DNA from: a virus | Lineage: Duplodnaviria; Heunggongvirae; Uroviricota; Caudoviricetes | IMG/VR virus record: IMGVR_UViG_2609459833_000005 | Location: 1-21,924 of that record | Length of the DNA stretch: 21,924 nt | Direction: 5' to 3' (one strand) | Shown here: positions 1 to 21,924 of the stretch, in pieces | Numbering within the stretch: position 1 is the stretch's first letter | How the letters are laid out: the number at the start of each line of letters is the position of its first letter | Notes under the pieces: model-generated | What the model saw: only the letters and a program-made list of their open reading frames with translations | What the model was told of the DNA's origin: nothing | The model's database searches: none | Made by a program: the position numbers and the translations under genes

Positions 1-402
1 ACCGACGTAGCCCCACTGTTCGTCCATTTCAGCGCAGACAATCACATCACTGCCCGGTTGTATGCGCGAGGTTACCGACTGCGGCCTGAGTTTTTTAAGT
101 GACGTAAAACCGTGTTGAGGCCAACGCCCATAATGCGTGCACTGGCGCGACATCCGACGCCATTCATGGCCATATCAATGATTTTCTGGTGCGTACCGGG
201 CTGAGAGGCGGTGTAAGTGAACTGTAGTTGCCATGTTTTACGGCAATGAGAGCAGAGATAGCGCTGATGTCCGGCAGTGCTTTTGCCGTTACGCACCACG
301 CCTTCAGTAGCGGAGCAGGAAGGACATCTGATGGAAATGGAAGCCACGCAAGCACCTTAAAATCACCATCATACACTAAATCAGTAAGTTGGCAGCATTA
401 CC
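1..402 (-). mobile_element. IS1-family insertion sequence, partial (terminal inverted repeat plus insA; the rest, including most of insB, lies beyond the window start)
   Basis: Reverse complement of 1-402 matches the remembered canonical IS1 left end: terminal repeat ggtaatgctgccaacttactgat at 380-402 (rc), followed by insA. Roughly 90% identity by eye, so an IS1 variant. Confidence 0.85.
72..347 (-). CDS. insA: IS1 InsA transposition regulator
   Basis: 91-aa ORF with GTG start; sequence [40 protein letters not shown] is near-identical to remembered InsA (Cys-rich zinc finger plus HTH). Confidence 0.9.
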
Positions 403-767
403 AACCCCCATTTAAAAAAATTAACCCACGGGTTATTTATCTCAGCCTTTTCAGGATGCCCGGGAGAATAATAAACATTAACTTTATCGCCTTCGCTGTC
501 TTCATAAAAATCGCTGCCGATACTCGAATTGAAAATTAGCGTGTAATCTGGCGTCGGTCGAAAGGCAACGACGGGATACCACGAACCATCTTTACCCGTG
601 CGATGAGAATGACTGGAGTGCCAGACGGTATCAACAATGACGCCTTCGGTATGAATCGCGTCTTTGCTATAGGTGAACTGGTTATAAAAGACAACAACAG
701 AAATGAGGATCAGTACCAGACCGATACCGAGGAATATACGAAAGAAAACTTTACTGTCCTGACTCAT
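381..767 (-). pseudogene. ymfA: ymfA-like inner membrane protein, 3' end disrupted by the IS1 insertion
   Basis: [33 protein letters not shown]... (SD aagga 8 nt upstream of the ATG at 767) reads about 22 nt into the IS1 terminal repeat before stopping at 381, so the last codons are IS-derived. Conserved gene neighbour of potD. Confidence 0.6.
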
Positions 768-785
768 TAGCCACATCCTTGCTAA

Positions 786-815
786 CTAAAAAACGGGCGG
801 TAATACCACCGCCCG
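786..815 (-). terminator. Rho-independent terminator downstream of potD
   Basis: Minus strand reads gcgggcggtggtattaccgcccg followed by tttttt: a GC-rich hairpin plus U-run immediately after the potD stop. Confidence 0.7.
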
Positions 816-824
816 CTTGCTGAA

Positions 825-1871
825 TTAACGTCCTGCTTTCAGCTTCTGATAATACTCTTCATAAATGCTGCTGGCTGCGCCAACGTCATTCTGCCATTCG
901 CCATTTTTAATGGTTTCAGCATCCGGGTAGAGTGTTTTATCGTTCGCCACTTCTGGACTTAACAGCTTACGCGCCGCAAGGTTTGGCGTTGGATAACCGA
1001 TAGTTTCAGCAACCTGTTTTGCCACATCCGGGCGCAGCAGGAAGTTGATCAATTTCAGCGCGCCTTCTTTGTTTTTGGCATTTGCCGGGATCGCCAGGCT
1101 GTCCATCCAGAAAATGCCGCCTTCTTTCGGCCACACCACGTCAATTGGCGTACCCGCCTGGCGTGCAACGAAAGCAGAACCGTTCCAGATCATGCCGAGG
1201 TTAACTTCGCCTTCCATGTACGGGTTCGCCGGGTTATCGGAGTTAAAGGCTGCCACGTTTGGCATCAGTTTTTTCAGCTCGTTATATGCAGCTTCAATCT
1301 CTTTCGGATCGGTGGTGTTACCGGAGTAGCCCAGCTTACGCAGCGCCATCTGGAACACTTCACGGGCATCGTCGGTCAACAGCAGGCTGCCTTTGTACTC
1401 TGGCTTCCACAGATCGGCCCAGCTGGTGACAGATTTCGGATCCACCGCATCACCGTTAACACCAATCGCCGTCGCACCCCAGATATACGGAATGGAGTAG
1501 TCGTTATTCGGGTCAAAAGGCTTGTTGAGCATGTCTGGATCGAGATTGCTGAAGTTTGTTAACTTCGACTTGTCGATCTTCTGGATCATCCCTTCTTTAC
1601 GCATTTTATCAACGTAATAGGTTGAAGGAACCACCAGATCATAGGCACCGTCTTTGTATGTTTTCAGCTTGGCGTACATGGTTTCGTTCGACTCGTAAGT
1701 CGAATAGATAACCTTAATACCGGTTTCTTTGGTGAACTGTTCAAGCAGTCCTGGCGGCACGTACTCGGTCCAGTTGTAGAAATACAGCGTGTTGTTGTCA
1801 TCGGCGTGAGCGGCGCTCATGCCCAGTGCCAGAGCCCCCGCCGCGAGCAGGTGGCGTGACCATTTTTTCAT
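825..1871 (-). CDS. potD: Spermidine/putrescine ABC transporter periplasmic substrate-binding protein PotD
   Basis: 348-aa ORF with signal peptide MKKWSRHLLAAGALALGMSAAHA and the recognisable PotD sequence; start overlaps the potC stop. Confidence 0.95.
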   Translation of the reverse strand: MKKWSRHLLAAGALALGMSAAHADDNNTLYFYNWTEYVPPGLLEQFTKETGIKVIYSTYESNETMYAKLKTYKDGAYDLVVPSTYYVDKMRKEGMIQKIDKSKLTNFSNLDPDMLNKPFDPNNDYSIPYIWGATAIGVNGDAVDPKSVTSWADLWKPEYKGSLLLTDDAREVFQMALRKLGYSGNTTDPKEIEAAYNELKKLMPNVAAFNSDNPANPYMEGEVNLGMIWNGSAFVARQAGTPIDVVWPKEGGIFWMDSLAIPANAKNKEGALKLINFLLRPDVAKQVAETIGYPTPNLAARKLLSPEVANDKTLYPDAETIKNGEWQNDVGAASSIYEEYYQKLKAGR

Positions 1872-2662
1872 TTAACGTCCCCTGTGTTACCTTTCGTTTT
1901 ATCACGAGCAATAAGCTGGCTGGCAATAACCATCACCAGCGACAGCACCAGTAATATGGTTGCCAGCGCGTTAACTTCCGGCGATACGCCGACTTTGACC
2001 ATCGAATAAATTTTTAACGGCAGAATTTCATAACTTGGTCCGGTGACGAACGAAGAAACTACCACATCGTCCATCGACAGGGTAAAGCTTAACACCCAGC
2101 CCGCCGCCACCGCTGGCATTGCCAGTGGCAGAATGATTTTTCGCAGAATGGTAAATTCGCTGGCACCGAGATCTTTCGCCGCTTCCAGCATTCGCACGTC
2201 AAAACCTTTCAGGCGCGAATACACCGTCACCACCACAAATGGCAGGCAGAAGGTGATATGCGAGAACAGCAGCGACCAGAAGCCAAGCTGAATACCCAGC
2301 AGCATAAACAGCACCAGCAGCGAAATCGCCATCACGATATCTGGTGACATCATCACCACAAACAGCATTCCGCTAACGAACGGCTTACCACGAAAGCGAT
2401 AACGGTACAGCGCAACTGCCGTCAGTGAACCGATAAGCGTAGCAAACGTCGCCGAAAACACCGCCATTGTTAGTGAATGCTGCGCTGCCTGTAACAGGCT
2501 GTCGTTGTTCATCAGCAGGCTATACCATTTGGTGGTAAAACCCTGCCAGTTGATGCCAAAGCGCGAGCTGTTAAAGGAGTTCACAATCAAAATAATGATT
2601 GGGATATACAGGTACGCGTAGATAGCGGTCATAAAACCGCCGCGAAGCAGTCGACCGATCAT
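1868..2662 (-). CDS. potC: Spermidine/putrescine ABC transporter permease PotC
   Basis: 264-aa polytopic membrane protein MIGRLLRGGFMTAIYAYLYIPIIILIVNSF...; ABC permease EAA-like loop (EAAKDLGAS). Confidence 0.95.
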   Translation of the reverse strand: MIGRLLRGGFMTAIYAYLYIPIIILIVNSFNSSRFGINWQGFTTKWYSLLMNNDSLLQAAQHSLTMAVFSATFATLIGSLTAVALYRYRFRGKPFVSGMLFVVMMSPDIVMAISLLVLFMLLGIQLGFWSLLFSHITFCLPFVVVTVYSRLKGFDVRMLEAAKDLGASEFTILRKIILPLAMPAVAAGWVLSFTLSMDDVVVSSFVTGPSYEILPLKIYSMVKVGVSPEVNALATILLVLSLVMVIASQLIARDKTKGNTGDVK

Positions 2663-2828
2663 TCGAGTTCCACCTTCTTATTCATAAGGTGGAGCACTTT
2701 CAGGATTTTGAATTTATTCAATTTTTTCCTTTCTCCAAAATCTCTCCAAAACTTTTCCCCAAAACAAGGCCACGCATTTTACAACACTTTTTTCCTGAGA
2801 TGGTGACGGATATTCCATATGGTGTTTG
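2663..2828. other. Prophage left attachment region (attL) between potC start and integrase 3' end; site of potB displacement
   Basis: potB, which should lie directly upstream of potC, is missing; phage int begins here. Region holds direct repeats tctccaaaa (2732-2740, 2743-2751) and ccccaaaa (2757-2764) and an inverted repeat ccacctt...aaggtgg (2671-2693). Exact core not determinable without attR. Confidence 0.5.
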
Positions 2829-3947
2829 TCAAATAACCAACTTAACCCATTCCTGACCTCGAGTATCGTTATAGCGATCGGTGGTAGCCTGGACTTTATG
2901 TCCCAGTAATGTTTTTGTATCGACACCCTGTGCGCGGTACAACCGTTCTGACAGGGAGCGTTGTTCATGAAATGTTGGCGGTGTTTTTCCTGCTGGTGGA
3001 ATTATTCCAGCCAGATCTCGCGCTTTGGCGAAGTAATCGCTCAGGTTGTCTTTACTCATCGGTTTTGGTTGTTTCTGGTGCCTACTATGGATTAGGTATG
3101 GACTCAACATTCTGTCCCTGCATCCATCAATAACTTCTTTTAACGATACCCCAATTTCATCGCATCGTAGCGTAAGAGGTAAGGCCAGACGCATTCCGGT
3201 TTTTCCTTGGGTTATATGTAGATGTCCATTCCATACATCTGAAAAACGCATGTGGCAAATGTCATCACGGCGCTGACCAGTAACAATCGCAAGAAGCATT
3301 GCGTTACGGATAAAGTGTTTTTCTGGCGTTGCATTATAAATTTTTTGCCAGTCTTCCAGGGTGAGTCTGGATCTGGTCACTTTAGGGATCGGTTTACGGG
3401 TAGCCTCCGGAGGATTCCATCCAGGAGGAACTTCTCCCGCATGCTGTGCTTCTTTATAAATATCAACCCATAATCCGCGATTTACTCTTGCTGTGCTGAC
3501 CATGTCTTTATCCATCCACTCGTCCAGTATTAATGCAAAGTCTCTTACCTCCAGTTCTTTCAATGGGTGGTTTCCCAGGCGGGAAACCAGGTATGCAGCC
3601 ATTCGCACTTTTTCTTTGTGGGTTGTAGCTGCAATGTCTCCATTTTTCAGTCGCGAATCCTGTATTTTCAGATATCGATCAACCCATGCCTTTAATCTGA
3701 TACCCCGACGTTTTGTTGCTGATGGACTTTCATCAATTTTGCGCATGAAATATTCTGCTTCTGCTGCAGCTATTCGCTGATTGGCTGTTGCAGCGATTTT
3801 TTCTGCCTTGACTTTGTCTGTCCCAAGTCCGTGAAATTTTCCAGTCACAGGATTTTTATACTGGTAGTAAACCTTGCCAGTTCTGCGATCAAACTTTTCG
3901 TAAAGAGCTGCTACGTCAGTACTGTTTTTTCGTGGCCTCGGTGACAT
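2829..3947 (-). CDS. int: Phage integrase, tyrosine recombinase
   Basis: 372-aa ORF adjacent to att; C-terminal catalytic-type residues (…GQRRDDICHMRF…, …LLGHKVQATTDRYNDTRG…) typical of lambda-family integrases. Confidence 0.9.
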   Translation of the reverse strand: MSPRPRKNSTDVAALYEKFDRRTGKVYYQYKNPVTGKFHGLGTDKVKAEKIAATANQRIAAAEAEYFMRKIDESPSATKRRGIRLKAWVDRYLKIQDSRLKNGDIAATTHKEKVRMAAYLVSRLGNHPLKELEVRDFALILDEWMDKDMVSTARVNRGLWVDIYKEAQHAGEVPPGWNPPEATRKPIPKVTRSRLTLEDWQKIYNATPEKHFIRNAMLLAIVTGQRRDDICHMRFSDVWNGHLHITQGKTGMRLALPLTLRCDEIGVSLKEVIDGCRDRMLSPYLIHSRHQKQPKPMSKDNLSDYFAKARDLAGIIPPAGKTPPTFHEQRSLSERLYRAQGVDTKTLLGHKVQATTDRYNDTRGQEWVKLVI

Positions 3948-4194
3948 GGGTTAAAATCTCCTTCAGTGCGTCATCATCGCCAGTATGAATTTCCGGCGCA
4001 ATTCCAGCTTCACCCGGTCCAACAAAGACTGCGCGGCGATCTATTAGCCAGCGACCACGAATTTTTTGTGGTCTTGGTACGATGTATCCAAGTTTTCCGT
4101 ATTTCACCAGGGTAGTGTTTGTTATTGGGAGACTGAACCGCTTAGGTTTCCACTCGTCGAGCGTAATCAGGTACTGTTCGCTCATGACCATCAC
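3916..4194 (-). CDS. xis: Excisionase (Xis-like winged-helix protein); start ambiguous (GTG 4194, ATG 4191 or ATG 4185)
   Basis: N-terminus SEQYLITLDEWKPKRFSLP resembles lambda Xis MYLTLQEWNARQRRPRSLETV; lies directly upstream of and overlapping int. Confidence 0.6.
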   Translation of the reverse strand: MMVMSEQYLITLDEWKPKRFSLPITNTTLVKYGKLGYIVPRPQKIRGRWLIDRRAVFVGPGEAGIAPEIHTGDDDALKEILTHVTEATKKQY

Positions 4195-4246
4195 TCCGGA
4201 ACGCGCCAGTTGCAGAATACCAACTACAACCGGCGACGGTTGAACA

Positions 4247-6685
4247 TTAAAAATCAGCCTGACTCGGGATCAGTTTTTGCCAGATAACTGAAACGTATTT
4301 TGCCTGGTAACGGGCGTCATCAAGTGCATTATGGCGCTCACCTTCGAATGGAATAGCCGTTCTGGCATCGAAGTCTATGGCTTTCCCCAGCTCAACGATT
4401 GTGCGTACATCGCGATCGTTGTAGTAACGCCACGGGCAGGGGATCCCCTGCCGTTCGTATGAACGGCGCAAAATCGTGTTTTCGAAGTTGGCTCCATTTC
4501 CCCAGACCTGAACAAAAAATTCACCGGAGTTTTCGTCGATAAATTCCCGCAATTGTAACAGTGCATCATCTAACGGGATTTCATCGGTCATAATGGCAGA
4601 CTGCGCTTCACGTGATTGCTTCAGCCACCTTTTAATGACGTCACGATCAATGACTCCGCCAGCAGTTTCCAGATCGATAGTCTTACTAAATTCCGGTCCC
4701 ATATCTCCGGTTTGCGGATCGAAAAATATTGCATCTATTGAGATAATCGGGGCATCAGGATTTTTGCCCATTGTTTCAAGGTCAATCATCAGATGGTGCC
4801 ACAACCTGCTGGTGGATGTGCTTTTACGATGACCGTTCACCTTAATTAAGGGATTTGCTGTCTCGCCTATTTCATTATTGTCATTGGCATGTTGATCGCC
4901 TTCGGTGCACTCCTTGTTCGGGAGTCCGGCACTTTCTATTTCCTCTGGATCTTTTTCCCGGGCTTCATCCTGGCTTTCTTCGTTGAATGTCTCCTGGTAG
5001 GTTGCGTCACCCATCACTGCGCCACAATCAGGGCAGTTACCACCACCAGTCTGATTGCATGCGGTACAAACTTTTTCCTCTTCCTGTTGCACGACTGGTT
5101 CAGGTTGTTTCGTTTCTGGCTCGTTTTGTAACGCATTTGGGCTGTTTTGTTCCGCTTTCTGGTCGTTCTGTTCCGATTCTTGCTGGTTCTGGTTTACAGA
5201 ATCGCGGGTTTCAATCCCCTTTACCCATTTCGGATCATTCGGGTCGCTAATCCCTGCAACAAATTCTCCGCGAGAGGCAGCAAGCAACTTATCGGCGTCA
5301 GGCTGGCTGATATTGGCTGCCTGCATAATTTTGTTTACTTCGTCAGCGGTAACTTTTACCTGTGACTTGTCATCCAGCGGCTGCGGGTCCTGATGATGTT
5401 CAACTGTATCCGCTGCCATTGTTTCAGCCGTTGCCTGTTCATCTGCCATTGCGCCAGATGGTTGCGGGTTATCTTCATCATTTTTTTCTTCTTCTGTTTT
5501 GCACTCAGCAGCCAGTCCGCCGTTAATTTCTTCCAGGATATCTTTTTCCGGTGTATGCCGGGCAGCCATGAGCGTTTCAGCTGTGGGATTCTCGTGATCA
5601 GTTTCTGTCAGGTTGGCATTGATATACCCCTGAAGGCGCCCCGGGTAGTGATAAAACTCAGGGTGGGCGCTTCGGATAAGTGCAAAAATAGCTGCGCGGG
5701 AATAGTCCAGGATACCAGGGGTTGCGCGAAGTGCTGCGGACCATTCCCTGAACGGACTTTCTTTTTTCAGGACGATTTCTTTTGCGCGACGATAAACGCT
5801 GCCCGGAATTTCATAAATATTAAAATCCATCGGAAGTGTGGCTGCTGCAATCTCCACATCCAGCGCATCGAAGGTGTGTACTAAATTCGGATTGCGATCG
5901 GTTTTGTTCCCGCCACCGGCATTTGCACCGGAAGCCGTACGGGTGATACGCGAAACACGATTTCCTTTCATCCACTCTTTTGTCAGCAGACCCCGATCAG
6001 TGTAATCAGCGTCCAGGTATGCCTCGAAAAAAGCAGTTATCAGTCCCAGGTCTGAATTACCGGGATTAGGGAAAACTTTGTCAGTGTCGCGTACCAGTTT
6101 GTGAAGGTCGCGAATCTCCAGCGGGTCGAGCAGCTTTGTTTTGTGAGAAATGGCCAGGGCAGTAACAGCCGGCAGTTCTTCCGCCCGTGCTATATGTAAT
6201 GCCTGAAGTTCTTCCCGTGCAACGTGCGTTACTGGTTTTTCGCTGCTGTGTTGCGCAAGCCAGCGAATGGGCAGCTCCTGACCAGAAACCGGCAGGAGCA
6301 TATTCTCCTCAATCTCCGTCATGTCTTCGCCGTTGACGTTGGTATTGTCAGTACTGGCTGGTTTCTCCTGCACGGAGGGAGAGGGCGCGATAAATACCAT
6401 TGTAATGCCATCTTCCCCGCCTTTTTCGTATCGGTTGCAGAATTCGGTATCAAACACGCCTTCAGGTGGAAGGTCATTCACAACGGGTAAATGGACGCGA
6501 ACGGGTTTTTTAAAGTCGTCTTCATCATAATCGTTGTCATCCATTGCGGTAATGCAGCGGGAGATGGCAACAGATAATTTTTTTGCTGTAGTCCAGTAAA
6601 AACCACCTTTAATTCCCAGACGTTTTCTGACTTTGTCATTTTTTGCTTCGCAATATAGCGCAAATTCTTCTTTATCAGTGCTCAT
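4247..6685 (-). CDS. Exodeoxyribonuclease VIII-like prophage protein with C-terminal DEDDh (DnaQ-like) 3'-5' exonuclease domain
   Basis: 812-aa ORF; C-terminus has MIDLETMG (Exo I D-x-E) and [10 protein letters not shown] (Exo III with His); internal zinc ribbon [16 protein letters not shown]; long acidic low-complexity linker. Position matches the early-left recombination gene of lambdoid prophages. Confidence 0.6.
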
Positions 6686-6777
6686 TGATAAACCTCATTA
6701 CAGATTTAAGGGTGAACAAATCCCTGCCATTGCTGGCATTTTTAATCCGTTGGTATGGTGTTAATATGGCTGGAGGG

Positions 6778-6966
6778 TTATCCAGCCGGTGTTTCGTTAT
6801 TCAGGTACAGCGATACTTTTTTTACCGGGAGGCATTCACCAGAAATTTTTTGCTCGTCTCTTGCCTGGAGGCAGGATTCTTTACTGGCATAAATTCCGGT
6901 AATCACATTCTGTGATTCACCCGTTATAAGAAAAACCGTCATCATCAGTGCAAATGCTGAAGTCAT
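6778..6966 (-). CDS. Small hypothetical protein, positional analogue of Qin YdfD
   Basis: 62-aa ORF overlapping the dicB-like stop (ATGA overlap); hydrophobic N-terminus MTSAFALMMTVFLITG. Assignment by synteny only. Confidence 0.4.
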   Translation of the reverse strand: MTSAFALMMTVFLITGESQNVITGIYASKESCLQARDEQKISGECLPVKKVSLYLNNETPAG

Positions 6967-7151
6967 TGACGCTCTCCGAAAATACCAAGTTCAAGAAGAG
7001 CAATTCGGGAAAGTATGGAATTATCATTGAGCAGATAAGGCTCATATTTCCTCATATTAATGGCATCTTCAGTAAACTCCCGGTTACTGAGCAGAACACC
7101 AATATCAAAACAACCTTCAGACGTATTAACGTTTGGTAATAACGTTTCCAT
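6963..7151 (-). CDS. dicB: DicB-like cell division inhibitor (Kil-type)
   Basis: 62-aa ORF METLLPNVNTSEGCFDIGVLLSNREFTEDAIN... closely matches the remembered N-terminal half of E. coli DicB (MKTLLPNVNTSEGCFEIG...TEDAINKRK); same length. Confidence 0.7.
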   Translation of the reverse strand: METLLPNVNTSEGCFDIGVLLSNREFTEDAINMRKYEPYLLNDNSILSRIALLELGIFGERQ

Positions 7152-7329
7152 TATCGCGTCCTCAACAATGAATTTTGTGATGCAGTGCCTGGTGCCTCCA
7201 GGTGACGTTAACCAGTTAACAATTAACGCCGGGTTAGTTGATGCTCGTTACGCCAGTAAAAGACCGCCTTACTGCTTTAACTGTTCCGCGTGCGCATAGC
7301 CGCATTCACCGCATCACAAAATTCACTTT

Positions 7330-7385
7330 AAAAAGGGTGGCAGAGCAGTCACGGAGTAGAACTGATGCCACCAAATACTACACAT
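7330..7385 (-). ncRNA. dicF: DicF-like small RNA (ftsZ-targeting sRNA of Qin-type prophages) ending in an intrinsic terminator
   Basis: Minus strand reads uuugguggcaucaguucuacuccgugacugcucugccacccuuuuu: stem GGUGGCA/UGCCACC plus U-run, nearly identical to remembered DicF; sits about 180 nt upstream of dicB-like gene as in Qin. Ends approximate. Confidence 0.55.
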
Positions 7386-7685
7386 GGGTATTGTGGCGGG
7401 GCTGTCACTTAAGCGTATGGTCAACCTGACGACCCGGTGCATTTTCTGGAGCAATGGAGGAAGCCCCAGCCATACTTACCGCCGCGCCATTTCGCGGACT
7501 GCCACAACCGGAAGTGCACGGTCGAAGAAATTTAACGACAAGCTTTATATGCAAAGGAATCTCGCCGTGCGCTTTCGTGTTGTGTGCCTGCTTTTAACCA
7601 CGTCAGGCGAGGTGGTTTCCGTCATTCCCCAATAACAGGAAATCTGTATAATCTGGATATCCCCAACAACAGGAAGGTGTTTTAT

Positions 7686-7844
7686 ATGGTGGTTCAAAAG
7701 AATTGTTCAGGTACTGGTAAGCCTGCGGACAGGGCGGACATTCCGAATACCAGGAAACATATACCTGAGAAAAACATTCGACCAAAACCATCTCCAGCTC
7801 CTTCAGAGGAGAGGGGGAACAGCAACAATCAAACAAGCAGGTGA
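7686..7844 (+). CDS. Possible 52-aa hydrophilic Pro/Lys/Arg-rich small protein immediately upstream of the 2-TM gene
   Basis: ATG at 7686 preceded by SD aggaagg (7671-7677, 8-nt spacer); stop 7 nt before the next start. Low-complexity product, coding status uncertain. Confidence 0.3.
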   Translation: MVVQKNCSGTGKPADRADIPNTRKHIPEKNIRPKPSPAPSEERGNSNNQTSR

Positions 7845-7850
7845 TGATAT

Positions 7851-8297
7851 ATGGACCGGGATGATATTCTTGACAGGGTTTTATATGGTTATTTTCTTGA
7901 ACAACTATTCTCTGTAGCGACTGGTCGTCTCGATAAACTTTTCTCAGTGGTGAGTATTATCCTCGGTTCATCTGTCATTGGTGGATTTATTCCTGAAGTT
8001 TCTGGAGTTCTCATTGTTGTGATAGCAACCGTTCAAACGATTTACGGATTCGGACAAAAGTCAGGTAACGCAATGAGAAAATCCGCAGAATATCTGCAGC
8101 TTTATGATGATGCAGAAAAATATTCCGATTCGGAATTGAAAATGCAGTTAAAGCTCCTGGAAAAAACAGATGATAATATTTGGTCGTCGCTTAAAGATAT
8201 CGCAATCTTAAAAACCCAGATCAAAATAGGAATCTCCGTAGAACAACAAGAGAAACTGTCTGCAAAATCCAAATTGATGCGATTCCTTTGTGGTTAG
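7851..8297 (+). CDS. Hypothetical two-transmembrane-helix membrane protein (candidate superinfection-exclusion or abortive-infection moron)
   Basis: 148-aa ORF in AT-rich DNA; SD aggtga 7 nt upstream; two adjacent hydrophobic helices (LFSVVSIILGSSVIGGFIPEV, SGVLIVVIATVQTIYGFG) then a charged helical C-terminal domain. Opposite strand to all flanking early genes. Confidence 0.7.
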   Translation: MDRDDILDRVLYGYFLEQLFSVATGRLDKLFSVVSIILGSSVIGGFIPEVSGVLIVVIATVQTIYGFGQKSGNAMRKSAEYLQLYDDAEKYSDSELKMQLKLLEKTDDNIWSSLKDIAILKTQIKIGISVEQQEKLSAKSKLMRFLCG

Positions 8298-8395
8298 GAA
8301 TACCCAGATTGTTAAAGAGCATGCCGAATGCTTACCCGTGTCCGGCGAACGTATTCCACTTCGCCTGTGGAGAACTCTTTAATTACTAACCTTCA

Positions 8396-8635
8396 TCAGT
8401 CAGAGTTTCTTGCTAACCAGCGACGCGCGCCAGCTTCCGTTTTAAACGTTTTGCTTCTGGTATACGTCATCGCGGTAAACGTGCCGTCCAGGTTGGGGAA
8501 TACTCCACATACCAGAGATTCGTTGTTGCCAAGCTCGATAGTATCCATGCTGACCTCATTTCCCCTTAACGCCGGGGTAGCGGAACTAAAAACCTGCTGC
8601 GCTGTTATACAAAGTGTTCCCGCCGTCATGTTCAT
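8396..8635 (-). CDS. Hypothetical early protein, first ORF of the leftward operon
   Basis: 79-aa ORF directly downstream of the leftward operator/promoter region; basic C-terminus TRSKTFKTEAGARRWLARNSD. Overlapping plus-strand ORF 8328-8657 judged less protein-like. Confidence 0.45.
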   Translation of the reverse strand: MNMTAGTLCITAQQVFSSATPALRGNEVSMDTIELGNNESLVCGVFPNLDGTFTAMTYTRSKTFKTEAGARRWLARNSD

Positions 8636-8728
8636 ACGCCTCGGGCTGGCTACTTAACCCCTGACCACTGCCGGGTAACTCGAAGTATTGCCCTGCATTC
8701 TGTGGGGAGGGTGGGTGATGAATAAACA

Positions 8729-8768
8729 ATAGCACTGCTATTTTATTCTGTTAAATAGTAATGCTATT
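8729..8768 (-). promoter_or_regulatory. Leftward early promoter with two repressor operators (OL-like)
   Basis: 15-bp palindromes AATAGCACTGCTATT (8729-8743) and AATAGTAATGCTATT (8754-8768), centres 25 bp apart. On the minus strand these overlap a -35-like TTTAAC and -10-like TATTGT reading toward 8635. Confidence 0.65.
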
Positions 8769-8784
8769 GTTTTTTGGAGGTAAG

Positions 8785-8807
8785 AAAAAAAAACCACCCG
8801 AAGGTGG
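8785..8807 (-). terminator. Rho-independent terminator after parE
   Basis: Hairpin ccacc-cgaa-ggtgg (8794-8807) followed on the minus strand by a 9-U run (8785-8793). Confidence 0.75.
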
Positions 8808-8823
8808 TTGTTGGTAGGAATGA

Positions 8824-9114
8824 TTAACAGCTTTTGTTTGGATACTGCCTTCGTGAGTGAACTACATTTACGATCTCGATGTTAGATGCTGTTACTCGGT
8901 AAAGTATTATGTAGTTAGGATGGGTCACTATCTCACGAAGGCCTAGAGCTCTTTCGCTTGGTGGATACAGGTAAGGGTGTTCAGTAAGTGACAAAACTGA
9001 TGTTTCAATGCGTATTTTTAGTCTACGTGCAGCGGGAGGGTTTTCCTTGGCAATATAGGCTACGATCTGACGCAAATCATCACGCGCAGAAGGTAGCCAT
9101 AAAATGGGCAGCAT
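8824..9114 (-). CDS. parE: ParE/RelE-superfamily type II toxin
   Basis: 96-aa ORF with ParE-like motifs (ARDDLRQIVAYIAKENPPAARRL, YIILYRV, IEIVNVVHSRR); start overlaps the stop of the upstream 63-aa ORF. Confidence 0.8.
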   Translation of the reverse strand: MLPILWLPSARDDLRQIVAYIAKENPPAARRLKIRIETSVLSLTEHPYLYPPSERALGLREIVTHPNYIILYRVTASNIEIVNVVHSRRQYPNKSC

Positions 9115-9305
9115 TACTCACTCCTGTTCGTCGAAGCTATTTGCGCAATAAGGTTTTCCATTTCAGCCATTACTTCGTCATGCGGAATTGCAGGACGGGG
9201 GTCTGCGAGGCTTGCTGCCACTTTGGTGCGTAACCATTCGTTATAGCTGTTTTCTTGTTCGATTGTTTCAAATTCTGAAATTATCGGGGAAAGGACTGTA
9301 CTCAT
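9114..9305 (-). CDS. Small antitoxin partner of ParE (PaaA-like, 63 aa)
   Basis: 63-aa acidic ORF with strong SD gaggagg 8 nt upstream; translationally coupled to parE. Size and context match the PaaA antitoxins of three-component PaaR-PaaA-ParE systems described in E. coli O157 prophages; family assignment from memory. Confidence 0.6.
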   Translation of the reverse strand: MSTVLSPIISEFETIEQENSYNEWLRTKVAASLADPRPAIPHDEVMAEMENLIAQIASTNRSE

Positions 9306-9322
9306 GTTCTAACCTCCTCAGA

Positions 9323-9823
9323 TTAGGCGCGAAGACCTTTTTGCGCCTCTAGCCACCGCGCAACGGTTTCTTCAATTGATTCTTTTTTCTCCTTCATTTC
9401 CTTAAGCATTTTCTCTTTGTCTTCTTTTGGGAAAGCCCTGAACGTCTGGATCAAATCTCGCTCTATAGGTTCTATATTAAACGGAAGTTCGTTTTCCGAT
9501 TGTTCCATCTCTGCGGGTAAAGCGACAACATTATCCTGCTGCAGTTCTTGGGGGTACATCCTTACAATTCGTAACAAGTCTGCCATATCTGGTCTAATTG
9601 ACTCAGGCGGAACTTGTAGCAACCCAGCGAACTTGATAACAGCCTCTAGATTTAAAGGTGTCTGACCATTTAGATAATGGCTTACTGCCCCTTGTGTCGA
9701 AAAACCCAGAATTTCTGCCGCACGCTCTTGGGTTAACCCAAGTTGAGTTTTTTTCGTCGTCCAGATTTCTTTCAGTCTCTGGGCGGCTTGCAGGTCGATC
9801 TCTGACAGGGGTTTTCTTTTCAT
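9323..9823 (-). CDS. Prophage repressor / transcriptional regulator, HTH XRE-family (PaaR- or DicA-like), no autocleavage domain
   Basis: 166-aa ORF; N-terminal HTH (LGLTQERAAEILGFSTQGAVSHYLNG); C-terminus charged and helical with no S24 peptidase Ser/Lys or Ala-Gly motifs; divergent from the cro-like gene across an operator-bearing intergenic region. Confidence 0.75.
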   Translation of the reverse strand: MKRKPLSEIDLQAAQRLKEIWTTKKTQLGLTQERAAEILGFSTQGAVSHYLNGQTPLNLEAVIKFAGLLQVPPESIRPDMADLLRIVRMYPQELQQDNVVALPAEMEQSENELPFNIEPIERDLIQTFRAFPKEDKEKMLKEMKEKKESIEETVARWLEAQKGLRA

Positions 9824-9858
9824 ACCTTCAATTCTAATAAGATTATTAATCTCTTTGA

Positions 9859-9898
9859 AATAGCAGTGCTATTTACTTTTAAAAATAACAATGCTATT
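9859..9898 (+). promoter_or_regulatory. Rightward early promoter with two repressor operators (OR-like), shared with the divergent repressor promoter
   Basis: 15-bp palindromes AATAGCAGTGCTATT (9859-9873) and AATAACAATGCTATT (9884-9898), centres 25 bp apart, overlapping -35-like TTTACT (9872-9877) and -10-like TATTAA (9895-9900); same architecture as the OL region. Confidence 0.7.
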
Positions 9899-9930
9899 AA
9901 TATTCATGGTCACATAACATGAGGTGAACA

Positions 9931-10194
9931 ATGAATCTTGGAGAATATTTGCATCATTCCCGTATAACCCAGAAAGATTTTGCTGAAATTGTTGGGGTAA
10001 CCCAAGGGATGGTAAGCCATGTTATTACTGGACGGGCGAAACTTACGGGGGGGAAAGTTTTACGCTGGTGTGAAGCAACAGGGTGGGTAGTGACCCCGCA
10101 CGAGATTGATAGCAGTACTTACCCCAACCCAACCGATGGCATACCTGTTGACTATCAGGCTAACACACAACCCGCGCTGGGAGTTGATTCATGA
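9931..10194 (+). CDS. Cro-like HTH regulator
   Basis: 87-aa ORF with HTH (ITQKDFAEIVGVTQGMVSHVITG), first gene transcribed rightward from the operator region; SD gaggtga upstream. Confidence 0.75.
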   Translation: MNLGEYLHHSRITQKDFAEIVGVTQGMVSHVITGRAKLTGGKVLRWCEATGWVVTPHEIDSSTYPNPTDGIPVDYQANTQPALGVDS

Positions 10195-10616
10195 AAATCA
10201 AGCATGAACACATCCGCATGGCGATGAATGTCTGGGCGCATCCGGACGGCGAAAAAGTACCGGCTGCGAAAATTACCAAAGCGTATTTCGAGCTGGGAAT
10301 GACGTTCCCGGAACTGTATGACGACAGCCATCCGGAAGCCCTGGCCCGTAATACCCAGAAAATTTTCCGTTGGCTGGATAAAGACACCCCTGATGCTGTT
10401 GAAAAAATGCAGGCTCTGTTACCGGCGATCGAAAAGGCGATGCCGCCTTTGCTGGTGGCCCGTATGCGCAGTCACAGCTCTGAATATTACCGTGAGATCG
10501 TCGAACGGAGGGATCGGCTGGGGAAAGATGTGGATGATTTTGTCGCAGCGGCGATCGCCTGGGGCACCCTGACTAACAGTGGTGGTCAGCCTGGTAATGC
10601 TGTTGTCGTGCATTGA
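10191..10616 (+). CDS. YdaT-like (CII-like) protein
   Basis: 141-aa ORF beginning MKIKHEHI and ending ...AVVVH, resembling remembered Rac YdaT; located directly after cro as in Rac (racR-ydaS-ydaT). Confidence 0.5.
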   Translation: MKIKHEHIRMAMNVWAHPDGEKVPAAKITKAYFELGMTFPELYDDSHPEALARNTQKIFRWLDKDTPDAVEKMQALLPAIEKAMPPLLVARMRSHSSEYYREIVERRDRLGKDVDDFVAAAIAWGTLTNSGGQPGNAVVVH

Positions 10617-10678
10617 CCAACAATATTCATGCCGGATTTCTTCCGGATGTTCGAGGGTAAAGTTCGGTATCAGATGAG

Positions 10679-11722
10679 GTGAGTATGGCTAATGCCTGGC
10701 TCAGATTGTGGCATGACATGCCAAATGATCCCAAATGGCGAACCATTGCCAGGGTCTCAGGACAGCCAATCGCAACAGTGATGGCGGTGTATATCCACCT
10801 TCTGGTGAGTGCGTCACGAAATGTCACGACATGTCACGGCGTGTCACTACGTGGTCACATTGATGTCACGACGGAAGATTTAGCAAGTGCGCTTGATGTG
10901 ACGGAAGACGTAATTGATTCAATTTTGCATGCAATGCAGGGGCGGGTTCTGGATGGTGACCTTATTTCCGGATGGGAAAAACGTCAGGTGCTGAAAGAGG
11001 ACAATGGTAACGTTTCGCAAACGGCAAAATCCCCGGCAGAGCGCAAGAGAGCGCAGCGGGAGCGCGAAAAGCTGCGGAAATATGATGCTGATTGTCACGA
11101 TGAGTCACGACGTGTCACGCATCTGTCACGACAAGTCACGACAGATAAAGATACAGATACAGAATTAAACCCCACACATAACGCGCGCATGCGCGAGAGT
11201 GCTCCAACCGGTGAGTCGCATGGTGCGCCGTTGCAGACAGCCGAACCTGAATACCTGGACGGCCTGAGCGAACCGATCGGGAAATTTTCGATGACTACTG
11301 TCTGGCAGCCGTCGTCGGATTTTCGACAACGGGCAGCAGTGTGGGGTATGGCTCTGCCTGAGCCGGAATTTACACCTGCTGAGCTTGCCGCATTCCGGGA
11401 TTACTGGATGGCGGAGGGGAAGGTTTTCACGCAGGTTCAGTGGGAGCAGAAATTTGCCCGCCACGTGCAGCACGTCAGGGCACAGGTAAAACCAGTCAGC
11501 AAGGGGGTAAGCCATGCAGCATCAGGTGGCACGGCATCACGGGCAGTTCAGGAAATCCGGGCAGCACACGAACAGTGGGAACGTGACAACGGATTTATCA
11601 GCAACGGAAACGGCCTGGAAGCTGTGGGAGCTTATGGGGGAGGTGTATTCGAACCGCTGGACACAGAAGAACGGGGCCGCACCTTCGAAGCTCTGGATTG
11701 CCCAGATTGGCACGATGACTGA
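10679..11722 (+). CDS. Replication initiation protein (lambda O-like / YdaU-like), contains the putative phage origin iterons
   Basis: 347-aa ORF immediately upstream of a P-like gene; two clusters of GTCACGA repeats inside the coding sequence, as in lambda O/ori. Confidence 0.55.
   Translation: MSMANAWLRLWHDMPNDPKWRTIARVSGQPIATVMAVYIHLLVSASRNVTTCHGVSLRGHIDVTTEDLASALDVTEDVIDSILHAMQGRVLDGDLISGWEKRQVLKEDNGNVSQTAKSPAERKRAQREREKLRKYDADCHDESRRVTHLSRQVTTDKDTDTELNPTHNARMRESAPTGESHGAPLQTAEPEYLDGLSEPIGKFSMTTVWQPSSDFRQRAAVWGMALPEPEFTPAELAAFRDYWMAEGKVFTQVQWEQKFARHVQHVRAQVKPVSKGVSHAASGGTASRAVQEIRAAHEQWERDNGFISNGNGLEAVGAYGGGVFEPLDTEERGRTFEALDCPDWHDD
10811..10874 (+). repeat. Iteron cluster 1: six direct copies of GTCAC(G/T)(A/G) at about 10-bp spacing
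   Basis: gcGTCACGAa atGTCACGAc atGTCACGGc gtGTCACTAc gtgGTCACAt tgatGTCACGAcgg, read directly from the sequence. Confidence 0.8.
11093..11143 (+). repeat. Iteron cluster 2: five direct copies of GTCACG(A/C) at 10-11 bp spacing, followed by an AT-rich stretch (candidate ori)
   Basis: tGTCACGA tgaGTCACGAc gtGTCACGC atctGTCACGAc aaGTCACGAc, then agataaagatacagatacagaattaaa. Confidence 0.8.
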
Positions 11723-12176
11723 ACAGCAAATCCGGCTGGTCTGCCGTCAGTGCATGGACCGCTGCCGGGCGGGTGAAACGTGGCCCCCGGACCTGGCTGA
11801 GTTTGTTGCGCTGATTTCGGAGAGTGGGGCAAATCCATTTGGTCTTACGGTGGATGCAGTGATGGAAGAGTACCGGCGCTGGCGCAATGAATCCTGGCGA
11901 TACGACGGGAGTGATAAATACCCGTGGCCACAGCCTGTGCTGTACCACATCTGCCTCGAAATGCGTACCAGAGGGATTGAGCGCCAGATGACGCAGGGTG
12001 AGTTAAAACGACTTGCGGAACGGCAACTGACGAAATGGGCAAAGCATGTTGGTAACGGGATGAGTGTTCCGCCAGTGCGACGACAACTGGAAGGGGCGAA
12101 ACACCCGCAAGGGCCAACGCCAATTGAACGGCTGAAACAGGAATACGAACGCCGGAAGGCAGCTGGTTTTATTTGA
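11514..12176 (+). CDS. Lambda P-like replication protein (helicase loader); start uncertain (11514 with strong SD, or 11634, or 11715)
   Basis: Segments TMTEQQIRLVCRQ...WPPDLAEFVALI, YPWPQPVLYHICLEMR and TQGELKRLAERQL align with remembered lambda P (ITTMEQVNAGM...SPGQFVAWC, YPWKSNAHYWLVTNLYQNMR, TDAELRRKAADEL). SD agggggt 5 nt before the ATG at 11514. Confidence 0.6.
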   Translation: MQHQVARHHGQFRKSGQHTNSGNVTTDLSATETAWKLWELMGEVYSNRWTQKNGAAPSKLWIAQIGTMTEQQIRLVCRQCMDRCRAGETWPPDLAEFVALISESGANPFGLTVDAVMEEYRRWRNESWRYDGSDKYPWPQPVLYHICLEMRTRGIERQMTQGELKRLAERQLTKWAKHVGNGMSVPPVRRQLEGAKHPQGPTPIERLKQEYERRKAAGFI

Positions 12177-12191
12177 ATCTGAGAAACGATT

Positions 12192-12935
12192 TTGTCGGAG
12201 GAAATATTAATGGAAACCGTATTTGACGCACTGAAAGCACTGAAAAGAGCCTCTTCACAGGTAGTGGCGGCCCGCCTTGGAATCAGCCGTGAAGATGCGG
12301 TCAACGAACTGTGGAAACTGAAGCGCCGCGGTGAAGCGGATAACAAGGGTTCGATGTGGCGGCTGATTCAGGCTGGTGAAAGTGAACCGATGTCACCGGT
12401 ACCGAAAGTGACAGCGCAAATGCTGACTGAGGCGATTGAACAACATGGCCCACAAACGGCGGATGAGCTGGCACTGATGTTCGGGATTACCTCCCGCCGG
12501 GCGAATTCATCGCTGGCCATGGCAATCAGCAAAGGGCGTCTGATTCGCGTGAATCAGGGCGGTAAATTTCGTTACTGCATACCGGGCGCTGATTTACCGG
12601 CAGAGCCGGAAGCTGCATCCGTAGCGGAAACCGATGGTAAAGCCTTTCCTCAGCCAGCAGGTGTTGCGTTACCTGTCCGGGAAGCAGAAACACAGGAAGA
12701 AATAAAAACGGAAAGTGTGGCGGTCACAGTGCAGTCACAGCCGTCGTTCACCAGAAAACATCCGGATGGTCTGATTTTACCATCGCTGCATGTGGCTAAC
12801 CGCGAGCTGCGCCGGGCAAAAGGTCAGGTTCAGAAGTGGGAGCGAGTCTGCGCCGCGCTGCGGGAGCTGAACAAGCACCGGGATATTGTTCGACAGATTG
12901 TCGATTCATCCGGTCGTATTGTGTCGGAAAAGTGA
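12192..12935 (+). CDS. Hypothetical protein with two winged-helix-like DNA-binding segments
   Basis: 247-aa ORF; HTH-like stretches ([52 protein letters not shown]); no family recognised. Confidence 0.5.
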
Positions 12936-12950
12936 TTGCCGGAGGCGCTT

Positions 12951-13343
12951 ATGGCAAAAGTATTTACACCAGAAGAGCGGGAAGAAGTGAAGGCGCGCAT
13001 TGTGGAATTCGTGCGCCTGAGCGGACGAGAAACTTTTCGACAACTGGCAGATAAAACGGGTGTCAGTAAGACCGCTATTCGTCGTTTATCTGGTGCGCTT
13101 GCGGCCAGTGGTGATGTCTGGCTCTCTGGTTGCGGGGTATTTCCATCAGAGCAGGCGTATCGCGTATGGCGTAAGACACCGGAGAAGGCTGCTGACCCGA
13201 CACTGATTCGAAAGTTACCTGACGGAGAAATACGTCGTTACAACAGACGGCAGAACATAATTTGTCGTGAGAGCAGGAGGAGCGAAGTTATGCAGCGTGT
13301 GCTGGCGTTCTATCGGGGAAACTTTCAGGAGGTGATGGAGTGA
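12951..13343 (+). CDS. Hypothetical protein with putative HTH
   Basis: ATG at 12951 with SD ggagg 5 nt upstream (the ORF track's 12936 start is a TTG); DNA-binding-like segment FRQLADKTGVSKTAIRRLSG. Confidence 0.5.
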   Translation: MAKVFTPEEREEVKARIVEFVRLSGRETFRQLADKTGVSKTAIRRLSGALAASGDVWLSGCGVFPSEQAYRVWRKTPEKAADPTLIRKLPDGEIRRYNRRQNIICRESRRSEVMQRVLAFYRGNFQEVME

Positions 13344-13690
13344 GGGTGAGAGTTTATATTGCCGGTCCAATGACGGGATATGAAAATTTCAACCGCGAGG
13401 CGTTTCACAGGGCGGAAGATGCGCTGGCTCGTAAAGCAGTTCAGGCATTTTGCGATGTTGTTGGCGACAGCACCGAGGTTATCTGCGAGGAGATTGGGCG
13501 AGATGGCGTTCTGGTTATTTTGGAGGCAATGAAGGCAACAGGAAATATGCCAGCCACCGATGCTTTCCTGTCTGAAGTGCGGGCGCAGGGGGTAGAGATG
13601 ATGCGCGAACATCCATCAATCAAACTTTGTTCTTTGACGCACATATGTGATGAGTTAGCCGCCCAGCTTCGCAAAGGAGGCAACCAGTGA
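13340..13690 (+). CDS. Hypothetical protein; N-terminus carries a nucleoside 2-deoxyribosyltransferase/DUF4406-like YIAGPMTG motif
   Basis: 116-aa ORF overlapping the upstream stop; only the first ~35 residues resemble that family. Confidence 0.4.
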   Translation: MRVRVYIAGPMTGYENFNREAFHRAEDALARKAVQAFCDVVGDSTEVICEEIGRDGVLVILEAMKATGNMPATDAFLSEVRAQGVEMMREHPSIKLCSLTHICDELAAQLRKGGNQ

Positions 13691-13911
13691 GCGGAAAAAG
13701 AATGACTAACAGAGAGCTTGTCGATGCCGCGATTAAGCTTGCTGGTGATTTTTATTCAATGATGGGGTACACGCATCGCCCAGGCTTCAAATATTGGGAG
13801 TCTCCTCACCCGCAAGAGCAACTGGTATTTCAAATGGCCTGCCGTGCTTTTGAGGTTATTCGCGGTTCTGATGTGATGGACGCCGTTGCCGACTTGGAGG
13901 ATGAAGAGTGA
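13687..13911 (+). CDS. Hypothetical small protein
   Basis: 74-aa ORF translationally coupled to both neighbours; no recognised motif. Confidence 0.4.
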   Translation: MSGKRMTNRELVDAAIKLAGDFYSMMGYTHRPGFKYWESPHPQEQLVFQMACRAFEVIRGSDVMDAVADLEDEE

Positions 13912-14603
13912 GCGAGATTAACTATCAGGCACTGCGTGAAAAGGCAGAGAAAGCAACTAAAGGAAGCTACATCGTAGGGCATACATCTGTTAACCAGCAC
14001 GGCAATTTAACAGGAGTTTTTGTTTGTCAAAAATGGAAAGGAGAACCCGGTGGCGTGATTGCCGAATGTCATGTTAACTGCCTGATTGAATCAGATGCTC
14101 AGGCTTATGCAAACGCTGAATTTATAGCAGATGCTAACCCAGCTACCGTACTGGCGCTACTGGATGAACGGGAAAGAAACCAGCAATACATCAAACGCCG
14201 CGACCAGGAGAACGAGGATATTGCGCTTACGGTTGGGAAGCTGAGAGTTGAGCTTGAGGAGACAAAATCAAAACTCAACGAGCAGCGTGAGTATTACGAA
14301 GGTGTTATCTCGGATGGGAGTAAGCGCATAGCAGAACTGGAGGAGCGGGAAATAAAACCAGCCAAAGGCGAAGTTCTTGTCGTTGTATCTGGTTTTACTG
14401 GTTGCGGGAAAAGCGCCATTGCCGGGGAAATAGAAATCGCGATGAAGGCTATTGGTGTACCGGTTCAGTGGACTAATGGCGATGCGGAAAAGCGCATGAC
14501 AGGAGCTGACTGGCTGACAGCGATTGAGATGTACAAACCAACAGTGCGCATCGTGGAAGTTAATGTGCCACACGCCGCGGGCATTCGCATCAAAGGAGAG
14601 TGA
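13908..14603 (+). CDS. Ead/Ea22-like coiled-coil prophage protein (tentative)
   Basis: 231-aa ORF with N-terminal YQALREKAEKATKG motif and a central coiled-coil segment; family recalled from lambdoid ea-region proteins, not verified. Confidence 0.4.
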   Translation: MSEINYQALREKAEKATKGSYIVGHTSVNQHGNLTGVFVCQKWKGEPGGVIAECHVNCLIESDAQAYANAEFIADANPATVLALLDERERNQQYIKRRDQENEDIALTVGKLRVELEETKSKLNEQREYYEGVISDGSKRIAELEEREIKPAKGEVLVVVSGFTGCGKSAIAGEIEIAMKAIGVPVQWTNGDAEKRMTGADWLTAIEMYKPTVRIVEVNVPHAAGIRIKGE

Positions 14604-14604
14604 T

Positions 14605-15120
14605 ATGGCGTTAACACACCACGAACTCTGTCAGATTGCGTACAAGTTCCTTAAGCGCAACGGGTTCAAGGTTTGCTTTCATGACCGCTTTGTTGCTGTA
14701 ACCAGTACCGGAGAACAGCCAGATGCTATGGGATTCAGAAATTCAGCATCATGCCTGATAGAGGCGAAGTGTTCTCGTGCTGACTTGTTGGCAGATAGAA
14801 AAAAGCGTTTCCGTAAAAATCCCTCACTTGGCATGGGCGACTGGCGATTCTTTATTAGTGAGCCGGGAATTATTTCAGTTGAGGATTTACCACCTGGCTG
14901 GGGATTACTTCACGTTGTTAACGGAAGAGTACGGAAAGTACATGGGTGGCCCAGGGGTAATTGCTGTTGGGGTAATCCTGACGATAAGCCATTTACTGGA
15001 AATAAGCAGGTTGAATGCGATTACATGTTATCTGCATTAAGGCGCATGGAGTTGAGAGGGCACCTTAATGAAATATATGACGGTGTAATTGTTAATAAGA
15101 AAGAAGGAAACGCGGCATGA
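14605..15120 (+). CDS. PD-(D/E)xK nuclease-superfamily protein
   Basis: 171-aa ORF starting at the ATG at 14605 (SD aaaggagag); motif GEQPDAMGF...CLIEAKCS fits the E...PD...(D/E)xK catalytic signature; Cys/Trp-rich C-terminal half. Confidence 0.5.
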   Translation: MALTHHELCQIAYKFLKRNGFKVCFHDRFVAVTSTGEQPDAMGFRNSASCLIEAKCSRADLLADRKKRFRKNPSLGMGDWRFFISEPGIISVEDLPPGWGLLHVVNGRVRKVHGWPRGNCCWGNPDDKPFTGNKQVECDYMLSALRRMELRGHLNEIYDGVIVNKKEGNAA

Positions 15121-15191
15121 CCACTATTACCAAAGATTGACTGCTGACAATCCAGCATTGGCGCGAAACATACGGACCGGGTAGCAACGTT

Positions 15192-15407
15192 GTGCTTCCA
15201 GCAGAAGAAGCGGAAGAGCTGGCACGGATTGCGCTGGCATCACTGGCAGCAGTATCGGATGAACGAGCAGCCTATGAATTATTTATGGAGAAGCGTTTCG
15301 GAGAATCTGTAGATCGCCGCAGAGCAAAAAATGGCGATAGAGAATACATGGCATGGGATATGGCGCTTGGCTGGATTATCTGGTGTCACCGCGCCGCCAT
15401 GCTTTAG
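15192..15407 (+). CDS. Hypothetical small protein (GTG start), coding status uncertain
   Basis: 71-aa ORF overlapping the next ORF by 55 nt; no motif recognised. Confidence 0.3.
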   Translation: MLPAEEAEELARIALASLAAVSDERAAYELFMEKRFGESVDRRRAKNGDREYMAWDMALGWIIWCHRAAML

Positions 15408-15736
15408 GCTGGAAACTTTGGGAAAATAAGGGTTCGTCAACCAATAATTTTCGGGAAATCTCGGAAACGTCAACCAATAATTTTCGGGAAATCTCGGAAA
15501 CGTCAACCAACTATCCGGTAACTCCGGATGGTTGGATAAGCTGTAGTGAGCGAATGCCGGATGATGGTCAGCACGTAATTATTTTATGTGATGGCGCATT
15601 CGTTCTTTATGCGCAATATCGAGACGGTGAGTTTTTTGATGTAGTCCGTAATGGTGATGAATTTTTCGAAACACAGAGCCGCAATGTAACCGACTGGATG
15701 CCGTTACCAGAACCGCCGCAGGAGGTGCGCCAATGA
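15353..15736 (+). CDS. DUF551-family phage protein with an N-terminal 11-residue tandem repeat; start uncertain
   Basis: C-terminal domain ends in the DUF551-type W-x-P-L-P-E-P-P motif (TDWMPLPEPPQ); N-terminal region contains STNNFREISET twice, encoded by a 33-bp tandem repeat. Confidence 0.5.
   Translation: MGYGAWLDYLVSPRRHALGWKLWENKGSSTNNFREISETSTNNFREISETSTNYPVTPDGWISCSERMPDDGQHVIILCDGAFVLYAQYRDGEFFDVVRNGDEFFETQSRNVTDWMPLPEPPQEVRQ
15435..15510 (+). repeat. 33-bp direct tandem repeat, 2.3 copies (cgtcaaccaataattttcgggaaatctcggaaa)
   Basis: Two exact 33-bp units (15435-15467, 15468-15500) and a 10-bp partial third; in frame with the DUF551 ORF. Confidence 0.85.
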
Positions 15737-15816
15737 TCTGGCCTGAAGCATTTGCAATTACAGGCGTTGCTATGGCTATCGCTTTTTTAGTATATGTTAT
15801 TTGTCGGTGTGGGTAA
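15733..15816 (+). CDS. 27-aa hydrophobic single-TM peptide (MIWPEAFAITGVAMAIAFLVYVICRCG)
   Basis: Below the ORF-track length cutoff; ATG overlaps the DUF551 stop (ATGA) with SD ggagg 8 nt upstream. Confidence 0.4.
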   Translation: MIWPEAFAITGVAMAIAFLVYVICRCG

Positions 15817-15851
15817 AAGCGTTCGCCGGGATTAACACCAAAGGAGGGAAT

Positions 15852-21924: not shown

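Follow-up and report, generated by a model that had tools for sequence, protein, structure and literature searches.

Prophages at potB of Escherichia coli have been described before. Both a prophage and its site are known as Phi-CFT073-potB (PMC4632033, PMC3573123), and the Rac-like or lambdoid gene content of this prophage has been reported (PMC4632033). A prophage named PP_potB occurs in O157:H7 clade 8, where its patchy distribution among subgroups was ascribed to frequent deletion or repeated acquisition (PMC9997748), and PP_potB prophages are involved in both inversions and deletions (PMC10925052, PMC9997748). A 'potC' prophage site is known from O157:H7 of the UK (PMC10925052), and, according to the passage of PMC8065619 in which Steyert et al. 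are cited, potC is an insertion site of Stx phages in LEE-negative STEC. No paper on the core, the overlap or the arm sites of the potB att site was found in the searchable literature, nor was anything relevant found there on the expression of potABCD in lysogens. A map of this site, comprising the core, the probable overlap and the arm consensus TCTCCAAAA, would help to call prophage boundaries exactly.

Here, we analyzed a stretch of viral DNA of 21,924 nucleotides (in the following, the window), which holds one end of a prophage next to potC. The junction is an ordinary, already named prophage site, and its architecture is that of the textbook lambda case. As judged from comparisons of sequence, the interval between potC and the integrase gene int is very probably the attL site (B-O-P') of a lambdoid prophage of the Phi-CFT073-potB type, in which three direct repeats serve as P' arm sites.

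Organization of the locus

Read from the left, the minus strand of the window contains a fragment of ymfA cut by IS1, followed by potD, potC, a gap, the genes for an integrase, an excisionase and an exonuclease, and lambdoid early genes (Table 1). The gap coincides exactly with positions 2663-2828. It is bounded by the start codon of potC (at 2662, minus strand) and the stop codon of int (2829-2831), and it is 166 nt long and T-rich (62 T). Further prophage content of the window comprises an HTH repressor pair, YdaT and DUF968; a RusA-family annotation is present in the related prophage of strain SW070917.

Integration at the 3' end of potB with int adjoining potC is as in the Phi-CFT073-potB/PP_potB group, and so is the Rac-like or lambdoid gene content, for example the RecE-like exonuclease. 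Compared to Phi-CFT073-potB of the UPEC strain CFT073, the interval between potC and int is identical in 160 of 166 nt, with none of the six differences inside the repeats; the integrases are 95.7% identical, and both elements have the gene order potD-potC-int-xis-exonuclease-ydfD/dicB. In contrast, the prophage is mosaic past int, xis and the exonuclease gene, where CFT073 matches the window in patches only, with 82-93% identity. Among 5426 complete E. coli genomes, 1604 (about 30%) contain a junction of potC and int (at least 80% query coverage). The sequence-only reading of this DNA had mentioned potB/potC as an attachment site of some lambdoid prophages of E. coli, which agrees with this count and with the published record.

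Table 1. Position of features at the prophage end and in the adjoining host and phage genes.
Feature	Position	Strand	Basis
potD, intact, 348 aa	825..1871	-	ORF list; Pfam solute-binding-protein families; length and position same as K-12 potD
potC, intact, 264 aa	1868..2662	-	ORF list; K-12 comparison; Pfam; aligned 5' part identical to K-12
potB 3' remnant, host-derived, ...NKKVELE and TGA stop overlapping the potC ATG	2659..2684	-	K-12 identity; frame translation
Candidate core-type half-site B, TCCACCTTC, host side	2669..2677	+	perfect inverted repeat with 2685-2693
Common core, 12 bp, CCTTCTTATTCA	2673..2684	.	three-way alignment of attL (window), attB (K-12) and attR (SW070917)
Probable 7-bp overlap (strand exchange), TTATTCA	2678..2684	.	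between two inverted 9-mers, inside identity block
Candidate half-site C', TAAGGTGGA (reverse complement TCCACCTTA), first phage bases	2685..2693	-	inverted repeat
Palindrome TTGAATTTATTCAA between core and repeats	2708..2721	.	position of lambda IHF site H'
Three tandem direct 11-nt repeats, consensus TYTCYCCAAAA, candidate arm-type sites P'1-P'3	2730..2764	+	repeat search
Conserved block GGCCACGCATTTTACAA, apparent outer edge of P' arm	2768..2784	.	cross-genus conservation, E. coli to Pantoea
Tyrosine integrase, 372 aa, lambda-type arm-binding N-terminal domain	2829..3947	-	Pfam PF09003, PF00589
Excisionase (Xis), 92 aa, overlaps int start	3916..4194	-	Pfam PF07825; RefSeq name
RecE-like exonuclease, 812 aa, Exonuc_VIII domain	4247-6685	-	domain match

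The prophage is inserted inside the 3' end of potB

In an alignment with the uninterrupted potC-potB region of K-12, identity runs to position 2684 and is followed by unrelated sequence, which places the breakpoint at 2684/2685. Beyond it lie int, xis and the gene of the RecE-like exonuclease. On the host side, what is left of potB comprises its final 22 nt and the overlapping stop, all identical to K-12. The genes potB and potC overlap (ATGA). Since the identity to K-12 ends at 2684, the insertion site is inside the 3' end of potB, about six codons before the stop, and not between the two genes. The ribosome-binding sequence of potC, AAGGTGG, lies within the retained tail of potB and was kept, as was the start codon of potC.

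The window ends inside the prophage, and attR was therefore taken from strain SW070917, which matches the window with 100% identity across the junction (positions 1800-4300). In this strain, the prophage spans about 55 kb and potA-potB are found at its far end. The core CCTTCTTATTCA, which occurs only once in the window, is common to attL, attR and the uninterrupted attB of K-12. At attR, the reading frame of potB runs into phage DNA and ends with ...LLNKKATEIDD* instead of the native ...LLNKKVELE*. The resulting PotB protein has an unchanged start and, with 287 aa (RefSeq) versus 285 aa, is two residues longer than the native one. In other types of P arm, the potB tails read VSELDD, VNELDD or VSDISD. 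The phage thus brings along a replacement for the 3' end of the gene it targets, and potB remains open at attR.

The sequence-only reading had postulated a prophage inserted at the potB-potC junction with attL next to an intact potC. The prophage junction and the integrity of potC (264 aa, with an aligned 5' part identical to K-12) were confirmed; with respect to the insertion point, the locus was right but the crossover lies within potB, in a region where the two genes overlap. Similarly, potB had been regarded as missing. Its body is indeed absent, but its last 22 nt and the stop (2659-2684) remain. The assumption that potB was displaced rather than lost, and that attR and the remainder of potB are to be sought beyond the window, was borne out by SW070917.

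The change of VELE to ATEIDD, VSELDD or VNELDD is comparable to the replacement of gene ends at icd and ttcA. In phage 21/e14 at icd and in Rac at ttcA, attP mimics the terminus of the target gene, which stays open with a few changed residues; the Rac/ttcA case is described in PMC4632033, where Phi-CFT073-potB is also mentioned. In contrast to icd and ttcA, potB is an internal gene of an operon, and its stop overlaps the start of the next gene. The repair of potB therefore restores neither co-transcription nor translational coupling of potC-potD.

The P arm at attR of SW070917 additionally contains a perfect 14-bp hairpin, GGCATGCTTTTTAC/GTAAAAAGCATGCC (L004, 14318-14351; z = -4.0), which has no T-run. 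It immediately follows the repaired potB and precedes a co-oriented gene of the YkgJ family, and a smaller hairpin occupies the corresponding place in the other type of P arm. The hairpin may act on int or potAB transcripts.

Candidate core-type half-sites and the probable overlap

The 7-bp sequence TTATTCA at the phage-proximal end of the core is flanked by two 9-mers, which are perfectly inverted relative to each other. From this arrangement we infer core-type half-sites B and C' on both sides of a 7-bp overlap (Table 1). The perfect inverted 9-mers are limited to the allele of the window, and potB has a weak B' half-site. In other alleles, C' reads CCCGCCTTA or CACGCCTTC, and only the consensus ..CCTT. 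holds; CFT073 has three mismatches in this half-site.

A junction that bears on the position of the overlap was found in the IMG/VR contig L015. There, the P' arm of a potB phage is joined to unrelated, Qin-like tail-fibre DNA at GAATAA, followed by AGGTG, and the identity to the normal context of the Qin-like DNA begins exactly at GAATAA (L015 ~5041, L032 ~2490). Such a junction would be the expected product of recombination at a secondary site sharing six of the seven overlap bases, and it supports the proposed overlap as a single case. It looks like the result of secondary-site recombination mediated by the integrase, or of a rearrangement between prophages.

The integrase belongs to the lambda family

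The N-terminal residues 1-64 of the integrase match the arm-binding domain PF09003 (Arm-DNA-bind_1) with an E-value of 6.8e-22, and a catalytic domain (PF00589) is also present. The protein matches the structure of lambda Int (1Z1B) over nearly its full length with an E-value of 1.9e-55, and it is 34.5% identical to lambda Int (tblastn). Among relatives, residues 1-64 are the best conserved part, with 81-83% identity versus 68% for residues 65-190. The Xis ORF scores 23.0 bits against PF07825, which is exactly the cut-off; an identical gene is named 'excisionase' in RefSeq.

The element resembles lambda in that the integrase combines an arm-binding N-terminal domain with a catalytic domain, int is oriented towards the att site, and its start is overlapped by xis. 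The att sites and Int of lambda used for comparison are those of Landy and co-workers and of PDB 1Z1B, 1Z1G and 5J0N. Differences from lambda are the target, which is inside potB instead of between gal and bio, the sequence of the core, and the distance of the int stop from the overlap, which is 145 nt here and about 76 nt in lambda.

The reading frames of int and xis are both intact, which argues against the notion that the junction is the frozen scar of a defective, rearranged element and that potB was perhaps lost or moved by other rearrangements. Several observations are compatible with such a scar: the window holds only one end of the prophage, IS1 has cut the neighboring ymfA, pseudogenes and insertions of IS4 or IS200 occur among related prophages, and PP_potB prophages are involved in the inversions and deletions mentioned above. 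However, the sequence of the junction is canonical and the same as in the 1604 genomes, and IMG/VR contigs contain P'-O-P junctions of the attP type that belong to this element. Moreover, the frequent deletion or repeated acquisition proposed for PP_potB in O157:H7 subgroups is at variance with a frozen element. We consider a scar very improbable.

Three phased direct repeats are candidate arm-type sites

As had been noticed in the sequence-only reading, the gap contains direct repeats with the motif CCAAAA. There are three 11-nt copies, TTTCTCCAAAA (2730-2740), TCTCTCCAAAA (2741-2751) and TTTCCCCAAAA (2754-2764), whose spacing of 11 and 13 nt corresponds to approximately one helical turn. The exact 9-mer TCTCCAAAA occurs at two places, both of which belong to this array, and nowhere else in the window.

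Is this more than low complexity in an AT-rich spacer without any function? The T-richness of the gap speaks for such a chance origin. Three of the six matches of YCCAAAA in the window fall into the gap. In the window as a whole, the motif is not over-represented (6 found versus 10 expected). Furthermore, a lenient criterion, which asked for any 6-mer in three copies and any 9-mer in two, was reached in 16.5% of simulations with local composition; repetition alone is therefore weak evidence. In place of this uninformative statistic, we determined the frequency of a phased triple, i.e. of one 6-mer occurring three times with a spacing of 9-14 nt. Among first-order Markov simulations, only 0.9% contained it, and among mononucleotide shuffles 0.1%; in the real window the pattern is restricted to the gap and an iteron region at 10.8-11.1 kb. 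Two further observations contradict a chance origin: the array is exactly kept in other genera despite diverged flanks with insertions of 20-35 nt, and an additional exact 9-mer recurs in two unrelated P arms at a constant distance from the core, as detailed below. In sum, it is extremely improbable that the repeats arose by chance and have no function.

The position of the repeats was compared with that of the arm sites of lambda. Offsets were measured on the lambda record, in which the overlap TTTATAC is at 280-286; the identities of the lambda arm sites we take to be those given by Ross and Landy and in Landy's reviews. Counted from the overlap, P'1-P'3 of lambda begin at +50, +60 and +70; P1, a direct site, ends 130 nt before the overlap. 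The repeats studied here start 48, 59 and 72 nt after the proposed overlap. In an attP that was rebuilt from the P arm of SW070917 and the P' arm of the window, the P arm contributes a fourth exact copy of TCTCCAAAA, which has the same orientation and ends 123 nt before the overlap. The candidate sites share with lambda the layout of three tandem P' copies at about 50-80 nt from an overlap of 7 bp and of a direct P-arm copy about 125-130 nt away from it. The arm motif itself is unrelated, being TCTCCAAAA here and C/AAGTCACTAT in lambda.

The P-arm copy TTTTGGAGAA is located 129 nt from the start of the core in four IMG/VR contigs with genuine P'-O-P junctions (L010, L011, L022 and L024), and 130 nt from it in SW070917, whose P arm is quite unlike that of the four contigs. 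In the L010-type arm, a direct copy with one mismatch, TTTTCGAGA, adjoins the P-arm site. No copy of TTTTGG was found in 380 nt of the P arm of the attP-like contig L017, and a search for an inverted second P-arm site like P2 of lambda gave no convincing match, so that a clear counterpart of P2 was not found here. As a possible free-phage attP, two matching records of a phage collection were considered; they were rejected, as they are prophage predictions with host flanks (lolE to potC) and contain attL only.

The array is conserved in other genera

Twenty loci had been fetched from IMG/VR by means of the repeat sequence itself. The conservation of repeats 1 and 2 in these loci is circular, and only loci anchored on the integrase count. 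Four such loci were retrieved through the integrase protein alone, independently of the repeat sequence; they originate from Citrobacter sp. Cu233, C. meridianamericanus, C. pasteurii and Candidatus Pantoea alvi. All four adjoin potC, and all four keep the array GTTTTGGnGrrAAGTTTTGGAGAnATTTTGGAGAA. Around the array, the spacer of the Citrobacter and Pantoea loci has diverged and contains the insertions of 20-35 nt.

Taken together, the arm-binding domain, the lambda-like positions, the copy in the P arm and the conservation of the array across genera support the view that the integrase binds the CCAAAA repeats as arm-type sites P'1-P'3, and we regard this assignment as very likely. The sequence-only reading had named arm-type integrase sites as a possibility.

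The sequence between the core and the repeats contains a palindrome, TTGAATTTATTCAA, at the place of the lambda IHF site H'. Compared to the IHF consensus WATCAANNNNTTR, it has two mismatches and is a poor match; its TTGA...TCAA frame is kept in the Citrobacter and Pantoea relatives. Judging by its position, the palindrome may have an IHF role.

On the other side of the repeats, the conserved block GGCCACGCATTTTACAA follows. In two independent loci, namely L016 from E. coli and L006 from Citrobacter, about 0.9 kb is inserted between int and the P' arm, and this insert ends immediately outside the block, which thus apparently delimits the functional P' arm on its outer side. The block could be an additional protein site or contain a -10-like TAAAAT facing potC.

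Cargo cassettes between int and the P' arm are present in some members of the family (L016, 11963-12629; L006, 5117-6000). The cassette of L016 contains two minus-strand ORFs of 155 and 73 aa.

Proposed course of integration

In the mechanism that we favor, a tyrosine integrase of the lambda family, which uses two kinds of DNA site, would have recombined attP with a site in the last codons of potB. Strand exchange would have occurred within TTATTCA, inside the core that attL, attR and attB share. As a result, attL would retain, on the side of potC, the last codons of potB, the stop and the ribosome-binding site of potC; at attR, the remainder of potB would be fused to a short C-terminus encoded by the phage and stay open. 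The N-terminal domain of the integrase would bind the three repeats while the catalytic domain acts at the core, and the repeats, the P-arm copy, a DNA-bending site and Xis would form integration and excision complexes as in lambda.

A role of the repeats other than the binding of integrase was also considered. The protein bound might be Xis, IHF, Fis or some regulator of the host, or the repeats might serve as a promoter or leader element through which potC-potD remain expressed despite the split of the operon. They are situated upstream of potC on its coding strand; the adjoining conserved block contains TAAAAT (in int sense TGTAAAATGCGTGG, 2768-2784); and neither a sigma-70-like promoter nor a terminator-like site was found between int and potC, so that an expression of potCD in lysogens would call for another explanation. 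However, the TAAAAT of the block is without a -35 element, and the repeat motif also occurs in the P arm. That copy ends up in attR, far from potC, and is at a conserved distance from the core; this fits a function in att and not a promoter of potC. The Xis and Fis sites of lambda are located in the P arm and not in P', which is at odds with a binding of Xis or Fis to the repeats. Moreover, the repeat positions of +48, +59 and +72 match those of P'1-P'3 in lambda, and the arm-binding domain of the integrase needs such sites. A role other than that of arm sites is thus quite improbable, and the repeats are best explained as P' arm sites of attL.

Consequences for potC and potD

The prophage now parts potC from potA-potB and their promoter, which, according to the sequence-only reading, may alter the expression of the operon. 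In a scan of positions 2400-4400, neither a sigma-70-like promoter nor a terminator-like site was detected between int and potC. When the attR region was included, no promoter-like site was found either; terminator-like matches were at chance level and located outside the potC-int interval. Transcripts in the sense of int would therefore run into potC. According to the proposed mechanism, the potA promoter would be lost to potC-potD, whose transcription would then depend entirely on read-through from int or other phage transcripts, or on an unrecognised weak promoter.

A possible, though rather unlikely, consequence is that potC-potD are transcribed from the prophage, either by read-through from int/xis or from an outward promoter at the TGTAAAATGCG block (2768-2784). 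If this were true, the levels of the spermidine-uptake permease and of the binding protein would, in about 30% of E. coli strains, vary with the prophage state, and an integrase occupying all three arm sites would be positioned within the leader of the potC-potD transcript. In about 30% of the complete E. coli genomes, potABCD is split, potB is repaired and potC-potD are orphaned, which may affect polyamine uptake.

A mini-ORF created by the junction (ATG 2685-2683, MNKKVELE*), which might couple translation into potC, was rejected: it is without a ribosome-binding site, and its ATG is absent from the Citrobacter and Pantoea junctions.

Further features of the window

At the left end of the window, the 3' part of ymfA is truncated by the end of an IS1 element. 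The IS1 part occupies positions 1-402 (InsA ORF 72-347, minus strand; terminal inverted repeat to 402) and the ymfA part positions 403-776. This IS1/ymfA junction was found as one piece in none of the 5426 complete E. coli genomes searched; the DNA may originate from Shigella or from an E. coli strain outside this set.

A gene for an N6/N4 DNA methylase of 352 aa (19364-20422) is located downstream of RusA/antiterminator-like genes. In Stx phages, the toxin genes are found at this position. Neither a toxin-sized ORF nor an stx gene was noticed in the window.

In the early region, a ParE/RelE-family toxin (96 aa) and a PaaA2-type antitoxin (63 aa) are encoded at 8824-9305 on the minus strand, adjoining a repressor-like HTH gene. 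Iteron-like 10-nt repeats with the consensus TGTCACGAC and a spacing of 10 nt form two clusters, at 10812-10872 and 11093-11142. Both clusters sit inside an ORF of 347 aa (10679-11722) that resembles a replication initiator, and they look like origin iterons within an O-type gene, as in lambda.

Follow-up and report, generated by a model that had tools for sequence, protein, structure and literature searches.

A prophage exonuclease with a RecE-type N-terminal region and a DexA-type DEDDh nuclease domain in a Chi-rich lambdoid prophage

The exonuclease gene next to xis in a lambdoid prophage inserted at potC encodes a domain-swap chimera, in which the non-catalytic N-terminal part of RecE is retained and a DEDDh domain of the DexA/Rv2179c type replaces the 5'-3' PD-(D/E)xK nuclease. 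For annotation, the gene product is not RecE but a predicted 3'-5' DEDDh exonuclease with a RecE-type N-terminal region. Our preferred reading, to which we give a little less than even confidence, is that this chimera is a functional gene of the early operon, that its product is an exonuclease trimming the 3' ends of DNA, and that the phage relies on RecBCD and RecA of the host. The role of the gene would clarify how lambdoid phages lacking modules of the Red or RecET type replicate and recombine, and could reveal what purpose is served by the enigmatic N-terminal domain in RecE, itself a workhorse enzyme for recombineering.

The window (the whole stretch of 21,924 nucleotides that was analysed) contains the gene as a complete reading frame, accompanied by the following neighbours.

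2829..3947, minus strand: lambda-type integrase gene, adjoining potC (attachment side)
3916..4194, minus strand: excisionase gene (Pfam Exc), next gene downstream of the exonuclease gene after a gap of ~52 nt
4247..6685, minus strand: exonuclease gene, chimera of the RecE N-terminal region and a DEDDh domain, ATG to stop, 812 codons plus stop
6778..6966, minus strand: ydfD-like gene (DUF1482), immediately upstream of the exonuclease gene in the same operon
6963..7151, minus strand: dicB, cell-division inhibitor, upstream
7335..7386, minus strand: DicF small RNA, which assigns the leftward early operon to the Qin/Tritos type

The product of 812 residues is identical to RefSeq entry WP_032270684.1, named 'exonuclease'. 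The order DicF-dicB-ydfD-exonuclease-xis-int is common to the window, the Qin prophage of K-12 (where ydfE occupies the position of the exonuclease gene) and the complete phage Tritos; the prophage is a lambdoid element of the Qin/Tritos type. A promoter and terminator scan of positions 3800–10200, which returned fewer promoter-like sites than shuffled sequence and counts as weak evidence only, found no promoter-like site in the gap of 92 nt upstream of the exonuclease gene.

The architecture of the protein is given below with the confidence (pLDDT) of the AlphaFold model.

6386..6685, minus strand: N-terminal alpha/beta domain, residues 1–100 (pLDDT 85–97)
5507..6328, minus strand: helical core, residues 120–393 (pLDDT ~91), homologous to RecE and to fusion proteins of other genera
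5075..5506, minus strand: acidic region predicted to be disordered, residues 394–537
5225..5287, minus strand: conserved short peptide motif within the disordered region, residues 467–487 (local pLDDT 71–83)
5015..5074, minus strand: four-cysteine knuckle, C540-x2-C543-x7-C551-x2-C554, residues 538–557 (pLDDT ~73)
4799..5014, minus strand: acidic disordered linker, residues 558–629
4262..4798, minus strand: DEDDh 3'-5' exonuclease domain (Rv2179c/DexA type), residues 630–808

An earlier note on this DNA had likened the protein to exonuclease VIII. The likeness holds for the non-catalytic part, which is 57% identical to RecE of the Rac prophage (residues 58–614 against 50–591 of K-12 RecE), but it does not extend to the nuclease: BLASTP detected no similarity to residues 592–866 of RecE, where its PD-(D/E)xK nuclease lies, and there was no match to DUF3799. 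PF06630 (Exonuc_VIII) matched residues 57–189 (E = 4e-33). The NCBIfam equivalog model for RecE, NF007259, matched residues 1–614 with 877 bits, which is below its cutoff of 1269, and the match ended at position 602 of the 877 positions of the model. Rac RecE has the same helical core, acidic disordered region, peptide motif and four-cysteine knuckle, and its gene, like the exonuclease gene of the window, belongs to a leftward early operon near xis-int. Residues 1–100 differ by allele, being of the RecE type in the window and of the YdfE type in most E. coli copies, and residues 536–630 form a mosaic patch that is divergent from other alleles. Foldseek searches with the N-terminal ~390–395 residues (pLDDT 90.9) gave nothing significant, the best E values being 1.2 in the PDB and 0.28 in BFVD; a SopB/ParB-like fold for this region was considered and dismissed, as the faint Foldseek matches were noise.

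The long acidic disordered linker and the CxxC...CxxC element described from the letters alone were both recovered, and knuckle and linker are inherited from RecE. Residues 394–629 contain 52 D/E against 20 K/R, and the pLDDT falls below 50 at residues 395–447, 492–537 and 560–625. The four cysteines make up a putative zinc knuckle of only 15 residues; the CxxC-x7-CxxC pattern is kept in the viral loci, is present in Rac RecE and occurs in 14 of 150 representatives of RecE-N clusters. The peptide motif at residues 467–487 (QLAAxRGE[FY]-type) was found in 41 of these 150 representatives, irrespective of the C-terminal domain. Since the RecE-N region has either a DEDDh or a PD-(D/E)xK domain as its companion, or no recognisable nuclease at all, it behaves as an independent module.

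The proposal that the C-terminus is a 3'-5' exonuclease of the DnaQ type (DEDDh) was substantiated by profile and structure comparisons. PF16473 (Rv2179c-like) matched residues 630–802 over the full model (E = 6e-61; 205.6 bits against a gathering score of 27), and a DnaQ RNase H-like fold is supported by the model of residues 630–808 (pLDDT ~80–90). T4 DexA (8kel) was the best structural match in Foldseek (E = 3e-7), followed by RNase T, Orn and the DnaQ domain of Cas2-DnaQ. The D-x-E of motif I is present as D635 and E637 (LMIDLETMG), and the H-x4-D of motif III as H785 and D790, which are invariant in the alignment. Fold and both catalytic motifs are those of DexA, but the identity is only ~24%, and DexA is a stand-alone protein of 227 residues from a virulent phage, whereas the domain studied here forms the C-terminus of an 812-residue protein from a temperate one. 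Motif II also differs: the window allele carries Glu735 (GANFEN) and not the catalytic Asp, which is a conservative replacement. The Asp is found in T4 DexA (D119), in 77 of the 81 motif matches of the viral loci, in 114 of 118 close homologues and in every other member of the family. In addition, the window allele has Asp651 at a Gly/Ala position; G651D and D735E are the only changes specific to its lineage. W686R, considered as a further sign of decay, is a common polymorphism and was discarded. With Glu735, the enzyme encoded by the window allele may be weakened.

The earlier observation that xis follows directly and that no annealase gene is adjacent was confirmed and could be extended beyond the neighbourhood. 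In tblastn searches for RecT, Bet, Erf, lambda Exo, Gam, Abc2 and the RecE nuclease domain, none was found in the window or in the rest of the prophage; RecT in Rac, used as positive control, was detected. An annealase family was likewise absent among the 25 Pfam families listed for window ORFs of at least 90 residues, and from the RefSeq annotation of the whole prophage; Sak4-type annealases were covered solely by this Pfam census and the annotation. A canonical RecE PD-(D/E)xK domain with a RecT gene elsewhere in the prophage, which the earlier note had named as the outcome that would speak against its description, did not turn up in the domain, tblastn and annotation searches. For ~30 fusion genes of other Enterobacterales, no annealase, lambda Exo, Gam or Abc2 was found within 10 kb, and among 138 ORFs located upstream of such genes in 18 species, a Pfam census did not find an annealase. 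Rac RecE has recT as its partner; the window protein has none, and its predicted polarity is opposite, so that it could not make 3' tails for annealing. A RecT/Bet partner would not be expected for a 3'-5' nuclease, since such an enzyme destroys the very 3' tails on which annealases depend and does not make them. As a separate observation, an annealase is missing in about half of lambdoid prophages.

One Chi site lies within the gene itself:

4808..4815, plus strand: Chi site GCTGGTGG, exactly at the junction of linker and DEDDh domain, in active orientation

This site is conserved in 75 of 76 E. coli loci. Of the Chi sites in the window, 7 are on the top and 2 on the bottom strand; for the whole prophage the numbers are 8 active (top) against 2 inactive (bottom), all of them in the right arm, within 22.5 kb on the int-to-lysis side. 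For 22 fusion genes of other species, the upstream 10 kb stretches together contained 93 sites in active and 20 in inactive orientation. Around stand-alone nuclease genes with Erf or Abc2 nearby, three of the four loci counted had no Chi at all. DnaQ-type nucleases in the early-left regions of lambdoid phages have been described (PMC12315714, 2025), with Tritos representing a type that is 'nuclease only, no SAP, Chi-rich'; in that study, DnaQ-type genes adjacent to int were not counted as part of a recombination module unless they were contiguous with other module genes. Phages that are Chi-rich (at least 8 sites in active orientation, few inactive ones, clustering in the right arm) and have neither annealase nor RecBCD inhibitor were proposed to use host RecBCD-Chi-RecA for recombination-dependent growth (PMC12315714). 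By its annealase and inhibitor content and its Chi sites, the window prophage belongs to this annealase-less, Chi-rich class (in PMC12315714, class A together with the Tritos type within class B), and Tritos resembles it in both respects.

In the reading that we prefer, the C-terminal domain would remove nucleotides at free 3' ends by two-metal-ion hydrolysis. The substrate would most likely be DNA, by analogy with the closest solved relative, T4 DexA. The RecE-type N-terminal part could tether the nuclease to whichever partner or substrate the N-terminus of RecE itself engages, and the enzyme, by trimming 3' tails or blunting DNA ends, might feed RecBCD or suppress other pathways. Several points weigh against this reading: 3'-5' exonucleases usually inhibit recombination (Lovett 2011, in the form in which it is cited in PMC12315714); the family founder Rv2179c bears the name of an exoribonuclease in Pfam; the window allele has Glu735 and Asp651; the counting rule of PMC12315714 leaves out DnaQ-type genes beside int that are not contiguous with other module genes; and Chi richness characterises the phage class as a whole, from which cooperation between nuclease and RecBCD does not follow. 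A more far-reaching version, which we consider unlikely though worth stating, is that the N-terminal two-thirds of RecE (orphan fold, peptide and zinc knuckle) form a portable targeting module that is joined to nucleases of opposite polarity or to none, and that the DEDDh version is a dedicated component of a third recombination strategy in annealase-less, Chi-rich phages. The DEDDh version would then prepare DNA ends for host RecBCD-Chi-RecA instead of carrying out resection for a phage annealase. If this were true, the N-terminal module would also account for a long-standing puzzle, namely why full-length RecE boosts linear-linear recombineering.

The earlier note had offered two interpretations, a decayed recombination module or a nuclease with a different role, for instance in anti-defence. 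The second is reasonable in its general form, and nothing was found that supports anti-defence specifically. The first supposes that a former RecET-type module lost RecT and that the remaining gene persists without function. Some observations fit decay: in the window allele, E735 and D651 occupy conserved positions; in strain SW070917, whose prophage is otherwise identical, IS4 is inserted between ydfD and the exonuclease gene, and that prophage contains several pseudogenes; ydfE of K-12 is what truncation has left of a sister gene; and about 6 of 80 viral loci are truncated. However, the C-terminal domain is a nuclease of another kind and no degraded form of that in RecE, ~70 of the 80 viral loci have an intact gene, and the dN/dS of the nuclease domain, ~0.15–0.2, indicates purifying selection. 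DNA of the DEDDh domain was present in 4044 of 5426 complete E. coli genomes (75%), EHEC strains included, with up to 7 copies per genome; more than 20 further species of Enterobacterales have fusion genes arranged in the same way, as exo-xis-int, and the complete, viable phage Tritos carries the gene. For the gene family the decay claim is not supported, and we regard a functionless remnant as very improbable. The gene is among the commonest prophage genes of E. coli and its type is already catalogued; in the literature on ydfE, ydfD, dicB and the exonuclease we found no functional study, and in that on Rv2179c nothing on phage homologues.

Other roles for an active nuclease have to be weighed against DNA-end processing. 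A prophage defence nuclease, which would use its DexA-like domain to break down the modified DNA of superinfecting phages of the T-even type, has a precedent in EcD ('HREX'), a stand-alone E. coli homologue of DexA that is reported to degrade T4 DNA and to protect cells (PMC12153337). According to the same study most bacterial homologues of DexA are in Escherichia, Citrobacter and Klebsiella; in our view these are probably prophage genes of the kind found in the window. The position near int, a common site of accessory genes, would also suit defence. However, in the alignment at 24% identity, which makes the assignments tentative, the residues that this study ties to the recognition of 5hmC are not conserved (DexA W152 corresponds to Y755 and D169 to A769), and the equivalent of DexA D90, whose loss in HREX goes with the absence of a tetramer, is retained as D707. 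PADLOC gave no meaningful match (best E = 0.03, partial). The gene, moreover, is part of the leftward early operon and is found in viable phages as well; from this position and the lack of a promoter-like site in the 92-nt gap, it is probably silent in the lysogen. We consider a defence role improbable, and only a shade less so a counter-defence or host-takeover nuclease acting on retron msDNA, reverse-transcriptase cDNA, signalling oligonucleotides or RNA. The latter draws on Vibrio phages that escape a retron and are mutated in a DEDDh ('RNase T/Pol III') exonuclease encoded beside SSB and annealase genes (bioRxiv 10.1101/2021.05.05.442762), on the Pfam name of the family founder Rv2179c, exoribonuclease, and on the wide spread of the domain in unrelated phages (663 phage records with a match). 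In the Vibrio case, though, the nuclease behaves as the target sensed by the retron and is not a proven inhibitor, and the strict linkage of the present domain to N-terminal regions of the RecE type and to phages that are Chi-rich and lack an annealase points to DNA-end metabolism.

The same linkage, together with the large RecE-type N-terminal region, is left unexplained if the enzyme scavenges nucleotides, helping in the lytic cycle to break down host DNA or damaged DNA to mononucleotides, as T4 DexA does. Among solved relatives, DexA comes closest in sequence as well as in fold, and scavenging of host DNA is among its known roles (PMC12153337). Genes for host-DNA degradation are absent from the annotated prophage. 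To our knowledge, lambdoid temperate phages generally have no programme for degrading host DNA, and of all the explanations weighed here we give scavenging the lowest probability.

Related genes differ from that of the window mainly in what precedes the nuclease domain. TRITO_27 of phage Tritos lies in the same order (cI...DicF-dicB-ydfD-exo-xis-int) and is 65% identical over residues 270–811, but it is an 823-residue form for which the tblastn match starts only at residue 270; its N-terminus differs and, to infer from the length, is of the YdfE type. What this 823-residue sister form has in common with the window protein is limited to the mid region and the DEDDh domain. Forms of the gene in Klebsiella and Enterobacter have an Rrf2-like neighbour. 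The ydfE gene of K-12 Qin, located directly after dicB-ydfD, is a 5' remnant of the sister form, truncated by IS2; that it might be a truncated copy of exactly the window protein was ruled out, as BLASTP showed no similarity. The stand-alone DnaQ-type genes of lambdoid phages (for example mEp460; epsilon34 in PMC12315714) encode proteins of 182–250 residues whose DEDDh domains are 53–58% identical to that of the window, without a RecE-type region. Erf was found beside five and Abc2 beside one of ~45 such loci, and never beside the fusion form. Genes of the fusion type are often mislabelled 'exodeoxyribonuclease VIII'.

The exonuclease gene is an open reading frame of 812 codons, with the domains and linker that an earlier note had described from the sequence. 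Pfam places Exonuc_VIII (PF06630) at residues 57–189 and an Rv2179c-like DEDDh domain (PF16473) at residues 630–802 (E = 6e-61). The NCBIfam RecE equivalog aligned over residues 1–614 with model positions 1–602 of 877 and no further, and the score of 877 bits was below the cutoff of 1269. By BLASTP, residues 58–614 matched residues 50–591 of RecE from the K-12 Rac prophage (57% identity), and no similarity to the RecE nuclease domain was detected in the 812-residue protein. The acidic region and the CxxC-x7-CxxC ribbon were confirmed; both lie within the RecE-homologous part and are also found in RecE itself. Residues 394–629 (52 acidic versus 20 basic) are predicted to be disordered apart from a short conserved peptide and the cysteine knuckle.

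A sequence search of the PDB with the C-terminal domain returned only the two forms of T4 DexA (8kel and the double mutant 8ken), and the top structural matches were, in order, DexA, RNase T, oligoribonuclease and the DnaQ domain of Cas2-DnaQ. In an alignment of DexA, one stand-alone lambdoid homologue and eleven fusion proteins (RecE-type N-terminal region joined to a DEDDh domain) from other clusters, D635, H785 and D790 were invariant and E637 nearly so. The motif-II acid is Glu735 in the window protein and Asp in all other aligned sequences except one apparently inactive variant. Together with G651D, Glu735 marks a minor allele, seen in 4 of 120 close homologues and, among the viral loci, in 4 of the 81 motif matches. 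With Glu as the metal ligand in this position, catalysis may be weaker.

The gene lies in the early region of a lambdoid prophage, which occupies the window from 2829 on:

1 to ~2700, host genes ymfA, potD and potC
2829–3947, minus strand, integrase
3916–4194, minus strand, excisionase
4247–6685, minus strand, exonuclease gene
6778–6966, minus strand, DUF1482/ydfD
6963–7151, minus strand, dicB
7335–7386, minus strand, DicF RNA
beyond the DicF RNA and before relBE, minus strand, DUF1391
8824–9305, minus strand, relBE (toxin-antitoxin), with the repressor on one side and the dicB operon on the other
9323–9823, minus strand, cI-type repressor
16033–16207, 20463–20711 and 21543–21748, all three plus strand, sok/hokD, tRNA and STnc100 cargo

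The dicB operon of K-12 Qin and the complete lambdoid phage Tritos have this layout as well. The rightward early genes, on the plus strand, encode a cro-like protein, YdaT, a DnaT-like replication protein, P, RusA and a Q-like antiterminator. The other cargo comprises sok, an antitoxin RNA, together with hokD, a set of three tRNA genes that follows the Q-like gene, and the small RNA STnc100. The far end of the prophage, just inside potB (L003, 10195–16302), encodes an autotransporter peptidase of the S6 family (SPATE-type) and a protein that ends in a YadA C-terminal domain; both are probably virulence cargo. Window positions 2500–9500 are 100% identical to the chromosome of E. coli SW070917, save for an IS4 that is absent from the window. 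This element (L001, 20303–21649) sits in the 92 nt that separate ydfD from the exonuclease gene, and would sever the latter from the operon promoter; the portal, DUF551 and other genes of the SW070917 prophage are frameshifted. In Klebsiella, Enterobacter, Phytobacter, Citrobacter and Kluyvera the position held in E. coli by ydfD and dicB, directly upstream of the fusion exonuclease, is taken by a gene for an Rrf2-type winged-helix protein of 113–126 residues (loci L106, 7934–8302; L090, 8039–8416; L152, 7624–7971; L137, 7610–7948; L125, 7559–7927). Twelve Rrf2-type frames were found among the upstream frames of the 18 loci surveyed.

The absence of an annealase, also claimed earlier, held in every search. 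In the window, tblastn found no RecT, lambda Bet, P22 Erf, lambda Exo, Gam, Abc2 or RecE nuclease; RecT and the RecE nuclease were likewise not found in the rest of the prophage (as in SW070917) or in 80 related viral loci, and RecT of Rac was recovered as a positive control. A Pfam scan of all window frames of at least 90 residues gave no annealase family among the 25 families listed, and the RefSeq annotation of the entire prophage contains none. In a cross-species survey using one representative genome per species, 80 DEDDh-domain loci were recovered. About 30 are fusions of 641–851 residues with homology to the N-terminal part of RecE (Escherichia albertii, E. ruysiae, Enterobacter, Klebsiella, Citrobacter, Kluyvera, Pluralibacter, Buttiauxella and others); nearly all are followed by xis and then int, and no annealase, lambda Exo, Gam or Abc2 was present in the 10 kb around them. 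About 45 loci carry a stand-alone gene (182–250 residues), adjoined by Erf in five cases and by Abc2 in one.

The missing partner has already been explained in print at the level of the phage class. A survey of 314 lambdoid phages (PMC12315714, Genome Res 2025) describes 3'-5' nucleases of DnaQ-like type located within or close to recombination modules, sporadic DnaQ-type genes near int, and 'RecE-2' proteins that lack a nuclease domain. It distinguishes a class of 68 phages without a recombination module and a 'Tritos' type with a nuclease only and no annealase, SSB or RecBCD inhibitor. Chi sites abound in both, in the orientation that acts on RecBCD coming in at the right end, and RecBCD-, Chi- and RecA-dependent growth is proposed for them. 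According to Bobay et al. (2013), as cited there, 134 of 275 lambdoid (pro)phages have no annealase; the missing RecT in the window prophage is therefore ordinary. The prophage also shows the Chi bias of that survey, with 8 sites on the top strand and 2 on the bottom strand over its whole length. Of these, the 21.9 kb of the window contain 7 on the top and 2 on the bottom strand:

2992, 4808, 10451, 17304, 18925, 19242 and 21414, plus strand, Chi
17488 and 20056, minus strand, Chi

Every Chi site of the prophage lies in the int-to-lysis arm; the structural genes are free of them. For 22 fusion genes in other species, the upstream 10 kb together contain 93 sites in active versus 20 in inactive orientation; three of the four counted stand-alone loci with Erf or Abc2 nearby have none. 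One Chi site in active orientation (4808–4815, plus) lies inside the exonuclease gene, exactly where the RecE-like linker meets the DEDDh domain (codons T-S-T-S), and is kept in 75 of 76 related E. coli loci. A divergent mosaic patch of the window allele (residues 536–630) ends at this site, as expected if Chi-stimulated exchange shaped the mosaic.

With the architecture, family catalytic motifs, operon position, conservation, missing annealase and Chi-rich setting established, our best explanation, to which we give slightly less than an even chance, is that an enzyme tethered by its RecE-type region trims 3' tails of DNA or blunts ends in a phage dependent on RecBCD and RecA of the host. The nuclease would take nucleotides off 3' ends, and tails would be removed rather than made for annealing. 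The competing idea of a decayed recombination module or non-functional remnant fits Glu735 of the window allele better than the gene family. An intact frame of 812–860 codons is present in ~70 of 80 viral loci, and comparison of the DEDDh domain with other alleles gave 2–8 non-synonymous changes over 427 sites and 4–11 synonymous changes over 119 (ratio ~0.15–0.2). This is a catalogued and extremely common prophage gene: of 5426 complete E. coli genomes, 4044 contain DNA encoding the domain, in up to 7 copies each, and the gene is carried by complete phages including Tritos, mEp460_ev081, Evi and HannyBb. Decay in the family is thus not borne out. The window form (812 residues, RecE-type) accounts for 9 of 79 viral loci and an 823-residue form for 64; the latter shares the middle region and DEDDh domain and differs at the N-terminus, its first 256 residues being those of ydfE. 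The K-12 Qin pseudogene ydfE (L170, 5079–5999) is a 5' remnant of this commoner form, cut by IS2.

Other roles are rivals to this explanation. One is that of a defence nuclease of the HREX type, as reported for a stand-alone E. coli DexA homologue (PMC12153337); however, the residues tied there to 5hmC recognition are not conserved in the window protein, the aspartate whose loss is tied to the dimeric, defensive form is still present, and the gene seemingly has no promoter of its own. A counter-defence or retron-related role is suggested by retron-escape mutations that fall in a DEDDh exonuclease of Vibrio phages, and by analogy with DexA the enzyme might scavenge nucleotides.

For the RecE N-terminal domain no function is known, according to a review. 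AlphaFold (alignment of 78 relatives) modelled residues 1–395 with a mean pLDDT of 90.9, as an alpha/beta domain (1–100) and a helical core (120–393); Foldseek of this model against the PDB and BFVD gave nothing significant. Residues 1–620, searched against 1.8 billion cluster representatives, yielded 257 clusters. Among the longer representatives, sequence search found ~16 with a DEDDh C-terminus, ~20 with the RecE nuclease and 41 with neither. A strongly conserved 21-residue peptide (467–487; 5225–5287, minus) within the predicted disordered region, with a consensus beginning QLAAxRGE[FY] and running on for 12 residues, occurs in 41 of 150 representatives and looks like a docking motif for some partner. 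The N-terminal region, present like the peptide in all three classes, thus behaves as a module of its own that is paired with various nucleases. In a Pfam scan of the 41 nuclease-less representatives (members of alignment A2), 23 had Exonuc_VIII only and two had a RecT domain (best E = 1e-42); these two may be fusions of the RecE N-terminal region to RecT or merged gene calls.

Follow-up and report, generated by a model that had tools for sequence, protein, structure and literature searches.

The stretch of DNA considered here, 21,924 nucleotides in length and referred to as a whole as the window, carries on its minus strand an allele of the small RNA (sRNA) DicF, a structured spacer that forms the leader of dicB, the dicB gene itself, and an overlapping ydfD-type gene (Table 1). 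An earlier note had described a DicF/DicB-like module on this strand, and all four of its elements were found where the note had placed them. The alignment with dicF-dicB-ydfD of K-12 is colinear, with 83% column identity, the arms of the spacer, the GTTAAC hairpin, the Shine-Dalgarno (SD) sequence, and the first 35 codons of dicB being nearly identical. We consider it very likely (a probability of about 0.9) that we are dealing with a lambdoid prophage and, within its early-left operon, with the dicF-dicB-ydfD segment, a homologue of the dicBF operon carried by the K-12 prophage Qin.

Table 1. Features of the module and of its surroundings in the window
Feature	Position	Strand	Basis
ydfA homologue (DUF1391)	8396..8551	-	Pfam DUF1391, 95.9 bits
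Imperfect helix of ~24 bp in the ~200-nt leader upstream of DicF	7502..7584	-	Predicted in K-12 and in the window
DicF sRNA allele	7335..7387	-	Rfam RF00039
Structured dicF-dicB spacer (dicB leader)	7167..7327	-	Inverted repeat, fold, STnc100 covariance-model match
Pseudoknot 5' strand CAGUUAA	7277..7283	-	Predicted pairing with P4 loop UUAACUG (7219-7213)
P4 hairpin (GTTAAC repeat)	7204..7230	-	Predicted folds
P5 hairpin CCUGG-AGGCA-CCAGG plus CAC	7185..7202	-	Invariant domain signature
dicB, 62 aa	6963..7151	-	Pfam, NCBIfam, identity to K-12
ydfD-type gene (DUF1482), 62 aa	6778..6966	-	Pfam DUF1482; phrog_1092

The likeness to the Qin operon (ydfABC-dicF-dicB-ydfD) concerns the order and spacing of DicF, the structured spacer, dicB, and the overlapping ydfD, and it extends to the leader, both RNase III helices, the 3' half of DicF, and the presence of ydfA as the first gene. 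Different from Qin, ydfB and ydfC are absent, and their place is taken by a boxA-like site and by an opposite-strand gene for a 148-aa protein (7851-8297), which lies between ydfA and dicF. Furthermore, the repressor/promoter region differs, with the insertion of a RelB-ParE/RelE pair, divergence affects DicB in its C-terminal half and YdfD over most of its length, and at this end the prophage appears complete and not a remnant. In EHEC (Sakai and 86-24, with four dicF copies and pchA activation), DicF likewise occurs on different lambdoid prophages (PMC7873438, PMC5069750).

Parts of the module are present in 4,727 of the 5,426 complete E. coli genomes, where the places matching it number 2 per genome in the median and 10 at most. 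Since thousands of genomes repeat the arrangement and the E-values are far below 1, the module is not due to chance. A RefSeq locus with 99.9% identity annotates dicB and a DUF1482 gene, and the DicF feature is absent from the annotation of the matching RefSeq loci that we checked, although dicB is named there. The dicF-dicB-ydfD cassette has been known since 1989-1990, and the module, judged by its sequence, is an ordinary copy of this well-studied prophage cassette, to which it adds little beyond the point of annotation just mentioned. A PADLOC search for defence systems gave no match for DicB, YdfD, the 148-aa protein, or the ParE/RelE toxin.

The DicF allele and its predicted pairing

The Rfam model RF00039 matches positions 7386 to 7335 of the minus strand over its entire length (1 to 52 of 52), with 62.0 bits against a gathering threshold of 48 bits, no noncanonical pair, and an E-value of 1.2e-11 computed for the whole window; DicF of K-12 reaches 76.7 bits on the same model. 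The covariance-model search, which the earlier note had proposed as a way to refute its "near-copy of DicF," thus scored the region above threshold, and the DicF identity stood. The closeness of the copy, however, did not hold at the 5' end, where the first ~15 nt, corresponding to the xylR seed of K-12, are different and 14 nt are deleted upstream. The arms of the stem, GGUGGCA (7372-7366) and UGCCACC (7342-7336), delimit a hairpin spanning 7372-7336, which is preceded by a single-stranded 5' region (putatively 7387-7373) and followed by C7335 and five U residues (7334-7330) completing the intrinsic terminator. The 60-nt fold has a minimum free energy of -15.8 kcal/mol (z of -2.6). Relative to K-12, the stem features the replacement of a U.G pair with C-G and a compensatory change from C-G to U-A, by virtue of which it is preserved. 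The RNA therefore ends in a hairpin and U-run typical of a terminator and Hfq-binding 3' end, Hfq binding itself being predicted, and it lies within the early-left operon, upstream of dicB and downstream of a conserved leader. The allele with the altered 5' end is a minority one, found in ~4% of complete genomes. In the window allele, the stretch holding the RNase E site of K-12 is deleted.

The targets of DicF are known from K-12 (PMC5069750), and the region pairing with ftsZ is the same as in K-12 at 28 of 30 nt. The duplex predicted between nt 21-53 of DicF and positions -29 to +3 of ftsZ, computed against the K-12 ftsZ sequence, amounts to -22.3 kcal/mol versus -27.9 in K-12, and the CUCCG/CGGAG core is unaltered; the pairing with ftsZ, which the earlier note had suggested checking, is thus predicted to be kept in the 3' region. 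The corresponding duplexes with pykA (-25.9 kcal/mol versus -26.9 in K-12) and manX (-28.1 versus -33.9) likewise suggest that pairing with all three targets by the DicF 3' region is retained. As for the xylR seed (nt 4-18 of K-12 DicF), the K-12 allele reaches -20.3 kcal/mol with 13 contiguous bp, whereas the window allele reaches -10.8 with no equivalent duplex, and this allele is predicted to have lost the xylR interaction known from K-12. Membership in RF00039 stands despite the loss of this seed, since the Rfam model treats the 5' region as variable. The energy of the full-length DicF/ftsZ duplex does not separate from those of shuffled sequences (51 of 500 and 136 of 500 as good); since it is nondiscriminating, we relied on the region-restricted duplexes and on the identity to the experimentally validated K-12 site.

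DicB and the YdfD-type protein

The product of dicB, whose open reading frame (ORF) begins 183 nt after C7335, is recognized by the Pfam profile DicB (PF05358) over residues 1 to 62 of 62 with 125.5 bits (cutoff of 27) and by NCBIfam NF049927 with 114.2 bits (cutoff of 100). The DicB-like ORF noticed earlier about 180 nt after DicF is therefore a full-length DicB, and its possible lack of DicB homology, which the note had named as a refutation, was examined by these profile searches, where the homology is clear. The identity to K-12 DicB is 63%, with the differences concentrated in residues 36 to 62, and the length is exactly 62 aa in all 30 alleles (100+ loci). The SD sequence GAGGA (7163-7159) is located 4 nt past the 3' arm of the helix closing the spacer. 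A search for a solved structure of DicB found none.

The second ORF, which had been reported as overlapping, shares 4 nt (ATGA) with dicB, and it could be identified further as a YdfD-type lysis-protein homologue (DUF1482, PF07358, 56.3 bits with a cutoff of 25; phrog_1092) that shows 45% identity to K-12 YdfD and a hydrophobic N terminus, MTSAFALMMTVFLITG. As the arrangement of the two ORFs indicates, the ydfD-type gene is probably translationally coupled to dicB through the ATGA overlap.

In K-12, DicB causes a division block dependent on MinC and ZipA and inhibits phage entry dependent on ManYZ and FhuA (PMC6832061, PMC10448788), while YdfD is a lysis protein inhibiting IspG (PMC8835842). 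By analogy, the division block and the inhibition of phage entry by DicB and the lysis by YdfD may be carried over to the products encoded here. The earlier statement that the operon alters phage susceptibility agrees with the published K-12 work (PMC6832061). In the early-left operon of lambda, the same position is occupied by Kil, a small inhibitor that is directed at FtsZ and produced upon induction; as a protein, Kil is unrelated to DicB.

The structured domain between dicF and dicB

The spacer is a 160-nt structured domain closed by a helix, P1, of 21 bp (7327-7307 with 7187-7167), which was also detected as an inverted repeat, and the fold predicted for K-12 agrees with that of the window. 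Its core comprises the motif GGUGAAU (7310-7304), the helix P2 (~7304-7286), and a variable region (7276-7231), the internal part of the spacer being hypervariable between alleles. In lambda, the leader of N has a helix cleaved by RNase III just upstream of the SD sequence, and the dicB leader may resemble that layout.

The repeat of unknown role that the earlier note had pointed out at 7207-7227 (gttaaccagttaacaattaac on the plus strand, GTTAATTGTTAACTGGTTAAC on the minus strand) is indeed present and is 100% conserved in K-12; its role can now be refined to that of a hairpin and pseudoknot loop within a conserved structured leader with a known RNase III site. In particular, the hairpin P4 consists of the arms GGCGUUAAUU (7230-7221) and GGUUAACGUC (7213-7204) and of the loop GUUAACU (7220-7214), and a P4 hairpin is present at this position in 94 of the 107 unique elements, its arms taking 36 distinct forms. 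The Klebsiella phage L128 carries GAUACCAG and CUGGUAUC in place of these arms and retains the loop UGUUAACUGG. In 91 of 94 unique elements, the segment J2/3 and the P4 loop are complementary over at least 5 bp, and more than 30 different pairs of sequences are involved; among shuffled P4 loops, 61% reach 4 bp or less. Furthermore, covariation is observed in P1, in P2, and at the middle pair of P5, where U-A is replaced by G-C. In the covariation analysis, 98.9% of the cells are paired, nine pairs have changed on both sides, and none of 500 shuffles is as good, the representatives used for the P1 statistics having been preselected for at least three outer P1 pairs (106 of 125 unique elements qualify).

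The spacer matches the STnc100 model (RF02076) with 30.5 bits (E-value of 7e-5) in the window and 34.4 bits (E-value of 7e-6) in K-12, below the gathering threshold of 47, and for this reason we describe the two as architecturally related without assigning the spacer to the family. A true STnc100 is present in the same window at 21543-21748 (143 bits), and it holds (at 21672-21689) one of the only two occurrences of the pattern CCNGGAGGCACCNGGCAC in the window, the other being the P5 site; none would be expected by chance. The spacer shares with STnc100 and PasD the motif GGUGAAU, the series ACC-CCNGG-AGGCA-CCNGG-CAC, the closing helix, and the pairing of the P4 loop with the segment after P2. 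Different from STnc100, the closing helix measures 21 bp rather than 8 to 10 bp, P2 is of another sequence type (GCGGCU..GCGCACGCGG), and the spacer has no Rho-independent terminator of its own, the DicF terminator lying before it and the SD sequence and ATG of dicB or kil after it. The class with a long P1, a T-run upstream, and an SD sequence downstream includes 49 unique cases; downstream of the same structured spacer, Stx phage 75/02 and phage pPE4 carry a gene annotated as Kil instead of dicB. An identity with AgvB/AsxR was considered for the short-P1 elements and rejected, Rfam giving only STnc100 matches on 13 loci. In our literature search, no paper was found linking the dicF-dicB spacer to STnc100.

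Expression of the operon and alternative readings

The leader upstream of DicF is conserved with K-12 from ~7585 downward, and the imperfect helix within it probably corresponds to the RNase III site of K-12 at which the 190-nt DicF precursor acquires its 5' end; this precursor depends on RNase III in K-12 (PMC10448788), and its 5' end aligns with ~7514 in the window. For the 72-nt form of DicF an RNase III cut has been published (PMC5069750, PMC9438474), and its 3' end, counted from the conserved hairpin, would map to 7316|7315, within the 5' arm of P1. The K-12 transcripts comprise a terminated species of 1,146 nt and a read-through species of 1,608 nt, and they end after ydfD, with no longer species (PMC10448788).

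A search of the minus strand from 7400 to 7850 for a promoter of dicF itself found no sigma-70-like site, and the K-12 promoter dicBp is not conserved in the window, where the ydfA ribosome-binding region alone aligns. A promoter-like site (TTAACA-17-TATTGT with an extended TG) lies at 8754-8726 of the minus strand, with a terminator-like site upstream (8809-8792). These sequence features suggest that the promoter-like site is used and that ydfA is the first gene of a leftward operon supplying the dicF-dicB transcript. Since the gene for the 148-aa protein lies on the opposite strand between ydfA and dicF, the operon transcript must cross it in the antisense direction.

On the model of K-12, where the individual steps are known, it is possible to hypothesize how the module of this prophage, integrated next to potC/potD, would operate. 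Upon relief of repression, transcription would start upstream of ydfA and proceed leftward through the leader and DicF. Part of the transcripts would stop at the DicF hairpin and U-run and be trimmed by RNase E to a short sRNA, and the remaining ones would read through into the structured spacer, where RNase III would cut the closing helix, giving the 72-nt DicF and a separate dicB-ydfD message. With Hfq, the 3' half of DicF would pair with the ribosome-binding site of ftsZ and block FtsZ synthesis, and DicB would bind MinC, bring it to the septum, and block Z-ring function, besides inhibiting ManYZ/FhuA-dependent phage entry; the YdfD-type protein would act as a membrane-anchored lysis protein.

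It could be argued that the module, although intact in sequence, is a silent relic no longer transcribed after the replacement of the upstream part of the operon, given the missing ydfB and ydfC, the inserted opposite-strand gene, the loss of dicBp, and the lack of a promoter-like site adjoining DicF. We regard this as quite improbable, since both ORFs are intact, 16 other loci encode an identical DicB allele, the DicF stem carries a compensatory change, conservation extends to the leader and to both processing helices, and a promoter-like site precedes ydfA; moreover, 7 other loci show the same arrangement, including a same-strand boxA located ~900 to 1,000 nt upstream of DicF, and the prophage retains int, xis, exo, and replication and Q-like genes. 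A different proposal would have the DicF hairpin act mainly in cis, as a leaky terminator gating dicB-ydfD, with a trans role weakened or retargeted by the new 5' tail. The hairpin and its U5 stand directly before toxic genes, K-12 has both terminated and read-through transcripts (PMC10448788), the 5' tail differs with the loss of the xylR pairing, and two changes reduce the predicted ftsZ pairing by ~5.6 kcal/mol; however, the near-identity of the ftsZ-pairing region to K-12 includes the anti-SD core, and loop bases without a part in termination are conserved across alleles, as expected of a trans-acting seed, which makes this proposal unlikely.

With regard to the spacer, we tentatively put forward the possibility that it is an unrecognized divergent member, in K-12 too, of an STnc100/PasD superfamily of pseudoknotted prophage RNA domains. 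Its P1, lengthened to 21 bp, would allow excision by RNase III, so that the operon might yield three RNA products, the third being a stable RNA released from the spacer, or the domain might control the translation or stability of dicB in cis. The domain would, moreover, act as a transferable leader placed before either dicB or kil, and it would also provide the framework of free-standing sRNAs, which occur in arrays of as many as four. The matches to a curated covariance model in both the window and K-12, the two occurrences of the 18-mer signature, and the covariation of the domain, P4 and the pseudoknot included, argue for this kinship, as does the element order common to the spacer and STnc100 (P1, GGUGAAU, P2, pseudoknot strand, variable region, P4, ACC, P5, GGCAC, P1). 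The hypervariable internal region resembles a seed cassette, STnc100-type copies have been detected as RNA (PMC12370729), and a preprint considers STnc100 and PasD to be sRNAs that act by base pairing and whose seed regions are described (10.64898/2026.05.13.724894). Against it stand the score under the gathering threshold, the preselection behind the P1 statistics, the leader-type copies that run straight into SD-ATG without a terminator of their own (49 + 11 unique cases), and the literature examined, which reports no transcript of spacer size for K-12; moreover, the conserved structure could serve solely to present the RNase III helix. An STnc100-type spacer adds to the main explanation and does not exclude it. 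That the spacer is instead a processive antiterminator RNA of the put type of phage HK022, promoting read-through of downstream terminators, appears highly improbable. Both are structured, cis-acting RNAs of lambdoid early operons, the spacer is conserved in phages without an obvious N gene, and terminators often follow STnc100-type copies. However, put RNAs are ~70-nt two-stem structures (PMC9378689) as opposed to a five-element pseudoknotted domain, the K-12 transcripts end after ydfD (PMC10448788), and STnc100-type copies are discrete RNAs that stop at terminators of their own. An identity with HK022 put itself was rejected, the signature GGAGGCACC being absent from the HK022 genome and architecture and size being different (PMC9378689).

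Natural DicF alleles such as this one, in which the half pairing with ftsZ, pykA, and manX is predicted to be kept and the 5' tail is swapped, may offer a test of how the target sets of prophage sRNAs diverge. If the tentative kinship of the spacer is correct, its shared, covarying pseudoknotted core would link one of the oldest sRNA loci to an abundant and functionally obscure family of prophage RNAs.

The dicBF cassette in the window

The module on the minus strand is real, already known and very common in prophages. Alignment with the Qin prophage region of E. coli K-12 revealed colinearity over dicF-dicB-ydfD, with most of the spacer between DicF and dicB near-identical and about 200 nt of leader conserved upstream of DicF. 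A 1-kb query (window positions 6700-7700) had matches in 4,727 out of 5,426 complete genomes of E. coli (a median of two per genome, ten at most) and in 97 phage records; a single place covered at least 80% of the query in 1,011 genomes. Colinearity with K-12, together with occurrence in most E. coli genomes, therefore identifies the module as the known dicBF cassette. The earlier note, which had read here a DicF sRNA plus a DicB-like division inhibitor, was correct, and all its particulars were confirmed.

In particular, the proposed near-copy of DicF, with its hairpin and U-run, was recovered by the Rfam covariance model RF00039 at 7386..7335, over the full model and with all stem pairs canonical (62.0 bits, gathering score 48; E 1.2e-11 in the whole window). 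Folded by itself, the hairpin has a predicted energy of -15.8 kcal/mol (z -2.6 relative to shuffles) and, with its loop and U-run, is near-identical to that of K-12; from K-12 to the window, one stem pair changes on both sides (C-G to U-A), a U.G becomes C-G, and one loop U becomes C. The 5' end differs: CCAUGUGUAGUAUUU stands in place of the first 15 nt or so of K-12 DicF, UUUCUGGUGACGUUU, and the 14 nt directly upstream, within which the K-12 RNase E 5'-end site falls, are missing. This 5' end occurs in 6 of 123 DicF occurrences (viral contigs, K-12 and the window) and in about 207-209 of the 5,426 genomes, and is a minor part of the remaining novelty.

DicF uses its 3' part to pair with ftsZ and its 5' part to pair with xylR (mSystems 2016, PMC5069750). 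Region-restricted duplexes of DicF with K-12 target sequences were predicted for the 3' half at -22.3 kcal/mol with ftsZ (K-12, -27.9), -25.9 with pykA (K-12, -26.9) and -28.1 with manX (K-12, -33.9), and for the 5' tail at -10.8 with xylR (K-12, -20.3). The pairing to ftsZ that the earlier note proposed to check is predicted at the same -29..+3 site in both alleles, with the anti-SD core intact, whereas the 13-bp K-12 DicF/xylR duplex has no predicted equivalent in the window allele. Since whole-molecule duplex energies were no better than those of shuffles, the case for targeting is based on identity with validated sites.

The first 62-aa ORF, placed about 180 nt past DicF in the earlier note, encodes a full-length DicB (Pfam, 125.5 bits, cut-off 27; NCBIfam NF049927, 114.2 bits, cut-off 100) with 63% identity to the K-12 protein; the Shine-Dalgarno sequence and first 35 codons are near-identical to K-12. 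The second, overlapping 62-aa ORF is likewise present, belongs to DUF1482 (56.3 bits, cut-off 25) and shares 45% identity with K-12 YdfD. All 30 DicB alleles have exactly 62 aa, and that of the window recurs identically in 16 other loci, mostly beside a K-12-type DicF, so that DicB alleles and DicF 5' alleles reassort. The hairpin across the ydfD stop codon is not followed by a U-run and might therefore serve in processing or stability at the end of the 1.6-kb-type transcript.

Positions of the cassette and of neighboring features in the window
Feature	Positions	Strand	Details
potC/potD with integrase	825-3947	minus	integrase 2829-3947
812-aa exonuclease	4247-6685	minus	
Hairpin GGCUGGA-UAACCC-UCCAGCC	6767-6788	minus	spans ydfD stop codon
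ydfD-type ORF, 62 aa	6966..6778	minus	start overlaps dicB stop (ATGA)
dicB, 62 aa	starts 7151	minus	183 nt past last hairpin base; Pfam, NCBIfam
Closing helix, 21 bp	7327-7307 / 7187-7167		
Hairpin CCUGG-AGGCA-CCAGG	7202-7188	minus	then 3' arm of closing helix
Repeat gttaaccagttaacaattaac	7207-7227		
DicF and U-run	7386 to 7330	minus	CAUGUGUAGUAUUU-GGUGGCA-UCAGUUCUACUCCGUGACUGCUC-UGCCACC-C-UUUUU
Direct repeats TCCCCAAYAACAGGAA	7626-7641, 7660-7675, 7741-7756	plus	third copy 81% identical
148-aa gene	7851-8297	plus	between ydfA and DicF leader, opposite strand to operon
boxA TGCTCTTTAACAA	8321..8309	minus	7 nt on, hairpin ATTCCT-AACCACAA-AGGAAT (both, 8282-8321)
ydfA	8396-8551		DUF1391
Terminator-like hairpin of toxin	8809-8792		
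ParE/RelE-family toxin	8824-9114	minus	region 8824-9305
DicA-like repressor	9323-9823		
sok	16033-16207	plus	117.6 bits
Three tRNA genes	20463-20711	plus	late region
TerB-domain gene	20813-21316		
STnc100	21543-21748	plus	143 bits

Prophage context

The flanking genes are those of a lambdoid prophage: potD/potC, integrase, excisionase, an 812-aa exonuclease, a DicA-like and Cro-like HTH pair, YdaT, replication genes, hok/sok (with its sok antitoxin RNA), a Q-like protein, a methylase, tRNAs and STnc100. The integrase adjoins potC/potD, so the prophage is located at the pot operon. The exonuclease joins an Exonuc_VIII N-terminal region to a C-terminal Rv2179c-like 3'-5' exoribonuclease domain through a long acidic low-complexity middle. 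The same locus occurs at 99.9% identity in a RefSeq genome, where dicB and DUF1482 are annotated; that copy carries an IS4 between ydfD and the exonuclease gene, which the window lacks. A RelB antitoxin partner is also annotated there for the ParE/RelE-family toxin that lies, with its own terminator-like hairpin, between the DicA-like repressor and ydfA.

Different from K-12 Qin, the locus lacks ydfB and ydfC, and in their place the 148-aa gene lies antisense within the leftward operon. Its product, with two hydrophobic segments, matches only phrog_6315 (unknown function) and nothing in Pfam, NCBIfam or PADLOC; the gene may be a moron. The three direct repeats between the DicF leader and its start may be regulator-binding sites. 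The exact rrn-type boxA and its hairpin look like a nut site directly downstream of ydfA, with no N-like gene evident to go with them; they are missing in K-12 Qin, and in seven other DicF loci they precede DicF by about 900-1000 nt on its own strand.

Operation of the cassette

The course of events is known from K-12 (PMC10448788, PMC5069750, PMC6832061, PMC8835842). A promoter upstream of ydfA is under repressor control. Termination at the DicF hairpin yields a 53-nt RNA, and read-through with RNase III a 72-nt RNA (PMC5069750, PMC10448788), the latter an RNase III product (PMC5069750; PMC9438474). DicF with Hfq blocks ftsZ translation (PMC5069750), DicB works via MinC and also blocks inner-membrane phage receptors (PMC6832061), and YdfD inhibits IspG, leading to cell lysis (PMC8835842). 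The division inhibition and altered phage susceptibility mentioned in the earlier note agree with this literature (PMC5069750, PMC6832061).

A 19-nt inverted repeat (7325-7307 with 7187-7169) lies within a 21-bp helix, alike in the window and K-12, which in the RNAfold prediction closes a multi-branched domain. By counting, the 3' end of 72-nt DicF, 19 nt past the 53-nt form, falls at 7316|7315, in the middle of its 5' arm; the helix would therefore be the RNase III substrate. In the window copy, a promoter-like site at 8754-8726 would be used, both RNase III helices (7584-7502 and 7327-7167) appear conserved, and ftsZ pairing would be kept, as the predicted duplex suggests. That the module is a silent relic is unlikely, because its alleles are intact and recurrent and a compensatory change is seen. 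A purely cis-acting terminator role for the DicF hairpin is improbable and leaves the conservation of its loop bases unexplained.

The dicB leader and STnc100

The repeat reported between DicF and dicB is predicted to form a hairpin within the multi-branched domain; GGCGUUAAUU (7230-7221) and GGUUAACGUC (7213-7204) are its arms and GUUAACU its loop. The loop sequence UUAACUG has its complement, CAGUUAA, at 7283-7277. The dicB Shine-Dalgarno sequence begins 4 nt past the 3' arm of the closing helix.

The signature 18-mer of the spacer, CCNGGAGGCACCNGGCAC, has one further window copy, inside the STnc100 match, and a sensitive Rfam scan of 7100-7620 aligned the spacer to STnc100 at 7337..7119 with 30.5 bits (E 7e-5), falling short of the family's threshold of 47; the K-12 spacer reached 34.4 bits (E 7e-6). 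Scanning viral contigs with the signature returned at least 120 stretches and, together with the loci already fetched, at least 125 unique elements. Among these listed matches and fetched loci, all 125 share one order: closing helix (P1), GGUGAAU, P2 hairpin, short strand, variable region, then the P4 hairpin, ACC, P5, GGCAC and closing helix. In 25 dissimilar representatives from the same set, pre-selected for at least three outer P1 pairs (present in 106 of the 125 unique elements among the matches listed), 98.9% of cells pair and 9 of 19 pairs change on both sides, a covariation matched by 0 of 500 shuffles. P4 abuts ACC in 94 of 107 unique elements among the listed matches and fetched loci, with 36 different arms. 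Of the 94 among the matches listed, 91 have a P4 loop that forms 5 bp or more with the post-P2 strand, in more than 30 different sequence pairs; 61% of shuffled P4 loops reach at most 4 bp. One Klebsiella phage has compensating sequences in place of the P4 arms and middle P5 pair, with the loop unchanged.

By context, the elements fall into two types. In the leader type the closing helix is long, with a terminator U-run directly upstream and an SD-ATG directly downstream. In the free-standing type, which matches STnc100 in Rfam, the closing helix is short and frequently has a terminator of its own behind it; this type can form arrays of up to four in viral contigs (tandem example in contig L141, 2265-3380). 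The window's full STnc100 sRNA, downstream of the TerB-domain gene and a small hydrophobic ORF, has its core in common with the dicB leader. Two phages, Stx phage 75/02 and pPE4, have a gene annotated as Kil, not dicB, downstream of the leader type, and the upstream sRNA body differs; at these loci (L127, 1501-1994; L129, 1501-2156), the conserved leader, terminator U-run and spacer flank a different sRNA body, followed by kil. Since sRNA body and division inhibitor both differ, the position behaves as a cassette with both parts exchangeable.

A put-like antiterminator in the spacer was rejected, the signature motif being missing in HK022 and the architecture different. A functional STnc100-family RNA would fit all that was found and is possible, if rather doubtful. 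A 2026 preprint (10.64898/2026.05.13.724894) relates STnc100 to PasD and does not mention DicF, and the literature found mentioning STnc100 together with dicB does not draw the link. Beside the DicF 5' allele, the relationship between the dicB leader and STnc100 makes up the residual novelty; it is of moderate interest and testable in K-12.

Follow-up and report, generated by a model that had tools for sequence, protein, structure and literature searches.

The closest described counterpart of the locus studied here is sieB-esc-sas, found in P22, lambda and Rac and reported by Ranade and Poteete (1993), cited here through later papers (PMC12197685, PMC7067206, PMC13397905). According to two of these, sas switches the translation of SieB upon superinfection by P22 (PMC12197685, PMC7067206), while the P22 sas sequence itself is published in Table 2 of the third (PMC13397905). 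A related logic was described in Staphylococcus aureus prophages, where the defence gene of the Tha/Ith pair lies antisense to a lytic-cycle transcript and where induction turns immunity off, thus avoiding autoimmunity (PMC11087260). As for membrane proteins acting in phage conflict, SLATT proteins are known membrane effectors of CBASS and DRT10 (PMC11381338, PMC13276650).

We compared with these systems a locus of a Caudoviricetes virus, found within a stretch of 21,924 nucleotides (IMG/VR record IMGVR_UViG_2609459833_000005, hereafter the window). On balance, this locus is probably a sieB-type cassette with a new cargo, that is to say an exclusion or abortive-infection module expressed in the lysogen and silenced by early-left antisense transcription.

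Position, limits and spread of the cassette

Two plus-strand open reading frames, a micro-ORF of 52 aa (7686-7844) and a gene of 148 aa (7851-8297; WP_000373333.1, annotated "hypothetical protein"), lie antisense within a minus-strand early-left operon, the stop codon of the former being located 6 nt ahead of the ATG of the latter. Every flanking gene is indeed on the minus strand, as a sequence-only reading of the window had stated: the DUF1391 ORF (8396-8635), the DicF sRNA (7335-7386; Rfam RF00039, 62 bits for a gathering score of 48), which lies downstream in the early-left transcript, dicB (6963-7151), the DUF1482/ydfD-like gene (6778-6966) and exo (4247-6685). A promoter-like site between operator-like palindromes (8726-8754, minus strand) is the putative source of antisense transcription. 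Slot and strand are those of sieB in Rac-type phages, which likewise lies antisense in the early-left operon. In line with the AT-rich insert noticed by the same reading, GC content was 0.36-0.42 over 7800-8300, versus approximately 0.50 in the flanks.

The cassette is bounded and mobile. Comparison with a phage lacking the insert had been suggested as a means of defining its boundaries: the sequence of phage Tritos follows the window as far as approximately 7595 and resumes at 8322, about 30 bp replacing the insert, which sets the limits of a portable cassette of 734 bp (7586-8320, plus strand) composed of a leader, the micro-ORF, the two-TM gene and a conserved 3' end. The same cassette, with identical ends, was found in P2-like, Rac-like and other backbones, amounting to at least six phage backbones across Enterobacterales and at least 12 contexts, and it was antisense to its neighbours every time. 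In Proteus prophages, it is located directly downstream of N, and the neighbours in all the contexts compared are ordinary phage early genes. In P2-like loci, the segment 7388-7592 lies on the opposite side of the cassette. The description of an inserted, self-promoted two-gene unit is thereby supported. A circular-permutation or integrative origin of the cassette was considered and dropped, since a different insertion point relative to the sRNA slot explains the arrangement.

Both antisense ORFs proposed from the sequence proved to be conserved and under purifying selection, the pair being kept at 45-70% identity in other genera. The 148-aa gene displayed omega values of 0.08-0.20, and the length of its product is maintained at 45% identity. 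The upstream ORF, initially regarded as a possibility, is real: its omega values were 0.14-0.68, its frame is kept in E. coli, Salmonella, Proteus and Xenorhabdus, where insertions and deletions come in multiples of 3, and its hydrophilic, proline-rich product bears the conserved motif DIPxxRKHIPEKNIRPxPxP. It is deleted in one lineage. Neither ORF found a match in Pfam, in PADLOC or among the sequences of solved structures, and the micro-ORF had none in PHROG or NCBIfam. One may ask whether these ORFs are spurious, only the non-coding elements (antisense RNA and boxA-like site) being of importance, and the leader element (a) described below is indeed more conserved than the proteins. Such a reading is scarcely credible and is effectively refuted by the conservation pattern, namely the constant length of the 148-aa protein at 45% identity, its low omega and its 356 representative clusters, together with the preserved frame and motif of the micro-ORF and a confident structure model.

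Promoter, repeats and ribosome-binding sites

The leader region (7586-7680) is homologous, by alignment, to the sieB leaders of lambda, Rac and P22. The sieB loci of lambda (34397-34480), K-12 Rac and P22 share with it the same element (a), hairpin H2, duplicated word of 9-10 nt and -10, with the promoter between the two copies of the word. The promoter of the cassette mRNA was accordingly placed at 7622-7654 (plus strand) by positional homology to the annotated P22 sieB promoter. Its counterpart in P22virB-3 (OQ031658.1), TGTACCCCTACAGCGAGAAATCGGATAAACT, is annotated "promoter, sieB RNA start site" and lies exactly between the two repeats. The -10 is either TATAAT (7647-7652) or TAATCT (7649-7654), with a weak -35 overlapping the first repeat, and a TAnnnT -10-like hexamer is found at this position in leader types T2, T3 and T5. 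The sequence-only reading had called an extended -10 here. Homology to P22 upholds the promoter, on the plus strand, but neither the motif class nor the coordinates: TGTATAAT is located at 7645-7652, not 7646-7653, and differs from a canonical extended -10 in that TG directly adjoins TATAAT without a spacer base. A generic promoter scan did not call this TGTATAAT site. Promoters dependent on sigma-32, sigma-24, sigma-28 and sigma-54 were dropped, as their spacings do not fit, and so was a P2 Ogr-type late promoter, as there is no TGT-N12-ACA.

The first direct repeat, X1 (CCCCAATAAC, 7627-7636, plus strand), corresponds on the minus strand to the loop and one arm of hairpin H2, while the second, X2 (CCCCAACAAC, 7661-7670, plus strand), coincides with the predicted start of the mRNA and immediately precedes the first Shine-Dalgarno sequence. 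Other leader types have a different word in the same two places, including TTCCACAGTC and, in sieB, CCCCTACAG where the present locus has CCCCAACAAC. The good ribosome-binding sites claimed earlier were found again, with AGGAAGGTG (7671-7679) ahead of the first ATG and CAGGTGA (7838-7844) overlapping the stop of the micro-ORF, 6 nt before the second ATG.

A putative structured antisense RNA of the sas type

Element (a), GCCTGCTTTTAACCACGTCAGGCGAGGTGG (7586-7615, minus strand), is the counterpart of the structured module at the 3' end of the sas-type antisense RNA. Its two stems, GCCUG/CAGGC and CCAC/GUGG, are interleaved and might form a pseudoknot, and the element is nearly invariant even where protein identity is only 45%. 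Lambda has a copy at 34397-34427, another lies inside the published P22 sas sequence, and the pattern of the element occurred once in the window for 0.00 occurrences expected by chance. Compensatory changes were observed in K-12 Rac (GCCCGG/CCGGGC), in L004 (CUAC/GUAG) and also in Sodalis and Klebsiella. The idea that it serves the plus-strand promoter, as an activator site lying upstream or as a UP element, was dropped, because identity with the 3' part of sas provides a better explanation.

On the minus strand, the adjacent hairpin H2 (7616-7642) consists of a 10-bp stem with a single bulge, capped by a GGGG loop. It is an RNA structure, and its polarity is that of the minus strand. The hairpin was analysed by per-sequence folding and cataloguing of stems, which replaced RNAalifold on a mixed MAFFT alignment, where the variable hairpin was mis-aligned and only one invariant stem was recovered. 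H2 covaries, pairing being kept in all of the 54 distinct stem sequences catalogued. Within type T2, 41 G:U pairs were counted on the minus strand versus 7 on the plus strand. Mean folding energy was -9.6 kcal/mol (minus) versus -4.0 kcal/mol (plus), with a mean z of -2.4 relative to shuffles, and the minus strand was favoured in 30/30 T2 and 10/10 T3 sequences.

The minus strand of the leader can be aligned both to the P22 sas reads and to the sieB leaders of lambda and Rac, and the published P22 sas holds the reverse complement of element (a), the hairpin, the repeats and the -10. As in sieB-esc-sas, the opposite strand would thus encode a homologous cis-antisense RNA, here recognised by sequence, spanning 7570-7680 (minus strand) with approximate ends set by alignment to P22 sas. 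No sigma-70-like promoter scoring at least 8/12 was found on the minus strand over 7640-7800, so that this sas-like RNA probably derives from early-left read-through. Searching 7380-8420 against Rfam at E<=10 yielded no family. CsrA sites were discarded for want of conservation of the GGA in repeat 1, and a type III toxin-antitoxin repeat array was also discarded, as there are two partial repeats only.

The association of a membrane-active product, a coupled upstream frame and a structured cis-antisense RNA with a recognition stem-loop is reminiscent of hok/mok/sok, and would suit a type I-like toxin-antitoxin or addiction locus in which a membrane toxin is held by the antisense RNA, to the benefit of prophage stability or host physiology. 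Complementarity between 5' and 3' may be a further likeness, an inverted repeat between the two ends of the unit recalling hok fold-back pairing, and the same prophage does possess a hok/sok locus, elsewhere in the window and not at the cassette (Rfam sok match, 16033-16207). We nevertheless consider this reading unlikely. With 148 aa, the protein far exceeds type I toxins (<60 aa) and is three times larger than its hok counterpart, whereas the antisense RNA apparently has no promoter of its own, none being found at 7640-7800 for a constitutive antitoxin RNA. Moreover, the homologous sas is reportedly made by the superinfecting phage and not by the lysogen (PMC12197685, PMC7067206), many soluble cargos are found on the same chassis, and the unit forms part of a phage operon, unlike a plasmid stability locus.

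A shared platform for different cargos

More than 100 different cargo genes are fronted by this leader, SieB being one of them (PF14163, 2.5e-22). The sequence-only reading had noticed neither the sas-type RNA opposite the leader nor this sharing among many cargos. Many are non-membrane or soluble proteins, most have no known function, and the leader platform alone does not imply defence because it is shared by so many non-membrane cargos. It was present in 1315 of the 5426 complete E. coli genomes, without annotation there, and the T2 form, also unannotated, in about a quarter of such genomes. To our knowledge, a sas antisense-RNA leader has been known only from P22 sieB. That the sas leader constitutes a general portable chassis across Enterobacterales, serving over 100 small prophage genes and carrying here a standalone SLATT-like two-TM protein, is a serious possibility, if somewhat short of a probable one. 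Such a chassis would provide each cargo with lysogen-on, lytic-off control and built-in self-immunity, specificity would stem from the duplicated 9-10-nt word exposed in the antisense hairpin loop, and the conserved proline-rich micro-ORFs (25-52 aa) flanking the two-TM cargo may gate the protein or sense translation.

The number of platform cargos of no known function, the lack of any PADLOC match for the cassette genes and the presence of this two-TM cargo in only 71 of the 5426 E. coli genomes would also be in keeping with a lysogenic-conversion moron acting outside phage conflict, on the envelope, stress or colonisation fitness, the chassis then ensuring lysogen-specific expression and nothing else. 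This seems quite unlikely to us, as the sole characterised cargo of the platform is the exclusion gene sieB, whose slot the cassette occupies, and as the SLATT-like signals detailed below point to phage conflict.

The two-TM protein and its affinities

The 148-aa protein belongs to phrog_6315 (6e-24), and its family comprises 356 representative clusters at E<=1e-3, all of approximately 150-180 aa, very common in Klebsiella and Enterobacter prophages. Hydrophobic helices were located at about 29-47 and 49-68, around an invariant Pro48, and are followed by a charged helical tail; Y12, E17, R26 and D28 are conserved as well. The AlphaFold2 model (pLDDT 81.8, pTM 0.70), with helices at 3-44, 48-65, 67-86, 93-105, 112-126 and 138-147, agrees with hydropathy on the two adjacent TM helices and charged tail already deduced from the translation. 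A previous model built from a 7-sequence alignment was unusably poor (pLDDT 57.6).

The product had been likened to SieB. The likeness is right as to position and regulation, because the cassette has the slot and strand of sieB and a homologous 5' control region, but it does not extend to protein homology: no Pfam match was obtained, BLASTP against a Rac-type SieB gave E=16, and hhalign of a 72-sequence family profile against the SieB alignment gave a probability of 0.5%, so that a SieB homologue was rejected. The new cargo differs from SieB in a further respect. The family alignment contains no conserved internal Met that could act as an Esc-like start, and the SieB/Esc switch is therefore not literally copyable; a coupled proline-rich micro-ORF is present instead.

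Weak and consistent signals suggest that this two-TM, all-helical protein is SLATT-like. Its predicted architecture, an N-terminal helix, a two-TM hairpin and C-terminal helices, seen both in the AlphaFold2 model and by hydropathy, is that of the SLATT effectors of type I CBASS (PF18186) and DRT10, with which it also shares a phage-conflict setting. Sub-threshold NCBIfam matches to SLATT_4 (best E=0.008, 15 bits for a cut-off of 55), SLATT_5 (E=0.066) and TIGR04402 recur over the same region of the protein, no model reaching its cut-off, and the Pfam SLATT models gave no match. Three family members bear the SLATT name in UniRef. In the Foldseek search advised by the sequence-only reading, SLATT annotations were borne by at least 10 of the 23 best BFVD matches, with probabilities of 0.72-1.0 (mostly >=0.95), TM-scores normalised to the query mostly of 0.5-0.65 and E>=0.037 in all cases, whereas the PDB search returned unspecific, generic helical hairpins only. 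No fold match was obtained at E<=0.001 in BFVD or PDB. Unlike the CBASS and DRT10 effectors, the protein matches no SLATT model significantly and has no cyclase, SLOG, RT or other sensor partner, no nucleotide-generating or nucleotide-sensing gene (SMODS, SLOG, RT etc.) being found in any context compared; it is a standalone protein of about 150 aa, paired with micro-ORFs only.

Exclusion may also operate at the entry step, P22 SieA and T4 Imm being exclusion proteins that block injection. The two-TM protein, perhaps together with the peptide, would then block DNA injection and the cell would not be killed. A small inner-membrane protein from a prophage moron, with no sensor or partner enzyme encoded nearby, would be suited to this task, and SieA offers a precedent as an inner-membrane injection blocker (PMC10883804). 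We regard this mode of action as improbable, since antisense shut-off best suits a product deleterious to lytic growth of the phage itself, which an entry blocker would not be, and since the signals from folds and profiles, weak as they are, favour SLATT-type effectors over SieA or Imm.

Proposed mechanism and implications

From a mechanistic point of view, an exclusion or abortive-infection module on a sieB-type cassette could work as follows. In the lysogen, the P22-sieB-like promoter (about 7622-7654) would produce a short-leader mRNA encoding the 52-aa proline-rich peptide and, by translational coupling, the 148-aa inner-membrane protein, predicted to consist of a two-TM hairpin and cytoplasmic helices; a membrane-protein cargo would thus be expressed in the lysogen, as in sieB-esc-sas. 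This protein may act as SieB does physiologically, aborting or excluding superinfecting phages by compromising the membrane, and would in this way ensure defence or exclusion. Upon induction, or upon entry of a phage with the same cassette, the early-left promoter would fire, and antisense transcription across the cassette would yield a structured sas-type RNA, from about 7680 to 7570 on the minus strand, with a single-stranded copy of the repeat at its 5' end, the same word in the H2 loop and the double-stem module at its 3' end. Its pairing with the leader and ribosome-binding site of the mRNA would shut the module off, and the phage's own lytic cycle would thereby be spared. Such a lysogen-on, lytic-off logic is plausible.

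If this is true, a hypothetical family of 356 representative clusters would be assigned a role, that of a standalone SLATT-like effector of exclusion or abortive infection partnered by peptides, and an RNA described in 1993 in a single phage, sas, would become a general rule by which temperate phages safely carry self-harming defence genes. This rule would parallel the logic of Tha/Ith in Staphylococcus, where the inhibitor is by contrast a protein from an overlapping antisense gene instead of the structured RNA envisaged here, and where sequences and hosts are unrelated. Element (a) and its hairpin would then serve as a sequence tag for the 5' edge of lysogen-expressed accessory genes, which could guide the search for new defence or conversion genes in prophages and could support an Rfam family, there being none at present. 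The class of two-TM cargo on the sieB-type platform itself appears to have been previously unrecognised.

The 3' end of the cassette

The cassette ends with a conserved segment, GGAATACCCAGATTGTTAAAGAGC (8297-8320), which follows many T2 cassettes with different cargo. Read on the minus strand, positions 8309-8320 are GCTCTTTAACAA, which agrees with the rrn boxA consensus GCUCUUUAACAA at 12/12 positions and is the one exact match within the window. This boxA-like site is conserved in T2 cassettes, adjoins a plus-strand terminator in other loci and is absent from lambda and P22 sieB, in contrast to the present locus. It may enable the transcript of the phage itself to traverse the cassette. The left part of the 3' end is an inverted repeat of 7650-7662.

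A two-gene cassette antisense to the early-left operon

The most economical reading of this locus is a sieB-type cassette, expressed in the lysogen, acting at the membrane and turned off through early-left antisense transcription, which would yield a sas-type RNA; its cargo (the genes fronted by the leader) would be a new SLATT-like protein with proline-rich micro-ORFs. An anti-phage function, expression of the antisense RNA and a role for the micro-ORFs are what we infer here. The arrangement has a parallel in Tha/Ith, which solves the problem of prophage autoimmunity in a similar way (PMC11087260). Use of the sas leader proved unexpectedly broad and unannotated, which adds to the interest of the locus.

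As the sequence-only reading had proposed, a 148-aa ORF (7851-8297, plus strand) is present among genes that all lie on the minus strand, namely the DUF1391 ORF (8396-8635), DicF (7335-7386; Rfam, 62 bits), dicB, the DUF1482/ydfD-like gene and exo. It is indeed AT-rich (GC 0.36-0.42 vs. about 0.50 in the flanks), and the suggested two-gene unit also held, a 52-aa micro-ORF (7686-7844, plus strand) with a conserved frame and motif (DIPxxRKHIPEKNIRPxPxP) ending 6 nt before the ATG of the 148-aa ORF. The 148-aa product is annotated in RefSeq as a hypothetical protein (WP_000373333.1).

Full-length relatives of this product all measure 147-148 aa, share 45-70% identity and come from Salmonella, Proteus, Xenorhabdus and unassigned assemblies; once distant members (about 30% identity, 150-186 aa) are included, the family spans Enterobacterales, with 356 representative clusters in an exhaustive profile search (E<=1e-3). 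In comparisons with unsaturated dS, the 148-aa gene had omega values of 0.08-0.20 and the micro-ORF values of 0.14-0.68; judged from their sequences, both ORFs are real genes. Distant cassettes (Klebsiella, Sodalis and others) carry a related micro-ORF on both sides of the membrane gene, upstream and downstream. A second proline-rich micro-ORF, e.g., MDNILTHQDRHDHLPVKPRPPVPPGK, follows the membrane gene or overlaps its 3' end in several of the distant cassettes (L140, L144, L106, L176-L179); in motif it is similar to the upstream micro-ORF, and its PRPP-type core recalls proline-rich peptides. One E. coli lineage (L009, L033-L035, L041, L042, L045) has lost most of the micro-ORF through a deletion between short CAAGCAGGTG repeats, and in L023 a 9-bp duplication (AATCTGTAT) has doubled the -10 region.

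Cassette bounds and mobility

The pair had been regarded as an insertion, and an insert-free phage bore this out: Tritos matches the window to about 7595 and resumes at 8322, with about 30 bp between. By comparison with other loci, the cassette starts with GCCTG at 7586 and ends with TTGTTAAAGAGC at 8320. The cassette occurs in Qin/dicB-type, Rac/KilR-type, P2/186-like (cox) and other lambdoid types of prophage, and is also carried by Klebsiella and Sodalis lambdoids; it lies immediately after N in Proteus lambdoid prophages and inside the structural region of a Xenorhabdus myovirus-like prophage. In every backbone compared it is antisense to both neighbours, and sieB of Rac-type phages occupies the identical slot and strand. 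The whole region was found in 71 of 5426 complete E. coli genomes. In L006 (3745-3775), a second copy of leader element (a) immediately follows the cassette, and in the upstream flank of L123 element (a) of one unit directly adjoins the 3' motif GATTGTTAAAGAGC of another, so cassettes can stand in tandem.

A leader shared with sieB

The leader (7586-7680), conserved more strongly than the encoded proteins, holds element (a) (GCCTGCTTTTAACCACGTCAGGCGAGGTGG; 7586-7615) and an imperfect hairpin, H2 (7616-7642), both assigned to the minus strand, together with two copies of a 10-nt word (7627-7636 and 7661-7670) separated by a -10-like hexamer. The window has a single match to the element (a) pattern, where chance would give 0.00. 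In lambda, element (a) stands immediately upstream of sieB (34397-34427) within the same design, although the repeated word differs (CCCCTACAG), and the K-12 Rac sieB variant shows covariation in one stem, from GCCTG/CAGGC to GCCCGG/CCGGGC. In the published sequence of P22 sas (PMC13397905, Table 2), the repeat, H2 and element (a) are all present as reverse complements, and the minus strand of the window aligns with that sequence. In a P22 record, the annotated sieB promoter and start of its RNA fall exactly between the two copies of the repeat. This homology supports a cassette promoter at about 7622-7654, which would set the mRNA start near 7659. The extended -10 attributed to the gene survived in part: TGTATAAT is present, one base off (7645-7652), but it departs from a canonical extended -10 and was not called by a generic scan; the promoter has its support from the P22 homology. 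T1 leaders (L051-L169), which share element (a) with the T2 type of the window, carry TATnnT directly after it, where GGTGG followed by TATnCT reads TGnTATnnT, a proper extended -10; TTTTCA lies 18 nt upstream, and the 3' arm of the hairpin runs into the Shine-Dalgarno sequence. T1 has a different promoter/leader arrangement on a common antisense scaffold.

At least 120 viral contigs matched the element (a)-only pattern, and the matches listed had 116 distinct downstream contexts. Cargos downstream of element (a) include SieB (PF14163, 2.5e-22) and likewise the two-gene unit of the window and its distant relatives; others, with no Pfam match, are 144-148-aa proteins, 137-185-aa coiled-coil and zinc-ribbon proteins, 65-76-aa zinc ribbons and small membrane proteins. 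The T2 leader was found in 1315 of 5426 complete E. coli genomes (at least 80% of the 116-nt query covered), with no annotated feature beneath it among the matches listed, and no Rfam family matched the leader.

T2 cassettes with different cargos have a common 3' end, CCAGATTGTTAAAGAGC. On the minus strand (GCTCTTTAACAA) it matches the rrn boxA consensus at 12 of 12 positions, and such a boxA-like site might guard the phage transcript from Rho as it crosses about 700 nt that are antisense and untranslated; in other loci, however, the 3' motif abuts a plus-strand terminator. A 13-15-nt inverted repeat joins AATCTGGATATCC(CC) in the -10/start region (7650-7662) to GG(GG)ATATCCAGATT just past the stop codon (8297-8310); degenerate in the window and near-perfect in Sodalis (L179, L176 compared), it is conserved across T2-chassis hosts and cargos.

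Structure and strand of the antisense RNA

H2 lay outside the search pattern that collected the leaders, and pairing is kept in all of its 54 different stem sequences. The minus-strand fold was the better one in 30/30 T2, 10/10 T3, 4/4 T5 and 33/43 T1 leaders. In the de-duplicated T2 set, mean folding energy was -9.6 kcal/mol on the minus strand vs. -4.0 on the plus strand, with 41 vs. 7 G:U pairs; mean z against shuffles was -2.4. Selection therefore acts on the structure in the RNA that runs antisense to the cargo. The two stems of element (a) are interleaved, and each has a few compensatory changes (Rac, L004, Sodalis, Klebsiella), compatible with an H-type pseudoknot in a small sample partly biased by the search pattern. 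No sigma-70-like promoter was found on the minus strand upstream of the antisense RNA (7640-7800 scanned), from which we infer that this RNA is cut from early-left transcript read-through, an origin that fits reports of sas being made by the superinfecting phage (PMC12197685, PMC7067206).

The 148-aa protein

The AlphaFold2 model (72-sequence alignment; pLDDT 81.8, pTM 0.70) has a long N-terminal helix that continues as TM1; the chain then turns tightly at Pro48, which is invariant, and goes on through TM2 to four cytoplasmic helices. Model and hydropathy agree on the two adjacent TM helices noticed earlier, and the hydropathy, like the positive charge that follows TM2, fits a predicted N-in, C-in hairpin. 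The likeness to SieB applies to slot, strand and leader but not to the protein, which gave no Pfam hit and was negative against SieB by BLASTP and hhalign.

Sub-threshold NCBIfam matches to SLATT_4, SLATT_5 and TIGR04402 recur across one common protein region, three family members bear the SLATT name in UniRef, and SLATT-annotated proteins make up at least 10 of the top 23 BFVD fold matches (probability mostly 0.95-1.0, but E>=0.037). Pfam SLATT models matched neither the protein nor its family in any search, and no sensor partner gene is encoded near the cassette. The SLATT signals agree with one another but are weak, and the protein may be SLATT-like; in CBASS and DRT10, SLATT proteins serve as membrane effectors (PMC11381338, PMC13276650).

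Neighbouring elements

Upstream of DicF on the minus strand, a segment of about 200 nt (7388-7592) is conserved (also L004 6536-6699, L007 4051-4255). In P2-like prophages it lies on the opposite side of the cassette, and the stretch after it ends in a terminator and is not called DicF by Rfam. In K-12 Rac (NC_000913 1418405-1418502) the sRNA KilS occupies the equivalent slot; what looks like a slot for exchangeable sRNAs adjoins the cassette slot. In related prophages, C4 antisense RNA and isrK matches adjoin Phage_ASH/ant-type genes (L004 5008-5095; L005 5044-5232 and 140-338; L007 2514-2601), another antisense-RNA-controlled module of these early regions. A RelE/ParE-RelB toxin-antitoxin pair (8824-9305, minus strand) has the cI-like repressor (9323-9823) on one side and the early-left promoter on the other; directly before this promoter is a terminator-like hairpin (8809-8792, minus strand). 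Rightward in the prophage, Rfam identified sok antitoxin RNA, three tRNA genes and STnc100 (16033-16207, 20463-20711 and 21543-21748, plus strand), and hokD is annotated in the matching genome. In the closest genome, E. coli NZ_CM129862.1, an IS4 insertion absent from the window separates exo from the DUF1482 gene (L001 7065-8411).

Follow-up and report, generated by a model that had tools for sequence, protein, structure and literature searches.

A covarying structured leader RNA directly upstream of the DicF terminator hairpin and the composite interval that contains it

The interval next to dicF

The DNA investigated here is a stretch of 21,924 nucleotides of a caudoviral prophage (IMG/VR record IMGVR_UViG_2609459833_000005, hereafter the window), in which about 460 bp, positions 7390-7850, had been noticed for their lack of convincing reading frames. 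On one side the interval adjoins the small RNA DicF (7335-7386, minus strand), which is recognised by the Rfam model RF00039 with 62 bits against a gathering score of 48 (E = 1.2e-11) and whose 3' hairpin, an intrinsic terminator, is reproduced by single-sequence folding; this is the sole match of the model, none being found within 7387-7850. On the other side follows a gene on the plus strand (7851-8297), encoding a protein of 148 amino acids with two transmembrane segments, and past this gene lies a homologue of ydfA (DUF1391) at 8396-8635.

Three mechanically listed open reading frames of at least 60 amino acids overlap the interval: one of 83 aa (7384-7635, plus strand), one of 86 aa with a GTG start (7584-7844, plus strand) and a Cys-rich one of 77 aa (7603-7836, minus strand). 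Scans of the local ORFs against Pfam and PHROG gave no significant match (best E = 0.55), and in a RefSeq genome of 99.9% identity PGAP annotates nothing from dicB to the 148-aa gene. The 77-aa and the 83-aa frames, which are without family match, were rejected as genes. In the left half of the interval coding is ruled out by indels of a single nucleotide among homologues together with compensatory base-pair changes, and in the right half the openness of a frame is uninformative, because several frames are free of stops on both strands. The interval is thus confirmed as a region without any supported protein gene. The preliminary description further assumed that the equivalent interval of the Qin prophage carries the small genes ydfA, ydfB and ydfC. 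This is inaccurate for the part beside dicF, since in K-12 the approximately 340 bp between ydfC and dicF are likewise unannotated and non-coding; in the window ydfC itself has been deleted, and the ydfA homologue stands elsewhere, at the position given above.

The interval is a composite of three parts, namely a structured RNA (7386-7577, minus strand), a deletion scar (7578 to about 7620) and the 5' region of a cassette on the plus strand (about 7621-7850). That the structured RNA and this composite anatomy are both real we hold with high confidence. A processed leader for DicF, sub-cutoff small ORFs and a regulatory region of the two-transmembrane gene had been offered as alternatives for the whole; with partial support for each, they turn out to apply to different parts of it.

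Anatomy and covariation of the structured RNA

The DicF-proximal part, 7386-7577, is the structured leader of the early-left (dicB-type) transcript and lies directly upstream of the DicF hairpin-terminator. Its approximately 192 nt comprise the helix P0, a variable segment in the interior and a pseudoknotted core built as a four-way junction (7390-7508); the covariance model built for it (R1) matches 7386-7524 with 133.8 bits (E ~2e-31), and P0 extends the element to 7577. The RNA is assigned to the minus strand, because many of its G-U pairs would be A-C mismatches on the other strand, and its conservation, taken per 10 nt across 98 unique DicF loci, amounts to 85-100% in blocks.

P0 is formed by a 5' strand at 7564-7577 (RNA 5'-CGAAAGCGCACGGC-3') and a 3' strand at 7509-7522 (RNA 5'-ACCGUGCACUUCCG-3'), the latter directly 5' of helix P1. 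Within the core, P1 pairs 7501-7508 with 7390-7397, P2 is a hairpin at 7482-7497, P3 pairs 7478-7481 with 7435-7438, P4 is a variable hairpin at 7446-7469, and P5, pairing 7427-7434 with 7400-7407, closes a loop of 19 nt (7408-7426) that is almost invariant, with only three variable positions. Part of this loop (7415-7420) pairs with an internal loop (7470-7475) to form the pseudoknot.

Structure and covariation across homologous prophages had been proposed as a check from the outset, and strong covariation was found for the minus-strand RNA of 7386-7577. For the core, 98.1% of the cells are paired in an alignment of 28 diverse sequences (A3), where 12 pairs are changed on both sides, none of 500 shuffles scores as high and slid controls reach 23-53%; in a model-fitted alignment of 53 distinct sequences (A6), 96.8% are paired and 14 pairs are changed on both sides. 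For P0 (alignment A5), 85.9% of the cells are paired and 57 cells are changed on both sides versus 19.5 in shuffles, with slid controls at 19-46%; across all covariation tests the slid controls reach up to 59%. Compensatory variants of P0 include CCGUGC/GCACGG, GGAAUGC/GCAUUCC, CUGUGC/GCACAG and UAAGUGCUCUC/GAGGGCAUUUA, and the pseudoknot covaries as well, GUAUGG/CCAUAC being replaced by GCAUGG/CCAUGC in P1-type copies. RNAalifold independently returned P1 to P5, and the helices are also present in the single-sequence minimum free energy fold.

No match to the structured RNA was found in Rfam 15 (4227 families) when 7100-8450 was scanned with E values up to 10; this permissive scan returned DicF, a sub-threshold STnc100 downstream of DicF and chance matches to snoRNA and miRNA families, among them MIR535 across 7495-7594 (E = 6.2). 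Identity with a tRNA or tmRNA was rejected, as ARAGORN detects no gene in 7200-7900 and the Rfam tRNA matches are confined to 20463-20711, and so was identity with C4, which gave no Rfam match even at E values up to 10. The cloverleaf likeness to tRNA is topological only.

Occurrence, genomic settings and the terminator

The structured RNA is present in 4391 of 5426 complete E. coli genomes (about 80%), in up to eight copies, and among the matches listed across these genomes PGAP annotates none. Its carriers comprise P1-type plasmid prophages, Escherichia lambdoids (cdtI, Stx2c phages), prophages of Citrobacter, Erwinia and related genera, and a Salmonella phage. The orientation is always that of the sense strand of early operons. 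Qin-type prophages have the element between ydfC and DicF. In phage cdtI it is found approximately 260 nt past a near-consensus pL (TTGACA-16-CATAAT), ahead of any gene, and in P1 (copy L125 2478-2606) it starts approximately 20 nt past the -10 hexamer annotated for P1ban, a promoter under C1 control, with the tRNAs, tciABC and ban further downstream. In both cdtI-type lambdoids and P1 it occurs without canonical DicF. The notion of a processed leader for DicF therefore survives in part: a leader it is, limited to the roughly 190 nt next to DicF, and more than a spacer, being a covarying structured RNA that exists also where canonical DicF does not. It defines a new RNA family, which stands at the start of the early operons in P1 and in cdtI-type lambdoids without annotated N.

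The annotations of phage cdtI, Tritos, mEp460, 640R1 and the near-identical prophage L001 list no N gene, and a PHROG scan for N families recovered none among seven proteins (six early-operon proteins of 640R1, mEp460, Tritos and cdtI, and one of Salmonella phage F1055). Searches with R1 for a second copy in a rightward operon gave a single copy in the whole cdtI genome, in the window and in the other prophage loci searched, with none rightward. A supposed second copy in P1 was rejected; this weak match of 19 bits has only the 5' flank and helix P1 in common with the element.

In at least 265 of 279 copies an intrinsic terminator follows 52-99 nt past the P5 loop; two divergent copies (L212 and L233) have none within 160 nt. 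The sequence of the terminator hairpin differs greatly among the copies, with DicF at one extreme and the minimal UUCG-type hairpin of P1 at the other, which suggests that the conserved partner of the structured RNA is the terminator as such and not one particular sRNA. Inspecting DicF-, cdtI- and P1-type copies by eye, we saw no conserved alternative pairing of the kind that a riboswitch-type attenuator would form between its 3' part and the 5' arm of the terminator. A switch in which a downstream motif, S3 (AGCGCAC past the terminator), would compete with P0 for one strand was considered and rejected, the complementarity being short and failing to covary in L212. In cdtI-type copies this motif appears, by eye, to be part of another downstream hairpin.

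The deletion scar and the cassette on the plus strand

Positions 7578-7620 correspond to the sequence that immediately precedes ydfC in phage 640R1, and they are joined directly to the P0 strand. The junction in the window reads CCACCTCGCCTGACGTGGTTAAAAGCAGGCA-CACAAC-ACGAAAGCGCACGG, where 640R1 and K-12 have ydfC plus approximately 130 nt (alignment A1), and the same junction is found in other lineages (L133, L014). Judged by the alignment with K-12 and 640R1 and by the local ORF scans mentioned above, a homologue of ydfC or ydfB upstream of dicF is absent from the window. The deletion stops exactly at the edge of P0, which leaves the structured RNA intact.

To the right of the scar stands a candidate extended -10 element, TGTATAAT (7645-7652, plus strand). 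The 148-aa gene is present in 39 IMG/VR loci, whose encoded proteins are 89-100% identical, and none of the 12 distinct upstream variants of these loci departs from the motif; in the Sakai prophage Sp6 another gene is preceded by a weakened version, TTGTTAAT. The element agrees with the TGnTATAAT pattern of sigma-70 extended -10 promoters. A generic scan of 6900-8700 for the sigma-70 -35/-10 consensus reported no promoter and no -35 match; the conservation of the motif makes a promoter of the plus-strand cassette plausible here. On either side of the -10 lie two direct repeats of 21 nt (7621-7641 and 7655-7675, plus strand; family D1) with the core TCCCCAAYAACAGGAA, spaced by 34 nt and 76% identical, which, speculatively, may be an operator. 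The stretch 7561-7672 is common to more than 1100 E. coli genomes at 80-96% identity, and 7621-7686 is present also in prophages with another gene in the same slot. With its invariant -10 and flanking repeats, 7621-7686 is the part to which the suggested regulatory region of the two-transmembrane gene would apply, as a plausible promoter.

Between this shared region and the 148-aa gene lies a possible leader ORF of 52 amino acids (MVVQKNCSGTGKPADRADIPNTRKHIPEKNIRPKPSPAPSEERGNSNNQTSR; 7687-7844, plus strand), the one candidate for the small ORFs that had been suspected here, and the indications for it are suggestive only. It is preceded by a Shine-Dalgarno sequence, AGGAAGG, at 7671-7677, its stop TGATGA is 6 nt ahead of the next ATG, a stop/start coupling to the 148-aa gene, and it starts just past the end of the shared promoter region, as does, shortly past it, the cargo gene of Sp6. 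In a diverged version of 48 amino acids the ATG and the Shine-Dalgarno sequence are retained and the reading frame survives an indel of 12 nt; the three changes that tell the two types apart in the C-terminal part common to both are all synonymous, as are five of nine overall. Against the ORF count its deletion in a third variant that retains the 148-aa gene and the openness of other frames at this place. Neither the exact ATG-start product of 52 aa nor the 48-aa variant was found among approximately 15 billion predicted proteins, and the 52-aa ORF has no family match.

The 148-aa protein itself matches phrog_6315, a family of unknown function (E = 6e-24), and resembles NCBIfam SLATT_4 at E = 0.014 and 15.2 bits, below the cut-off of 55; an identical sequence is named 'SLATT domain-containing protein' in UniRef, and neither Pfam nor PADLOC gave a match. 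The slot between ydfA and the structured RNA holds different genes in different prophages, here that of a SLATT-like membrane protein. The segment 7621-7850 would be read as the 5' region of a cassette expressed in the lysogen, with an extended -10, possibly the 52-aa ORF, and then the SLATT-like gene.

Possible functions of the structured RNA

The structured RNA probably governs either read-through at the terminator that follows it or processing there. The reading that we tentatively prefer is that it may be a cis-acting read-through element, put-like but not homologous to put. It would act on the RNA polymerase complex transcribing it, carrying the polymerase through the intrinsic terminator 10-45 nt downstream and then through later terminators, which would allow expression of dicB, exo, xis and int (ban in P1) in phages without an N protein. 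The RNA would thereby be the functional counterpart of put in HK022 or of EAR in Bacillus, though unrelated to put in sequence and structure, the DicF-type hairpins would be the checkpoint terminator of the module, and 3' fragments released from it would have been co-opted as sRNAs. Read-through is favoured because the genes past the terminator must be expressed in viable phages without annotated N; the covarying structure, the constant setting in early operons, the terminator of varied sequence that follows, the sparing of the element by the ydfC deletion and its prevalence in E. coli likewise speak for it. Several observations count against it: the element is approximately 900 nt from the promoter in Qin-type prophages; the copy of the window has two C-A mismatches relative to the consensus, one in P0 and one in P5; each locus searched holds one copy, and HK022 has both putL and putR; and natural leakiness of the terminator could be enough to supply downstream expression. 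According to published work, moreover, transcripts do end at the DicF terminator, giving the 53-nt DicF (PMC5069750, PMC9438474), so that any antitermination would be partial. Whether the element deserves to be placed in a new, put-unrelated class of phage processive-antiterminator RNAs is, in our estimation, possible but doubtful.

The main competing explanation takes the RNA as a scaffold of processing or stability, which guides the cleavage by RNase E (and RNase III) that releases a DicF-type RNA with a defined 5' end, or protects the precursor, with no action on RNA polymerase. Known biochemistry agrees with it, since RNase E creates the 5' end of DicF by cutting a polycistronic transcript, while RNase III produces a form of 72 nt (PMC5069750, PMC9438474); the 5' end falls into an A/U-rich linker approximately 17 nt past the 3' strand of P1, the structured RNA and the hairpin-terminator occur jointly, as one module, and many variants of the hairpin keep the same stem base (UUUGGCGG...CCGCC). 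Yet the linker is only about 12 nt long in cdtI-type copies, and the P1 hairpin is a minimal 7-bp terminator without the body of an sRNA, while the structured RNA is equally conserved in both. The loops of the hairpins are poorly conserved, which makes the structured RNA more conserved than its supposed product, and a pseudoknotted four-way junction of 190 nt goes, in our judgement, much beyond the known RNase E guide hairpins. We regard a scaffold as somewhat unlikely. Clearly unlikely, to our mind, is a function in trans, by which the structured RNA plus terminator would form a free-standing non-coding RNA of approximately 190-250 nt upon prophage induction and would bind or titrate a host or phage protein, or serve as a tRNA-like decoy. 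The order of promoter, element and terminator in P1 has the form of a self-contained sRNA gene, the cloverleaf-like fold, the tertiary pairing of loop with internal loop and the near-invariant 19-nt loop suggest a macromolecular partner, and P1 and P4 do use structured RNAs (C4, CI) in immunity. The element nevertheless always forms part of the sense strand of a long operon, where the genes further down depend on read-through, Qin-type loci offer no promoter of its own (scan of 6900-8700), and neither a match to C4, tRNA or tmRNA nor an evident target in trans was seen.

One might also suspect gene decay or conservation at the level of DNA, with the region being a remnant of ydfB/ydfC or of a frameshifted gene, or being conserved as DNA only (for example, as a recombination boundary between mosaic modules), and without function as RNA. 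ydfC has indeed been lost from the prophage of the window, mosaic modules meet in this region, varied cargo genes occupy one slot, and mechanical ORFs of 77-86 aa are present. What decides against it are the compensatory double changes in 12-14 pairs and the strand-specific G-U pairs, together with indels of 1 nt in P4 between close relatives and ORF family matches no better than E = 0.55; moreover, the same non-coding 190 nt or so occur in K-12 and in viable phages, and the conservation of the structured RNA exceeds that of the 5' half of DicF. For the interval as a whole we consider such an explanation very improbable; for 7386-7577 it is largely refuted, while for 7578-7686 it stands.

Implications

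DicF belongs to the bacterial sRNAs that have been known the longest, and its "long untranslated region", taken as a spacer, includes a covarying and pseudoknotted RNA of approximately 190 nt. Two questions become testable thereby: how lambdoids lacking N and put, and the P1 ban operon, pass a terminator at the start of the transcript, and how and why DicF-type sRNAs arise from prophage operons. In addition, the covariance model marks the early-left leader in a very large group of enterobacterial prophages. If true, the reading as an antiterminator would explain the passage through the terminator at the start of the early-left operon, and would recast DicF as a co-opted 3' product of a checkpoint terminator.

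Comparison with known systems

One precedent is the published untranslated region upstream of dicF: the locus is the same, the structured RNA is its conserved part, and the transcript is also the one that DicF is released from by cleavage (PMC5069750, PMC9438474). These papers treat the region as an untranslated spacer, and describe neither a conserved fold, nor an occurrence free of DicF, nor a role of its own. A full-text literature search on DicF combined with structure or antitermination, and on dicF-like, returned nothing relevant; an earlier description elsewhere is possible. The GenBank entry of P1 contains a 'dicF-like region' (AF234172, 68791-68892) that overlaps the P1 copy, hence the similarity between P1 and the dicF locus had already been noticed. 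This similarity is to the leader element and not to DicF, as P1 has a different, minimal terminator hairpin at this place.

Among phage RNAs, the C4 antisense RNA of P1 and P7 and the CI RNA of P4 are likewise compact and cloverleaf-like, and are processed from early or immunity transcripts. Their location and fold differ from those of the structured RNA, for which no complementary target repeats were seen. The eps-associated RNA (EAR) of Bacillales is a processive antiterminator that, like the structured RNA, measures approximately 120-190 nt, is pseudoknotted and lies in a long operon before terminators. EAR differs in host clade and sequence, is placed between the genes of a bacterial exopolysaccharide operon instead of heading a phage early transcript, and gave no Rfam match here.

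[quoted passage not shown] A put element is approximately 70 nt long (126 nt as annotated in HK639) and consists of two stems, whereas the structured RNA has approximately 190 nt, a four-way junction, a pseudoknot and P0. Homology to put (segments AAACCAUGCGUCGG and GGCGGGYUCAGGAWGARCGGCAAU) was rejected, given that no blastn similarity to the HK022 immunity region was seen and R1 has no match in HK022 or HK639; for this comparison putL and putR of HK022 were derived from the genome and the putL-like RNA of HK639 was taken from the annotation, and the latter resembles HK022 putL, not the structured RNA. It is in their position that both kinds of element come together: putL and putR of HK022 and the putL-like RNA of HK639 are early-operon leaders of lambdoids without N, past the promoter and before intrinsic terminators, and the structured RNA, too, is an early-operon leader, in phages without annotated N, with terminators downstream, the distance to the promoter being approximately 260 nt for the cdtI element and approximately 270 nt for putR (PMC9378689).

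A structured leader RNA upstream of DicF

A covarying RNA of about 192 nt, which has no annotation and no Rfam family and is extremely widespread, occupies the left half (7386-7577 (-)) of the ORF-poor interval between DicF and the 148-aa two-transmembrane gene (7390-7850). The preliminary description had proposed examining covariation across homologous prophages, and it is this analysis which revealed the structure, with 12 to 14 base pairs changed on both sides. Helices P1 to P5 and a pseudoknot were defined by aligning 28 diverse sequences: P1 pairs GUUGUGGY with RCCACAAC, P2 CCGCG with CGCGG and P3 CGGU with ACCG, P4 is a variable hairpin, and P5 (GGGUUGUCA with UGACAACCC) closes a 19-nt, almost invariant loop (three variable positions); the pseudoknot joins GYAUGG of the P3/P4 internal loop to CCAURC of the P5 loop. 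The variable stretches of the element change in a compensatory manner. In this alignment 98.1% of the cells are paired and 12 pairs changed on both sides (slid controls 23-53%), while a model-fitted alignment of 53 distinct sequences gave 96.8% and 14 pairs (slid controls 33-59%); none of 500 shuffles reached the observed value in either case. P5 alone exists in six mutually compensated versions (UUGUCA, UUGCCA, UAACCA, CUACCA, UCACCA, UUACCA). RNAalifold predicted P1 to P5 independently, and the minimum-free-energy fold of the window sequence contains the same helices together with the DicF terminator hairpin. Since G-U pairs are frequent, the RNA is assigned to the minus strand, i.e. the DicF sense, and as close relatives differ by 1-nt indels in P4, a coding function of the left half is excluded.

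A further helix, P0, pairs an upstream block (7564-7577, RNA CGAAAGCGCACGGC) with the 14 nt that directly precede P1 on its 5' side (7509-7522), and it is this pairing which sets the extent of the element at 7386-7577. The upstream block lies about 40-105 nt away from its partner and occurs in compensatory variants (CCGUGC/GCACGG, GGAAUGC/GCAUUCC, CUGUGC/GCACAG, UAAGUGCUCUC/GAGGGCAUUUA); with the partner segment located by complementarity and homology, 85.9% of the cells are paired and 57 changed on both sides versus 19.5 in shuffles (slid controls 19-46%). The window copy carries one C-A mismatch each in P5 and P0, and at least 13 loci of one lineage have at least the latter in common. A near-repeat of the P0 5' strand (GCGCACGG) occurs downstream of DicF (AUGCGCACGCGG, 7286-7297 (-)) in a highly conserved stretch; as a competing partner of the P0 3' strand it was rejected, since it offers only short complementarity, without covariation in other types of the element.

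Rfam 15 yielded no match to the element even at E up to 10, and ARAGORN found nothing there. Homology to put was likewise rejected: putL and putR of HK022 (reconstructed) and the annotated putL-like RNA of HK639 resemble each other, not the element, and our covariance model (R1) matched neither phage. HK639 also carries an annotated 'M3-like RNA' after a cII-like gene (37910-37969 (+)). Literature searches with the invariant sequences and with 'dicF-like' brought up nothing of relevance; an earlier description in older papers is possible.

Distribution and operon context

A set of 98 unique IMG/VR loci, gathered with the DicF 3' end as anchor, shows 85-100% identity in the blocks preceding DicF, versus 53-81% in the DicF 5' half. 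About 115-135 nt of the element recur without a canonical DicF in two further settings, one comprising phages cdtI, Ayreon and 2H10, Stx2c phages and Salmonella phage F1055, the other being P1 (there labelled 'dicF-like region' in GenBank), and more copies came from Citrobacter, Trabulsiella, Erwinia, Izhakiella and a second IMG/VR scan. Of 5426 complete E. coli genomes, 4391 contain the element (median two copies, maximum eight; 378 copies plasmid-borne), and none of the 12 matches listed has an annotated feature over it. The window copy scores 133.8 bits with R1. P1 holds a weak second match (19 bits; 3824-3967 (+) of the retrieved locus, between upl and tciA), in which the similarity is limited to the conserved 5' flank (AAUGCUCUUUCCGUUGCGG) and helix P1 (ACCGCAAC) and the interior differs; it is possibly a distant paralogue within the ban operon.

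In every case the element lies in sense orientation within an early operon. In the window, a lambdoid prophage whose positions 7200-8000 are 99.9% identical to a prophage beside potD in E. coli SW070917, the early-left order on the minus strand is cI-like repressor, relB/relE, ydfA (DUF1391; 8396-8635), the 148-aa gene (7851-8297, on the plus strand, opposite to the rest), the interval, DicF (7335-7386 (-)), dicB (6963-7151 (-)), ydfD, exo, xis and int. In the SW070917 prophage, PGAP leaves the stretch from dicB to the 148-aa gene without annotation. This prophage carries an IS4 between exo and ydfD (6165-7511 of the retrieved locus), which the window (~6700) does not. The viable Qin-type phages Tritos, mEp460 and 640R1 have CI, ydfA-C, element, DicF terminator, dicB, ydfD, exo, xis and int. 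In cdtI, the element is preceded at a distance of about 260 nt by a near-consensus pL (TTGACA-16-CATAAT) that has a palindromic operator, and it is followed by a strong hairpin with U-run, and only then by the first genes. In P1, about 20 nt separate the annotated -10 hexamer of P1ban, a C1-controlled promoter, from the start of the element, which precedes a 7-bp GC hairpin with U-run, tRNAs, tciABC and ban. A terminator follows 52-99 nt past the P5 loop in at least 265 of 279 copies; most of the other 14 also have one by eye, missed by the search pattern, the exceptions being loci L212 and L233. The hairpin body itself varies widely among copies. No N gene is annotated in any of these phages, and no N-family match was found among the early-operon proteins scanned.

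Several copies show peculiarities around the terminator. In Erwinia tracheiphila (L162), Izhakiella (L163) and Trabulsiella (L157) its hairpin (GGCGGUACC...GGUACCGCC, then U-run) is enlarged and encloses AGGAG-N-AUG, so that a Shine-Dalgarno sequence and start codon lie inside the stem; in the first two, a tRNA-3'-half-like sequence (GGTTCAATTCCTGCCACCGC), in which ARAGORN finds no tRNA, lies directly upstream of the element. Past the cdtI terminator (2680-2770 (+) of the retrieved locus) there is a long inverted repeat (AAAACAGAGAAGA ... UUCUUCUCUGUUUU), which could form an additional structured domain in the cdtI-type leader; its CAAGAGCAYC motif is kept in Erwinia-type copies (L162, L163, L174) and L170, and appears as CAAGAGCAC in L212.

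Other RNA loci in the window are the sok antitoxin RNA of a hok/sok-type locus (16033-16207 (+); Rfam, 117.6 bits), three tRNA genes (20463-20711 (+)) and a strong STnc100 match (21543-21748 (+), 143 bits). A second, sub-threshold STnc100 match (7119-7337 (-), 30.5 bits, E = 2e-4) spans the DicF end to the dicB start, a hint that the dicB 5' UTR and this other prophage RNA locus are related.

Coding potential, cargo slot and comparison with Qin

The interval had been described as ORF-poor without a convincing gene, and correctly so, since the three mechanical ORFs overlapping it (77-86 aa) match no Pfam or PHROG family significantly (best E = 0.55). The comparison with Qin, whose equivalent interval was said to carry ydfA/B/C, needs correction: K-12 too has about 340 unannotated bp from ydfC to dicF. 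In a three-way alignment of the window, K-12 and phage 640R1, the DicF-proximal ~200 nt of this gap are homologous to 7387-~7580, while the sequence directly upstream of ydfC matches ~7585-7615; ydfC and about 130 nt therefore have been deleted in the window prophage, with the endpoint exactly at the P0 edge (7578/7579). In a truncated copy in Shigella flexneri (L148, ~6447 (-)) the junction with the upstream-of-ydfC sequence (GGTTAAAAGCAGGCACACAAC) lies deeper inside the element, at GCAAAATGGCGCGG, so that P0, the 5' strand of P1 and half of P2 are lost; the hairpin downstream of this copy likewise looks degraded.

In the right half, 7561-7672 is common to more than 1100 E. coli genomes (80-96% identity), and in Sakai prophage Sp6 it lies ahead of another plus-strand gene, ECs_1504, with a flank downstream of the slot that looks similar too, judged by similar small ORFs. 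The arrangement suggests a cargo slot located between ydfA and the DicF leader, consisting of a constant upstream region and then a variable gene. In Sp6 (2587-3102 (+) of the retrieved E. coli O157:H7 Sakai locus) the 171-aa ECs_1504, which has no family match, fills the slot instead of the 52-aa ORF and SLATT-like gene; DicF, dicB and most of exo are also missing. The shared region holds a perfect extended -10 (TGTATAAT, 7645-7652 (+)), flanked by two 21-nt direct repeats and invariant in all 12 distinct upstream variants (39 IMG/VR loci with the 148-aa gene). A -35/-10 consensus scan finds no promoter, and the putative promoter function is therefore inferred from conservation. The 148-aa protein belongs to phrog_6315 and is SLATT-like by its UniRef name and a sub-threshold NCBIfam match; PADLOC gave no match.

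Right at the end of the shared region starts a candidate 52-aa ORF (ATG at 7687 (+), upstream Shine-Dalgarno AGGAAGG), whose stop TGATGA lies 6 nt ahead of the 148-aa gene ATG. A diverged 48-aa form retains start, Shine-Dalgarno and frame despite a 12-nt indel, and five of nine substitutions are synonymous. Against this, a third variant has lost the ORF by recombination between CAAGCAGGTG repeats while keeping the 148-aa gene, and further frames of the stretch are open as well. Neither the exact ATG-start product nor the 48-aa variant occurs among ~15 billion predicted proteins, and that the ORF is a gene seems possible, at best close to an even chance. Small ORFs, a processed DicF leader and a regulatory region of the two-transmembrane gene had been offered as alternatives for the whole interval; each fits a different piece of it, with the leader RNA on the left and the putative promoter region and candidate small ORF on the right.

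Possible function of the element

The element is common to DicF loci, cdtI-type lambdoid pL leaders, in which no N gene is annotated, and the P1 ban leader. A role as processing or stability scaffold for DicF-type RNAs appears rather unlikely, weakened as it is by the P1 and cdtI copies, which have essentially no sRNA body, and we regard a free-standing RNA acting in trans as less probable still. Decayed coding sequence or purely DNA-level conservation is hardly credible for the interval, and covariation excludes it for 7386-7577.

Our tentative first choice is a cis-acting element, which would mediate read-through of the adjacent terminator in dependence on its RNA structure. We rank this reading first because the arrangement of the element is also the hallmark arrangement of processive antitermination modules.

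Follow-up and report, generated by a model that had tools for sequence, protein, structure and literature searches.

Paired AATAG-N5-CTATT palindromes as probable OL/OR-type operators of a lambda-CI-like repressor in a Rac/Qin-type prophage of E. coli

Short, closely similar palindromes lie on either side of a repressor gene in a Rac/Qin-type lambdoid prophage of E. coli, and the question they raise is which protein reads them. The window, the whole 21,924-bp stretch of DNA analyzed here, was scanned with the query AATAGCAnTGCTATT at up to two mismatches. Exactly four matches were found, with none elsewhere in the window, against a chance expectation of 0.11 matches in 100 dinucleotide-preserving shuffles, none of which (0/100) contained as many as four; at three mismatches, no extra site appeared in the 21,924 bp. 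The four palindromes of the original prediction can thus be taken as real. Our reading, to which we give a probability of roughly 85%, is that the 166-amino-acid (aa) repressor encoded between them binds AATAG-N5-CTATT palindromes at the OL and OR of a Rac/Qin-type prophage immunity switch. The position of the sites, the homology of the repressor, and the comparative data presented below point to OL/OR-type operators of this protein.

On the left side are OL1 (8728 to 8742), a perfect palindrome, AATAGCACTGCTATT, and OL2 (8754 to 8768), AATAGTAATGCTATT. On the right side are OR2 (9859 to 9873), also a perfect palindrome, AATAGCAGTGCTATT, centered at -43 relative to the repressor ATG, and OR1 (9884 to 9898), AATAACAATGCTATT. 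These are the sites that had been predicted, except that the first begins at 8728 rather than at 8729; the 25-bp center-to-center spacing proposed for each pair holds for the right pair, while the left pair is spaced by 26 bp. This difference results from a 1-bp insertion; of 29 distinct OL variants, only that of the window carries it, and the others have spacings of 24 to 28 bp, mostly 25 bp. OL1 is kept at the identical position in L002 to L008 and L030 to L073. We found nothing resembling a third OL site at plus or minus 25 bp, and the terminator abuts OL2; on this side the proposed arrangement of two sites, rather than the three of lambda, stands. Other than the palindromes, no repeated motif is common to the OL and OR regions.

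Both pairs had also been described as overlapping outward-directed -35/-10-like hexamers, and this was confirmed, for PL by a promoter scan and for PR by eye and by conservation. PL (8726 to 8754, minus strand) has a -35 element, TTAACA (8754 to 8749; TTTACA in most relatives), a 17-bp spacer, and a -10 element, TATTGT (8731 to 8726), preceded by TG. OL1 and OL2 (8728 to 8768) overlap this promoter directly after the operon terminator, such that the right end of OL1 forms the TGn-extended -10 and OL2 abuts the -35. The layout of PR (9872 to 9900, plus strand) is identical, with TTTACT (9872 to 9877), a 17-bp spacer, and TATTAA (9895 to 9900) after TG, and the right end of OR1 forms its TGn-extended -10. 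PR has 8/12 consensus matches, which is under the threshold of the scan, and is kept in 21 of 22 distinct relatives. A PRM-like promoter (9831 to 9859, minus strand) was returned by the scan, with TTCAAA (9859 to 9854), a 17-bp spacer, and TAGAAT (9836 to 9831); its geometry is the same in the relatives. OR2 shares two bases with the -35 of PR and one base with that of PRM. Only 7 nt separate the end of the PRM -10 from the repressor ATG, and a usable Shine-Dalgarno sequence is lacking, so the repressor mRNA is probably leaderless. The scan yielded 3 sites versus 2.9 in shuffles, i.e., no enrichment, and the hexamers alone are therefore weak evidence.

The palindromes do frame an immunity cassette, as proposed, but in place of a simple cI this cassette consists of a repressor-PaaA2-ParE operon. 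The repressor gene (9323 to 9823) is followed, after a 17-nt gap, by a PaaA2-type antitoxin gene (63 aa; 9114 to 9305; Pfam PF21217, E = 2.9e-22; PaaA2 PDB entry 3zbe, E = 1.7e-22) and, with a 1-nt overlap, by a ParE-family toxin gene (96 aa; 8824 to 9114; Pfam PF05016, E = 4e-18; ParE2 PDB entry 5cw7, E = 5.7e-35), all on the minus strand. An intrinsic terminator (8792 to 8809, minus strand), composed of a 7-bp stem with 4 G-C pairs and a T run, ends the operon immediately upstream of OL2 and separates it from OL. Beyond, PL drives leftward a ydfA-like DUF1391 gene (8396 to 8635), DicF (7335 to 7386), dicB (annotated in L002, 99.9% identical), and recE. To the right of the 107-bp intergenic region (9824 to 9930), which holds OR1, OR2, and a putative weak OR3 over PR and PRM, lie a Cro/YdaS-like gene (87 aa; 9931 to 10194, plus strand), whose product is a paralogue of the repressor helix-turn-helix (HTH), and the gene for YdaT, the CII equivalent (10191 to 10616, plus strand; PDB entry 8bt1, E = 1.8e-82). 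At their junction, in the equivalent of the PRE region, TTGATTCATGAAAATCAA (10184 to 10201) matches exactly the primary YdaT site TTGATT-N6-AATCAA published for CP-933P (PMC9986795).

The repressor is a composite protein, with a lambda-CI-like N-terminal HTH domain (approximately residues 1 to 90) and a PaaR2/DicA-like C-terminal domain (approximately residues 103 to 166). In a phmmer search of the PDB, residues 2 to 82 matched lambda repressor (1lmb, E = 1.6e-9), and Pfam assigned the domain to HTH_3. Its basic N-terminal arm, MKRKPL, resembles the STKKKPL of lambda CI, and its acidic residues E33 and E37 align with E34 and D38, which have a role in activation by lambda CI. The C-terminal 64 residues (103 to 166) are 56% identical to PaaR2 over 64 aa, whereas the N-terminal domains do not align; with the alignment limited to this one domain and with unrelated operators in CP-933P, the repressor is not PaaR2 itself. 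Residues 107 to 162 align with the C-terminal portion of the DicA model of NCBIfam (NF007257, E = 1e-6), but the score of 28.7 bits, against a cutoff of 101, comes from these 56 residues only and leaves the protein outside that family. Pfam gave no Peptidase_S24 match in the repressor. Other members of the N-terminal-domain family are longer (approximately 220 to 284 aa) and carry a GxSM motif that, as a motif only, is suggestive of S24; the member from a Stx phage is annotated as a LexA-family regulator.

Comparison with the relatives refines the operator definition. Across 34 distinct sites, AATA/TATT is invariant (68/68 half-sites), G5 and C11 are preferred, and positions 6 to 10 vary freely; the center of OR2 is hypervariable. 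Because the outer bases are invariant and the center is free, AATAG-N5-CTATT is a better description than the full 15-mer, so the outer AATAG/CTATT of the proposed binding motif is upheld, while its fixed center was overspecified. In 44 close relatives, 163 matches lie inside the two operator zones and none in 200,028 positions outside, although the shared descent of the compared loci makes conservation counts and p values no more than indicative. Among approximately 100 related loci from many genera, the N-terminal domain is accompanied by A(A/T)TAG-N5-CTA(A/T)T at fixed positions, as a rule close to -75, -50, and -27 relative to the repressor ATG and, in most, again just after the operon; in the relatives, OL is always found beyond the repressor operon. 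The reverse search, from motif to repressor, found the family encoded within 1.3 kb in 31 of 49 IMG/VR viral contigs that carry the paired motif.

The recognition helix tends to follow the operator. Relatives with a TQGAVS(H/Q)(Y/L)LN helix and such upstream sites occur in Citrobacter, Providencia, Proteus, Arsenophonus, Stenotrophomonas, Methylobacter, and Stx phages, and relatives with TQASVS or TQSTVS helices have other palindromes at the same places. A one-to-one helix/operator code is ruled out, however, by Yersinia and Rouxiella relatives, which combine the same helix with AATAAC/AATACC half-sites, and by L093, L106, and L109, in which altered helices accompany sites that still nearly match. 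In view of these exceptions, only a trend can be claimed. A 66-bp OL query was found at one place per genome in 28 of 5,426 genomes of an E. coli collection. A megablast search of the immunity region against phage records matched the flanks only, returning no sequenced phage with this immunity region. No paper containing the operator strings (both perfect sites and the variants of the relatives) was found in a search of the freely accessible literature.

The number of sites at OR is the point on which an alternative has the most in its favor. A candidate OR3 (9836 to 9850; ATTAATAATCTTATT on the minus strand), centered 23 bp from the center of OR2, lies between the -35 and -10 elements of PRM. 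This sequence is degenerate, with four central mismatches and a T at position 2, and it was missed even at three mismatches; it could be just a part of PRM, a decayed remnant that is not bound, leaving OR with two functional sites. The near-invariance of the stretch from OR2 to the ATG among close relatives does not help, because the constraint on PRM cannot be separated from any constraint on OR3, and conservation thus cannot single out 9836 to 9850. What argues against a bare promoter element is the homologous position in other relatives. An equally spaced third site is found there approximately 27 bp before the repressor ATG, as in L011 (ATTAGCAATACTATT) and L062 (ATTAGCAATCTTATT); L011 (one mismatch), L062, L014 (ATTAGCAATACAAAT), and L079 are much better matches with 23- to 25-bp spacing, and the close-family variants ATTAGCAATCTTATT and ATTAGTAATCTTATT approach the consensus. 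In lambda, too, CI has its weakest site at OR3. We consider a two-site OR possible but doubtful; OR probably includes a degenerate third site over PRM, as in lambda, and the original view of two sites on each side probably does not extend to OR.

It is conceivable, but improbable, that only the Cro/YdaS-like protein binds the palindromes and that the 166-aa repressor recognizes something else. The Cro-like HTH, with its helix TQGMVSHVITG, does always accompany the sites in enterobacterial loci. However, the repressor helix, TQGAVSHYLNG, is nearly the same, and the residue after VS agrees between the two proteins (H/H or Q/Q) in 11 enterobacterial representatives, as would be expected if both read the same DNA. 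In addition, the OL sites are positioned to silence PL, a task of the repressor in lambda, Qin, and CP-933P, and OL and OR have no other repeated motif in common. Still less credible is that the toxin-antitoxin pair uses the sites for autoregulation, with a PaaA2-ParE complex binding them as in classical type II systems. The sites flank the toxin-antitoxin operon, and classical antitoxins bind palindromes at their own promoters, but the same sites occur beside repressor relatives devoid of toxin-antitoxin genes (in Providencia, Yersinia, and Stx phages), and CP-933P has a homologous pair and none of these sites. PaaA2 itself lacks a DNA-binding domain (PMC8630535), and in Pfam its counterpart here matches only the PaaA2 stability-determinant family and no DNA-binding family. 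That the palindromes are accidents of AT-rich intergenic promoter DNA, in which short palindromes are common, with no dedicated binding protein, is very improbable in view of the excess over shuffles, the confinement to operator zones in 44 loci, the invariance of outer bases while centers and spacers drift, and an association with one HTH family that spans bacterial orders.

Taking the repressor as the protein that reads the palindromes, we infer its binding, activation, looping, and mode of induction from the observed sites, positions, homologies, and family-wide association. The repressor would bind the 15-bp AATAG-N5-CTATT palindromes presumably as dimers, since the sites are palindromic and lambda CI provides a precedent. 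Occupancy of OR1 would cover the extended -10 of PR and occupancy of OR2 its -35, shutting off the Cro/YdaS-like gene, ydaT, and the replication genes beyond. The center of OR2, at -43 relative to the start of the repressor gene, corresponds to the position from which lambda CI activates PRM; bound there, the repressor probably activates synthesis of its own, presumably leaderless, mRNA, which would also carry paaA2-parE. The weak OR3 in PRM may serve negative autoregulation at high repressor levels or shutoff of PRM by the Cro-like protein. On the left side, OL1 and OL2 would cover the PL -10 and -35 and keep the ydfA-DicF-dicB-recE operon silent. With almost the same recognition helix, the Cro-like protein most likely competes for the same sites, which would create a bistable switch. 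An OL-OR loop of approximately 1.1 kb is plausible, given that the repressor C-terminal domain is similar to the one in PaaR2, a protein that assembles into octamers (PMC8630535); the case for oligomerization and looping consists of this 56% identity and the published statement about PaaR2. With the S24 domain absent, induction would bypass RecA-stimulated self-cleavage.

A broader reading of the same observations is tentative. The lambda-CI-type domain and its AATAG-N5-CTATT operators might constitute an exchangeable cassette that has been joined to at least three C-terminal or induction modules: a probable S24 self-cleavage module, judged by the LexA-family annotation in the Stx phage and otherwise by length and the GxSM motif; the PaaR2/DicA type; and short uncharacterized tails. 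In the window, exactly four strong sites, two on each side, together with a PaaR2-type oligomerizing tail, would enclose the repressor-ParE toxin-antitoxin operon in a loop of about 1.1 kb. The outcome would be an SOS-independent bistable switch, guarded by the toxin-antitoxin pair against deletion, with the hypervariable OR2 center as its tuning knob. On present evidence we regard this reading as possible but less likely than not.

The operator finding reveals no new mechanism, and the architecture is ordinary, other examples of it having been studied in prophages of E. coli. What it offers is a testable operator definition, AATAG-N5-CTATT, for one family of repressor N-terminal domains spread over enterobacterial and other gammaproteobacterial prophages, some Stx2 phages included. 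This definition could be used in annotating prophage immunity groups and in predicting superinfection immunity.

The pattern of conserved outer bases and variable center recalls phage 434, whose 14-bp operators have a conserved outer ACAA...TTGT and a variable center that is not directly contacted, and in which Cro is a paralogue of the repressor N-terminal domain, the recognition helices of the two being similar. The 434 sites differ from AATAG...CTATT in length and sequence, and the proteins show no detectable close relationship at the sequence level; the PDB search with the repressor returned lambda CI entries only. Lambda shares with the window a homologous repressor N-terminal domain, divergent PR and PRM, an OR2 centered near -42/-43 of PRM, and a cI-type mRNA that is predicted to be leaderless here. 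The OR sites are spaced by 25 and 23 bp in the window and by 24 and 23 bp in lambda. Accessory genes lie between cI and OL in both (rexAB in lambda, paaA2-parE in the window), and both have a CII-type activator site at the cro/cII junction. Unlike those of lambda, the sites are 15 bp long and of another sequence, and OL has two rather than three; the repressor C-terminal domain is not of the S24 self-cleaving type, the Cro protein is a paralogue of the repressor HTH, and the CII equivalent is a YdaT/POU-type protein.

The Qin prophage, with DicA/DicC and dicBp (Ragunathan et al. 2023, PMC10448788), resembles the window in having a short repressor without RecA cleavage, followed by a repressed promoter of the same direction that drives ydfA ... 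DicF ... dicB; PL is analogous to dicBp. It differs in that the N-terminal domain of its repressor belongs to another family, in that the DicA model match falls far short of its cutoff (28.7 versus 101 bits), and in that a toxin-antitoxin pair is inserted between repressor and PL in the window.

The closest known architecture is the paaR2-paaA2-parE2/ydaS-ydaT switch of CP-933P (Sp12) in E. coli O157:H7 (Jurenas et al. 2021, PMC8630535; Prolic-Kalinsek et al. 2023, PMC9986795). There, electrophoretic mobility shift assays, DNase footprints, and reporters demonstrated that PaaR2 and YdaS act at PR/PRM, reporters showed that both repress PL, and 5' RACE identified a leaderless paaR2 mRNA (PMC8630535). 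The two prophages share the leftward regulator-PaaA2-ParE and rightward YdaS-like-YdaT gene order, operator sets at PR/PRM and at PL just beyond parE, a -10 directly before the regulator ATG, and the lack of an S24 domain. YdaT is nearly identical (over residues 2 to 121, the C terminus being more diverged), and the exact TTGATT-N6-AATCAA site is in the same place. In contrast, homology to PaaR2 is confined to residues 103 to 166, and the DNA-binding domain is unrelated, being lambda-CI-like in the window; the Cro-like protein is 37% identical to YdaS; and the CP-933P operators are 18-bp palindromes with the half-site GTTTAGTAA rather than 15-bp AATAG-N5-CTATT. No motif is shared between the CP-933P intergenic sequences and the window, and L001 contains no AATAG-N5-CTATT site save one chance match, with three mismatches, in the exonuclease gene and at a distance from its operators. 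Judged by these sequences, the window prophage and CP-933P are heteroimmune. The CP-933P type of immunity and toxin-antitoxin architecture exists in at least one further, heteroimmune specificity. For domain swaps with the PaaR2 system, the window repressor is a natural partner.

The palindromes around the repressor cassette form two pairs, the predicted left (OL) and right (OR) operators. Four matches to AATAGCAnTGCTATT with up to two mismatches were found by pattern search in the 21,924-bp window, with none elsewhere in it: OL1 (8728-8742) and OR2 (9859-9873) are perfect palindromes, while OL2 (8754-8768) and OR1 (9884-9898) each carry one mismatch. Dinucleotide-preserving shuffles of the window gave a mean of 0.11 matches and never reached four, and loosening the threshold to three mismatches added no site in the window. 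These results confirm the palindrome pairs that the original prediction placed on either side of the repressor cassette, with small corrections: the first site is real and starts at 8728, one base lower than proposed, and the 25-bp centre spacing proposed for both pairs holds on the right, but is 26 bp on the left. The OL1-OL2 spacer (8743-8753) contains a 1-bp insertion absent from the other 28 distinct OL variants; its - strand reads TTTAACAG in the window versus TTTACAG/C/T in the others. The insertion weakens the -35 hexamer of the leftward promoter PL (TTAACA in place of TTTACA) and sets OL1 and OL2 26 rather than 25 bp apart; it may be a genuine mutation or a sequencing artefact.

Three - strand genes lie between the site pairs. 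The first encodes the 166-aa helix-turn-helix (HTH) repressor (9323-9823) and is followed by genes for a PaaA2-type antitoxin (9114-9305; PF21217; PDB 3zbe, E 1.7e-22) and a ParE toxin (8824-9114; PF05016; PDB 5cw7, E 5.7e-35), after which a good intrinsic terminator (8809..8792, - strand) directly abuts the left pair. To the right of the right pair, an 87-aa Cro-like HTH protein is encoded on the + strand (9931-10194), followed by YdaT (PDB 8bt1, E 1.8e-82) and by DnaT-like and lambda-P-like replication genes; left of the OL pair are a DUF1391/ydfA-like gene, the DicF sRNA, dicB, and a RecE-like exonuclease gene. A 99.9% identical copy in E. coli SW070917 is a prophage adjoining potD, with integrase and excisionase, and 72 of 5,426 complete E. 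coli genomes contain 80% or more of the 2.4-kb immunity region. From this gene set and these prophage copies, the region is the immunity region of a Rac/Qin-type lambdoid prophage; it was found in no sequenced phage record. The repressor and Cro-like genes are divergent paralogues, their products sharing 33% identity over 63 residues in the window. A 32-nt inverted repeat (9666-9697 and 10000-10031, 72% complementary) encodes the HTH of both.

Other features were annotated in the window. Gathering-level Rfam matches identified DicF (7335-7386, - strand), which lies inside the PL operon, and, on the + strand, a hok/sok locus (16033-16207), three consecutive tRNA genes (20463-20711), and the sRNA STnc100 (21543-21748). 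Antisense to the PL operon, a 148-aa open reading frame (7851-8297, + strand) has a match among the PHROGs (6315, unknown function; E 6e-24) but none in Pfam or NCBIfam, and is labelled a hypothetical protein in the SW070917 copy; it may be a moron gene. That copy also carries an IS4 insertion (6065-7411 of its locus), absent from the window, that separates the exonuclease gene from the DUF1482/dicB genes.

We compared the sites in 7 E. coli and 44 IMG/VR loci whose repressor N-terminal domains are 84-100% identical to that of the window. Every locus keeps the sites at the same places, and under the strict pattern (AATAGCAnTGCTATT, up to two mismatches) the 44 loci gave 163 matches within the two operator zones, against zero at the 200,028 positions beyond them. 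Dropping duplicates left 22 distinct OR and 29 distinct OL sequences. In the 68 half-sites of 34 distinct strong sites, positions 1 to 4 (AATA) are invariant and 52 have G at position 5; only C or T occurs at position 6 and only A or G at position 7, and any base can stand at the centre. Variable columns in the OR alignment numbered 3 of 30 in the outer parts of the sites, 8 of 15 in the central parts, and 12 of 40 outside the sites. At the OR2 centre (9864-9868), all five columns vary among the 22 OR sequences, which come from otherwise near-identical prophages and include 12 OR2 variants, while the 35 bp from OR2 to the repressor ATG are almost invariant. The contrast (5/5 versus 18/80 columns; one-sided Fisher p = 0.001) is, like the other counts and p values, indicative only, since the loci are related by descent; the variability could be relaxed constraint or affinity tuning. 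In two IMG/VR loci, L072 and L073, the repressor gene (from position 2501) is frameshifted, with operator sites and toxin-antitoxin genes intact; both appear to be copies of this prophage type in decay.

Three evenly spaced OR sites are seen in relatives. The homologous position of the third holds, in the window, a candidate OR3 (9836-9850; - strand ATTAATAATCTTATT) centred 23 bp from OR2 and placed between the -35 and -10 elements of the repressor's promoter, PRM; the equivalent position reads ATTAGCAATACTATT in L011 (Citrobacter), ATTAGCAATCTTATT in L062, and ATTAGCAATACAAAT in L014. The pattern search misses this candidate because of its four central mismatches. OR therefore resembles the three-site operator of lambda, with a weak OR3, and the expectation of two sites per operator rather than three survives only for OL, where the terminator fills the place of a third.

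The suggestion that each pair overlaps outward -35/-10-like hexamers was borne out. A promoter scan placed PL at 8754..8726 (- strand; TTAACA-17-TATTGT, TG upstream of the -10) and a PRM-like promoter at 9859..9831 (- strand; TTCAAA-17-TAGAAT), whose -10 ends 7 nt before the repressor ATG. The rightward promoter PR (+ strand; TTTACT at 9872-9877, 17-bp spacer, TATTAA at 9895-9900, TG before the -10) was read by eye and is a weak consensus match. PL and PR are built alike: the last T's of the distal site start the -35, and the proximal site contributes its TGCTATT arm as a TGn-extended -10. The scan found 3 promoters overall versus 2.9 in shuffles, no excess, and thus the PL/PR geometry is supportive, not decisive.

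Alignment of the N-terminal domain yielded a more distant set of 19 reference-genome and 80 IMG/VR loci (42-100% identity), from genera and species including Citrobacter, Yersinia, Rouxiella, Providencia, Proteus, Arsenophonus, E. albertii, Methylobacter, Stenotrophomonas, and Xanthomonas. Loci with the recognition helix TQGAVS(H/Q)(Y/L)LN have A(A/T)TAG-N5-CTA(A/T)T sites upstream of the repressor gene, typically at about -75, -50, and -27 from the ATG, and most have one or two more just past the repressor operon (+520 to +1090, depending on operon content). Loci with TQASVSHYLN or TQSTVSQYLN helices carry other palindromes at the same positions, e.g., ATTAATAACGTTAAT and ATTACCGCTACGAAT. Yersinia and Rouxiella, however, combine a TQGAVS-type helix with AATAAC or AATACC half-sites, and near-matching sites are kept in three loci with altered helices; helix and site correspond in tendency rather than by a strict code. 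The divergent partner genes make up a single YdaS-like family, and in 11 enterobacterial representatives the residue after "VS" is the same in partner and repressor (H/H or Q/Q). This agreement and the paralogy fit a repressor and a Cro-like protein that would read the same DNA. Conversely, a scan of IMG/VR for exact AATAG-N5-CTATT-N9-12-AATAG-N5-CTATT returned 49 loci, of which 27 encode a relative of the N-terminal domain by tblastn and 33 are positive with the family HMM, with the motif pair no more than 1.3 kb away in 31 of these; among the other stretches, several span just 1-2 kb or consist of AT-rich tandem repeats.

The N-terminal domain occurs with different tails: short ones in ~150-aa proteins of Yersinia and others, and longer ones with a GxSM motif, suggestive of an S24 domain, in proteins of ~220-284 aa from Providencia, Proteus, Stenotrophomonas, and an Stx2 phage. 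The protein of that phage, Lyz12581Vzw, is annotated as a LexA-family regulator; the other long relatives have the GxSM motif alone. The combination of the N-terminal domain with a PaaR2-like tail and PaaA2-ParE is found in the E. coli group only, the Citrobacter locus L011 having the tail without toxin-antitoxin genes. The repressor tail gives a match to the NCBIfam DicA model as well, over the model's C-terminal third and far below its cut-off. The CI of Lyz12581Vzw and the "DicA" of Rac-SA53 have N-terminal domains ~54% identical to that of the repressor, and their cI-cro intergenic regions (L009, 2380-2510; L010, 2350-2480) contain AATAGTCTAGCTATT and AATAGTCAGACTATC, respectively. Given the Lyz12581Vzw site and related domain, the operator type extends to Shiga-toxin phages.

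With the repressor ATG taken as a leaderless start, OR3, OR2, and OR1 are centred at -20, -43, and -68, essentially the geometry of lambda PRM. With repressor on OR1 and OR2, both the -10 and the -35 of PR would be blocked; from OR2 the repressor could contact sigma and activate PRM, since its acidic E33 and E37 are aligned to E34 and D38 of lambda, residues with a role in activation. Excess repressor or Cro-like protein on OR3 would shut PRM. Binding at the two OL sites would shut down PL and with it the DicF/dicB operon; in Qin, DicA silences dicBp (PMC10448788). The PaaR2-like tail suggests that higher-order oligomers and a ~1.13-kb OL-OR loop might form, as we infer. No S24 domain was found in the repressor, and induction would therefore have to go through an antirepressor or through stochastic switching, as described for DicA (PMC10448788) and PaaR2 (PMC8630535).

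Among the closest known systems is the cryptic prophage CP-933P, whose paaR2-paaA2-parE2/ydaS-ydaT region has the same gene set and whose switch was studied by EMSA, DNase I footprinting, reporter fusions, and 5' RACE (PMC8630535). There, PaaR2 and YdaS, the CI and Cro analogues, both bind the PR/PRM intergenic region, and in reporter fusions each represses PL just past parE2; paaR2 mRNA is leaderless, PaaR2, which lacks a self-cleavage motif, forms octamers, and no DNA-binding domain is present in PaaA2 (PMC8630535). YdaT of the window is nearly identical to the crystallised CP-933P protein over residues 2-121, with a more diverged C terminus. The published YdaT site, TTGATT-N6-AATCAA (PMC9986795), occurs once and exactly in the window (TTGATTCATGAAAATCAA, 10184-10201), at the same cro-like/ydaT junction as OM of CP-933P, which implies a PRE-like leftward promoter there. 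In contrast, PaaR2 aligns with the window's repressor only over the C-terminal 64 residues (56% identity); the repressor's N-terminal domain (residues 2-82) is a homologue of the DNA-binding domain of lambda CI (E 1.6e-9). In CP-933P the operators are palindromes of 18 bp (half-site GTTTAGTAA) that have nothing in common with AATAGCAnTGCTATT, and no window-type site occurs in the CP-933P locus, a difference consistent with the different N-terminal domains. The searchable literature yielded neither this repressor nor its operator sequence nor the family-wide site layout. As systems of this type are well characterised in lambda, Qin (DicA/DicC), and CP-933P, and as the repressor and operators came up nowhere in the searchable literature and the immunity region in no sequenced phage record, we class the immunity system, with its predicted operators, as new and heteroimmune within a known type. 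The result is modest and unsurprising to a specialist; it is of use for annotating immunity groups and offers a natural domain-swap comparison for PaaR2 of CP-933P.

Follow-up and report, generated by a model that had tools for sequence, protein, structure and literature searches.

A probable heteroimmune PaaR-PaaA-ParE-type immunity module in an Escherichia coli lambdoid prophage

The PaaR-PaaA-ParE arrangement, in which a phage repressor gene is followed by a toxin-antitoxin pair, is already known, having been described and tested in prophage CP-933P of Escherichia coli O157:H7. The paaR2-paaA2-parE2 locus of this prophage has been dissected by experiment (Hallez 2010; Jurenas 2021, PMC8630535; Prolic-Kalinsek 2023, PMC9986795), and the work covers the OR and OL operators, the leaderless repressor mRNA, the roles of YdaS as Cro and of YdaT as CII, and addiction (PMC8630535, PMC9986795). 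PaaR2 is a CI analogue that binds both OR and OL, lacks a peptidase motif and does not respond to mitomycin C; its mRNA is leaderless, as documented also for cI, and the locus is addictive (PMC8630535). In the immunity region, PaaR2 replaces CI and paaA2-parE2 replaces rexA-rexB (PMC9986795). The route of induction and a possible role of the pair in exclusion are questions already raised in the literature.

The DNA analyzed here is a stretch of 21,924 nucleotides (21.9 kb, hereafter the window), covering the left ~19 kb of a prophage. The region considered is very probably (estimated probability about 0.85) the immunity module of an E. coli lambdoid prophage located beside potC, and a heteroimmune member of the PaaR-PaaA-ParE three-component toxin-antitoxin family. 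A preliminary description of this DNA had treated the union of immunity and toxin-antitoxin functions as an open curiosity; the gene arrangement stands, but not its openness, since the same fusion has been published for paaR2-paaA2-parE2 of CP-933P. What appears to be novel with respect to O157:H7, judging from sequence, is another DNA-binding head on the repressor, with its own operators and a matching head on the Cro-like protein. Identical proteins are annotated in dozens of E. coli genomes, O104:H4 among them. In the phage collection searched, the immunity/toxin-antitoxin region occurred in no sequenced phage, the match being restricted to the ydaT-to-O part.

The PaaR-type repressor (9323..9823, minus strand, 166 aa) was recognized from the list of open reading frames, Pfam HTH_3, PDB matches and AlphaFold2/Foldseek comparisons. 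It does lie at the cI position, as first proposed, between an OR-like region with divergent cro-like ydaS and cII-like ydaT and an OL/PL-like region. Three parts can be distinguished, namely a lambda-cI-like N-terminal DNA-binding domain (residues 1-90), a disordered linker (91-112) and a two-helix C-terminal module of PaaR/DicA type (119-165). The first of these matches HTH_3 (Pfam, E=1.7e-9) and the lambda cI N-terminal domain 1lmb (phmmer against PDB, E=1.6e-9), and the AlphaFold2 model resembles the latter in Foldseek with TMt of 0.81-0.94, rmsd of 1.1-1.5 Å and 34-37% identity; sequence and model alike point to a lambda-repressor-type HTH domain. Foldseek matches of the model were confined to this domain, the C-terminal module being unmatched, and sequence searches of the PDB copy, started from this repressor and from the O157 type-1 PaaR, recovered no PaaR chain. 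Peptidase_S24 was found in the repressor by none of Pfam (PF00717), NCBIfam or PHROG. Also, the model is all-helical and carries ~55 residues past the linker, forming two helices only rather than an S24 C-terminal domain, which agrees with the earlier claim that a RecA-stimulated self-cleavage domain is lacking. A distant relative of 245 aa (P0033) bears PF00717 behind the same type of head, indicating that the cI-like head occurs with either tail.

Homology between this repressor and PaaR appears to be partial, at the level of domains, and to involve the C-terminal module only. The C-terminal 64 aa share 56% identity with the O157 type-1 PaaR and the module shares 48% identity across 44 aa with PaaR2, while the DNA-binding domain gives no significant alignment to either protein. 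With this domain unrelated in sequence to those of PaaR1 and PaaR2, regulatory detail (operator number and hierarchy, autoactivation) is transferred here by analogy. Membership in the DicA family was rejected, as the DicA model (NCBIfam NF007257) matches over positions 75-130 of 135 only, with E=9.8e-7 and 28.7 bits against a cut-off of 101. Matches of the repressor to the MqsA antitoxin, Tad5 (PF25190, E=0.008, residues 106-160), BetR and RstR also fell below their cut-offs, and were attributed to generic HTH or charged-helix similarity. Of the comparisons proposed at the outset, those with PaaA2 and ParE2 gave clear matches, that with PaaR2 was limited to the C-terminal module and that with DicA remained below cut-off; the PaaR-PaaA-ParE-like reading is nonetheless well grounded in the PaaA and ParE family matches and in a C-terminal module common to PaaR1 and PaaR2.

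Downstream of the repressor gene, on the same strand, is a gap of exactly 17 nt (9306..9322, minus strand), as had been reported, which reads TCTGAGGAGGTTAGAAC on the coding strand and contains the strong Shine-Dalgarno sequence GAGGAGG in front of paaA. No promoter-like or terminator-like site was predicted within the gap by the promoter and terminator scan. The 63-aa PaaA-family antitoxin that follows (9114..9305, minus strand) is acidic, as noted before (pI 4.4; 11 D+E against 4 K+R), has no DNA-binding domain, and matches Pfam PaaA2 (E=2.9e-22, 78.8 bits against a cut-off of 27), NCBIfam NF050103 (1.6e-26) and the PDB PaaA2 chain 3zbe_A (E=1.7e-22). The ParE-family toxin (8824..9114, minus strand) is a basic protein of 96 aa (pI 9.7), matching Pfam ParE_toxin (E=4e-18, 66 bits against a cut-off of 23) and the PDB ParE2 chain 5cw7_B (E=5.7e-35). 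An identity as RelE-type mRNA interferase was discarded, given that TIGR02385 (RelE/StbE) reaches 26.9 bits, short of its cut-off of 27.9, and ParE is much stronger. The PaaA, ParE and HTH family assignments are far beyond chance. Stop of paaA and start of parE overlap in TAATG, with base 9114 common to both, in line with the translational coupling claimed earlier.

The operon probably ends at an intrinsic terminator (8782..8809, minus strand) with a 7-bp stem, a TTCG loop and a T9 tail (AACCACC-TTCG-GGTGGTT at 8809..8792, followed by T9). Its folding energy is -10.4 kcal/mol (z = -3.4), an equally good fold arising in none of 200 shuffles, and it is kept in the diverged variants L090 and L091; the preliminary description was right to call it strong. 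With all three genes on one strand, a gap holding a Shine-Dalgarno sequence only and a single terminator past parE, repressor, paaA and parE are likely to form one transcription unit.

The palindrome AATAGCAnTGCTATT (AATAG-N5-CTATT) occurs four times in the window, only at OR and OL, where ~1.0 match is expected by chance and four were reached in one of 100 shuffles. In OR, the predicted operator AATAGCAGTGCTATT (9859..9873), found by motif search and with half-sites kept in variants, adjoins the -35 of a PRM-like promoter in an OR2-like position, its center ~43 bp upstream of the repressor ATG. The second one, AATAACAATGCTATT (9884..9898), also predicted by motif search, overlaps the spacer and -10 of a PR-like promoter. 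A weak third OR site, AATAAGATTATTAAT (9834..9848), is a speculative candidate picked by eye; it keeps the 25-bp register of the other two, overlaps the PRM-like -10 and is kept in variants, but its five mismatches to the consensus kept it out of the motif search result. Motif search and comparison of variants predict two further operators in OL, AATAGCACTGCTATT (8728..8742) and AATAGTAATGCTATT (8754..8768). Outer operator half-sites are conserved among variants whose repressors are 78-89% identical.

The promoter scan places the PRM-like promoter, TTCAAA-17-TAGAAT, at 9831..9859 (minus strand). Since its -10 ends 7 nt before the A of the ATG, the repressor mRNA is predicted to be leaderless. 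For ydaS-ydaT, a putative PR-like promoter (TTTACT-17-TATTAA; 9872..9900, plus strand) was read by eye; it matches 8 of 12 positions and lies below the threshold of the scan. The predicted PL-like leftward promoter (TTAACA-17-TG-TATTGT; 8726..8754, minus strand) overlaps with both OL operators and is directed into the ydfA (DUF1391)/dicB region, where a DUF1391 protein is recognized downstream by Pfam; its analogue in CP-933P is PL933P (PMC8630535).

On the rightward side, the predicted Cro analogue is a YdaS-like HTH protein of 87 aa (9931..10194, plus strand; Pfam HTH_3 4.9e-6, phrog_35), with an N-terminal HTH half that is immunity-specific and a C-terminal half common to the O157 YdaS. The CII analogue belongs to the YdaT family (10191..10616, plus strand, 141 aa; Pfam YdaT_toxin 2.8e-10; phrog_163, CII-like activator, 3e-46) and is 80% identical to the O157 YdaT. 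A perfect YdaT operator, TTGATTCATGAAAATCAA (10184..10201), is predicted by motif search at the ydaS/ydaT junction as an OM site of the PRE region; it is the sole zero-mismatch TTGATTN6AATCAA in the window, and both motif and position are as determined for the YdaT of CP-933P (PMC9986795). The lambdoid immunity context known from CP-933P is therefore present, with divergent ydaS-ydaT, operators common to OR and OL and a YdaT site (PMC8630535, PMC9986795).

By analogy with these systems, the repressor would bind AATAG-N5-CTATT at OR and OL through its lambda-cI-like domain and oligomerize through the short helical C-terminal module of PaaR/DicA type. In so doing it may shut both the rightward promoter (ydaS, ydaT and replication genes) and the leftward promoter (ydfA/dicB region), and autoregulate its own, probably leaderless, transcript. 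From the anatomy of the sequence, paaA and parE would be passengers on this transcript, occupying the rexA-rexB slot and ending at the terminator before OL. At 86-88% identity to the tested paralogue, PaaA probably neutralizes ParE by direct binding, and freed ParE would poison DNA topology. YdaT, acting at TTGATT-N6-AATCAA, could provide an alternative, PRE-like expression of the operon. Partial repression by PaaA-ParE is, however, among the results of Hallez (2010) as relayed in PMC4803016, and for this reason a strictly passive role of the two genes may be an oversimplification. Addiction is the most likely function of the pair, which would stabilize the immunity region and the prophage as the CP-933P homologue does on a plasmid.

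How such a prophage would switch is a separate matter. The LexA box CTGT-N8-ACAG does not occur in the window, and a scan of 20 further ORFs in it, of which 19 are prophage genes, gave no domain of Ant, Rha, KilAC or BRO type. As the window represents the left ~19 kb of the prophage, an antirepressor may be encoded in the remainder. As the repressor has no autocleavage domain and this 22-kb window has neither a LexA box nor a recognizable antirepressor, another trigger is needed, and the pair itself might supply it. Less transcription from the repressor promoter would then let PaaA decay and free ParE to cause DNA damage and SOS, reinforcing the induction of the same or co-resident prophages, or killing cells that lose immunity. 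ParE2 overexpression does induce SOS, and ClpAP and ClpXP degrade PaaA2 (PMC8630535). Such a part in the lysis-lysogeny decision is nevertheless improbable, given that SOS-positive cells of CP-933P were equally rare in the two states (0.88% in ydaST-on, 0.95% in RAE2-on) and that its toxin-antitoxin operon is transcribed in both (PMC8630535), presumably via a YdaT-dependent promoter whose operator is found here too. ParE2 activity was detected in neither transcriptional state of CP-933P (PMC8630535). With a repressor that is presumably not RecA-cleavable, any switch would rather be thrown by bistability between repressor and Cro, or by the product of a gene lying elsewhere.

Comparison with O157:H7 distinguishes two paralogous loci. 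One (L003) carries the genuine ParE2/PaaA2, as confirmed by identity to PDB chains; the other (L001) is taken, by elimination and context, as the paaR1-paaA1-parE1 system assigned to CP-933M. The antitoxin and toxin described here are 86% and 88% identical, respectively, to the type-1 paralogues, and the pair is of type 1; PaaA1 and PaaA2 do not cross-neutralize, according to Hallez (2010) as summarized in PMC4803016. Window positions 8403-9453 and 10083-10557 align to the type-1 locus at 77% and 85%, and no DNA alignment to it was obtained for positions 9454-10082. The YdaS-like proteins are 37% identical, DNA homology resuming at 10083. This pattern points to a classical immunity swap, in which ~630 bp comprising the repressor DNA-binding domain, OR and the Cro head were apparently exchanged relative to the paralogue, and the repressor C-terminal module, paaA-parE, the terminator and ydaT apparently retained. 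Of 5426 complete E. coli genomes, 72 have the immunity-specific segment; these 72 are also the ones with 80% or more coverage of a 2-kb region including the toxin-antitoxin pair, this immunity type thus always occurring with the pair. In all, paaA-parE is carried by 841 E. coli genomes.

The swap bears on what the HTH protein is. Classical ParD-type antitoxins join a DNA-binding part and a toxin-binding part in one protein, and PaaR plus PaaA could be such an antitoxin split in two, the HTH protein being chiefly a regulator of the pair and its place in an immunity region incidental. The system was indeed first described as a three-component toxin-antitoxin system with PaaR as regulator (Hallez 2010, as cited in PMC4803016). 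Yet the predicted operators recur 1.1 kb away, in an OL/PL-like site, and overlap the PR-like promoter of the cro/cII analogues and replication genes. The exchange of the DNA-binding head, moreover, included OR and the head of Cro, which is the pattern of immunity swaps among lambdoid phages. A PaaR-type N- or C-terminal domain was found at none of 80 PaaA-ParE loci of other species (~5 kb around paaA), suggesting that the repressor is a component of the prophage and not an ancestral part of the toxin-antitoxin system, and unrelated cargo occurs behind repressors with the same C-terminal domain. A split antitoxin is hence very unlikely. Long ORFs with PaaA in other species (147-165 aa; L072-L089) were not accepted as antitoxins with an extra N-terminal domain, since Pfam finds the PaaA motif only, at the C-terminus; these ORFs are probably over-extended, because the earliest start available is the one that the ORF caller takes.

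At least four head types (lambda-cI-like, 434-like, PaaR2-type and tandem double-HTH) were seen on the same tail; four loci were inspected by hand for heads, operators and junctions. Repressor C-terminal module, paaA-parE and terminator may be a portable unit, kept as repressor head, OR and Cro head are exchanged, with the slot behind the repressor serving as a cargo hot-spot for RexAB-like defence; we regard this as a tentative proposal, less probable than not. If true, a published hypothesis, in which the pair acts to police recombination within immunity regions, would gain support from natural variation, and conflict systems such as PaaA-ParE, HigBA and HipA_2-DUF3037 would be seen to replace one another at a hot-spot that follows lambdoid repressors lacking cleavage.

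The same slot suggests a somewhat less probable role, in which PaaA-ParE serves chiefly to exclude other phages or to abort their infection, RexAB-like and expressed from the lysogenic repressor transcript, rather than as an addiction system. Here, as in CP-933P (PMC9986795), paaA-parE sits where rexA-rexB does, between the repressor gene and OL, and prophages with homologous repressors carry other toxin-type genes there, HigB-HigA in Salmonella and a HipA_2 kinase with DUF3037 on metagenomic contigs, suggesting a cargo hot-spot for conflict systems. On the other hand, none of the PADLOC defence models matches the repressor or either protein of the pair, the cited literature on the system mentions no phenotype of phage defence, and the phenotype tested for the CP-933P homologue is plasmid stabilization (PMC8630535). 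Exclusion and addiction are not mutually exclusive, and addiction remains our preferred reading.

Taken alone, the locus carries little weight, because earlier work on a close homologue already covers the system, where it lies among the immunity genes, a repressor that is not cleaved, and addiction. Its modest value is comparative, the PaaR family being seen as modular: the tail is conserved, whereas DNA-binding heads can be exchanged and bring matching operators, and the toxin-antitoxin pair stays linked through immunity swaps. Given that DNA and sigma-70 contacts of lambda-cI-like heads are well understood, this variant could be a convenient model for asking how cooperativity, looping and switching are achieved by a lambdoid repressor that is not cleaved and oligomerizes through a short tail.

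Among known systems, DicA of the Qin prophage and RacR-type proteins are likewise short HTH repressors at the cI position without S24, but the N-terminal domain of DicA is unlike the present one and DicA is not followed by a toxin-antitoxin pair. The type-1 locus of O157:H7 shares the flanking ydfA/dicB/exonuclease genes and the terminator position, and differs in its repressor (133 aa, with a 434-repressor-like HTH head in place of the lambda-cI-like one) and in having other, ACAATAAAAAACTGTT-type repeats at the same two places, OR and OL. Lambda cI provides the sequence and fold homologue of the N-terminal domain, including the basic arm (MKRKPL here, KKKPL in lambda). As in cI-rexA-rexB, the repressor comes first, followed by two passenger genes and a terminator before OL, in a leftward operon divergent from cro, and the PRM-type geometry, predicted here to be leaderless, matches, with an operator abutting the -35 as OR2 does. 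Unlike lambda, there is no S24/RecA-dependent autocleavage domain, a type II toxin-antitoxin pair takes the place of RexAB, the unrelated YdaS and YdaT replace Cro and CII, and two clear operators per side are found instead of three. The paaR2-paaA2-parE2 locus of CP-933P/Sp12 has the same order and strands throughout, from OL/PL, terminator, parE, paaA and repressor to OR, ydaS, ydaT and the replication genes. Counted from alignments, ParE is ~70% identical to ParE2, and PaaA ~75% identical to PaaA2 in the first ~50 residues, the C-terminal third diverging. PaaR2 (123 aa, starting MQKKE) has an N-terminal domain unrelated in sequence to that of the 166-aa repressor, and CP-933P has GTTTAGTAA-type repeats, four of them in OR, against two AATAG-N5-CTATT operators per side here. 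Both repressors nonetheless lack S24, the predicted leaderless geometry is the same, and the YdaT operator motif is identical.

The three minus-strand open reading frames, the 17-nt gap, the acidic 63-aa product, the coupled toxin gene and the terminator that had been read from the sequence were all found at the positions claimed for them. The putative operon comprises genes for a 166-aa repressor (9823..9323), PaaA (9305..9114; 63 aa, acidic, pI 4.4) and ParE (9114..8824; 96 aa, basic, pI 9.7). The spacer between the repressor gene and paaA holds a GAGGAGG motif seven bases 5' of the paaA ATG, and paaA and parE overlap in TAATG. After parE lies an intrinsic terminator (8809..8792), made up of a G+C-rich stem of 7 bp, a TTCG loop and a T9 run, whose folding energy (-10.4 kcal/mol, z = -3.4) was equalled by none of 200 shuffles. 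A leftward promoter-like site (TTCAAA-17-TAGAAT), with its -35 element abutting the operator at 9859-9873, stops 7 nt short of the A in the repressor ATG; as this start codon also lacks a usable SD sequence, the repressor mRNA is predicted to be leaderless. A more distal leftward promoter-like site (TTAACA-17-TG-TATTGT) is covered by both distal operators.

Assignment of the 63-aa protein and the toxin to the PaaA and ParE families is confirmed by matches to Pfam PaaA2 (E=2.9e-22) and the PaaA2 chains of PDB 3zbe and 5cw7 (E=1.7e-22), and to Pfam ParE_toxin (E=4e-18) and ParE2 of PDB 5cw7 (E=5.7e-35), respectively. The repressor has an HTH_3 domain and, in agreement with the proposed lack of a RecA-cleavable domain, no Peptidase_S24 domain was found in it by domain and family profile searches. 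Over residues 1 to about 90 it is homologous in sequence to the N-terminal domain of lambda cI (1lmb, E=1.6e-9), the basic arm at the N-terminus included. An AlphaFold model built from 25 homologues (mean pLDDT 76; N-terminal domain 85-93) has five helices in the N-terminal part and, after a disordered linker (91-112), two more at the C-terminal end (119-130, 133-165), and Foldseek superimposed its N-terminal domain on lambda cI structures with an rmsd of 1.1-1.5 A, TMt up to 0.94 and 34-37% identity. The charged helical tail (residues 106-160; 9323-9505) shows a sub-threshold likeness to the Thoeris inhibitor Tad5 (PF25190, E=0.008, 16.7 bits versus a cut-off of 27), which is probably compositional.

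Four copies of the 15-bp palindrome AATAGCAnTGCTATT are present in the 21.9-kb window, all of them in OR-like and OL-like places: two (9859-9873 and 9884-9898) in the 107 bp that separate the repressor gene from the divergent ydaS, and two (8728-8742 and 8754-8768) just past the terminator. Where the repressor is 78-89% identical (O104:H4, strain RMDEC465), the central bases of the palindrome differ; its outer half-sites AATAG...CTATT are kept, as are the promoter elements and the terminator, which supports the reading of the palindromes as operators. Rightward of the repressor gene lie genes for an 87-aa YdaS/Cro-like HTH protein and a 141-aa YdaT-family protein (PHROG 'CII-like activator', E=3e-46), followed by DnaT/O-like and P-like replication genes, a Ren-like gene, RusA and a Q-like antiterminator. 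Leftward of OL are ydfA (DUF1391), a large exonuclease gene, xis and int, and then host potC and potD. The operator motif TTGATT-N6-AATCAA, experimentally defined for YdaT of CP-933P (PMC9986795), has a single perfect match (10184-10201), straddling the ydaS/ydaT junction as it does in CP-933P. Gene neighbourhood, operators and YdaT site therefore identify a complete lambdoid prophage immunity region, in which the repressor-paaA-parE operon sits between OR and OL.

Several other features of this prophage were recorded. At its left end (1868-3947) the integrase gene (2829-3947; lambda Arm-binding type) adjoins host potC (1868-2662) and potD, which places the attachment site at the potC end of the pot operon. 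Between ydfA and the dicB region, a 148-aa ORF (7851-8297, plus strand) runs counter to the early-left genes driven by PL. It matches phrog_6315 (E=6e-24), a family of unknown function, and, weakly and below threshold, SLATT_4 (E=0.014), with no Pfam family found; a moron or a conflict gene is a possible identity. The DUF977 gene (12936-13343, plus strand; PHROG 'Ren-like exclusion protein', E=3.6e-41) follows the replication genes, like ren in lambda. Downstream of the Q-like antiterminator gene (DUF1133, 18226-18798), genes for a type II-like DNA methyltransferase (19364-20422; PADLOC MTase_II, E=4e-162) and a TerB-domain protein (20813-21316), both on the plus strand, mark another mosaic cargo site, since the nearest complete genome (L002) has different genes there. 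The L002 immunity region is 99.9% identical to that of the window; L002 bears an IS4 insertion (8665-10011) between the exonuclease and DUF1482/dicB genes which, judged from a coordinate offset change of ~1.4 kb, is absent from the window at ~6700-6800.

Comparison with the two O157:H7 paralogues locates where the immunity regions diverge. The ParE and PaaA of L003 have the same sequences as the crystallised ParE2 and PaaA2, and the 123-aa regulator of this locus, starting MQKKE, is PaaR2; L001 is the other O157-type locus. Identity to L001 is 88% for ParE, 86% for PaaA, 80% for YdaT and 37% for YdaS, whereas the repressor is alignable over its last 64 residues only (56%), and with PaaR2 over its last 44 only (48%). 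DNA homology to L001 covers 8403-9453 and 10083-10557 with none between, the non-homologous stretch taking in OR and the heads of both repressor and Cro, and OR and OL of L001 bear other repeats, of the ACAATAAAAAACTGTT type. This is a classic lambdoid immunity swap, one of whose junctions falls in the part coding for the repressor linker.

The repressor family is modular. The conserved tail (which includes LLQTFxAFPxEDxExMLxEMKxKKESMExTVARWLAAQK) is joined to a lambda-cI-like head in the window, a 434-like head in type 1 and the PaaR2 head, and in metagenomic proteins of 240-255 aa it follows cI-like and type-1 heads in tandem. A second kind of short helical tail is found on the same cI-like head in P0025-P0030, and a more distant form of this head, in P0033, carries an S24 peptidase tail. 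The slot behind the double-HTH repressor holds a HipA_2 kinase and DUF3037 in place of PaaA-ParE, and that behind the Salmonella form holds HigB-HigA; the tail thus has no specific link to PaaA-ParE, which counts against direct sensing of the toxin-antitoxin (TA) pair by the tail and favours plain genetic linkage at a hot-spot for cargo. This variable cargo, and the position of the pair in the rexA-rexB slot, would also suit a RexAB-like exclusion module, a role that we regard as rather unlikely; no PADLOC defence model matched PaaA, ParE or the repressor. Among the individual loci, metagenomic L005 (4001-6360; also L006, L007) encodes a 244-aa repressor with cI-like and PaaR1-like HTHs in tandem and a PaaR tail, divergent from ydaS-ydaT, and a Salmonella diarizonae prophage (L008, 4001-5339; also L009) has the same cI-like head with the other tail, then a HigB toxin and an HTH (HigA-like) antitoxin.

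DNA resembling paaA-parE occurs in 841 of 5426 complete E. coli genomes and the immunity-specific 629 bp in 72; the 2-kb region including the TA pair is covered to at least 80% in the same number, so that linkage of immunity type to TA pair appears complete. A search of a phage collection recovered no carrier among sequenced phages. Repressor homologues occur in Escherichia, Shigella, E. albertii and Salmonella. Both PaaA and ParE ORFs were present at 64 of 80 PaaA loci of other species (Bartonella, Pseudomonas, Acidithiobacillus, sphingomonads and others) and a PaaR-type head or tail was found near none of the 80; the three-gene form is therefore a two-gene TA that lambdoid prophages of enterobacteria have captured, as proposed by Jurenas et al. 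(PMC8630535). Such two-gene modules, common also in acetic acid bacteria, have a PaaA without a DNA-binding domain and no PaaR-type regulator nearby; one Acidithiobacillus plasmid carries two copies.

In identity and architecture the locus is, with a probability of roughly 85%, the published CP-933P scheme moved to a new specificity. The repressor would act on OR and OL, its leaderless autoregulated transcript would carry paaA-parE, PaaA would neutralise ParE through binding, YdaS and YdaT would play the Cro and CII roles, and the repressor would not be RecA-cleavable. Neither a LexA box nor an antirepressor was found in the 21.9-kb window, which spans part of the prophage. What the TA pair does is less certain; addiction has been shown for the homologue, and participation in the lysis-lysogeny switch itself is improbable, being disfavoured by the CP-933P single-cell data (PMC8630535).

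In CP-933P, rexA-rexB are replaced by paaA2-parE2 and CI by PaaR2 (Prolic-Kalinsek et al. 2023, PMC9986795). PaaR2 is a CI analogue translated from a leaderless mRNA, with no peptidase motif and no mitomycin C response; repeats bound by both PaaR2 and YdaS lie in the 97-bp intergenic region and at a PL/OL analogue, YdaT switches on a PRE analogue, the circuit is bistable and the paaR2-paaA2-parE2 locus is addictive (Jurenas et al. 2021, PMC8630535). That O157:H7 has two paralogous systems, each cotranscribed, which do not neutralise one another is recorded in a review summarising Hallez 2010 (PMC4803016). The match to CP-933P bears out the preliminary description of a PaaR-PaaA-ParE-like immunity operon, an interpretation that is right yet restates published work (PMC8630535, PMC9986795). 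The locus is real, correctly read and ordinary: a heteroimmune variant of an experimentally characterised system.

Follow-up and report, generated by a model that had tools for sequence, protein, structure and literature searches.

A candidate split iteron origin within the replication-initiator gene of a lambdoid Escherichia coli prophage

Introduction

Iteron origins that lie inside the initiator gene itself are textbook knowledge for phage lambda and for some Gram-positive phages. The iterons of lambda are dyad-symmetric sites of about 19 bp. Other replicons make use of two sets of sites: the alpha protein of P4 needs both ori and crr, and in P1 and F the second array controls copy number, handcuffing being known at P1 incA and F incC.

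In lambda, the origin occupies the middle of gene O, and its iterons are followed by an AT tract on the transcription-downstream side; among the Stx phages there are variants with six iterons, in which the protein is lengthened by the additional iterons (PMC7466680). The organizer proteins of Gram-positive phages bind direct repeats located in their own gene, and these repeats serve as origin (PMC8965321, PMC6316719). For Tuc2009 and TP901-1, which are relatives of Lactococcus phage r1t, experiments have placed the origin at direct repeats of the organizer gene itself (PMC8965321). In SPP1, gp38 binds repeats and an AT-rich unwinding element that both lie in gene 38 and, furthermore, recognizes repeats at two distant origins, oriL and oriR (PMC6316719).

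Here we analyse a stretch of 21,924 nucleotides (21.9 kb, hereafter the window), for which a first-pass annotation had proposed a candidate phage origin consisting of two iteron arrays inside an "O-like" replication gene. A full-text search of the literature returned the lambda/Stx-phage, SPP1 and lactococcal organizer origins and nothing on this initiator family or on a split array; a survey of Stx-phage replication regions does not mention DnaT, repeats or origins. To judge from this literature, a bipartite iteron origin such as the candidate described below, with one array placed within the coding sequence of the DNA-binding domain and conserved across four specificity classes, is apparently undescribed.

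The prophage locus and its initiator protein

The window covers the early part of an E. coli prophage of the lambdoid type. A wastewater isolate matches it with 100% identity, and prophages of O157:H7 strains do so with about 96%. A cI-like repressor gene (9323-9823, minus strand), a cro-like gene (9931-10194) and, in the position of cII, a gene of the YdaT family (10191-10616) precede the replication-initiator gene (10685..11722, plus strand). The latter is followed by a lambda-P-family helicase-loader gene (11715..12176, plus strand; Pfam match to PF06992), whose start overlaps the initiator stop codon, and then by a DUF1627 gene. In near-identical loci, RefSeq annotates a 153-aa "replication protein P" having an 8-nt overlap with the initiator's stop. 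The initiator had initially been read as a 347-aa protein starting from GTG 10679; the likelier start is the ATG at 10685, which yields a protein of 345 aa and matches the MAN... N-termini of the homologues.

Using as query 1.2 kb comprising the initiator gene plus short flanks, we found that 658 of 5,426 complete E. coli genomes match at least 80% of the queried sequence; the initiator gene is nearly full-length in more than 650 of these 5,426 genomes, O157:H7 strains included. The domain of this initiator family is carried by only 26 phage records, with no model phage among them. As natural evidence for plasmid replication, the 11 plasmid records that carry it are uninformative: most are large plasmids or mislabelled chromosomes, and two are 50.9-kb circular Pseudomonas records, probably phage genomes. 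Isolated phages, among them Tritos, pAEv1818, P7869 and Firinga, retain both of the arrays described below.

The N-terminal domain of the initiator (aa 1 to ~100) has the DnaD-NTD-like winged-helix fold of a "replisome organizer". Next come a basic helix at aa 117-134, a linker that is disordered (aa ~137-192) and, at aa ~200-270, a DnaT-type ssDNA-binding domain. Close homologues are named "phage replisome organizer" by NCBI. TIGR01714 aligns over model positions 1-118/119 with E=0.004, its 17.3 bits lying below the cutoff of 49.8, and the N-terminal 157 aa gave no Pfam match to the phage replisome organizer N-domain (Phage_rep_org_N). As to the C-terminal half, the DnaT equivalog NF002770 scores 94.9 bits against a cutoff of 201, and model positions 82-156 alone match, rather than the full length. 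Finally, no Pfam match to PF04492 (Phage_rep_O) was obtained either with the whole protein (E<=0.01) or with the N-terminal 157 aa (E<=10), and since this match is absent we reject the idea that the protein is a lambda O homologue. The designation "O-like" holds for the position of the gene and for its P partner, but not for membership of the lambda O family as judged by Pfam. This type of initiator, in which a replisome-organizer-like winged helix is joined to a DnaT domain, is common and is found in prophages across Proteobacteria.

Two arrays of a six-base core

Array 1 (10813..10870, plus strand) contains six direct GTCAC(G/T/A) cores, which begin at 10813, 10823, 10833, 10843, 10854 and 10865. 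Array 2 (11094..11140, plus strand) contains five direct GTCACG cores, at 11094, 11104, 11114, 11125 and 11135. The core spacings are 10, 10, 10, 11 and 11 bp in array 1 and 10, 10, 11 and 10 bp in array 2, and Tandem Repeats Finder reports period-10 repeats at 10813-10858 and 11094-11142; the two clusters with helical-turn spacing noticed in the first-pass annotation are recovered by both approaches, with a period of 10-11 bp. The same annotation had counted eleven same-orientation copies. Eleven plus-strand cores are indeed present, but by pattern search only nine of them are exact GTCACG, the two variants, both in array 1, being GTCACT at 10843 and GTCACA at 10854. In addition, one copy is inverted (10897..10902, reading GTCACA on the minus strand); it lies downstream of array 1, 33 bp from its last unit.

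With its six copies, array 1 is the densest 5-mer cluster of the 21.9-kb window. In first-order Markov simulations of the whole window (any 5-mer, n=200), the best cluster comprised three copies in 122 cases, four in 76 and five in 2, and never six. A CAGCA cluster at 2267-2315, flagged in the same check, is an ordinary codon repeat. We found no third GTCACG cluster, as would correspond to SPP1 oriR, anywhere in the 21.9-kb window. The gap between the two arrays is about 230 bp, and the array-to-array distances cluster at 227-229 bp. We make no claim of helical phasing between the arrays, since the variation in distance is explained by added units.

The repeats are conserved as DNA

Within each array the GTCAC core occurs in all three reading frames, which is why SR, VT and xH motifs appear in the peptide. 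This property bears directly on the idea that the arrays could be repeats of the protein sequence or belong to a structured RNA, a reading which has nothing in its favour beyond the location of the arrays in a coding region and to which we give practically no credence. A protein-level repeat is refuted by the use of all three frames, and a period of 10-11 nt is not a multiple of 3; as for a structured RNA, no Rfam match at E<=1 was found over 10400-11900.

The conservation of synonymous sites was evaluated in 19 non-redundant loci from different genera, all with the four-unit layout and with a mean nucleotide identity of 68%. Third-codon entropy is 0.15 bits inside the array-1 cores versus 1.27 bits at the other degenerate codons specifying invariant residues (Mann-Whitney p=3e-4). 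Furthermore, a sequence logo built over 170 sites indicates that the six core bases alone are conserved, and that the flanks and the spacers drift. On these comparative grounds, namely the three reading frames, the near-invariant synonymous sites and a motif which co-varies in both arrays (see below), the repeats are under DNA-level selection and function as DNA. As multiple direct short repeats with a helical period and conservation at the DNA level, they have the layout of iterons.

Array 1 encodes aa 43-62, a segment modelled with low confidence as a hairpin or loop that leads from helix 3 to the helix-turn-helix of the N-domain. Array 2 encodes aa 137-152, and array 2 together with the adjoining AT tract corresponds to aa 137-163, at the start of the disordered interdomain linker. 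Both arrays sit in protein segments (loop and linker) which tolerate arbitrary sequence. The two extra array-1 units of the window amount to seven added loop residues with respect to most relatives, a lengthening of the initiator (7 aa) like that produced by extra iterons in the Stx phages.

The position of array 1 in an indel-tolerant loop, and its variable copy number among relatives (6 versus 4 units), would agree with an array devoid of function, arisen as a side effect of the constraints that the protein places on the loop, or through gene conversion or slippage with array 2 as the source. However, the synonymous positions of the cores are nearly invariant at ~68% nucleotide identity, the loop peptide is wholly different between motif classes although the periodic layout is kept, and the same coordinates are retained down to 38% protein identity. 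In the light of these data, a functionless array 1 is highly improbable.

The motif co-varies with the N-terminal domain

We scanned one genome per species and obtained 47 loci from Gamma-, Beta- and Alphaproteobacteria, to which relatives from phage records were added. In about two dozen loci, GTCAC is found at gene positions 129, 139, 149 and 160, with the inverted copy at 193, and again at ~387-430. Array 1 has 6 units in the window and in E. albertii, and 4 units in most relatives. In a de novo test on 51 related loci, the commonest zone-1 5-mer was found again three or more times in zone 2 in 37 loci, and the per-locus Poisson P in these two-zone loci is mostly 1e-3 to 1e-10. The presence of two arrays, which had been considered unusual, is so in comparison with lambda, r1t, TP901-1 and SPP1 oriL, but is the rule within this initiator family.

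The motif itself differs among the loci. Both array positions are occupied by CGAACGC in Janthinobacterium, Massilia, Collimonas and others, by GTAACG in Enterobacter, Pantoea, Marinobacter and Sphingomonas, and by GCAACG in Ralstonia phage Firinga, in which the N-domain has no more than 38% identity and dnaB is the neighbour gene. Composite forms, for example the palindrome GTAACGTTAC, are found in both arrays of one locus. One and the same N-domain, arrays included, is paired with P in the window, with a DnaC-like loader in Aeromonas pAEv1818, and with DnaB or a primase-helicase. Across the sequences compared, it is the N-domain subfamily that the motif follows, rather than the C-terminal half or the gene's partner, and the four motif classes (GTCACG, GTAACG, CGAACGC and GCAACG) co-vary with it, through few independent evolutionary events.

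A core of just 6 bp might conceivably be bound by another factor, either a host protein or the upstream protein encoded at the YdaT/CII position. The motif, however, shifts with the N-domain subfamily across alpha-, beta- and gammaproteobacterial hosts, a pattern that a host factor would not give, and the upstream genes vary among loci that share one motif. Binding of the repeats by such a factor is therefore very unlikely. Very probably they are recognized by the phage's own initiator.

Outside the iteron-encoded loop, the class-specific segment of the protein which stands out most strongly is the basic helix at aa 117-134. The N-terminal domain of DnaD is mainly an oligomerisation domain, without sequence-specific DNA binding. 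For this reason, the DNA-reading head of the initiator could be this basic helix instead of the N-terminal winged helix.

The AT tract and the probable core origin

Directly after array 2 the window reads ACAGATAAAGATACAGATACAGAATTAAA. This purine-rich AT tract (11141..11176, plus strand), a candidate DNA-unwinding element, consists of ACAGAT/AAAGAT hexamer repeats, reported by Tandem Repeats Finder as a period-6 repeat at 11141-11163, and then of AATTAAA. The gene reaches its highest AT content in the 36-mers that start at 11133-11146 (69% AT, the mean for the gene being 46%), which rank at the 97.6th percentile within the window; the AT content of the tract is 67-69%. The AT-rich stretch previously noticed after the second cluster is real but modest. 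A purine-rich AT tract abuts array 2 in every motif class, being of the AGATAAAGA, AGATACAGA or AGAGAAGA type.

The same arrangement emerges from a direct analysis of the sequence of Lactococcus phage r1t. In the r1t ORF11 gene, GGAACC is repeated four times with an 11-bp period and is directly followed by (AGATAAGAATAGATT)x3; this hexamer-repeat-plus-AGATAAGA design is also that of array 2 plus the purine-rich tract of the window. Repeat scans of r1t, TP901-1 and SPP1 gene 38 revealed a single mid-gene cluster and no array in the region coding for the N-domain. The Gram-positive organizers (r1t ORF11, Tuc2009 Rep2009, TP901-1 ORF13 and SPP1 gp38) also share the DnaD-NTD-like fold of the N-domain, whereas their C-terminal domains are Phg_2220_C or DnaB_2 and that of the window's initiator is DnaT. 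At the sequence level the resemblance is marginal. Since the hhalign profile comparison with r1t ORF11 gives a 10% probability over 15 columns, it is the fold and the architecture alone that speak for homology to these organizers.

Among the relatives, array 2 is present without array 1 in the uncultured phage L051, and no periodic array 1 without array 2 was seen among the related loci compared. Together with the match to the r1t and lambda design, this suggests that array 2 and the purine-rich AT tract are probably the core origin. Array 1 would probably be an accessory second platform, an addition characteristic of this proteobacterial family. Array 1 is absent or the arrays are eroded in some family members (L028, L033, L038 and L051), the Entomomonas and Ventosimonas loci having lost array 1 and kept an eroded array 2. 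The existence of such family members indicates that array 1 is not universally required.

How the two arrays may work

Inside the replication-initiator gene, the candidate phage origin put forward in the first-pass annotation is supported by the conservation of synonymous sites, by the co-variation of the motif with the N-domain and by the AT tract after array 2. The reading that we favour, with moderate confidence, is that the arrays are initiator-binding iterons forming a split origin inside the initiator gene, in which array 2 would be the core and array 1 a cooperating platform. In the mechanism that we propose, transcription from the early rightward promoter would supply the initiator and P. 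The N-terminal winged-helix domains of initiator monomers would bind the 6-bp GTCACG cores head-to-tail in both arrays, and the period of 10-11 bp would place the bound initiators on one helix face. The nucleoprotein complex assembled at array 2 would melt the adjoining purine-rich AT tract, the DnaT-like domain would capture the melted single strand, and the C-terminal region of the initiator would recruit P-DnaB. Array 1 and the inverted copy would offer a second platform to the same initiator, ~230 bp upstream of array 2; most likely, array 1 would cooperate with array 2 by increasing the local concentration of initiator, or through looping or wrapping of the spacer.

A stronger version of this proposal, which we put forward tentatively and consider less probable, is that the origin is obligatorily bipartite, array 1 being indispensable to array 2 as a partner in looping or as an enhancer. 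If so, the sites and the protein recognizing them would be physically interleaved and would have to change specificity as one unit, and the four specificity classes, set on near-identical protein cores, would be a ready-made system for studying initiator-origin co-evolution.

Alternatively, array 1 could be a negative or autoregulatory element which limits initiation, either by blocking transcription of the replication operon or by handcuffing array 2 or sister copies. Several observations are in line with this hypothesis. Array 1 lies within the transcribed gene, ~130 nt from the start codon, and is sometimes missing where array 2 stays. An inverted copy is conserved after it: it occupies the equivalent position (+193) in most GTCAC-class loci and changes with the motif class (GACGTGAC, GACGTTAC or GACGTTGC). 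Moreover, in several lineages one array-1 unit is a perfect 10-bp palindrome (GTCACGTGAC, GTAACGTTAC or GCAACGTTGC), and in iteron plasmids it is palindromes of this kind that repressing dimers bind. On the other hand, a close palindrome is absent from the window's own array 1, palindromes of the GTAACGTTAC type occur also in array 2 and thus are not specific to array 1, and it is not obvious why a phage that is lytic or inducible should restrain its copy number. The sequence data agree with either role; we consider the negative one, which is the main rival, rather unlikely, and a cooperating platform remains our preferred function for array 1.

Relation to other origins

Having two separated clusters of the same motif, the locus resembles SPP1 oriL/oriR, P4 ori plus crr, P1 incC/incA and F incB/incC. 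Unlike in these two-set systems, the arrays of the window lie in one gene, ~230 bp apart, one of them interrupts the coding sequence of the DNA-binding domain, and array 2 alone adjoins the AT tract.

With lambda, the locus has in common the mid-gene place of its putative origin in the initiator gene, iterons followed by an AT tract and a P homologue downstream, and it can be regarded as a functional analogue in these respects. It differs from lambda in that the initiator is not homologous to O and carries a DnaT-type ssDNA-binding domain. Furthermore, the iterons of the window are 6-bp cores with a 10-11 bp period, distributed in two arrays ~230 bp apart instead of a contiguous one. A further likeness concerns mosaicism. 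Lambdoid O genes have a recombination joint at the equivalent mid-gene position, and the window's repeats likewise lie at the junction between an N-terminal DNA-binding module and a P-associated C-terminal module. In the window, the mosaic joint maps at 11143-11166, within the AT tract, where Megablast matches to other prophages begin or end.

The locus is of relevance to prophage-rich pathogens, in which knowledge of the origin and of its specificity classes would help to predict cross-activation or interference between co-resident prophages. It also provides a natural series for the co-evolution of DNA-binding specificity and of sites that share the same nucleotides. The proposal overturns no principle; it is well supported comparatively and easily testable, and since synonymous codon changes suffice to destroy array 1, it lends itself to a clean separation-of-function experiment.

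The C-terminal half of the initiator resembles that of the Rac YdaU-type initiators, with 86-97% nucleotide identity from the AT tract onward, and the AT tract, a GC palindrome and the P partner are common to both. Unlike the window, the Rac YdaU-type genes have a DUF1376 N-domain and no GTCACG arrays; ahead of the AT tract that they share with it, they carry another motif, GTTCAA(A/G)C, of which there is also an inverted copy. The GC-rich palindrome CGCGCATGCGCG (11184..11195), which adjoins the AT tract, accompanies the YdaU-type C-terminal module. Relatives retain part of the dyad, and in the O157-type variants six bases of the palindrome are deleted; owing to this partial deletion, its role as a conserved origin element is uncertain. 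In a promoter and terminator scan, the counts were near the shuffled expectation, and the sole feature to stand out was a minus-strand hairpin at this palindrome.

Palindromic Units of the Iteron Arrays and a Basic Helix Encoded Nearby

Several lineages have a perfect 10-bp palindrome (GTCACGTGAC, GTAACGTTAC or GCAACGTTGC) as one of the units of array 1. Numbered within the initiator gene, it lies at nt 149–158 in the related loci L009, L011, L021, L029, and L054, at nt 161–170 in L050, and at nt 160–169 in L025 and L027, where the array-1 palindrome is found again, identical, in array 2 (nt 422–431). This unit may be a dimer site.

Just 5′ of array 2, residues 117–134 of the initiator (nt ~11033–11086 of the window) form a basic helix which, the iteron-encoded loop aside, is the main class-specific segment of the protein, with the variants ERKRxQRERE, ERAKxWR, ERxREYR, and ERSRxxR in the different iteron-motif classes. 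The helix is a candidate specificity determinant, in a comparison of classes that is confounded by phylogeny.

In two further loci (L040 and L048, positions 2501–3100 of each), the window-type N-terminal domain is fused to a C-terminal part of another kind (YVYxV...GIS..NPW) that looks GIY-YIG-like on visual inspection. In both, palindromic repeats of the (A)CTACGTAG type form one cluster only, at nt ~326–372 of the gene, and the array-1 position has none.

AT-Tract Variation, the GC Palindrome and Rac-Type Initiators

Among near-identical E. coli prophages the iteron arrays are stable, unlike the AT tract, in which the copy number of a GATAMA hexamer differs (11141–11169 in the window; equivalent stretches in loci L055–L058 and L003); the DKD/DTD linker of the protein changes in length because this number varies. 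The dyad of the adjoining GC palindrome, with a variable center, is retained in the Rac, E. albertii, Serratia, and Sphingomonas relatives, while the O157-type variants have the palindrome minus six bases, a deletion. The window palindrome (CGCGCATGCGCG, within the stretch 11170–11198) and the minus-strand T-run downstream of it also give a terminator-like score.

The C-terminal half of the window gene recurs in Rac-type initiators (DUF1376 + DnaT), as do its AT tract and GC palindrome. Just 5′ of the AT tract the Rac-type genes carry a motif of their own, namely two copies of GTTCAA(A/G)C plus the inverted GTTTGAAC (locus L002, 2900–3070; Rac-SA53 ydaU), elements that may serve as iterons in the Rac origin.

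Many of the E. coli homologues among the protein matches P0001–P0047 are labeled "partial", a contig edge falling inside the initiator gene. Probably, this is because short-read assemblies break at the module joint, which several prophages of one genome have in common.

Neighboring Genes

The longest open reading frame of the P homologue (11514–12176) begins at 11514. The RefSeq annotation of near-identical loci and an ATG at 11715, which overlaps the stop codon of the initiator gene, indicate a predicted P of 153 aa, shorter than lambda P. On the minus strand, two small frames of 96 and 63 aa with a one-base overlap (8824–9305) adjoin the gene for the cI-like repressor, and their appearance by eye suggests a putative ParE/RelE-type toxin-antitoxin pair.

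Follow-up and report, generated by a model that had tools for sequence, protein, structure and literature searches.

Long overlaps between two genes on the same strand are usually dismissed as start-codon errors, and annotation pipelines shorten one of the two genes. Overprinted same-strand genes are nonetheless a familiar feature of phages, exemplified by lambda Rz/Rz1 and by phiX174 A/B/K and D/E: two frames of one strand are read, disorder in one partner coincides with constraint in the other, and both products act in one pathway. In phage lambda, ori-lambda sits inside gene O, and the O and P genes overlap by only a few nucleotides.

The locus described here lies in a stretch of 21,924 nt from a Caudoviricetes record (IMGVR_UViG_2609459833_000005), the whole of which is referred to as the window. 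It resembles the lambda O-P module (in which P, PDB 9oa1/8v9t, is the DnaB helicase loader) in that the initiator gene precedes the loader gene and carries iterons. In phages phiV10/epsilon15 and TL-2011b, an initiator and a loader of these two families are likewise encoded one after the other, with an overlap of 4 nt in phiV10 and 29 nt in TL-2011b as compared with 209 nt in the window. When compared with Rz/Rz1 and the phiX174 genes, the window overlap is terminal (the upstream gene ends within the beginning of the downstream one) rather than nested, joins an initiator to a helicase loader, and is unrecognised in reference annotation. We suggest, with good confidence, that the region is the O/P junction of a lambdoid-prophage replication module in which P starts at ATG 11514, and not at 11715, so that 209 nt are read in two frames. 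The features of the junction are:

10685-11722, + strand: initiator gene (O-like, YdaU-type), 345 aa from ATG 10685; named DnaT-like ssDNA-binding domain-containing protein by PGAP and matching PHROG replication initiation / primosomal families
10813-11142 (10813-10872 and 11094-11142), no strand assigned: two GTCACG iteron clusters with 10-nt phasing (repeat families D1 and D2) inside the initiator gene
11285-11485, + strand: DnaT DNA-binding domain of O (PF17948, 62.3 bits, cutoff 25; NF002770 positions 82-156; AlphaFold pLDDT 80-87)
11514-12176, + strand: lambda-P-like helicase loader gene, 220 aa full length from its ATG
11514-11722, + strand: overlap, very probably dual-coding; the P frame is the O frame +1, and O codon position 1 is P position 3

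Homology and predicted architecture of the two proteins

The original prediction of a 209-nt out-of-frame overlap is borne out by the sequence and ORF list of the window (11514-11722), both frames lying on the + strand: P codons begin 1 nt behind O codons, and the O stop codon TGA occupies 11720-11722. The O reading frame extends over 10679-11722 on the + strand (347 aa counted from GTG), and its likely start is the ATG at 10685, which has GAGG 5 nt upstream and agrees with the PGAP call. In a Pfam scan, O matched PF17948 only, and its PHROG matches are replication initiation or primosomal families of DnaT or DnaD type; neither the scan nor the PHROG matches revealed homology with the lambda O family. 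The match to NF002770 scores 94.9 bits, falling well short of the equivalog cutoff (201), and covers only positions 82-156 of 179. Judged by these profile matches, O is a DnaT-domain protein and not an orthologue of DnaT. The comparison with E. coli DnaT, whose positions 82-156 are matched by O residues of about 194-269, is instructive insofar as a helicase loader gene lies downstream in both cases; however, the loader is P-like beside the window O and DnaC beside DnaT, and O has a different, iteron-carrying N-terminal domain as well as a 69-residue C-terminal extension. Hence, the label 'O-like' holds for position, role and internal iterons, but not for homology, since the protein is a DnaT-domain replisome organizer unrelated to lambda O. 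By analogy with ori-lambda inside gene O, the GTCACG iterons, at which an inverted repeat is also found (11121-11146), are the probable origin. Many different initiator N-terminal domains are joined to one and the same overlap cassette.

P exceeds the curated threshold of Phage_lambda_P (PF06992; 58.0 bits, cutoff 26, from P residue 58) and matches phrog_109 'P-like helicase loader' with residues 14-220 on profile positions 18-236 (E 3e-62), the N-terminal 67-aa fragment alone still being recognized by PHROG 109 (E 1e-3); none of the NCBIfam models matches. On the strength of these profiles, P is a member of the lambda-P-like helicase loader family (PF06992/PHROG 109), and by homology it would be expected to bind DnaB and to be recruited by the phage initiator. 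The match from residue 58, or from residue 14 with PHROG 109, also confirms the earlier observation of lambda-P-like sequence upstream of 11715. The P protein of phage phiV10 can be aligned to residues 17-220 of window P (E 2e-22), and lambda P in the PDB is found by profile (E 9e-7), lambda P residue 81 falling near T67/M68. Lambda P is thus a homologue of window P in sequence and structure, although identity amounts to only 15-18%: in both, a disordered N-terminus is followed by two helical domains and, at the C-terminus, a helix. Consistently, the top Foldseek matches of the 220-aa P model are lambda P chains, with full-length 9oa1_Z aligned over 214 columns (E 3e-6). In the AlphaFold model, residues 1-25 are disordered and helices span 28-103 (moderate pLDDT, about 70-79), 113-180 and 203-216. 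This layout matches the four domains described for lambda P, i.e., I (about 1-29), II (about 30-119), III (about 120-192) and IV (193-233) (PMC12661323), only if translation starts at 11514. The N-terminal residues of P read MQHQVAR...SATETAWK.

The translation start of P

Three candidate starts and the region that they include or exclude have to be considered:

11501-11507, + strand: Shine-Dalgarno sequence AAGGGGG of the helicase loader gene, within the O codons Lys-Gly-Val
11634-11636, + strand: in-frame ATG (M41), a conserved internal P residue and probably not a start
11715-11722, + strand: ATGACTGA, in which an in-frame P ATG (M68) overlaps the O stop TGA at 11720-11722
11595-11711, + strand: conserved P helices, residues 28-66, equivalent to the N-terminal half of lambda P domain II (AlphaFold helices 28-45, 48-53 and 59-66, pLDDT 73-79)

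A P-frame stop (TAA, 11508-11510) makes 11514 the earliest possible start of the P reading frame. The strong Shine-Dalgarno sequence and ATG of the original prediction are present in the window, where AAGGGGG ends 6 nt before ATG 11514, and are conserved in nearly every lineage examined: GGAGG, GGGGG or GAGG lies 6-10 nt upstream of the P ATG within O Gly-Gly codons, and the ATG itself, immediately behind the P-frame stop, is at a homologous position of O, where [H/N/Y]-[A/V] follows Gly-Gly. An independent, conserved start signal for P is thus found inside the O gene. In five lineages (L015, L020, L023, L026 and L037) no ATG, GTG or TTG exists between this upstream ATG and the conserved A34-W38 motif. 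In E. coli, however, RefSeq/PGAP consistently annotates P as 11715-12176 (153 aa, 'replication protein P'), and many RefSeq records from other genera (Salmonella, Klebsiella, Citrobacter) start P at the equivalent of 11634. As far as comparison of the sequences can tell, both of these starts cut into the conserved P protein.

The arrangement is widespread. Identical geometry, with both frames open, was found in all 71 distinct junction sequences having an intact O wholly on the contig. The overlap recurs in the same relative frame, with a length of 149-242 nt, in ~25 divergent Enterobacterales lineages from many genera (those with intact O and P among 37 species-level loci), so that both frames are open in the same register across divergent relatives. 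The same arrangement is also seen in 80 viral contigs, and the region is present in about a quarter (1253/5426) of the complete E. coli genomes, O157:H7 strains such as EDL933 and Sakai carrying several copies of the module. Two Erwinia loci (L033 and L041) considered as controls having P without an overlapping O turned out to be decayed prophage ends with O-tail remnants full of stops and for that reason carry no weight; in a Leclercia locus (L040), P is frameshifted.

How do the alternatives put forward in the original prediction fare against this evidence? If P started at M68, as annotated by PGAP in E. coli, the open frame upstream would be accidental and ATGACTGA would provide the stop-start layout typical of termination-reinitiation coupling; an additional short isoform may exist in the E. 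coli clade. Yet P-frame residues 34-67, with their seven invariant residues, show a dN/dS of 0.03-0.18, M68 is present in only 26 of 36 lineages (L, F or C replaces it in the other 10), no Shine-Dalgarno sequence precedes 11715 in the window, and the counterpart of lambda P domain I would be lost along with about half of domain II. The conservation of residues 34-67, the replacement of M68, the upstream homology and the predicted helices 28-66 all contradict this start, which we consider very improbable. Starting P at M41 would reduce the overlap to 89 nt and leave 11514-11633 without P-frame coding function. In its favour, 35 of 36 lineages have ATG at M41, the window has GGGAG 3 nt upstream of it, many database proteins have 177-181 aa, phrog_33198 begins at M41, and P residues 1-33 show little conservation and are predicted to be disordered. 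This start is nevertheless improbable: A34, W35, L37 and W38, all upstream of M41, are kept by P-frame-specific constraint; in one lineage (L024) the M41 codon is CTG; the SD-like GGGAG is confined to lineages with W-E and is missing from those with W-Q or W-T, so that no Shine-Dalgarno sequence is conserved; the predicted helix 28-45 runs across M41; homology with phiV10 P and PHROG 109 starts already at residues 14-17; the P-frame dN/dS of residues 1-35 is below 1; and the upstream Shine-Dalgarno sequence, ATG and open frame are conserved.

A local frameshift or sequencing error at the 3' end of O, or programmed frameshifting yielding an O-P fusion, might be suspected from phrog_15931, a 482-position profile matched by both O and P, and from single fused proteins in databases (P0106 and P0032). 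A conserved fusion was rejected, however, as these two are singletons that arose by internal deletion or rearrangement. Moreover, passing from O to P requires a +1 shift, P has its own conserved Shine-Dalgarno sequence and ATG, and folding revealed no RNA structure around the start of P: the fold of 11470-11560 (-17.7 kcal/mol, z +0.64) is no better than those of shuffled sequences, which likewise yields no RNA structure that would couple P initiation to O translation. The 71 distinct intact-O junctions from many genera share the identical geometry. Given that the region is carried by other genera besides 1253 of 5426 complete E. coli genomes, and that every retrieved intact-O example is alike, the suspected error is refuted, and we give frameshifting of either kind next to no credence. 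The alternative that does fit, i.e., P starting at 11514 with some 70 genuinely dual-coding codons, is supported by conservation, by the start signals and by selection signatures.

Tests for constraint in the two frames

On the O side of the overlap, two features are considered:

11534-11587, + strand: O-frame conserved helix ASRAVQEIRAAHEQWERD, lying over the poorly conserved and predicted-disordered P N-terminus
11636-11677, + strand: acidic motif GGGVFEPLDTEER in the O-frame tail; O variants of minimal length stop 15-18 nt downstream

Selection was assessed by a simplified reimplementation of the OLGenie idea, and not by the published program. In the 5' half of the overlap, both frames yield values of about 0.6 with confidence intervals below 1 in the mid-divergence set; for SegB these are 0.60-0.63 (CI 0.37-0.99) in the P frame and 0.58-0.60 (CI 0.38-0.84) in the O frame. 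P-frame constraint on residues 1-33 is weak and, with a CI reaching up to 1.4-2.3, non-significant in the close set. The O helix at 11534-11587, predicted by AlphaFold with a pLDDT of about 58, has an O-frame dNN/dNS of 0.10-0.60 (CI below 1), with T91-I99 being at least 90% conserved and W106 invariant. Farther downstream, conservation of P-frame residues 34-67 persists down to 40% identity (SegC dNN/dSN = 0.03-0.18, compared with a flank pS of 0.18-0.21 and 0.65), and W38, W49, K52, N53, G54, P57 and W61 are invariant in 36 lineages. W38 is TGG in all 36, although in O that G falls on the wobble position of four-fold degenerate Val or Leu codons.

In contrast to the P frame, the O frame shows no constraint in the OLGenie-type test when averaged over 11619-11717 (dNN/dNS 0.70-1.06), and P-synonymous sites evolve there at the neutral rate. 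Only the per-site synonymous-codon test revealed O-frame constraint in this interval. The synonymous-site check proposed earlier thus gives a divided answer, P-synonymous codons being biased at the O tail motif yet neutral in rate on average. The bias is seen for GGG (10/12), TCG (11/13), AAG (22/25) and CGC (15/23) against backgrounds of 0.24, 0.16, 0.34 and 0.28, respectively. It tends to keep O Gly, Glu, Leu, Glu and Glu (p 2e-5 to 4e-8 at three sites), and the rare codons GGG, TCG and AAG are favoured exactly where O gains Gly or Glu. P wobble bases in the tail motif are G in 50% of cases versus 32% elsewhere, and T in 12% versus 21%. For K52, the codon bias could in part be due not to selection on O but to the avoidance of a run of A.

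AlphaFold predicts the O tail of the window to be disordered. The O tails are net acidic in all 25 lineages, and the O stop position varies from -97 to -25, O being open to at least -97 in 25 of 25. When synonymous codons were reshuffled in the 25 lineages, which share less than 90% nucleotide identity, the mean chance per lineage was 0.39 for O to be open to -97 and 0.70 for P to be open over its first 35 codons; the respective products, 2.5e-11 and 2e-5, are overstated in that the lineages are taken as independent.

These observations bear on a further alternative, which accepts translation of both frames, namely that the last 35-45 or so O residues (from about 11600) are a functionless run-on, which meets no stop until 11720 because the conserved codons of P give few chances for one. 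An O-frame dNN/dNS of about 0.7-1.06 and neutral P-synonymous sites in 11619-11717, the variable stop position, the predicted disorder, and an O motif that is mostly the forced by-product of P SNRW..KNG and W61-I62 are all in line with it, and the last 34 or so O residues could be largely tolerated read-through. However, none of the 25 lineages truncates O before -97 at a chance of about 0.39 each, the preference for GGG, TCG and AAG falls on O Gly/Glu sites, and all tails are net acidic; the initiators of TL-2011b and phiV10 also end in acidic and aromatic tails, although these are unrelated in sequence to those of the window type. We consider a functionless tail to be possible but, on balance, rather unlikely.

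A model for the overlap and its implications

In the dual-coding model that we favour, the upstream gene (10685-11722) would encode a replisome organizer that binds the origin and carries its DnaT domain C-terminally, and the downstream gene a lambda-P-like DnaB helicase loader. Ribosomes would initiate P independently at the Shine-Dalgarno sequence and ATG within O, 209 nt before the O stop, and the 209 nt would therefore be translated in two frames. In the 5' half (11514-11618), a conserved O helix would coincide with a weakly constrained and probably disordered N-terminal segment of P, the presumed counterpart of lambda P domain I, or 'N-terminal lasso'. In the 3' half (11619-11722), the strongly conserved domain II helices of P would coincide with the disordered acidic tail of O, the sequence of which would be mostly dictated by P, while its open frame, net negative charge and GG..(L/F)EPLD.EE(R/W) motif would still be kept via synonymous codon choice in P. 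Since P is conserved upstream of the RefSeq starts and O is conserved past 11514, dual coding of about 70 codons is very probable, the constraint on O falling mostly in the 5' half and that on P in the 3' half. Both proteins would be made over the full overlap, and this region may be the one by which O recruits P and DnaB.

In phiV10 and TL-2011b the overlaps comprise just 4 and 29 nt, and the N-terminal region of P is homologous at least in phiV10. Extension of O over the 5' end of P (overprinting) is the most likely origin of the long overlap. The TL-2011b initiator is 81% identical to the window initiator across the DnaT domain; in the tblastn search against phages, this identity ends at O fragment residue 81 (about 11503), just upstream of the P Shine-Dalgarno sequence and ATG. 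Both the phiV10 and TL-2011b initiators end 25-35 residues past the DnaT domain, with tails unrelated to that of the window. It was the tblastn search that yielded these initiators, whereas a word-indexed search of proteins for the C-terminus of O gave mainly partial sequences from E. coli and no initiators with other partners. It is tempting to speculate, although we regard this as unlikely and put it forward tentatively, that the 69-residue C-terminal extension of O both arose by overprinting on the loader's 5' end and contacts the loader or DnaB. The break in homology at about 11503, at the P ribosome-binding site, and the varied initiator N-terminal domains would fit such a view. If it holds, the same 209 nt would encode the interaction regions of both partners, and recombination that shuffles mosaic modules could not separate initiator-loader specificity.

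Overprinted phage genes are known as a kind, and the evidence points to the O/P overlap as a further case, combined with a systematic annotation error. For P, it is the shortening that would be the error: the reference 'replication protein P' would lack 67 residues, and its equivalents in other genera 40, so that anyone expressing, modelling or classifying loaders from RefSeq would have a truncated protein in hand. We found no description of the O/P overlap in the literature searched, which is not proof of novelty. A widely conserved pair of interacting replication proteins that share ~70 codons, with constraint split between the frames, would provide a natural system for the evolution of overprinted regions, and could show whether an overlap locks co-adapted partners together in mosaic phage genomes. 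The dual-coding question is directly testable, because some single-base changes abolish one product while being silent in the frame of the other. The P N-terminus has HHGQFR, SGQHTNSGNVTTDLSATETAWK and LWELMGEVYSNR as unique peptides, and the O tail has DNGFISNGNGLEAVGAYGGGVFEPLDTEER.

Reading frames at the initiator–loader junction

The original prediction of a 209-nt out-of-frame overlap at 11514–11722 is correct as written according to the ORF listing and the sequence: an upstream initiator gene (O, 'O-like' by position and role only) and a downstream ORF encoding a lambda-P-like DnaB helicase loader (P, 220 aa) share this segment, the P codons starting one base after those of O. Based on the sequence comparisons presented here, the overlap is real, conserved and very probably dual-coding. 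The features are (residues of P counted from ATG 11514):

10679–11722, + strand: O ORF (ORF listing)
11285–11485, + strand: DnaT DNA-binding domain in O (Pfam)
11501–11507, + strand: Shine-Dalgarno (SD) sequence AAGGGGG ahead of P ATG 11514, 6-nt spacer
11508–11510, + strand: P-frame stop TAA upstream of ATG 11514
11514–12176, + strand: P ORF (ORF listing)
11634 (M41) and 11715 (M68), + strand: further in-frame P ATGs (sequence)
11720–11722, + strand: O stop TGA, within ATGACTGA

The strong SD sequence and ATG claimed at 11514 are confirmed, and the TAA at 11508–11510 makes 11514 the earliest start allowed in the P ORF. Lambda-P-like sequence 5' of 11715 is likewise borne out, the Pfam Phage_lambda_P match beginning at residue 58. 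For O, ATG 10685, with GAGG 5 nt upstream, is the most likely start.

RefSeq/PGAP extends the initiator to 11722 and starts a 153-aa 'replication protein P' at 11715, leaving an overlap of 8 nt, and GenBank phage records start P there or still later; the long P ORF is open in all RefSeq and GenBank records examined. In the protein search (P0001–P0120), homologues are annotated at 140–153, 177–181 (M41-equivalent start) or 214–223 aa (11514-equivalent start). PGAP chooses the shortest form in E. coli and the middle form in Salmonella, Klebsiella and Citrobacter. The short P is a systematic annotation error which truncates the loader in reference records. The 482-position profile phrog_15931 is matched by both the initiator (positions 1–347) and P (279–482), and thus represents a chimeric family; singleton database proteins (P0106, P0032) are an O–P fusion via internal deletion and a DUF1627–P fusion.

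Start of the loader

Alignment with homologues, originally proposed for locating the true termini, places the P start 5' of M41 and the end of O past 11514. When 24 P homologues with identities down to 46% are aligned, the stretch 5' of M68 is among the best-conserved parts of P, with M41, R48, W49, K52, N53, G54, P57 and W61 each at least 90% conserved. Further sequences were sampled from species-representative genomes covering many genera of Enterobacterales (37 loci) and from viral contigs (80); among 36 non-identical lineages, W38, W49, K52, N53, G54, P57 and W61 never vary, A34, W35 and L37 are kept in 32–33, and M68 is replaced by Leu, Phe or Cys in 10. A start at 11715, as annotated in RefSeq, is thus at odds both with the conserved residues upstream of it and with the replacement of M68. 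The other alternative, 11634, has an SD-like sequence ahead of it only in lineages where Trp-Glu comes just before M41, and M41 is CTG in one lineage (L024). Moreover, the last base of a Val, Leu or Met codon in the O frame comes from the TGG codon of W38, and this base is G in all 36 lineages although it would be free if selection acted on O alone; hence P includes residues 5' of M41. In nearly every lineage an ATG is located 240–273 nt 5' of the W90 codon of P, right after a P-frame stop, with GGAGG, GGGGG or GAGG, residing in two conserved O Gly codons, 6–10 nt before it. Five loci (L015, L020, L023, L026, L037) have no other ATG, GTG or TTG 5' of the conserved A34–W38 motif. Within the E. 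coli clade, reinitiation at ATGACTGA may yield a short P isoform in addition. No RNA structure suggesting a need for translational coupling was found at the P start.

The alignment with PHROG 109 ('P-like helicase loader') begins at residue 14, and the N-terminal 67-residue fragment alone yields a weak match (E 1e-3). The P-family profile, searched against the PDB, matches lambda P, and the alignment puts residue 81 of lambda P against residue ∼67, so that lambda P likewise has ∼80 residues before that point. In the AlphaFold2 model calculated from the alignment, residues 1–25 are disordered, followed by helices 28–45, 48–53, 59–66, 70–85 and 94–103 (pLDDT 70–79), a second helical domain 113–180 (pLDDT 80–90) and a C-terminal helix 203–216. 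Lambda P chains are the top Foldseek matches (214 columns aligned to full-length 9oa1_Z). Lambda P comprises domains I (∼1–29, disordered in solution), II (∼30–119), III (∼120–192) and IV (193–233) (PMC12661323), all four of which are reproduced in the predicted structure. Starting P at 11715 would remove the whole of domain I along with half of domain II, while starting at 11634 would cut helix 28–45.

The O-frame tail and selection in two frames

A frameshift or sequencing error at the 3' end of O had also been considered. Wherever the module is intact, however, O ends past 11514 in the same relative frame: all such lineages have an ORF of >300 aa stopping at −61, −58, −49, −46, −25, −94 or −97 (counted from the W90 codon), and never upstream of the conserved P helices. 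Downstream of the P ATG, nt 11534–11587 encode a conserved O-frame segment, (T/A)ASRAVQ(E/Q)I..A...W; across 14 proteins, conservation is 90% or more at T91–I99 and complete at W106. This segment is predicted, with low confidence, to be helical, and the rest of the tail to be disordered. All tails are net acidic (D+E 5–12 vs K+R 0–6), and the shortest O variants end just past a GG..(L/F)EPLD.EE(R/W) motif.

Using P-guided and O-guided codon alignments, each site was classed as synonymous or nonsynonymous per frame (a simplified OLGenie approach). For 11514–11618, the ratio in the O frame is 0.10 in the close set and 0.58–0.60 in the 60–93% set (CI below 1), and in the P frame 0.19 (CI up to 1.4–2.3) and 0.60–0.63 (CI 0.37–0.99), respectively. 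For 11619–11717, it is 0.03–0.18 in the P frame and 0.70–1.06, indistinguishable from 1, in the O frame. Sites that are P-synonymous and O-nonsynonymous change at 0.167 and 0.60, equal to synonymous sites of the single-coding flanks (0.18–0.21 and 0.65), so that on average no separate constraint acts on the last ∼34 O residues; most of the apparent O tail motif is forced by SNRW..KNG and W61–I62 of P. Resampling of synonymous P codons leaves the O frame open to −97 with a chance of only ∼0.39 per lineage, yet it is open in 25/25 lineages. Furthermore, P codons at conserved residues are skewed to otherwise unfavoured ones yielding Gly, Glu or Leu in O, and P wobble bases are 50% G and 12% T in the tail region (32% and 21% across the remainder of P).

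Codons used for conserved residues of P in the O tail region
Residue; codon; observed; background; p
G42; GGG; 10/12; 0.24; 2e-5
S46; TCG; 11/13; 0.16; 8e-8
K52; AAG; 22/25; 0.34; 4e-8
R48; CGC; 15/23; 0.28; 2.5e-4
Q51; CAG; 10/10; 0.65; 0.014

Resampling and codon choice are suggestive, but not conclusive, of an O tail that is not simply ignored by selection, the lineages being non-independent and avoidance of A-runs being possible at K52.

Prophage setting and origin of the overlap

The window is a lambdoid prophage adjoining potCD; 11200–12200 is 100% identical to E. coli SW070917, and the 1-kb junction region is found in 1253 of 5426 complete E. coli genomes. A divergent, minus-strand repressor-like HTH gene precedes, on the plus strand, a cro-like HTH gene, YdaT, the initiator, the P-like gene, DUF1627 and DUF977. 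For DUF1627 (12192–12935), the mechanical ORF starts at TTG 12192, PGAP and homologues at ATG 12210, with GGAGG at 12198–12202. Cargo (∼5365–6711 and elsewhere in 1–21924) includes an IS4 insertion, RelB/RelE, dicB, hokD and several PGAP pseudogenes (DUF551, ead/Ea22-like), on account of which the prophage may be partly defective.

GTCACG iterons in 10-nt phase form two clusters inside the initiator gene (10813–10872 and 11094–11142, ∼260 nt apart), with an inverted repeat (11121–11146) at the second. As ori-lambda likewise lies within gene O, these are probably the prophage replication origin. O would bind the iterons within its own gene and, judging from lambda and DnaT biology, recruit the P–DnaB complex via the DnaT domain and tail; for P, ribosomes would use the SD and ATG that lie within O.

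In phage phiV10, a DnaT-type initiator is followed by a 261-aa P-like gene, which aligns with residues 17–220 (E 2e-22), but the overlap is only 4 nt, compared with 209 nt here. Since the N-terminal region of P is common to relatives with little overlap, the simplest history would be one in which the initiator grew into the beginning of P. The TL-2011b initiator is 81% identical through the DnaT domain and diverges from ∼nt 11503; unlike its counterpart here, it ends ∼25 residues past this point, and the P gene after it is of a different, lambda-like type and overlaps it by 29 nt. The break coincides with the P ribosome-binding site, indicating that the C-terminal 69 initiator residues travel with the loader gene. 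Initiators are also mosaic 5' of the DnaT domain, with DUF1376 and other N-terminal domains on the same cassette, and have a common, presumably loader-recruiting end. The overlap belongs with known overprinted phage genes and lambda-type initiator–loader modules and is not a new kind of system; no earlier description of it was found in the literature searched.

The DnaT-domain–P cassette (from ∼11200) is 86–99% identical between the window and L001, L002, L003 and L005 despite unrelated initiator N-terminal halves (window 10685–11260), named DUF1376, HTH-type or 'pyocin large subunit'. L003 (PP818812.1, 'Actinobacillus phage vB_Apl-pPE4', Actinobacillus pleuropneumoniae) carries a module 86% identical in nucleotides to those of E. 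coli prophages, flanked by DicA, YdaT and DUF1627; its attribution to an Actinobacillus host looks doubtful. Decayed copies occur in Erwinia (L033, L041), in which P lies at one end of what remains of a prophage and is preceded by an O-tail relic full of stops, and in Leclercia NCTC13032 (L040), where the P gene is frameshifted.

Follow-up and report, generated by a model that had tools for sequence, protein, structure and literature searches.

Among the described systems, the closest to the protein analyzed here are the MmcB-like proteins (PF06319, formerly DUF1052/COG5321), whose members include MmcB of Caulobacter crescentus and 3DNX (Ruegeria pomeroyi SPO1766). Caulobacter MmcB is described as an SOS-regulated PD-(D/E)xK endonuclease which protects against mitomycin C and cisplatin, and it was hypothesised in a review to work with translesion polymerases in interstrand-crosslink repair (PMC9578287). 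In 2005, DUF1052/COG5321 had been predicted to be an active nuclease related to the AHJRs, to which DUF1052 was tied by profile analysis, and its gene neighbourhoods were described as uninformative (PMC1189080). Another described group, the Hjc proteins (PF01870; 1HH1, 1GEF, 4TKK), has the PD-(D/E)xK lineage in common with our protein. Four-way junctions are resolved by RusA, Rap/NinG and T7 endonuclease I. RusA, NinG/Rap and YbcO share a nin-region neighbourhood and an expression class with the gene under study and are possible functional analogues on branched DNA, but they show no sequence or fold kinship to its product, having different folds or motifs, and the Pfam scan gave no match to NinG or RusA. 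In the literature on MmcB and phages, on DUF1052 and on the exo-xis region, we found no published study of the phage nuclease family described below; in phage papers 'MmcB' appears solely as an annotation label, and the exo-xis-region literature on Stx phages leaves the protein unmentioned.

The window, that is, the whole stretch of 21,924 nucleotides that was analyzed, is a lambdoid prophage of E. coli, integrated next to potC/potD, and its best genome match was E. coli SW070917, in which the gene of interest is 100% identical. This gene is a complete coding sequence for a 171-aa MmcB-like/AHJR-type PD-(D/E)xK nuclease-fold protein and lies at 14605..15120 on the + strand, as given by the ORF list and the sequence. 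It starts with ATG at 14605, ends with TGA at 15118-15120, and is preceded on the same strand by a Shine-Dalgarno sequence, AAGGAG, which was read from the sequence at 14593..14598, 6 nt 5' of the ATG. The predicted protein has a size of about 20 kDa and a single domain, and the ORF aligned end to end, without frame breaks, with homologues of 171-172 aa from Klebsiella, Lelliottia and others; 14605-15120 is an intact early phage gene, with no Rfam match inside it. In all three RefSeq E. coli records that were inspected for annotation (the SW070917 and UTME-9 chromosomes and plasmid pMB5646_3), PGAP calls the gene a 179-nt 'hypothetical protein, frameshifted' pseudogene (window 14605-14783; L001 15001-15179, L090 2501-2679 and L091 3001-3179). 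Since the 171-aa ORF is unbroken and runs collinear with its counterparts in other genera, this pseudogene label is apparently a systematic artefact, which hides the family.

An earlier note on this DNA had described an E...PD...ExK signature in the protein, quoting GEQPDAMGF and CLIEAKCS, and both strings are present, with E37, P39, D40, E53 and K55 as the relevant residues. The 'PD' half of the predicted active site, at the start of beta2, is encoded by the codons for E37-Q-P-D40 (14713..14724, + strand), and the '(D/E)xK' half, at the end of beta3, by the codons for E53-A-K55 (14761..14769, + strand). Conservation was calculated from 147 family representatives with less than 50% mutual identity (50%-identity clusters), which were aligned to the family profile. 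The results showed that the signature is real and that it is kept rather than lost on alignment, being found in 98-99% of the representatives: E37 in 142/144, D40 in 143/144, and E53 and K55 in 145/146 each. Conservation at this level over divergent representatives means that the E/PD/ExK pattern is not due to chance. Further near-invariant positions were H5, D/E27, S57, R58, D60, D64, K67, R70, G78, R81, W99, G100 and L101, several of which fall in the helix alpha2 motif S57-R58-x-D60-F/L61-x-x-D64-x-x-K67, and toward the C terminus E137 (129/132), R146 (117/131) and R147 (118/130) were also conserved. The description of the C-terminal half as Cys/Trp-rich held only in the weak sense that residues 86-171 contain 3 Cys and 3 Trp, and it is not a feature of the family: C9, C24, C50, C56, C120, C121, C138, W115 and W122 vary freely, and among the Trp residues of that half only W99 is conserved. 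This richness is peculiar to the E. coli sequence and without significance. A Cys-based metal or Fe-S site was considered and ruled out because the cysteines vary across the family and therefore leave no metal-cluster signature.

The AlphaFold2 model, which was built from a 43-sequence alignment, had a mean pLDDT of 90.9 and a pTM of 0.84; pLDDT falls only past residue ~160, and disorder is predicted for the final ~11 residues. Its secondary structure (H5-18, E23-26, E41-45, E48-54, H58-65, E80-85) forms the canonical alpha-beta-beta-beta-alpha-beta PD-(D/E)xK core, in which D40 marks the start of beta2 and beta3 contains E53/K55, and continues with a beta-hairpin at 100-113 and the C-terminal helices H134-150 and H154-159. 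A fold search with this model, a check that the note had proposed, returned matches which were nearly all PD-(D/E)xK nucleases, and some of the viral predicted-structure matches, family members aside, are phage proteins that bear the name MmcB-like DNA repair protein. Residues 13-118 (14641..14958, + strand) make up the region homologous to MmcB-like proteins (PF06319/3DNX) and contain the nuclease core (beta1-beta3, helix alpha2 and beta4 with R81) together with the LPxGWGLL hairpin. Residues ~119-160 (14959..15084, + strand) form, according to the secondary structure of the model and the conservation, a C-terminal helical extension, which carries the conserved E137 and R146-R147, lies outside the range aligned by hhalign, and is specific to the phage nuclease family.

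In single-sequence scans the window protein had no match in NCBIfam or in Pfam (the latter at E <= 1), so that it also falls below the PF06319 threshold with no match to that family at E <= 1, and sequence searches of the PDB with the single sequence and with the close-family profile gave nothing significant. It matched PHROG 9263 (E 8e-122) and PHROG 631 (E 5e-94) over its full length, both unannotated clusters of unknown function, and among the PHROGs a link to MmcB was hinted at only by the weak match to PHROG 5429, 'DNA repair protein' (E 0.002). The broader, divergent family profile A2 matched 3dnx_A with an E value of 5e-5 over profile positions 14-118, and the hhalign comparison of A2 with an alignment of 21 MmcB-family proteins gave a probability of 97.9% and an E value of 5.1e-13 over 94 columns; the matches in the MmcB-family search were all of Rhodobacterales type. 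A 99-residue stretch of 3DNX, taken from the alignment printout, scored E 4.9e-34 on PF06319 MmcB-like, and the closest solved structure is thus an MmcB-like protein. In the alignments with 3DNX, E53 and K55 of the window protein line up with an E-C-K of that structure. Weak matches to PF06319 were found in 13/40 divergent members (best E 2.9e-4) and in 0/43 close relatives, and one member, P0251, passes the gathering threshold of that family with 23.1 bits vs 22. From these profile comparisons we conclude that the family is a distinct, Pfam-less sister of the PF06319 MmcB-like proteins in the AHJR lineage, outside PF06319 as it is curated. Homology to a housekeeping recombination nuclease, which the note had weighed against its own reading, was looked for, and the protein showed no membership by sequence or fold in NinG/Rap or VRR-NUC. 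The motif conservation, the canonical core, the fold matches and the MmcB-like profile homology all agree with the call of a PD-(D/E)xK nuclease-like protein, and we regard this assignment of fold and homology as nearly certain. Its precise placement beside the MmcB-like proteins makes the protein less mysterious.

In comparison with the MmcB-like proteins, the phage family shares a length of about 150-170 aa in a single domain, the D...E-x-K-x-S-R-x-D-F-x-x-D-x-K motif, the R-(F/Y)-(F/Y) strand and the LP..GL(L/I) hairpin, and the identity of the window protein to 3DNX is 23-24%. Several features distinguish the two groups. E37 is invariant in the phage family, whereas 3DNX has Leu at this position according to the close-family-profile alignment; the phage family also has a K-K-x-F-R insertion after helix alpha2, the conserved W99, and a longer C-terminal helix with E137/R146/R147, unlike the MmcB-like proteins. 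A further difference is that the phage genes lie in early phage operons, while MmcB is chromosomal, SOS-regulated and mostly alphaproteobacterial.

The gene order of the window was transferred from the RefSeq annotation of the SW070917 locus. It opens with int, xis and an exonuclease gene, dicB and DicF, RelBE, and repressor-like HTH genes with ydaT; the middle is made up of DnaT-like and P replication genes, DUF1627, DUF977, DUF4406 and a hypothetical protein; and the last part comprises the Ead/Ea22-like gene, the nuclease-fold ORF, a DUF551 pseudogene, hokD/sok, DUF968, RusA and a DUF1133 protein. This order, coming from a 100%-identical locus, agrees with the earlier description of the gene as sitting among small ea/nin-type genes. 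RusA is encoded at 17864-18229, 2.7 kb downstream of the nuclease-fold gene, and the position of the latter after the replication genes and before RusA puts it in the early-right operon, at a place that corresponds to the nin region. Around the gene, the scan gave no more promoter-like or terminator-like sites than chance would. LexA-box-like sites numbered 10 vs 6.9 +/- 2.4 expected, with none beyond chance, so that SOS regulation of the mmcB type does not appear to be directly mirrored; the early operon is indirectly SOS-dependent via repressor cleavage.

The ORF directly upstream (13908-14603, + strand, 231 aa) has an Ead/Ea22-like N-terminal part, and its stop codon at 14601-14603 leaves a gap of 1 nt before the nuclease-fold ATG, so that the two genes are translationally close-packed. 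PGAP marks this upstream ORF as 'missing C-terminus' past ~14348, and the ORF runs on in frame for ~80 aa with a Walker-A-like GFTGCGKS; the product appears to be a chimera of the Ea22 type whose C-terminal module has been swapped. The DUF551 gene downstream (15117-15736, + strand) is a pseudogene: at the identical locus, RefSeq marks it as frameshifted and as interrupted by an internal stop. The ATG at which it originally started overlaps the nuclease-fold stop codon (ATGA), and within it a perfect tandem repeat with a 33-nt unit, present in 2.3 copies (15435-15510), encodes STNNFREISET repeats. DUF551 was ruled out as an immunity or antitoxin partner, since an intact nuclease gene stands here next to a DUF551 gene that has become a pseudogene.

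Several other elements were recorded in the window. According to the transferred annotation, a type II toxin-antitoxin pair of the RelE/ParE-RelB type (8824-9305, - strand) lies in the immunity region beside a repressor-like HTH gene. Matches at the Rfam gathering score were obtained for the DicF sRNA beside dicB (7335-7386, - strand), for the sok antitoxin RNA (16033-16207, + strand), which overlaps the hokD toxin ORF (~16202-16357), for three tRNA genes in the late-regulatory region (20463-20711, + strand), and for the sRNA STnc100 (21543-21748, + strand). The SW070917 prophage carries IS4 between the exonuclease and DUF1482 genes (L001 5761-7107 vs window ~6685-6778), and the absence of this element from the otherwise 100%-identical window shows that the source of the window is another genome or allele, though a close relative of this one.

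The family is mostly phage-borne and large. The search of 5.8 billion proteins gave 321 close relatives, all of them unnamed, and an exhaustive search by profile through 1.84 billion cluster representatives put the size of the family at 3221 clusters (50% identity) with a cutoff of E <= 1e-3, of which 2438 remain with E <= 1e-10. Among 5426 complete E. coli genomes, 928 carry the gene, at 1297 places of which 248 are on plasmids, with DNA identities of 95-100%. At the DNA level 137 phage records were matched, most of which are Stx1- or Stx2-converting phages, and at the protein level 643 phage records had a homologue, virulent phages included. P1/P7-like plasmids are also among the carriers, and distant relatives were found in Ackermannviridae and in phages of Vibrio, Pseudomonas and Bacteroidota. 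Some homologues carry the names 'adenylosuccinate synthase', 'minor tail protein' or 'structural protein', which are implausible and were treated as misannotations that were probably propagated; the misnamed records are MW411580 (L003 4929-5717), MT711888 (L087 3992-4633), NC_050152, with upf89.0 of P7 (L086 4001-4516), and KX581092. Putative fusions of family members were also observed, and these may be real or may be gene-calling read-throughs. They comprise a short Ea22-like N-terminus with HLQ/NRQ low-complexity repeats in Salmonella prophages (P0093, P0096, P0104), a TniB-like ATPase N-terminal domain (P0136), a dATP/dGTP pyrophosphohydrolase (P0221), and the C-terminal extensions of P0176 and P0178 with GS...D-L-D motifs reminiscent of minimal nucleotidyltransferases; P0009 was likewise grouped among them.

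The neighbourhood of the gene differs among carriers. In VT1-Sakai the gene, which is unannotated, immediately follows an Ea22-like gene within the exo-xis region; in P7 the homologue, upf89.0, directly follows an Ead/Ea22-like gene in the C1-controlled hea operon; and in strain UTME-9 and a P1-like plasmid the position is similar, with an Ea22-like gene directly upstream. In Cba120 of the Ackermannviridae, the homologue orf107 abuts the DNA primase gene, while in Vibrio phage SSP002 the homologue comes after genes for a DnaC-like loader, Pol I and two helicases. Vibrio phage X29 has its homologue among genes for two exonucleases, DUF551, DUF1064, a RusA-like protein (three genes away), Dam and SSB, and in Pseudomonas phage Dolphis a PAPS reductase gene and a DNA methyltransferase gene (gp104) precede it. 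For a wider view, a census was taken of 70 IMG/VR loci with homologues of 42-75% identity, in which the homologue was nearly always co-directional with its neighbours and overlapping them. The neighbours themselves were hypervariable, the 391 flanking proteins falling into 324 clusters. The flanking Pfam families were DUF551 (7), DNA methyltransferases (6 in all) and Ead/Ea22 (3), and other flanking families were dATP/dGTP pyrophosphohydrolase, helicases, NinB, NinG, YbcO, SSB and a 3'-5' exonuclease. No conserved partner gene was found in the 70 loci, where DUF551 was adjacent in 7/70 and an Ea22-like gene in 1/70, and the latter value suggests that the pairing with Ea22-like genes is confined to close E. 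coli relatives.

The reading we favor is that the protein is a small metal-dependent PD-(D/E)xK endonuclease, a sister of the MmcB-like proteins, which would process branched or lesion-containing phage DNA, and we estimate its probability at roughly 0.5. Metal-dependent cleavage is what we infer from the residue conservation, and on this basis catalytic competence is quite probable, while a DNA-processing role in phage replication, recombination or repair has, in our estimate, close to an even chance. In the proposed mechanism, D40 and E53, with E37 and/or D27, would hold Mg2+, and K55 as the catalytic lysine would position the attacking water, while the conserved basic residues K67, R70, R81, R146 and R147 (helix alpha2, beta4 and the C-terminal helix) may bind DNA. 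The gene would be co-transcribed with the phage replication and recombination genes, and the protein, acting alone without a dedicated partner protein, would cut branched or lesion-containing DNA such as stalled forks, junctions and, by analogy with what was proposed for MmcB, possibly crosslinks. Such cutting would let the phage DNA be replicated and recombined, and it may matter particularly after SOS or mitomycin-type induction. The motif conservation, the fold, the MmcB-like homology, the DNA-metabolism neighbours and the presence in replication modules of virulent phages argue for this DNA-processing reading; what counts against it is that the window protein falls below every curated family threshold, that RusA is already encoded in the prophage, that no LexA box stood out from chance, and that the temperate-phage copies lie in hypervariable moron-like regions.

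Hypervariable moron-like regions also accumulate defence and counter-defence genes, and the gene might be a conflict gene carried as a moron, encoding either an anti-defence nuclease that would destroy an immune nucleic acid or immune signal of the host, or an effector of superinfection exclusion or of a restriction-like kind, which would cut DNA of the host or DNA coming in. The location in the hypervariable ea/nin and exo-xis regions without fixed neighbours, the P7 copy in a hea operon controlled by the C1 repressor, the spread over lambdoid prophages and P1-like plasmids (928/5426 E. coli genomes), and the recurrence of DNA methyltransferases as neighbours (6/142 neighbour clusters and Dolphis gp104) are all consistent with such a role. 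The window protein, however, had no match to the PADLOC-DB v2 defence models even at E <= 1, it has neither a sensor domain nor a conserved partner, and its homologues occur within the replication modules of strictly virulent phages. In addition, the gene is part of an early lytic operon and no promoter signal stood out from chance, so that it would be silent in the lysogen and would give the lysogen no protection. The suggestion of a defence or anti-defence effector, which had been raised in the note, therefore gains no support from the PADLOC search, the absent partner gene or the virulent-phage modules, and we consider a conflict role unlikely. A more specific variant of DNA processing, to which we give similarly little weight, is a phage-encoded damage-tolerance nuclease, made from the earliest transcripts, that would incise or unhook crosslinks and stalled forks on phage DNA and so let it replicate. 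DNA-damaging agents, mitomycin C among them, bring about the induction of Stx and similar prophages, and with induction by DNA damage the excised phage genome would itself be damaged.

The protein could also be a dedicated Holliday-junction resolvase of the Hjc type, acting as a dimer on four-way junctions before packaging. Weak matches to PF01870 were found in 20/43 close and 24/40 divergent members (best E 1.3e-4), and in the weak profile alignment with 1hh1_A the 'PD' falls on P41-D42 and the 'E-x-K' on E55-M-K57, so that D40/E53/K55 coincide exactly with D42/E55/K57 of S. solfataricus Hjc; the profile link between DUF1052 and the AHJRs points in the same direction (PMC1189080). All Hjc scores seen were nevertheless below the Pfam threshold, the relatives with shown scores reaching 16.9-17.7 bits vs 21.1 and the window protein itself having no Hjc match in Pfam. 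The similarity to Hjc is also weaker than that to the MmcB-like proteins, with which, and not with Hjc, the family shares the extended C-terminal half bearing the LPxGWGLL hairpin. RusA is co-resident in the window and a RusA-like gene in X29, and NinG is found near homologues; with RusA present in the prophage, another resolvase would be redundant, which argues indirectly against a unique resolvase. Such a role is, in our judgment, distinctly improbable. The last alternative, a catalytically inert DNA-binding or regulatory protein which keeps the nuclease fold, for example a modulator of the lysis-lysogeny decision, would fit the location in Stx phages, where the gene comes right behind Ea22-like genes in the exo-xis region, whose products influence lysogenisation and induction (PMC3824215 and PMC7093339), and the putative in-frame fusions to an Ea22-like N-terminus in Salmonella (P0093, P0096, P0104) could be read in the same way. 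All active-site residues are, on the other hand, 98-99% conserved over a very deep family. Inactive PD-(D/E)xK derivatives normally lose acidic or lysine residues, and the family includes virulent phages, which make no lysogeny decision, so that we regard an inert regulator as very unlikely.

The results thus uphold the cautious reading of the earlier note, a PD-(D/E)xK nuclease-like protein with an uncharacterised role in a prophage accessory region, by motif, model, fold and profile. The family appears as an unstudied one of a familiar nuclease type; it is no new kind of system and is unsurprising for a phage early region. It is at the same time very widespread, with members in Shiga-toxin phages, yet has neither a Pfam family nor a published function. 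The placement beside the MmcB-like proteins provides a concrete hypothesis, namely a nuclease on branched or crosslinked DNA that affects phage yield after mitomycin C, which is relevant to the exo-xis region of Shiga-toxin phages, itself poorly understood. If the damage-tolerance reading is true, the nuclease would have a direct effect on the yield of Stx phages and on toxin output after antibiotic induction.
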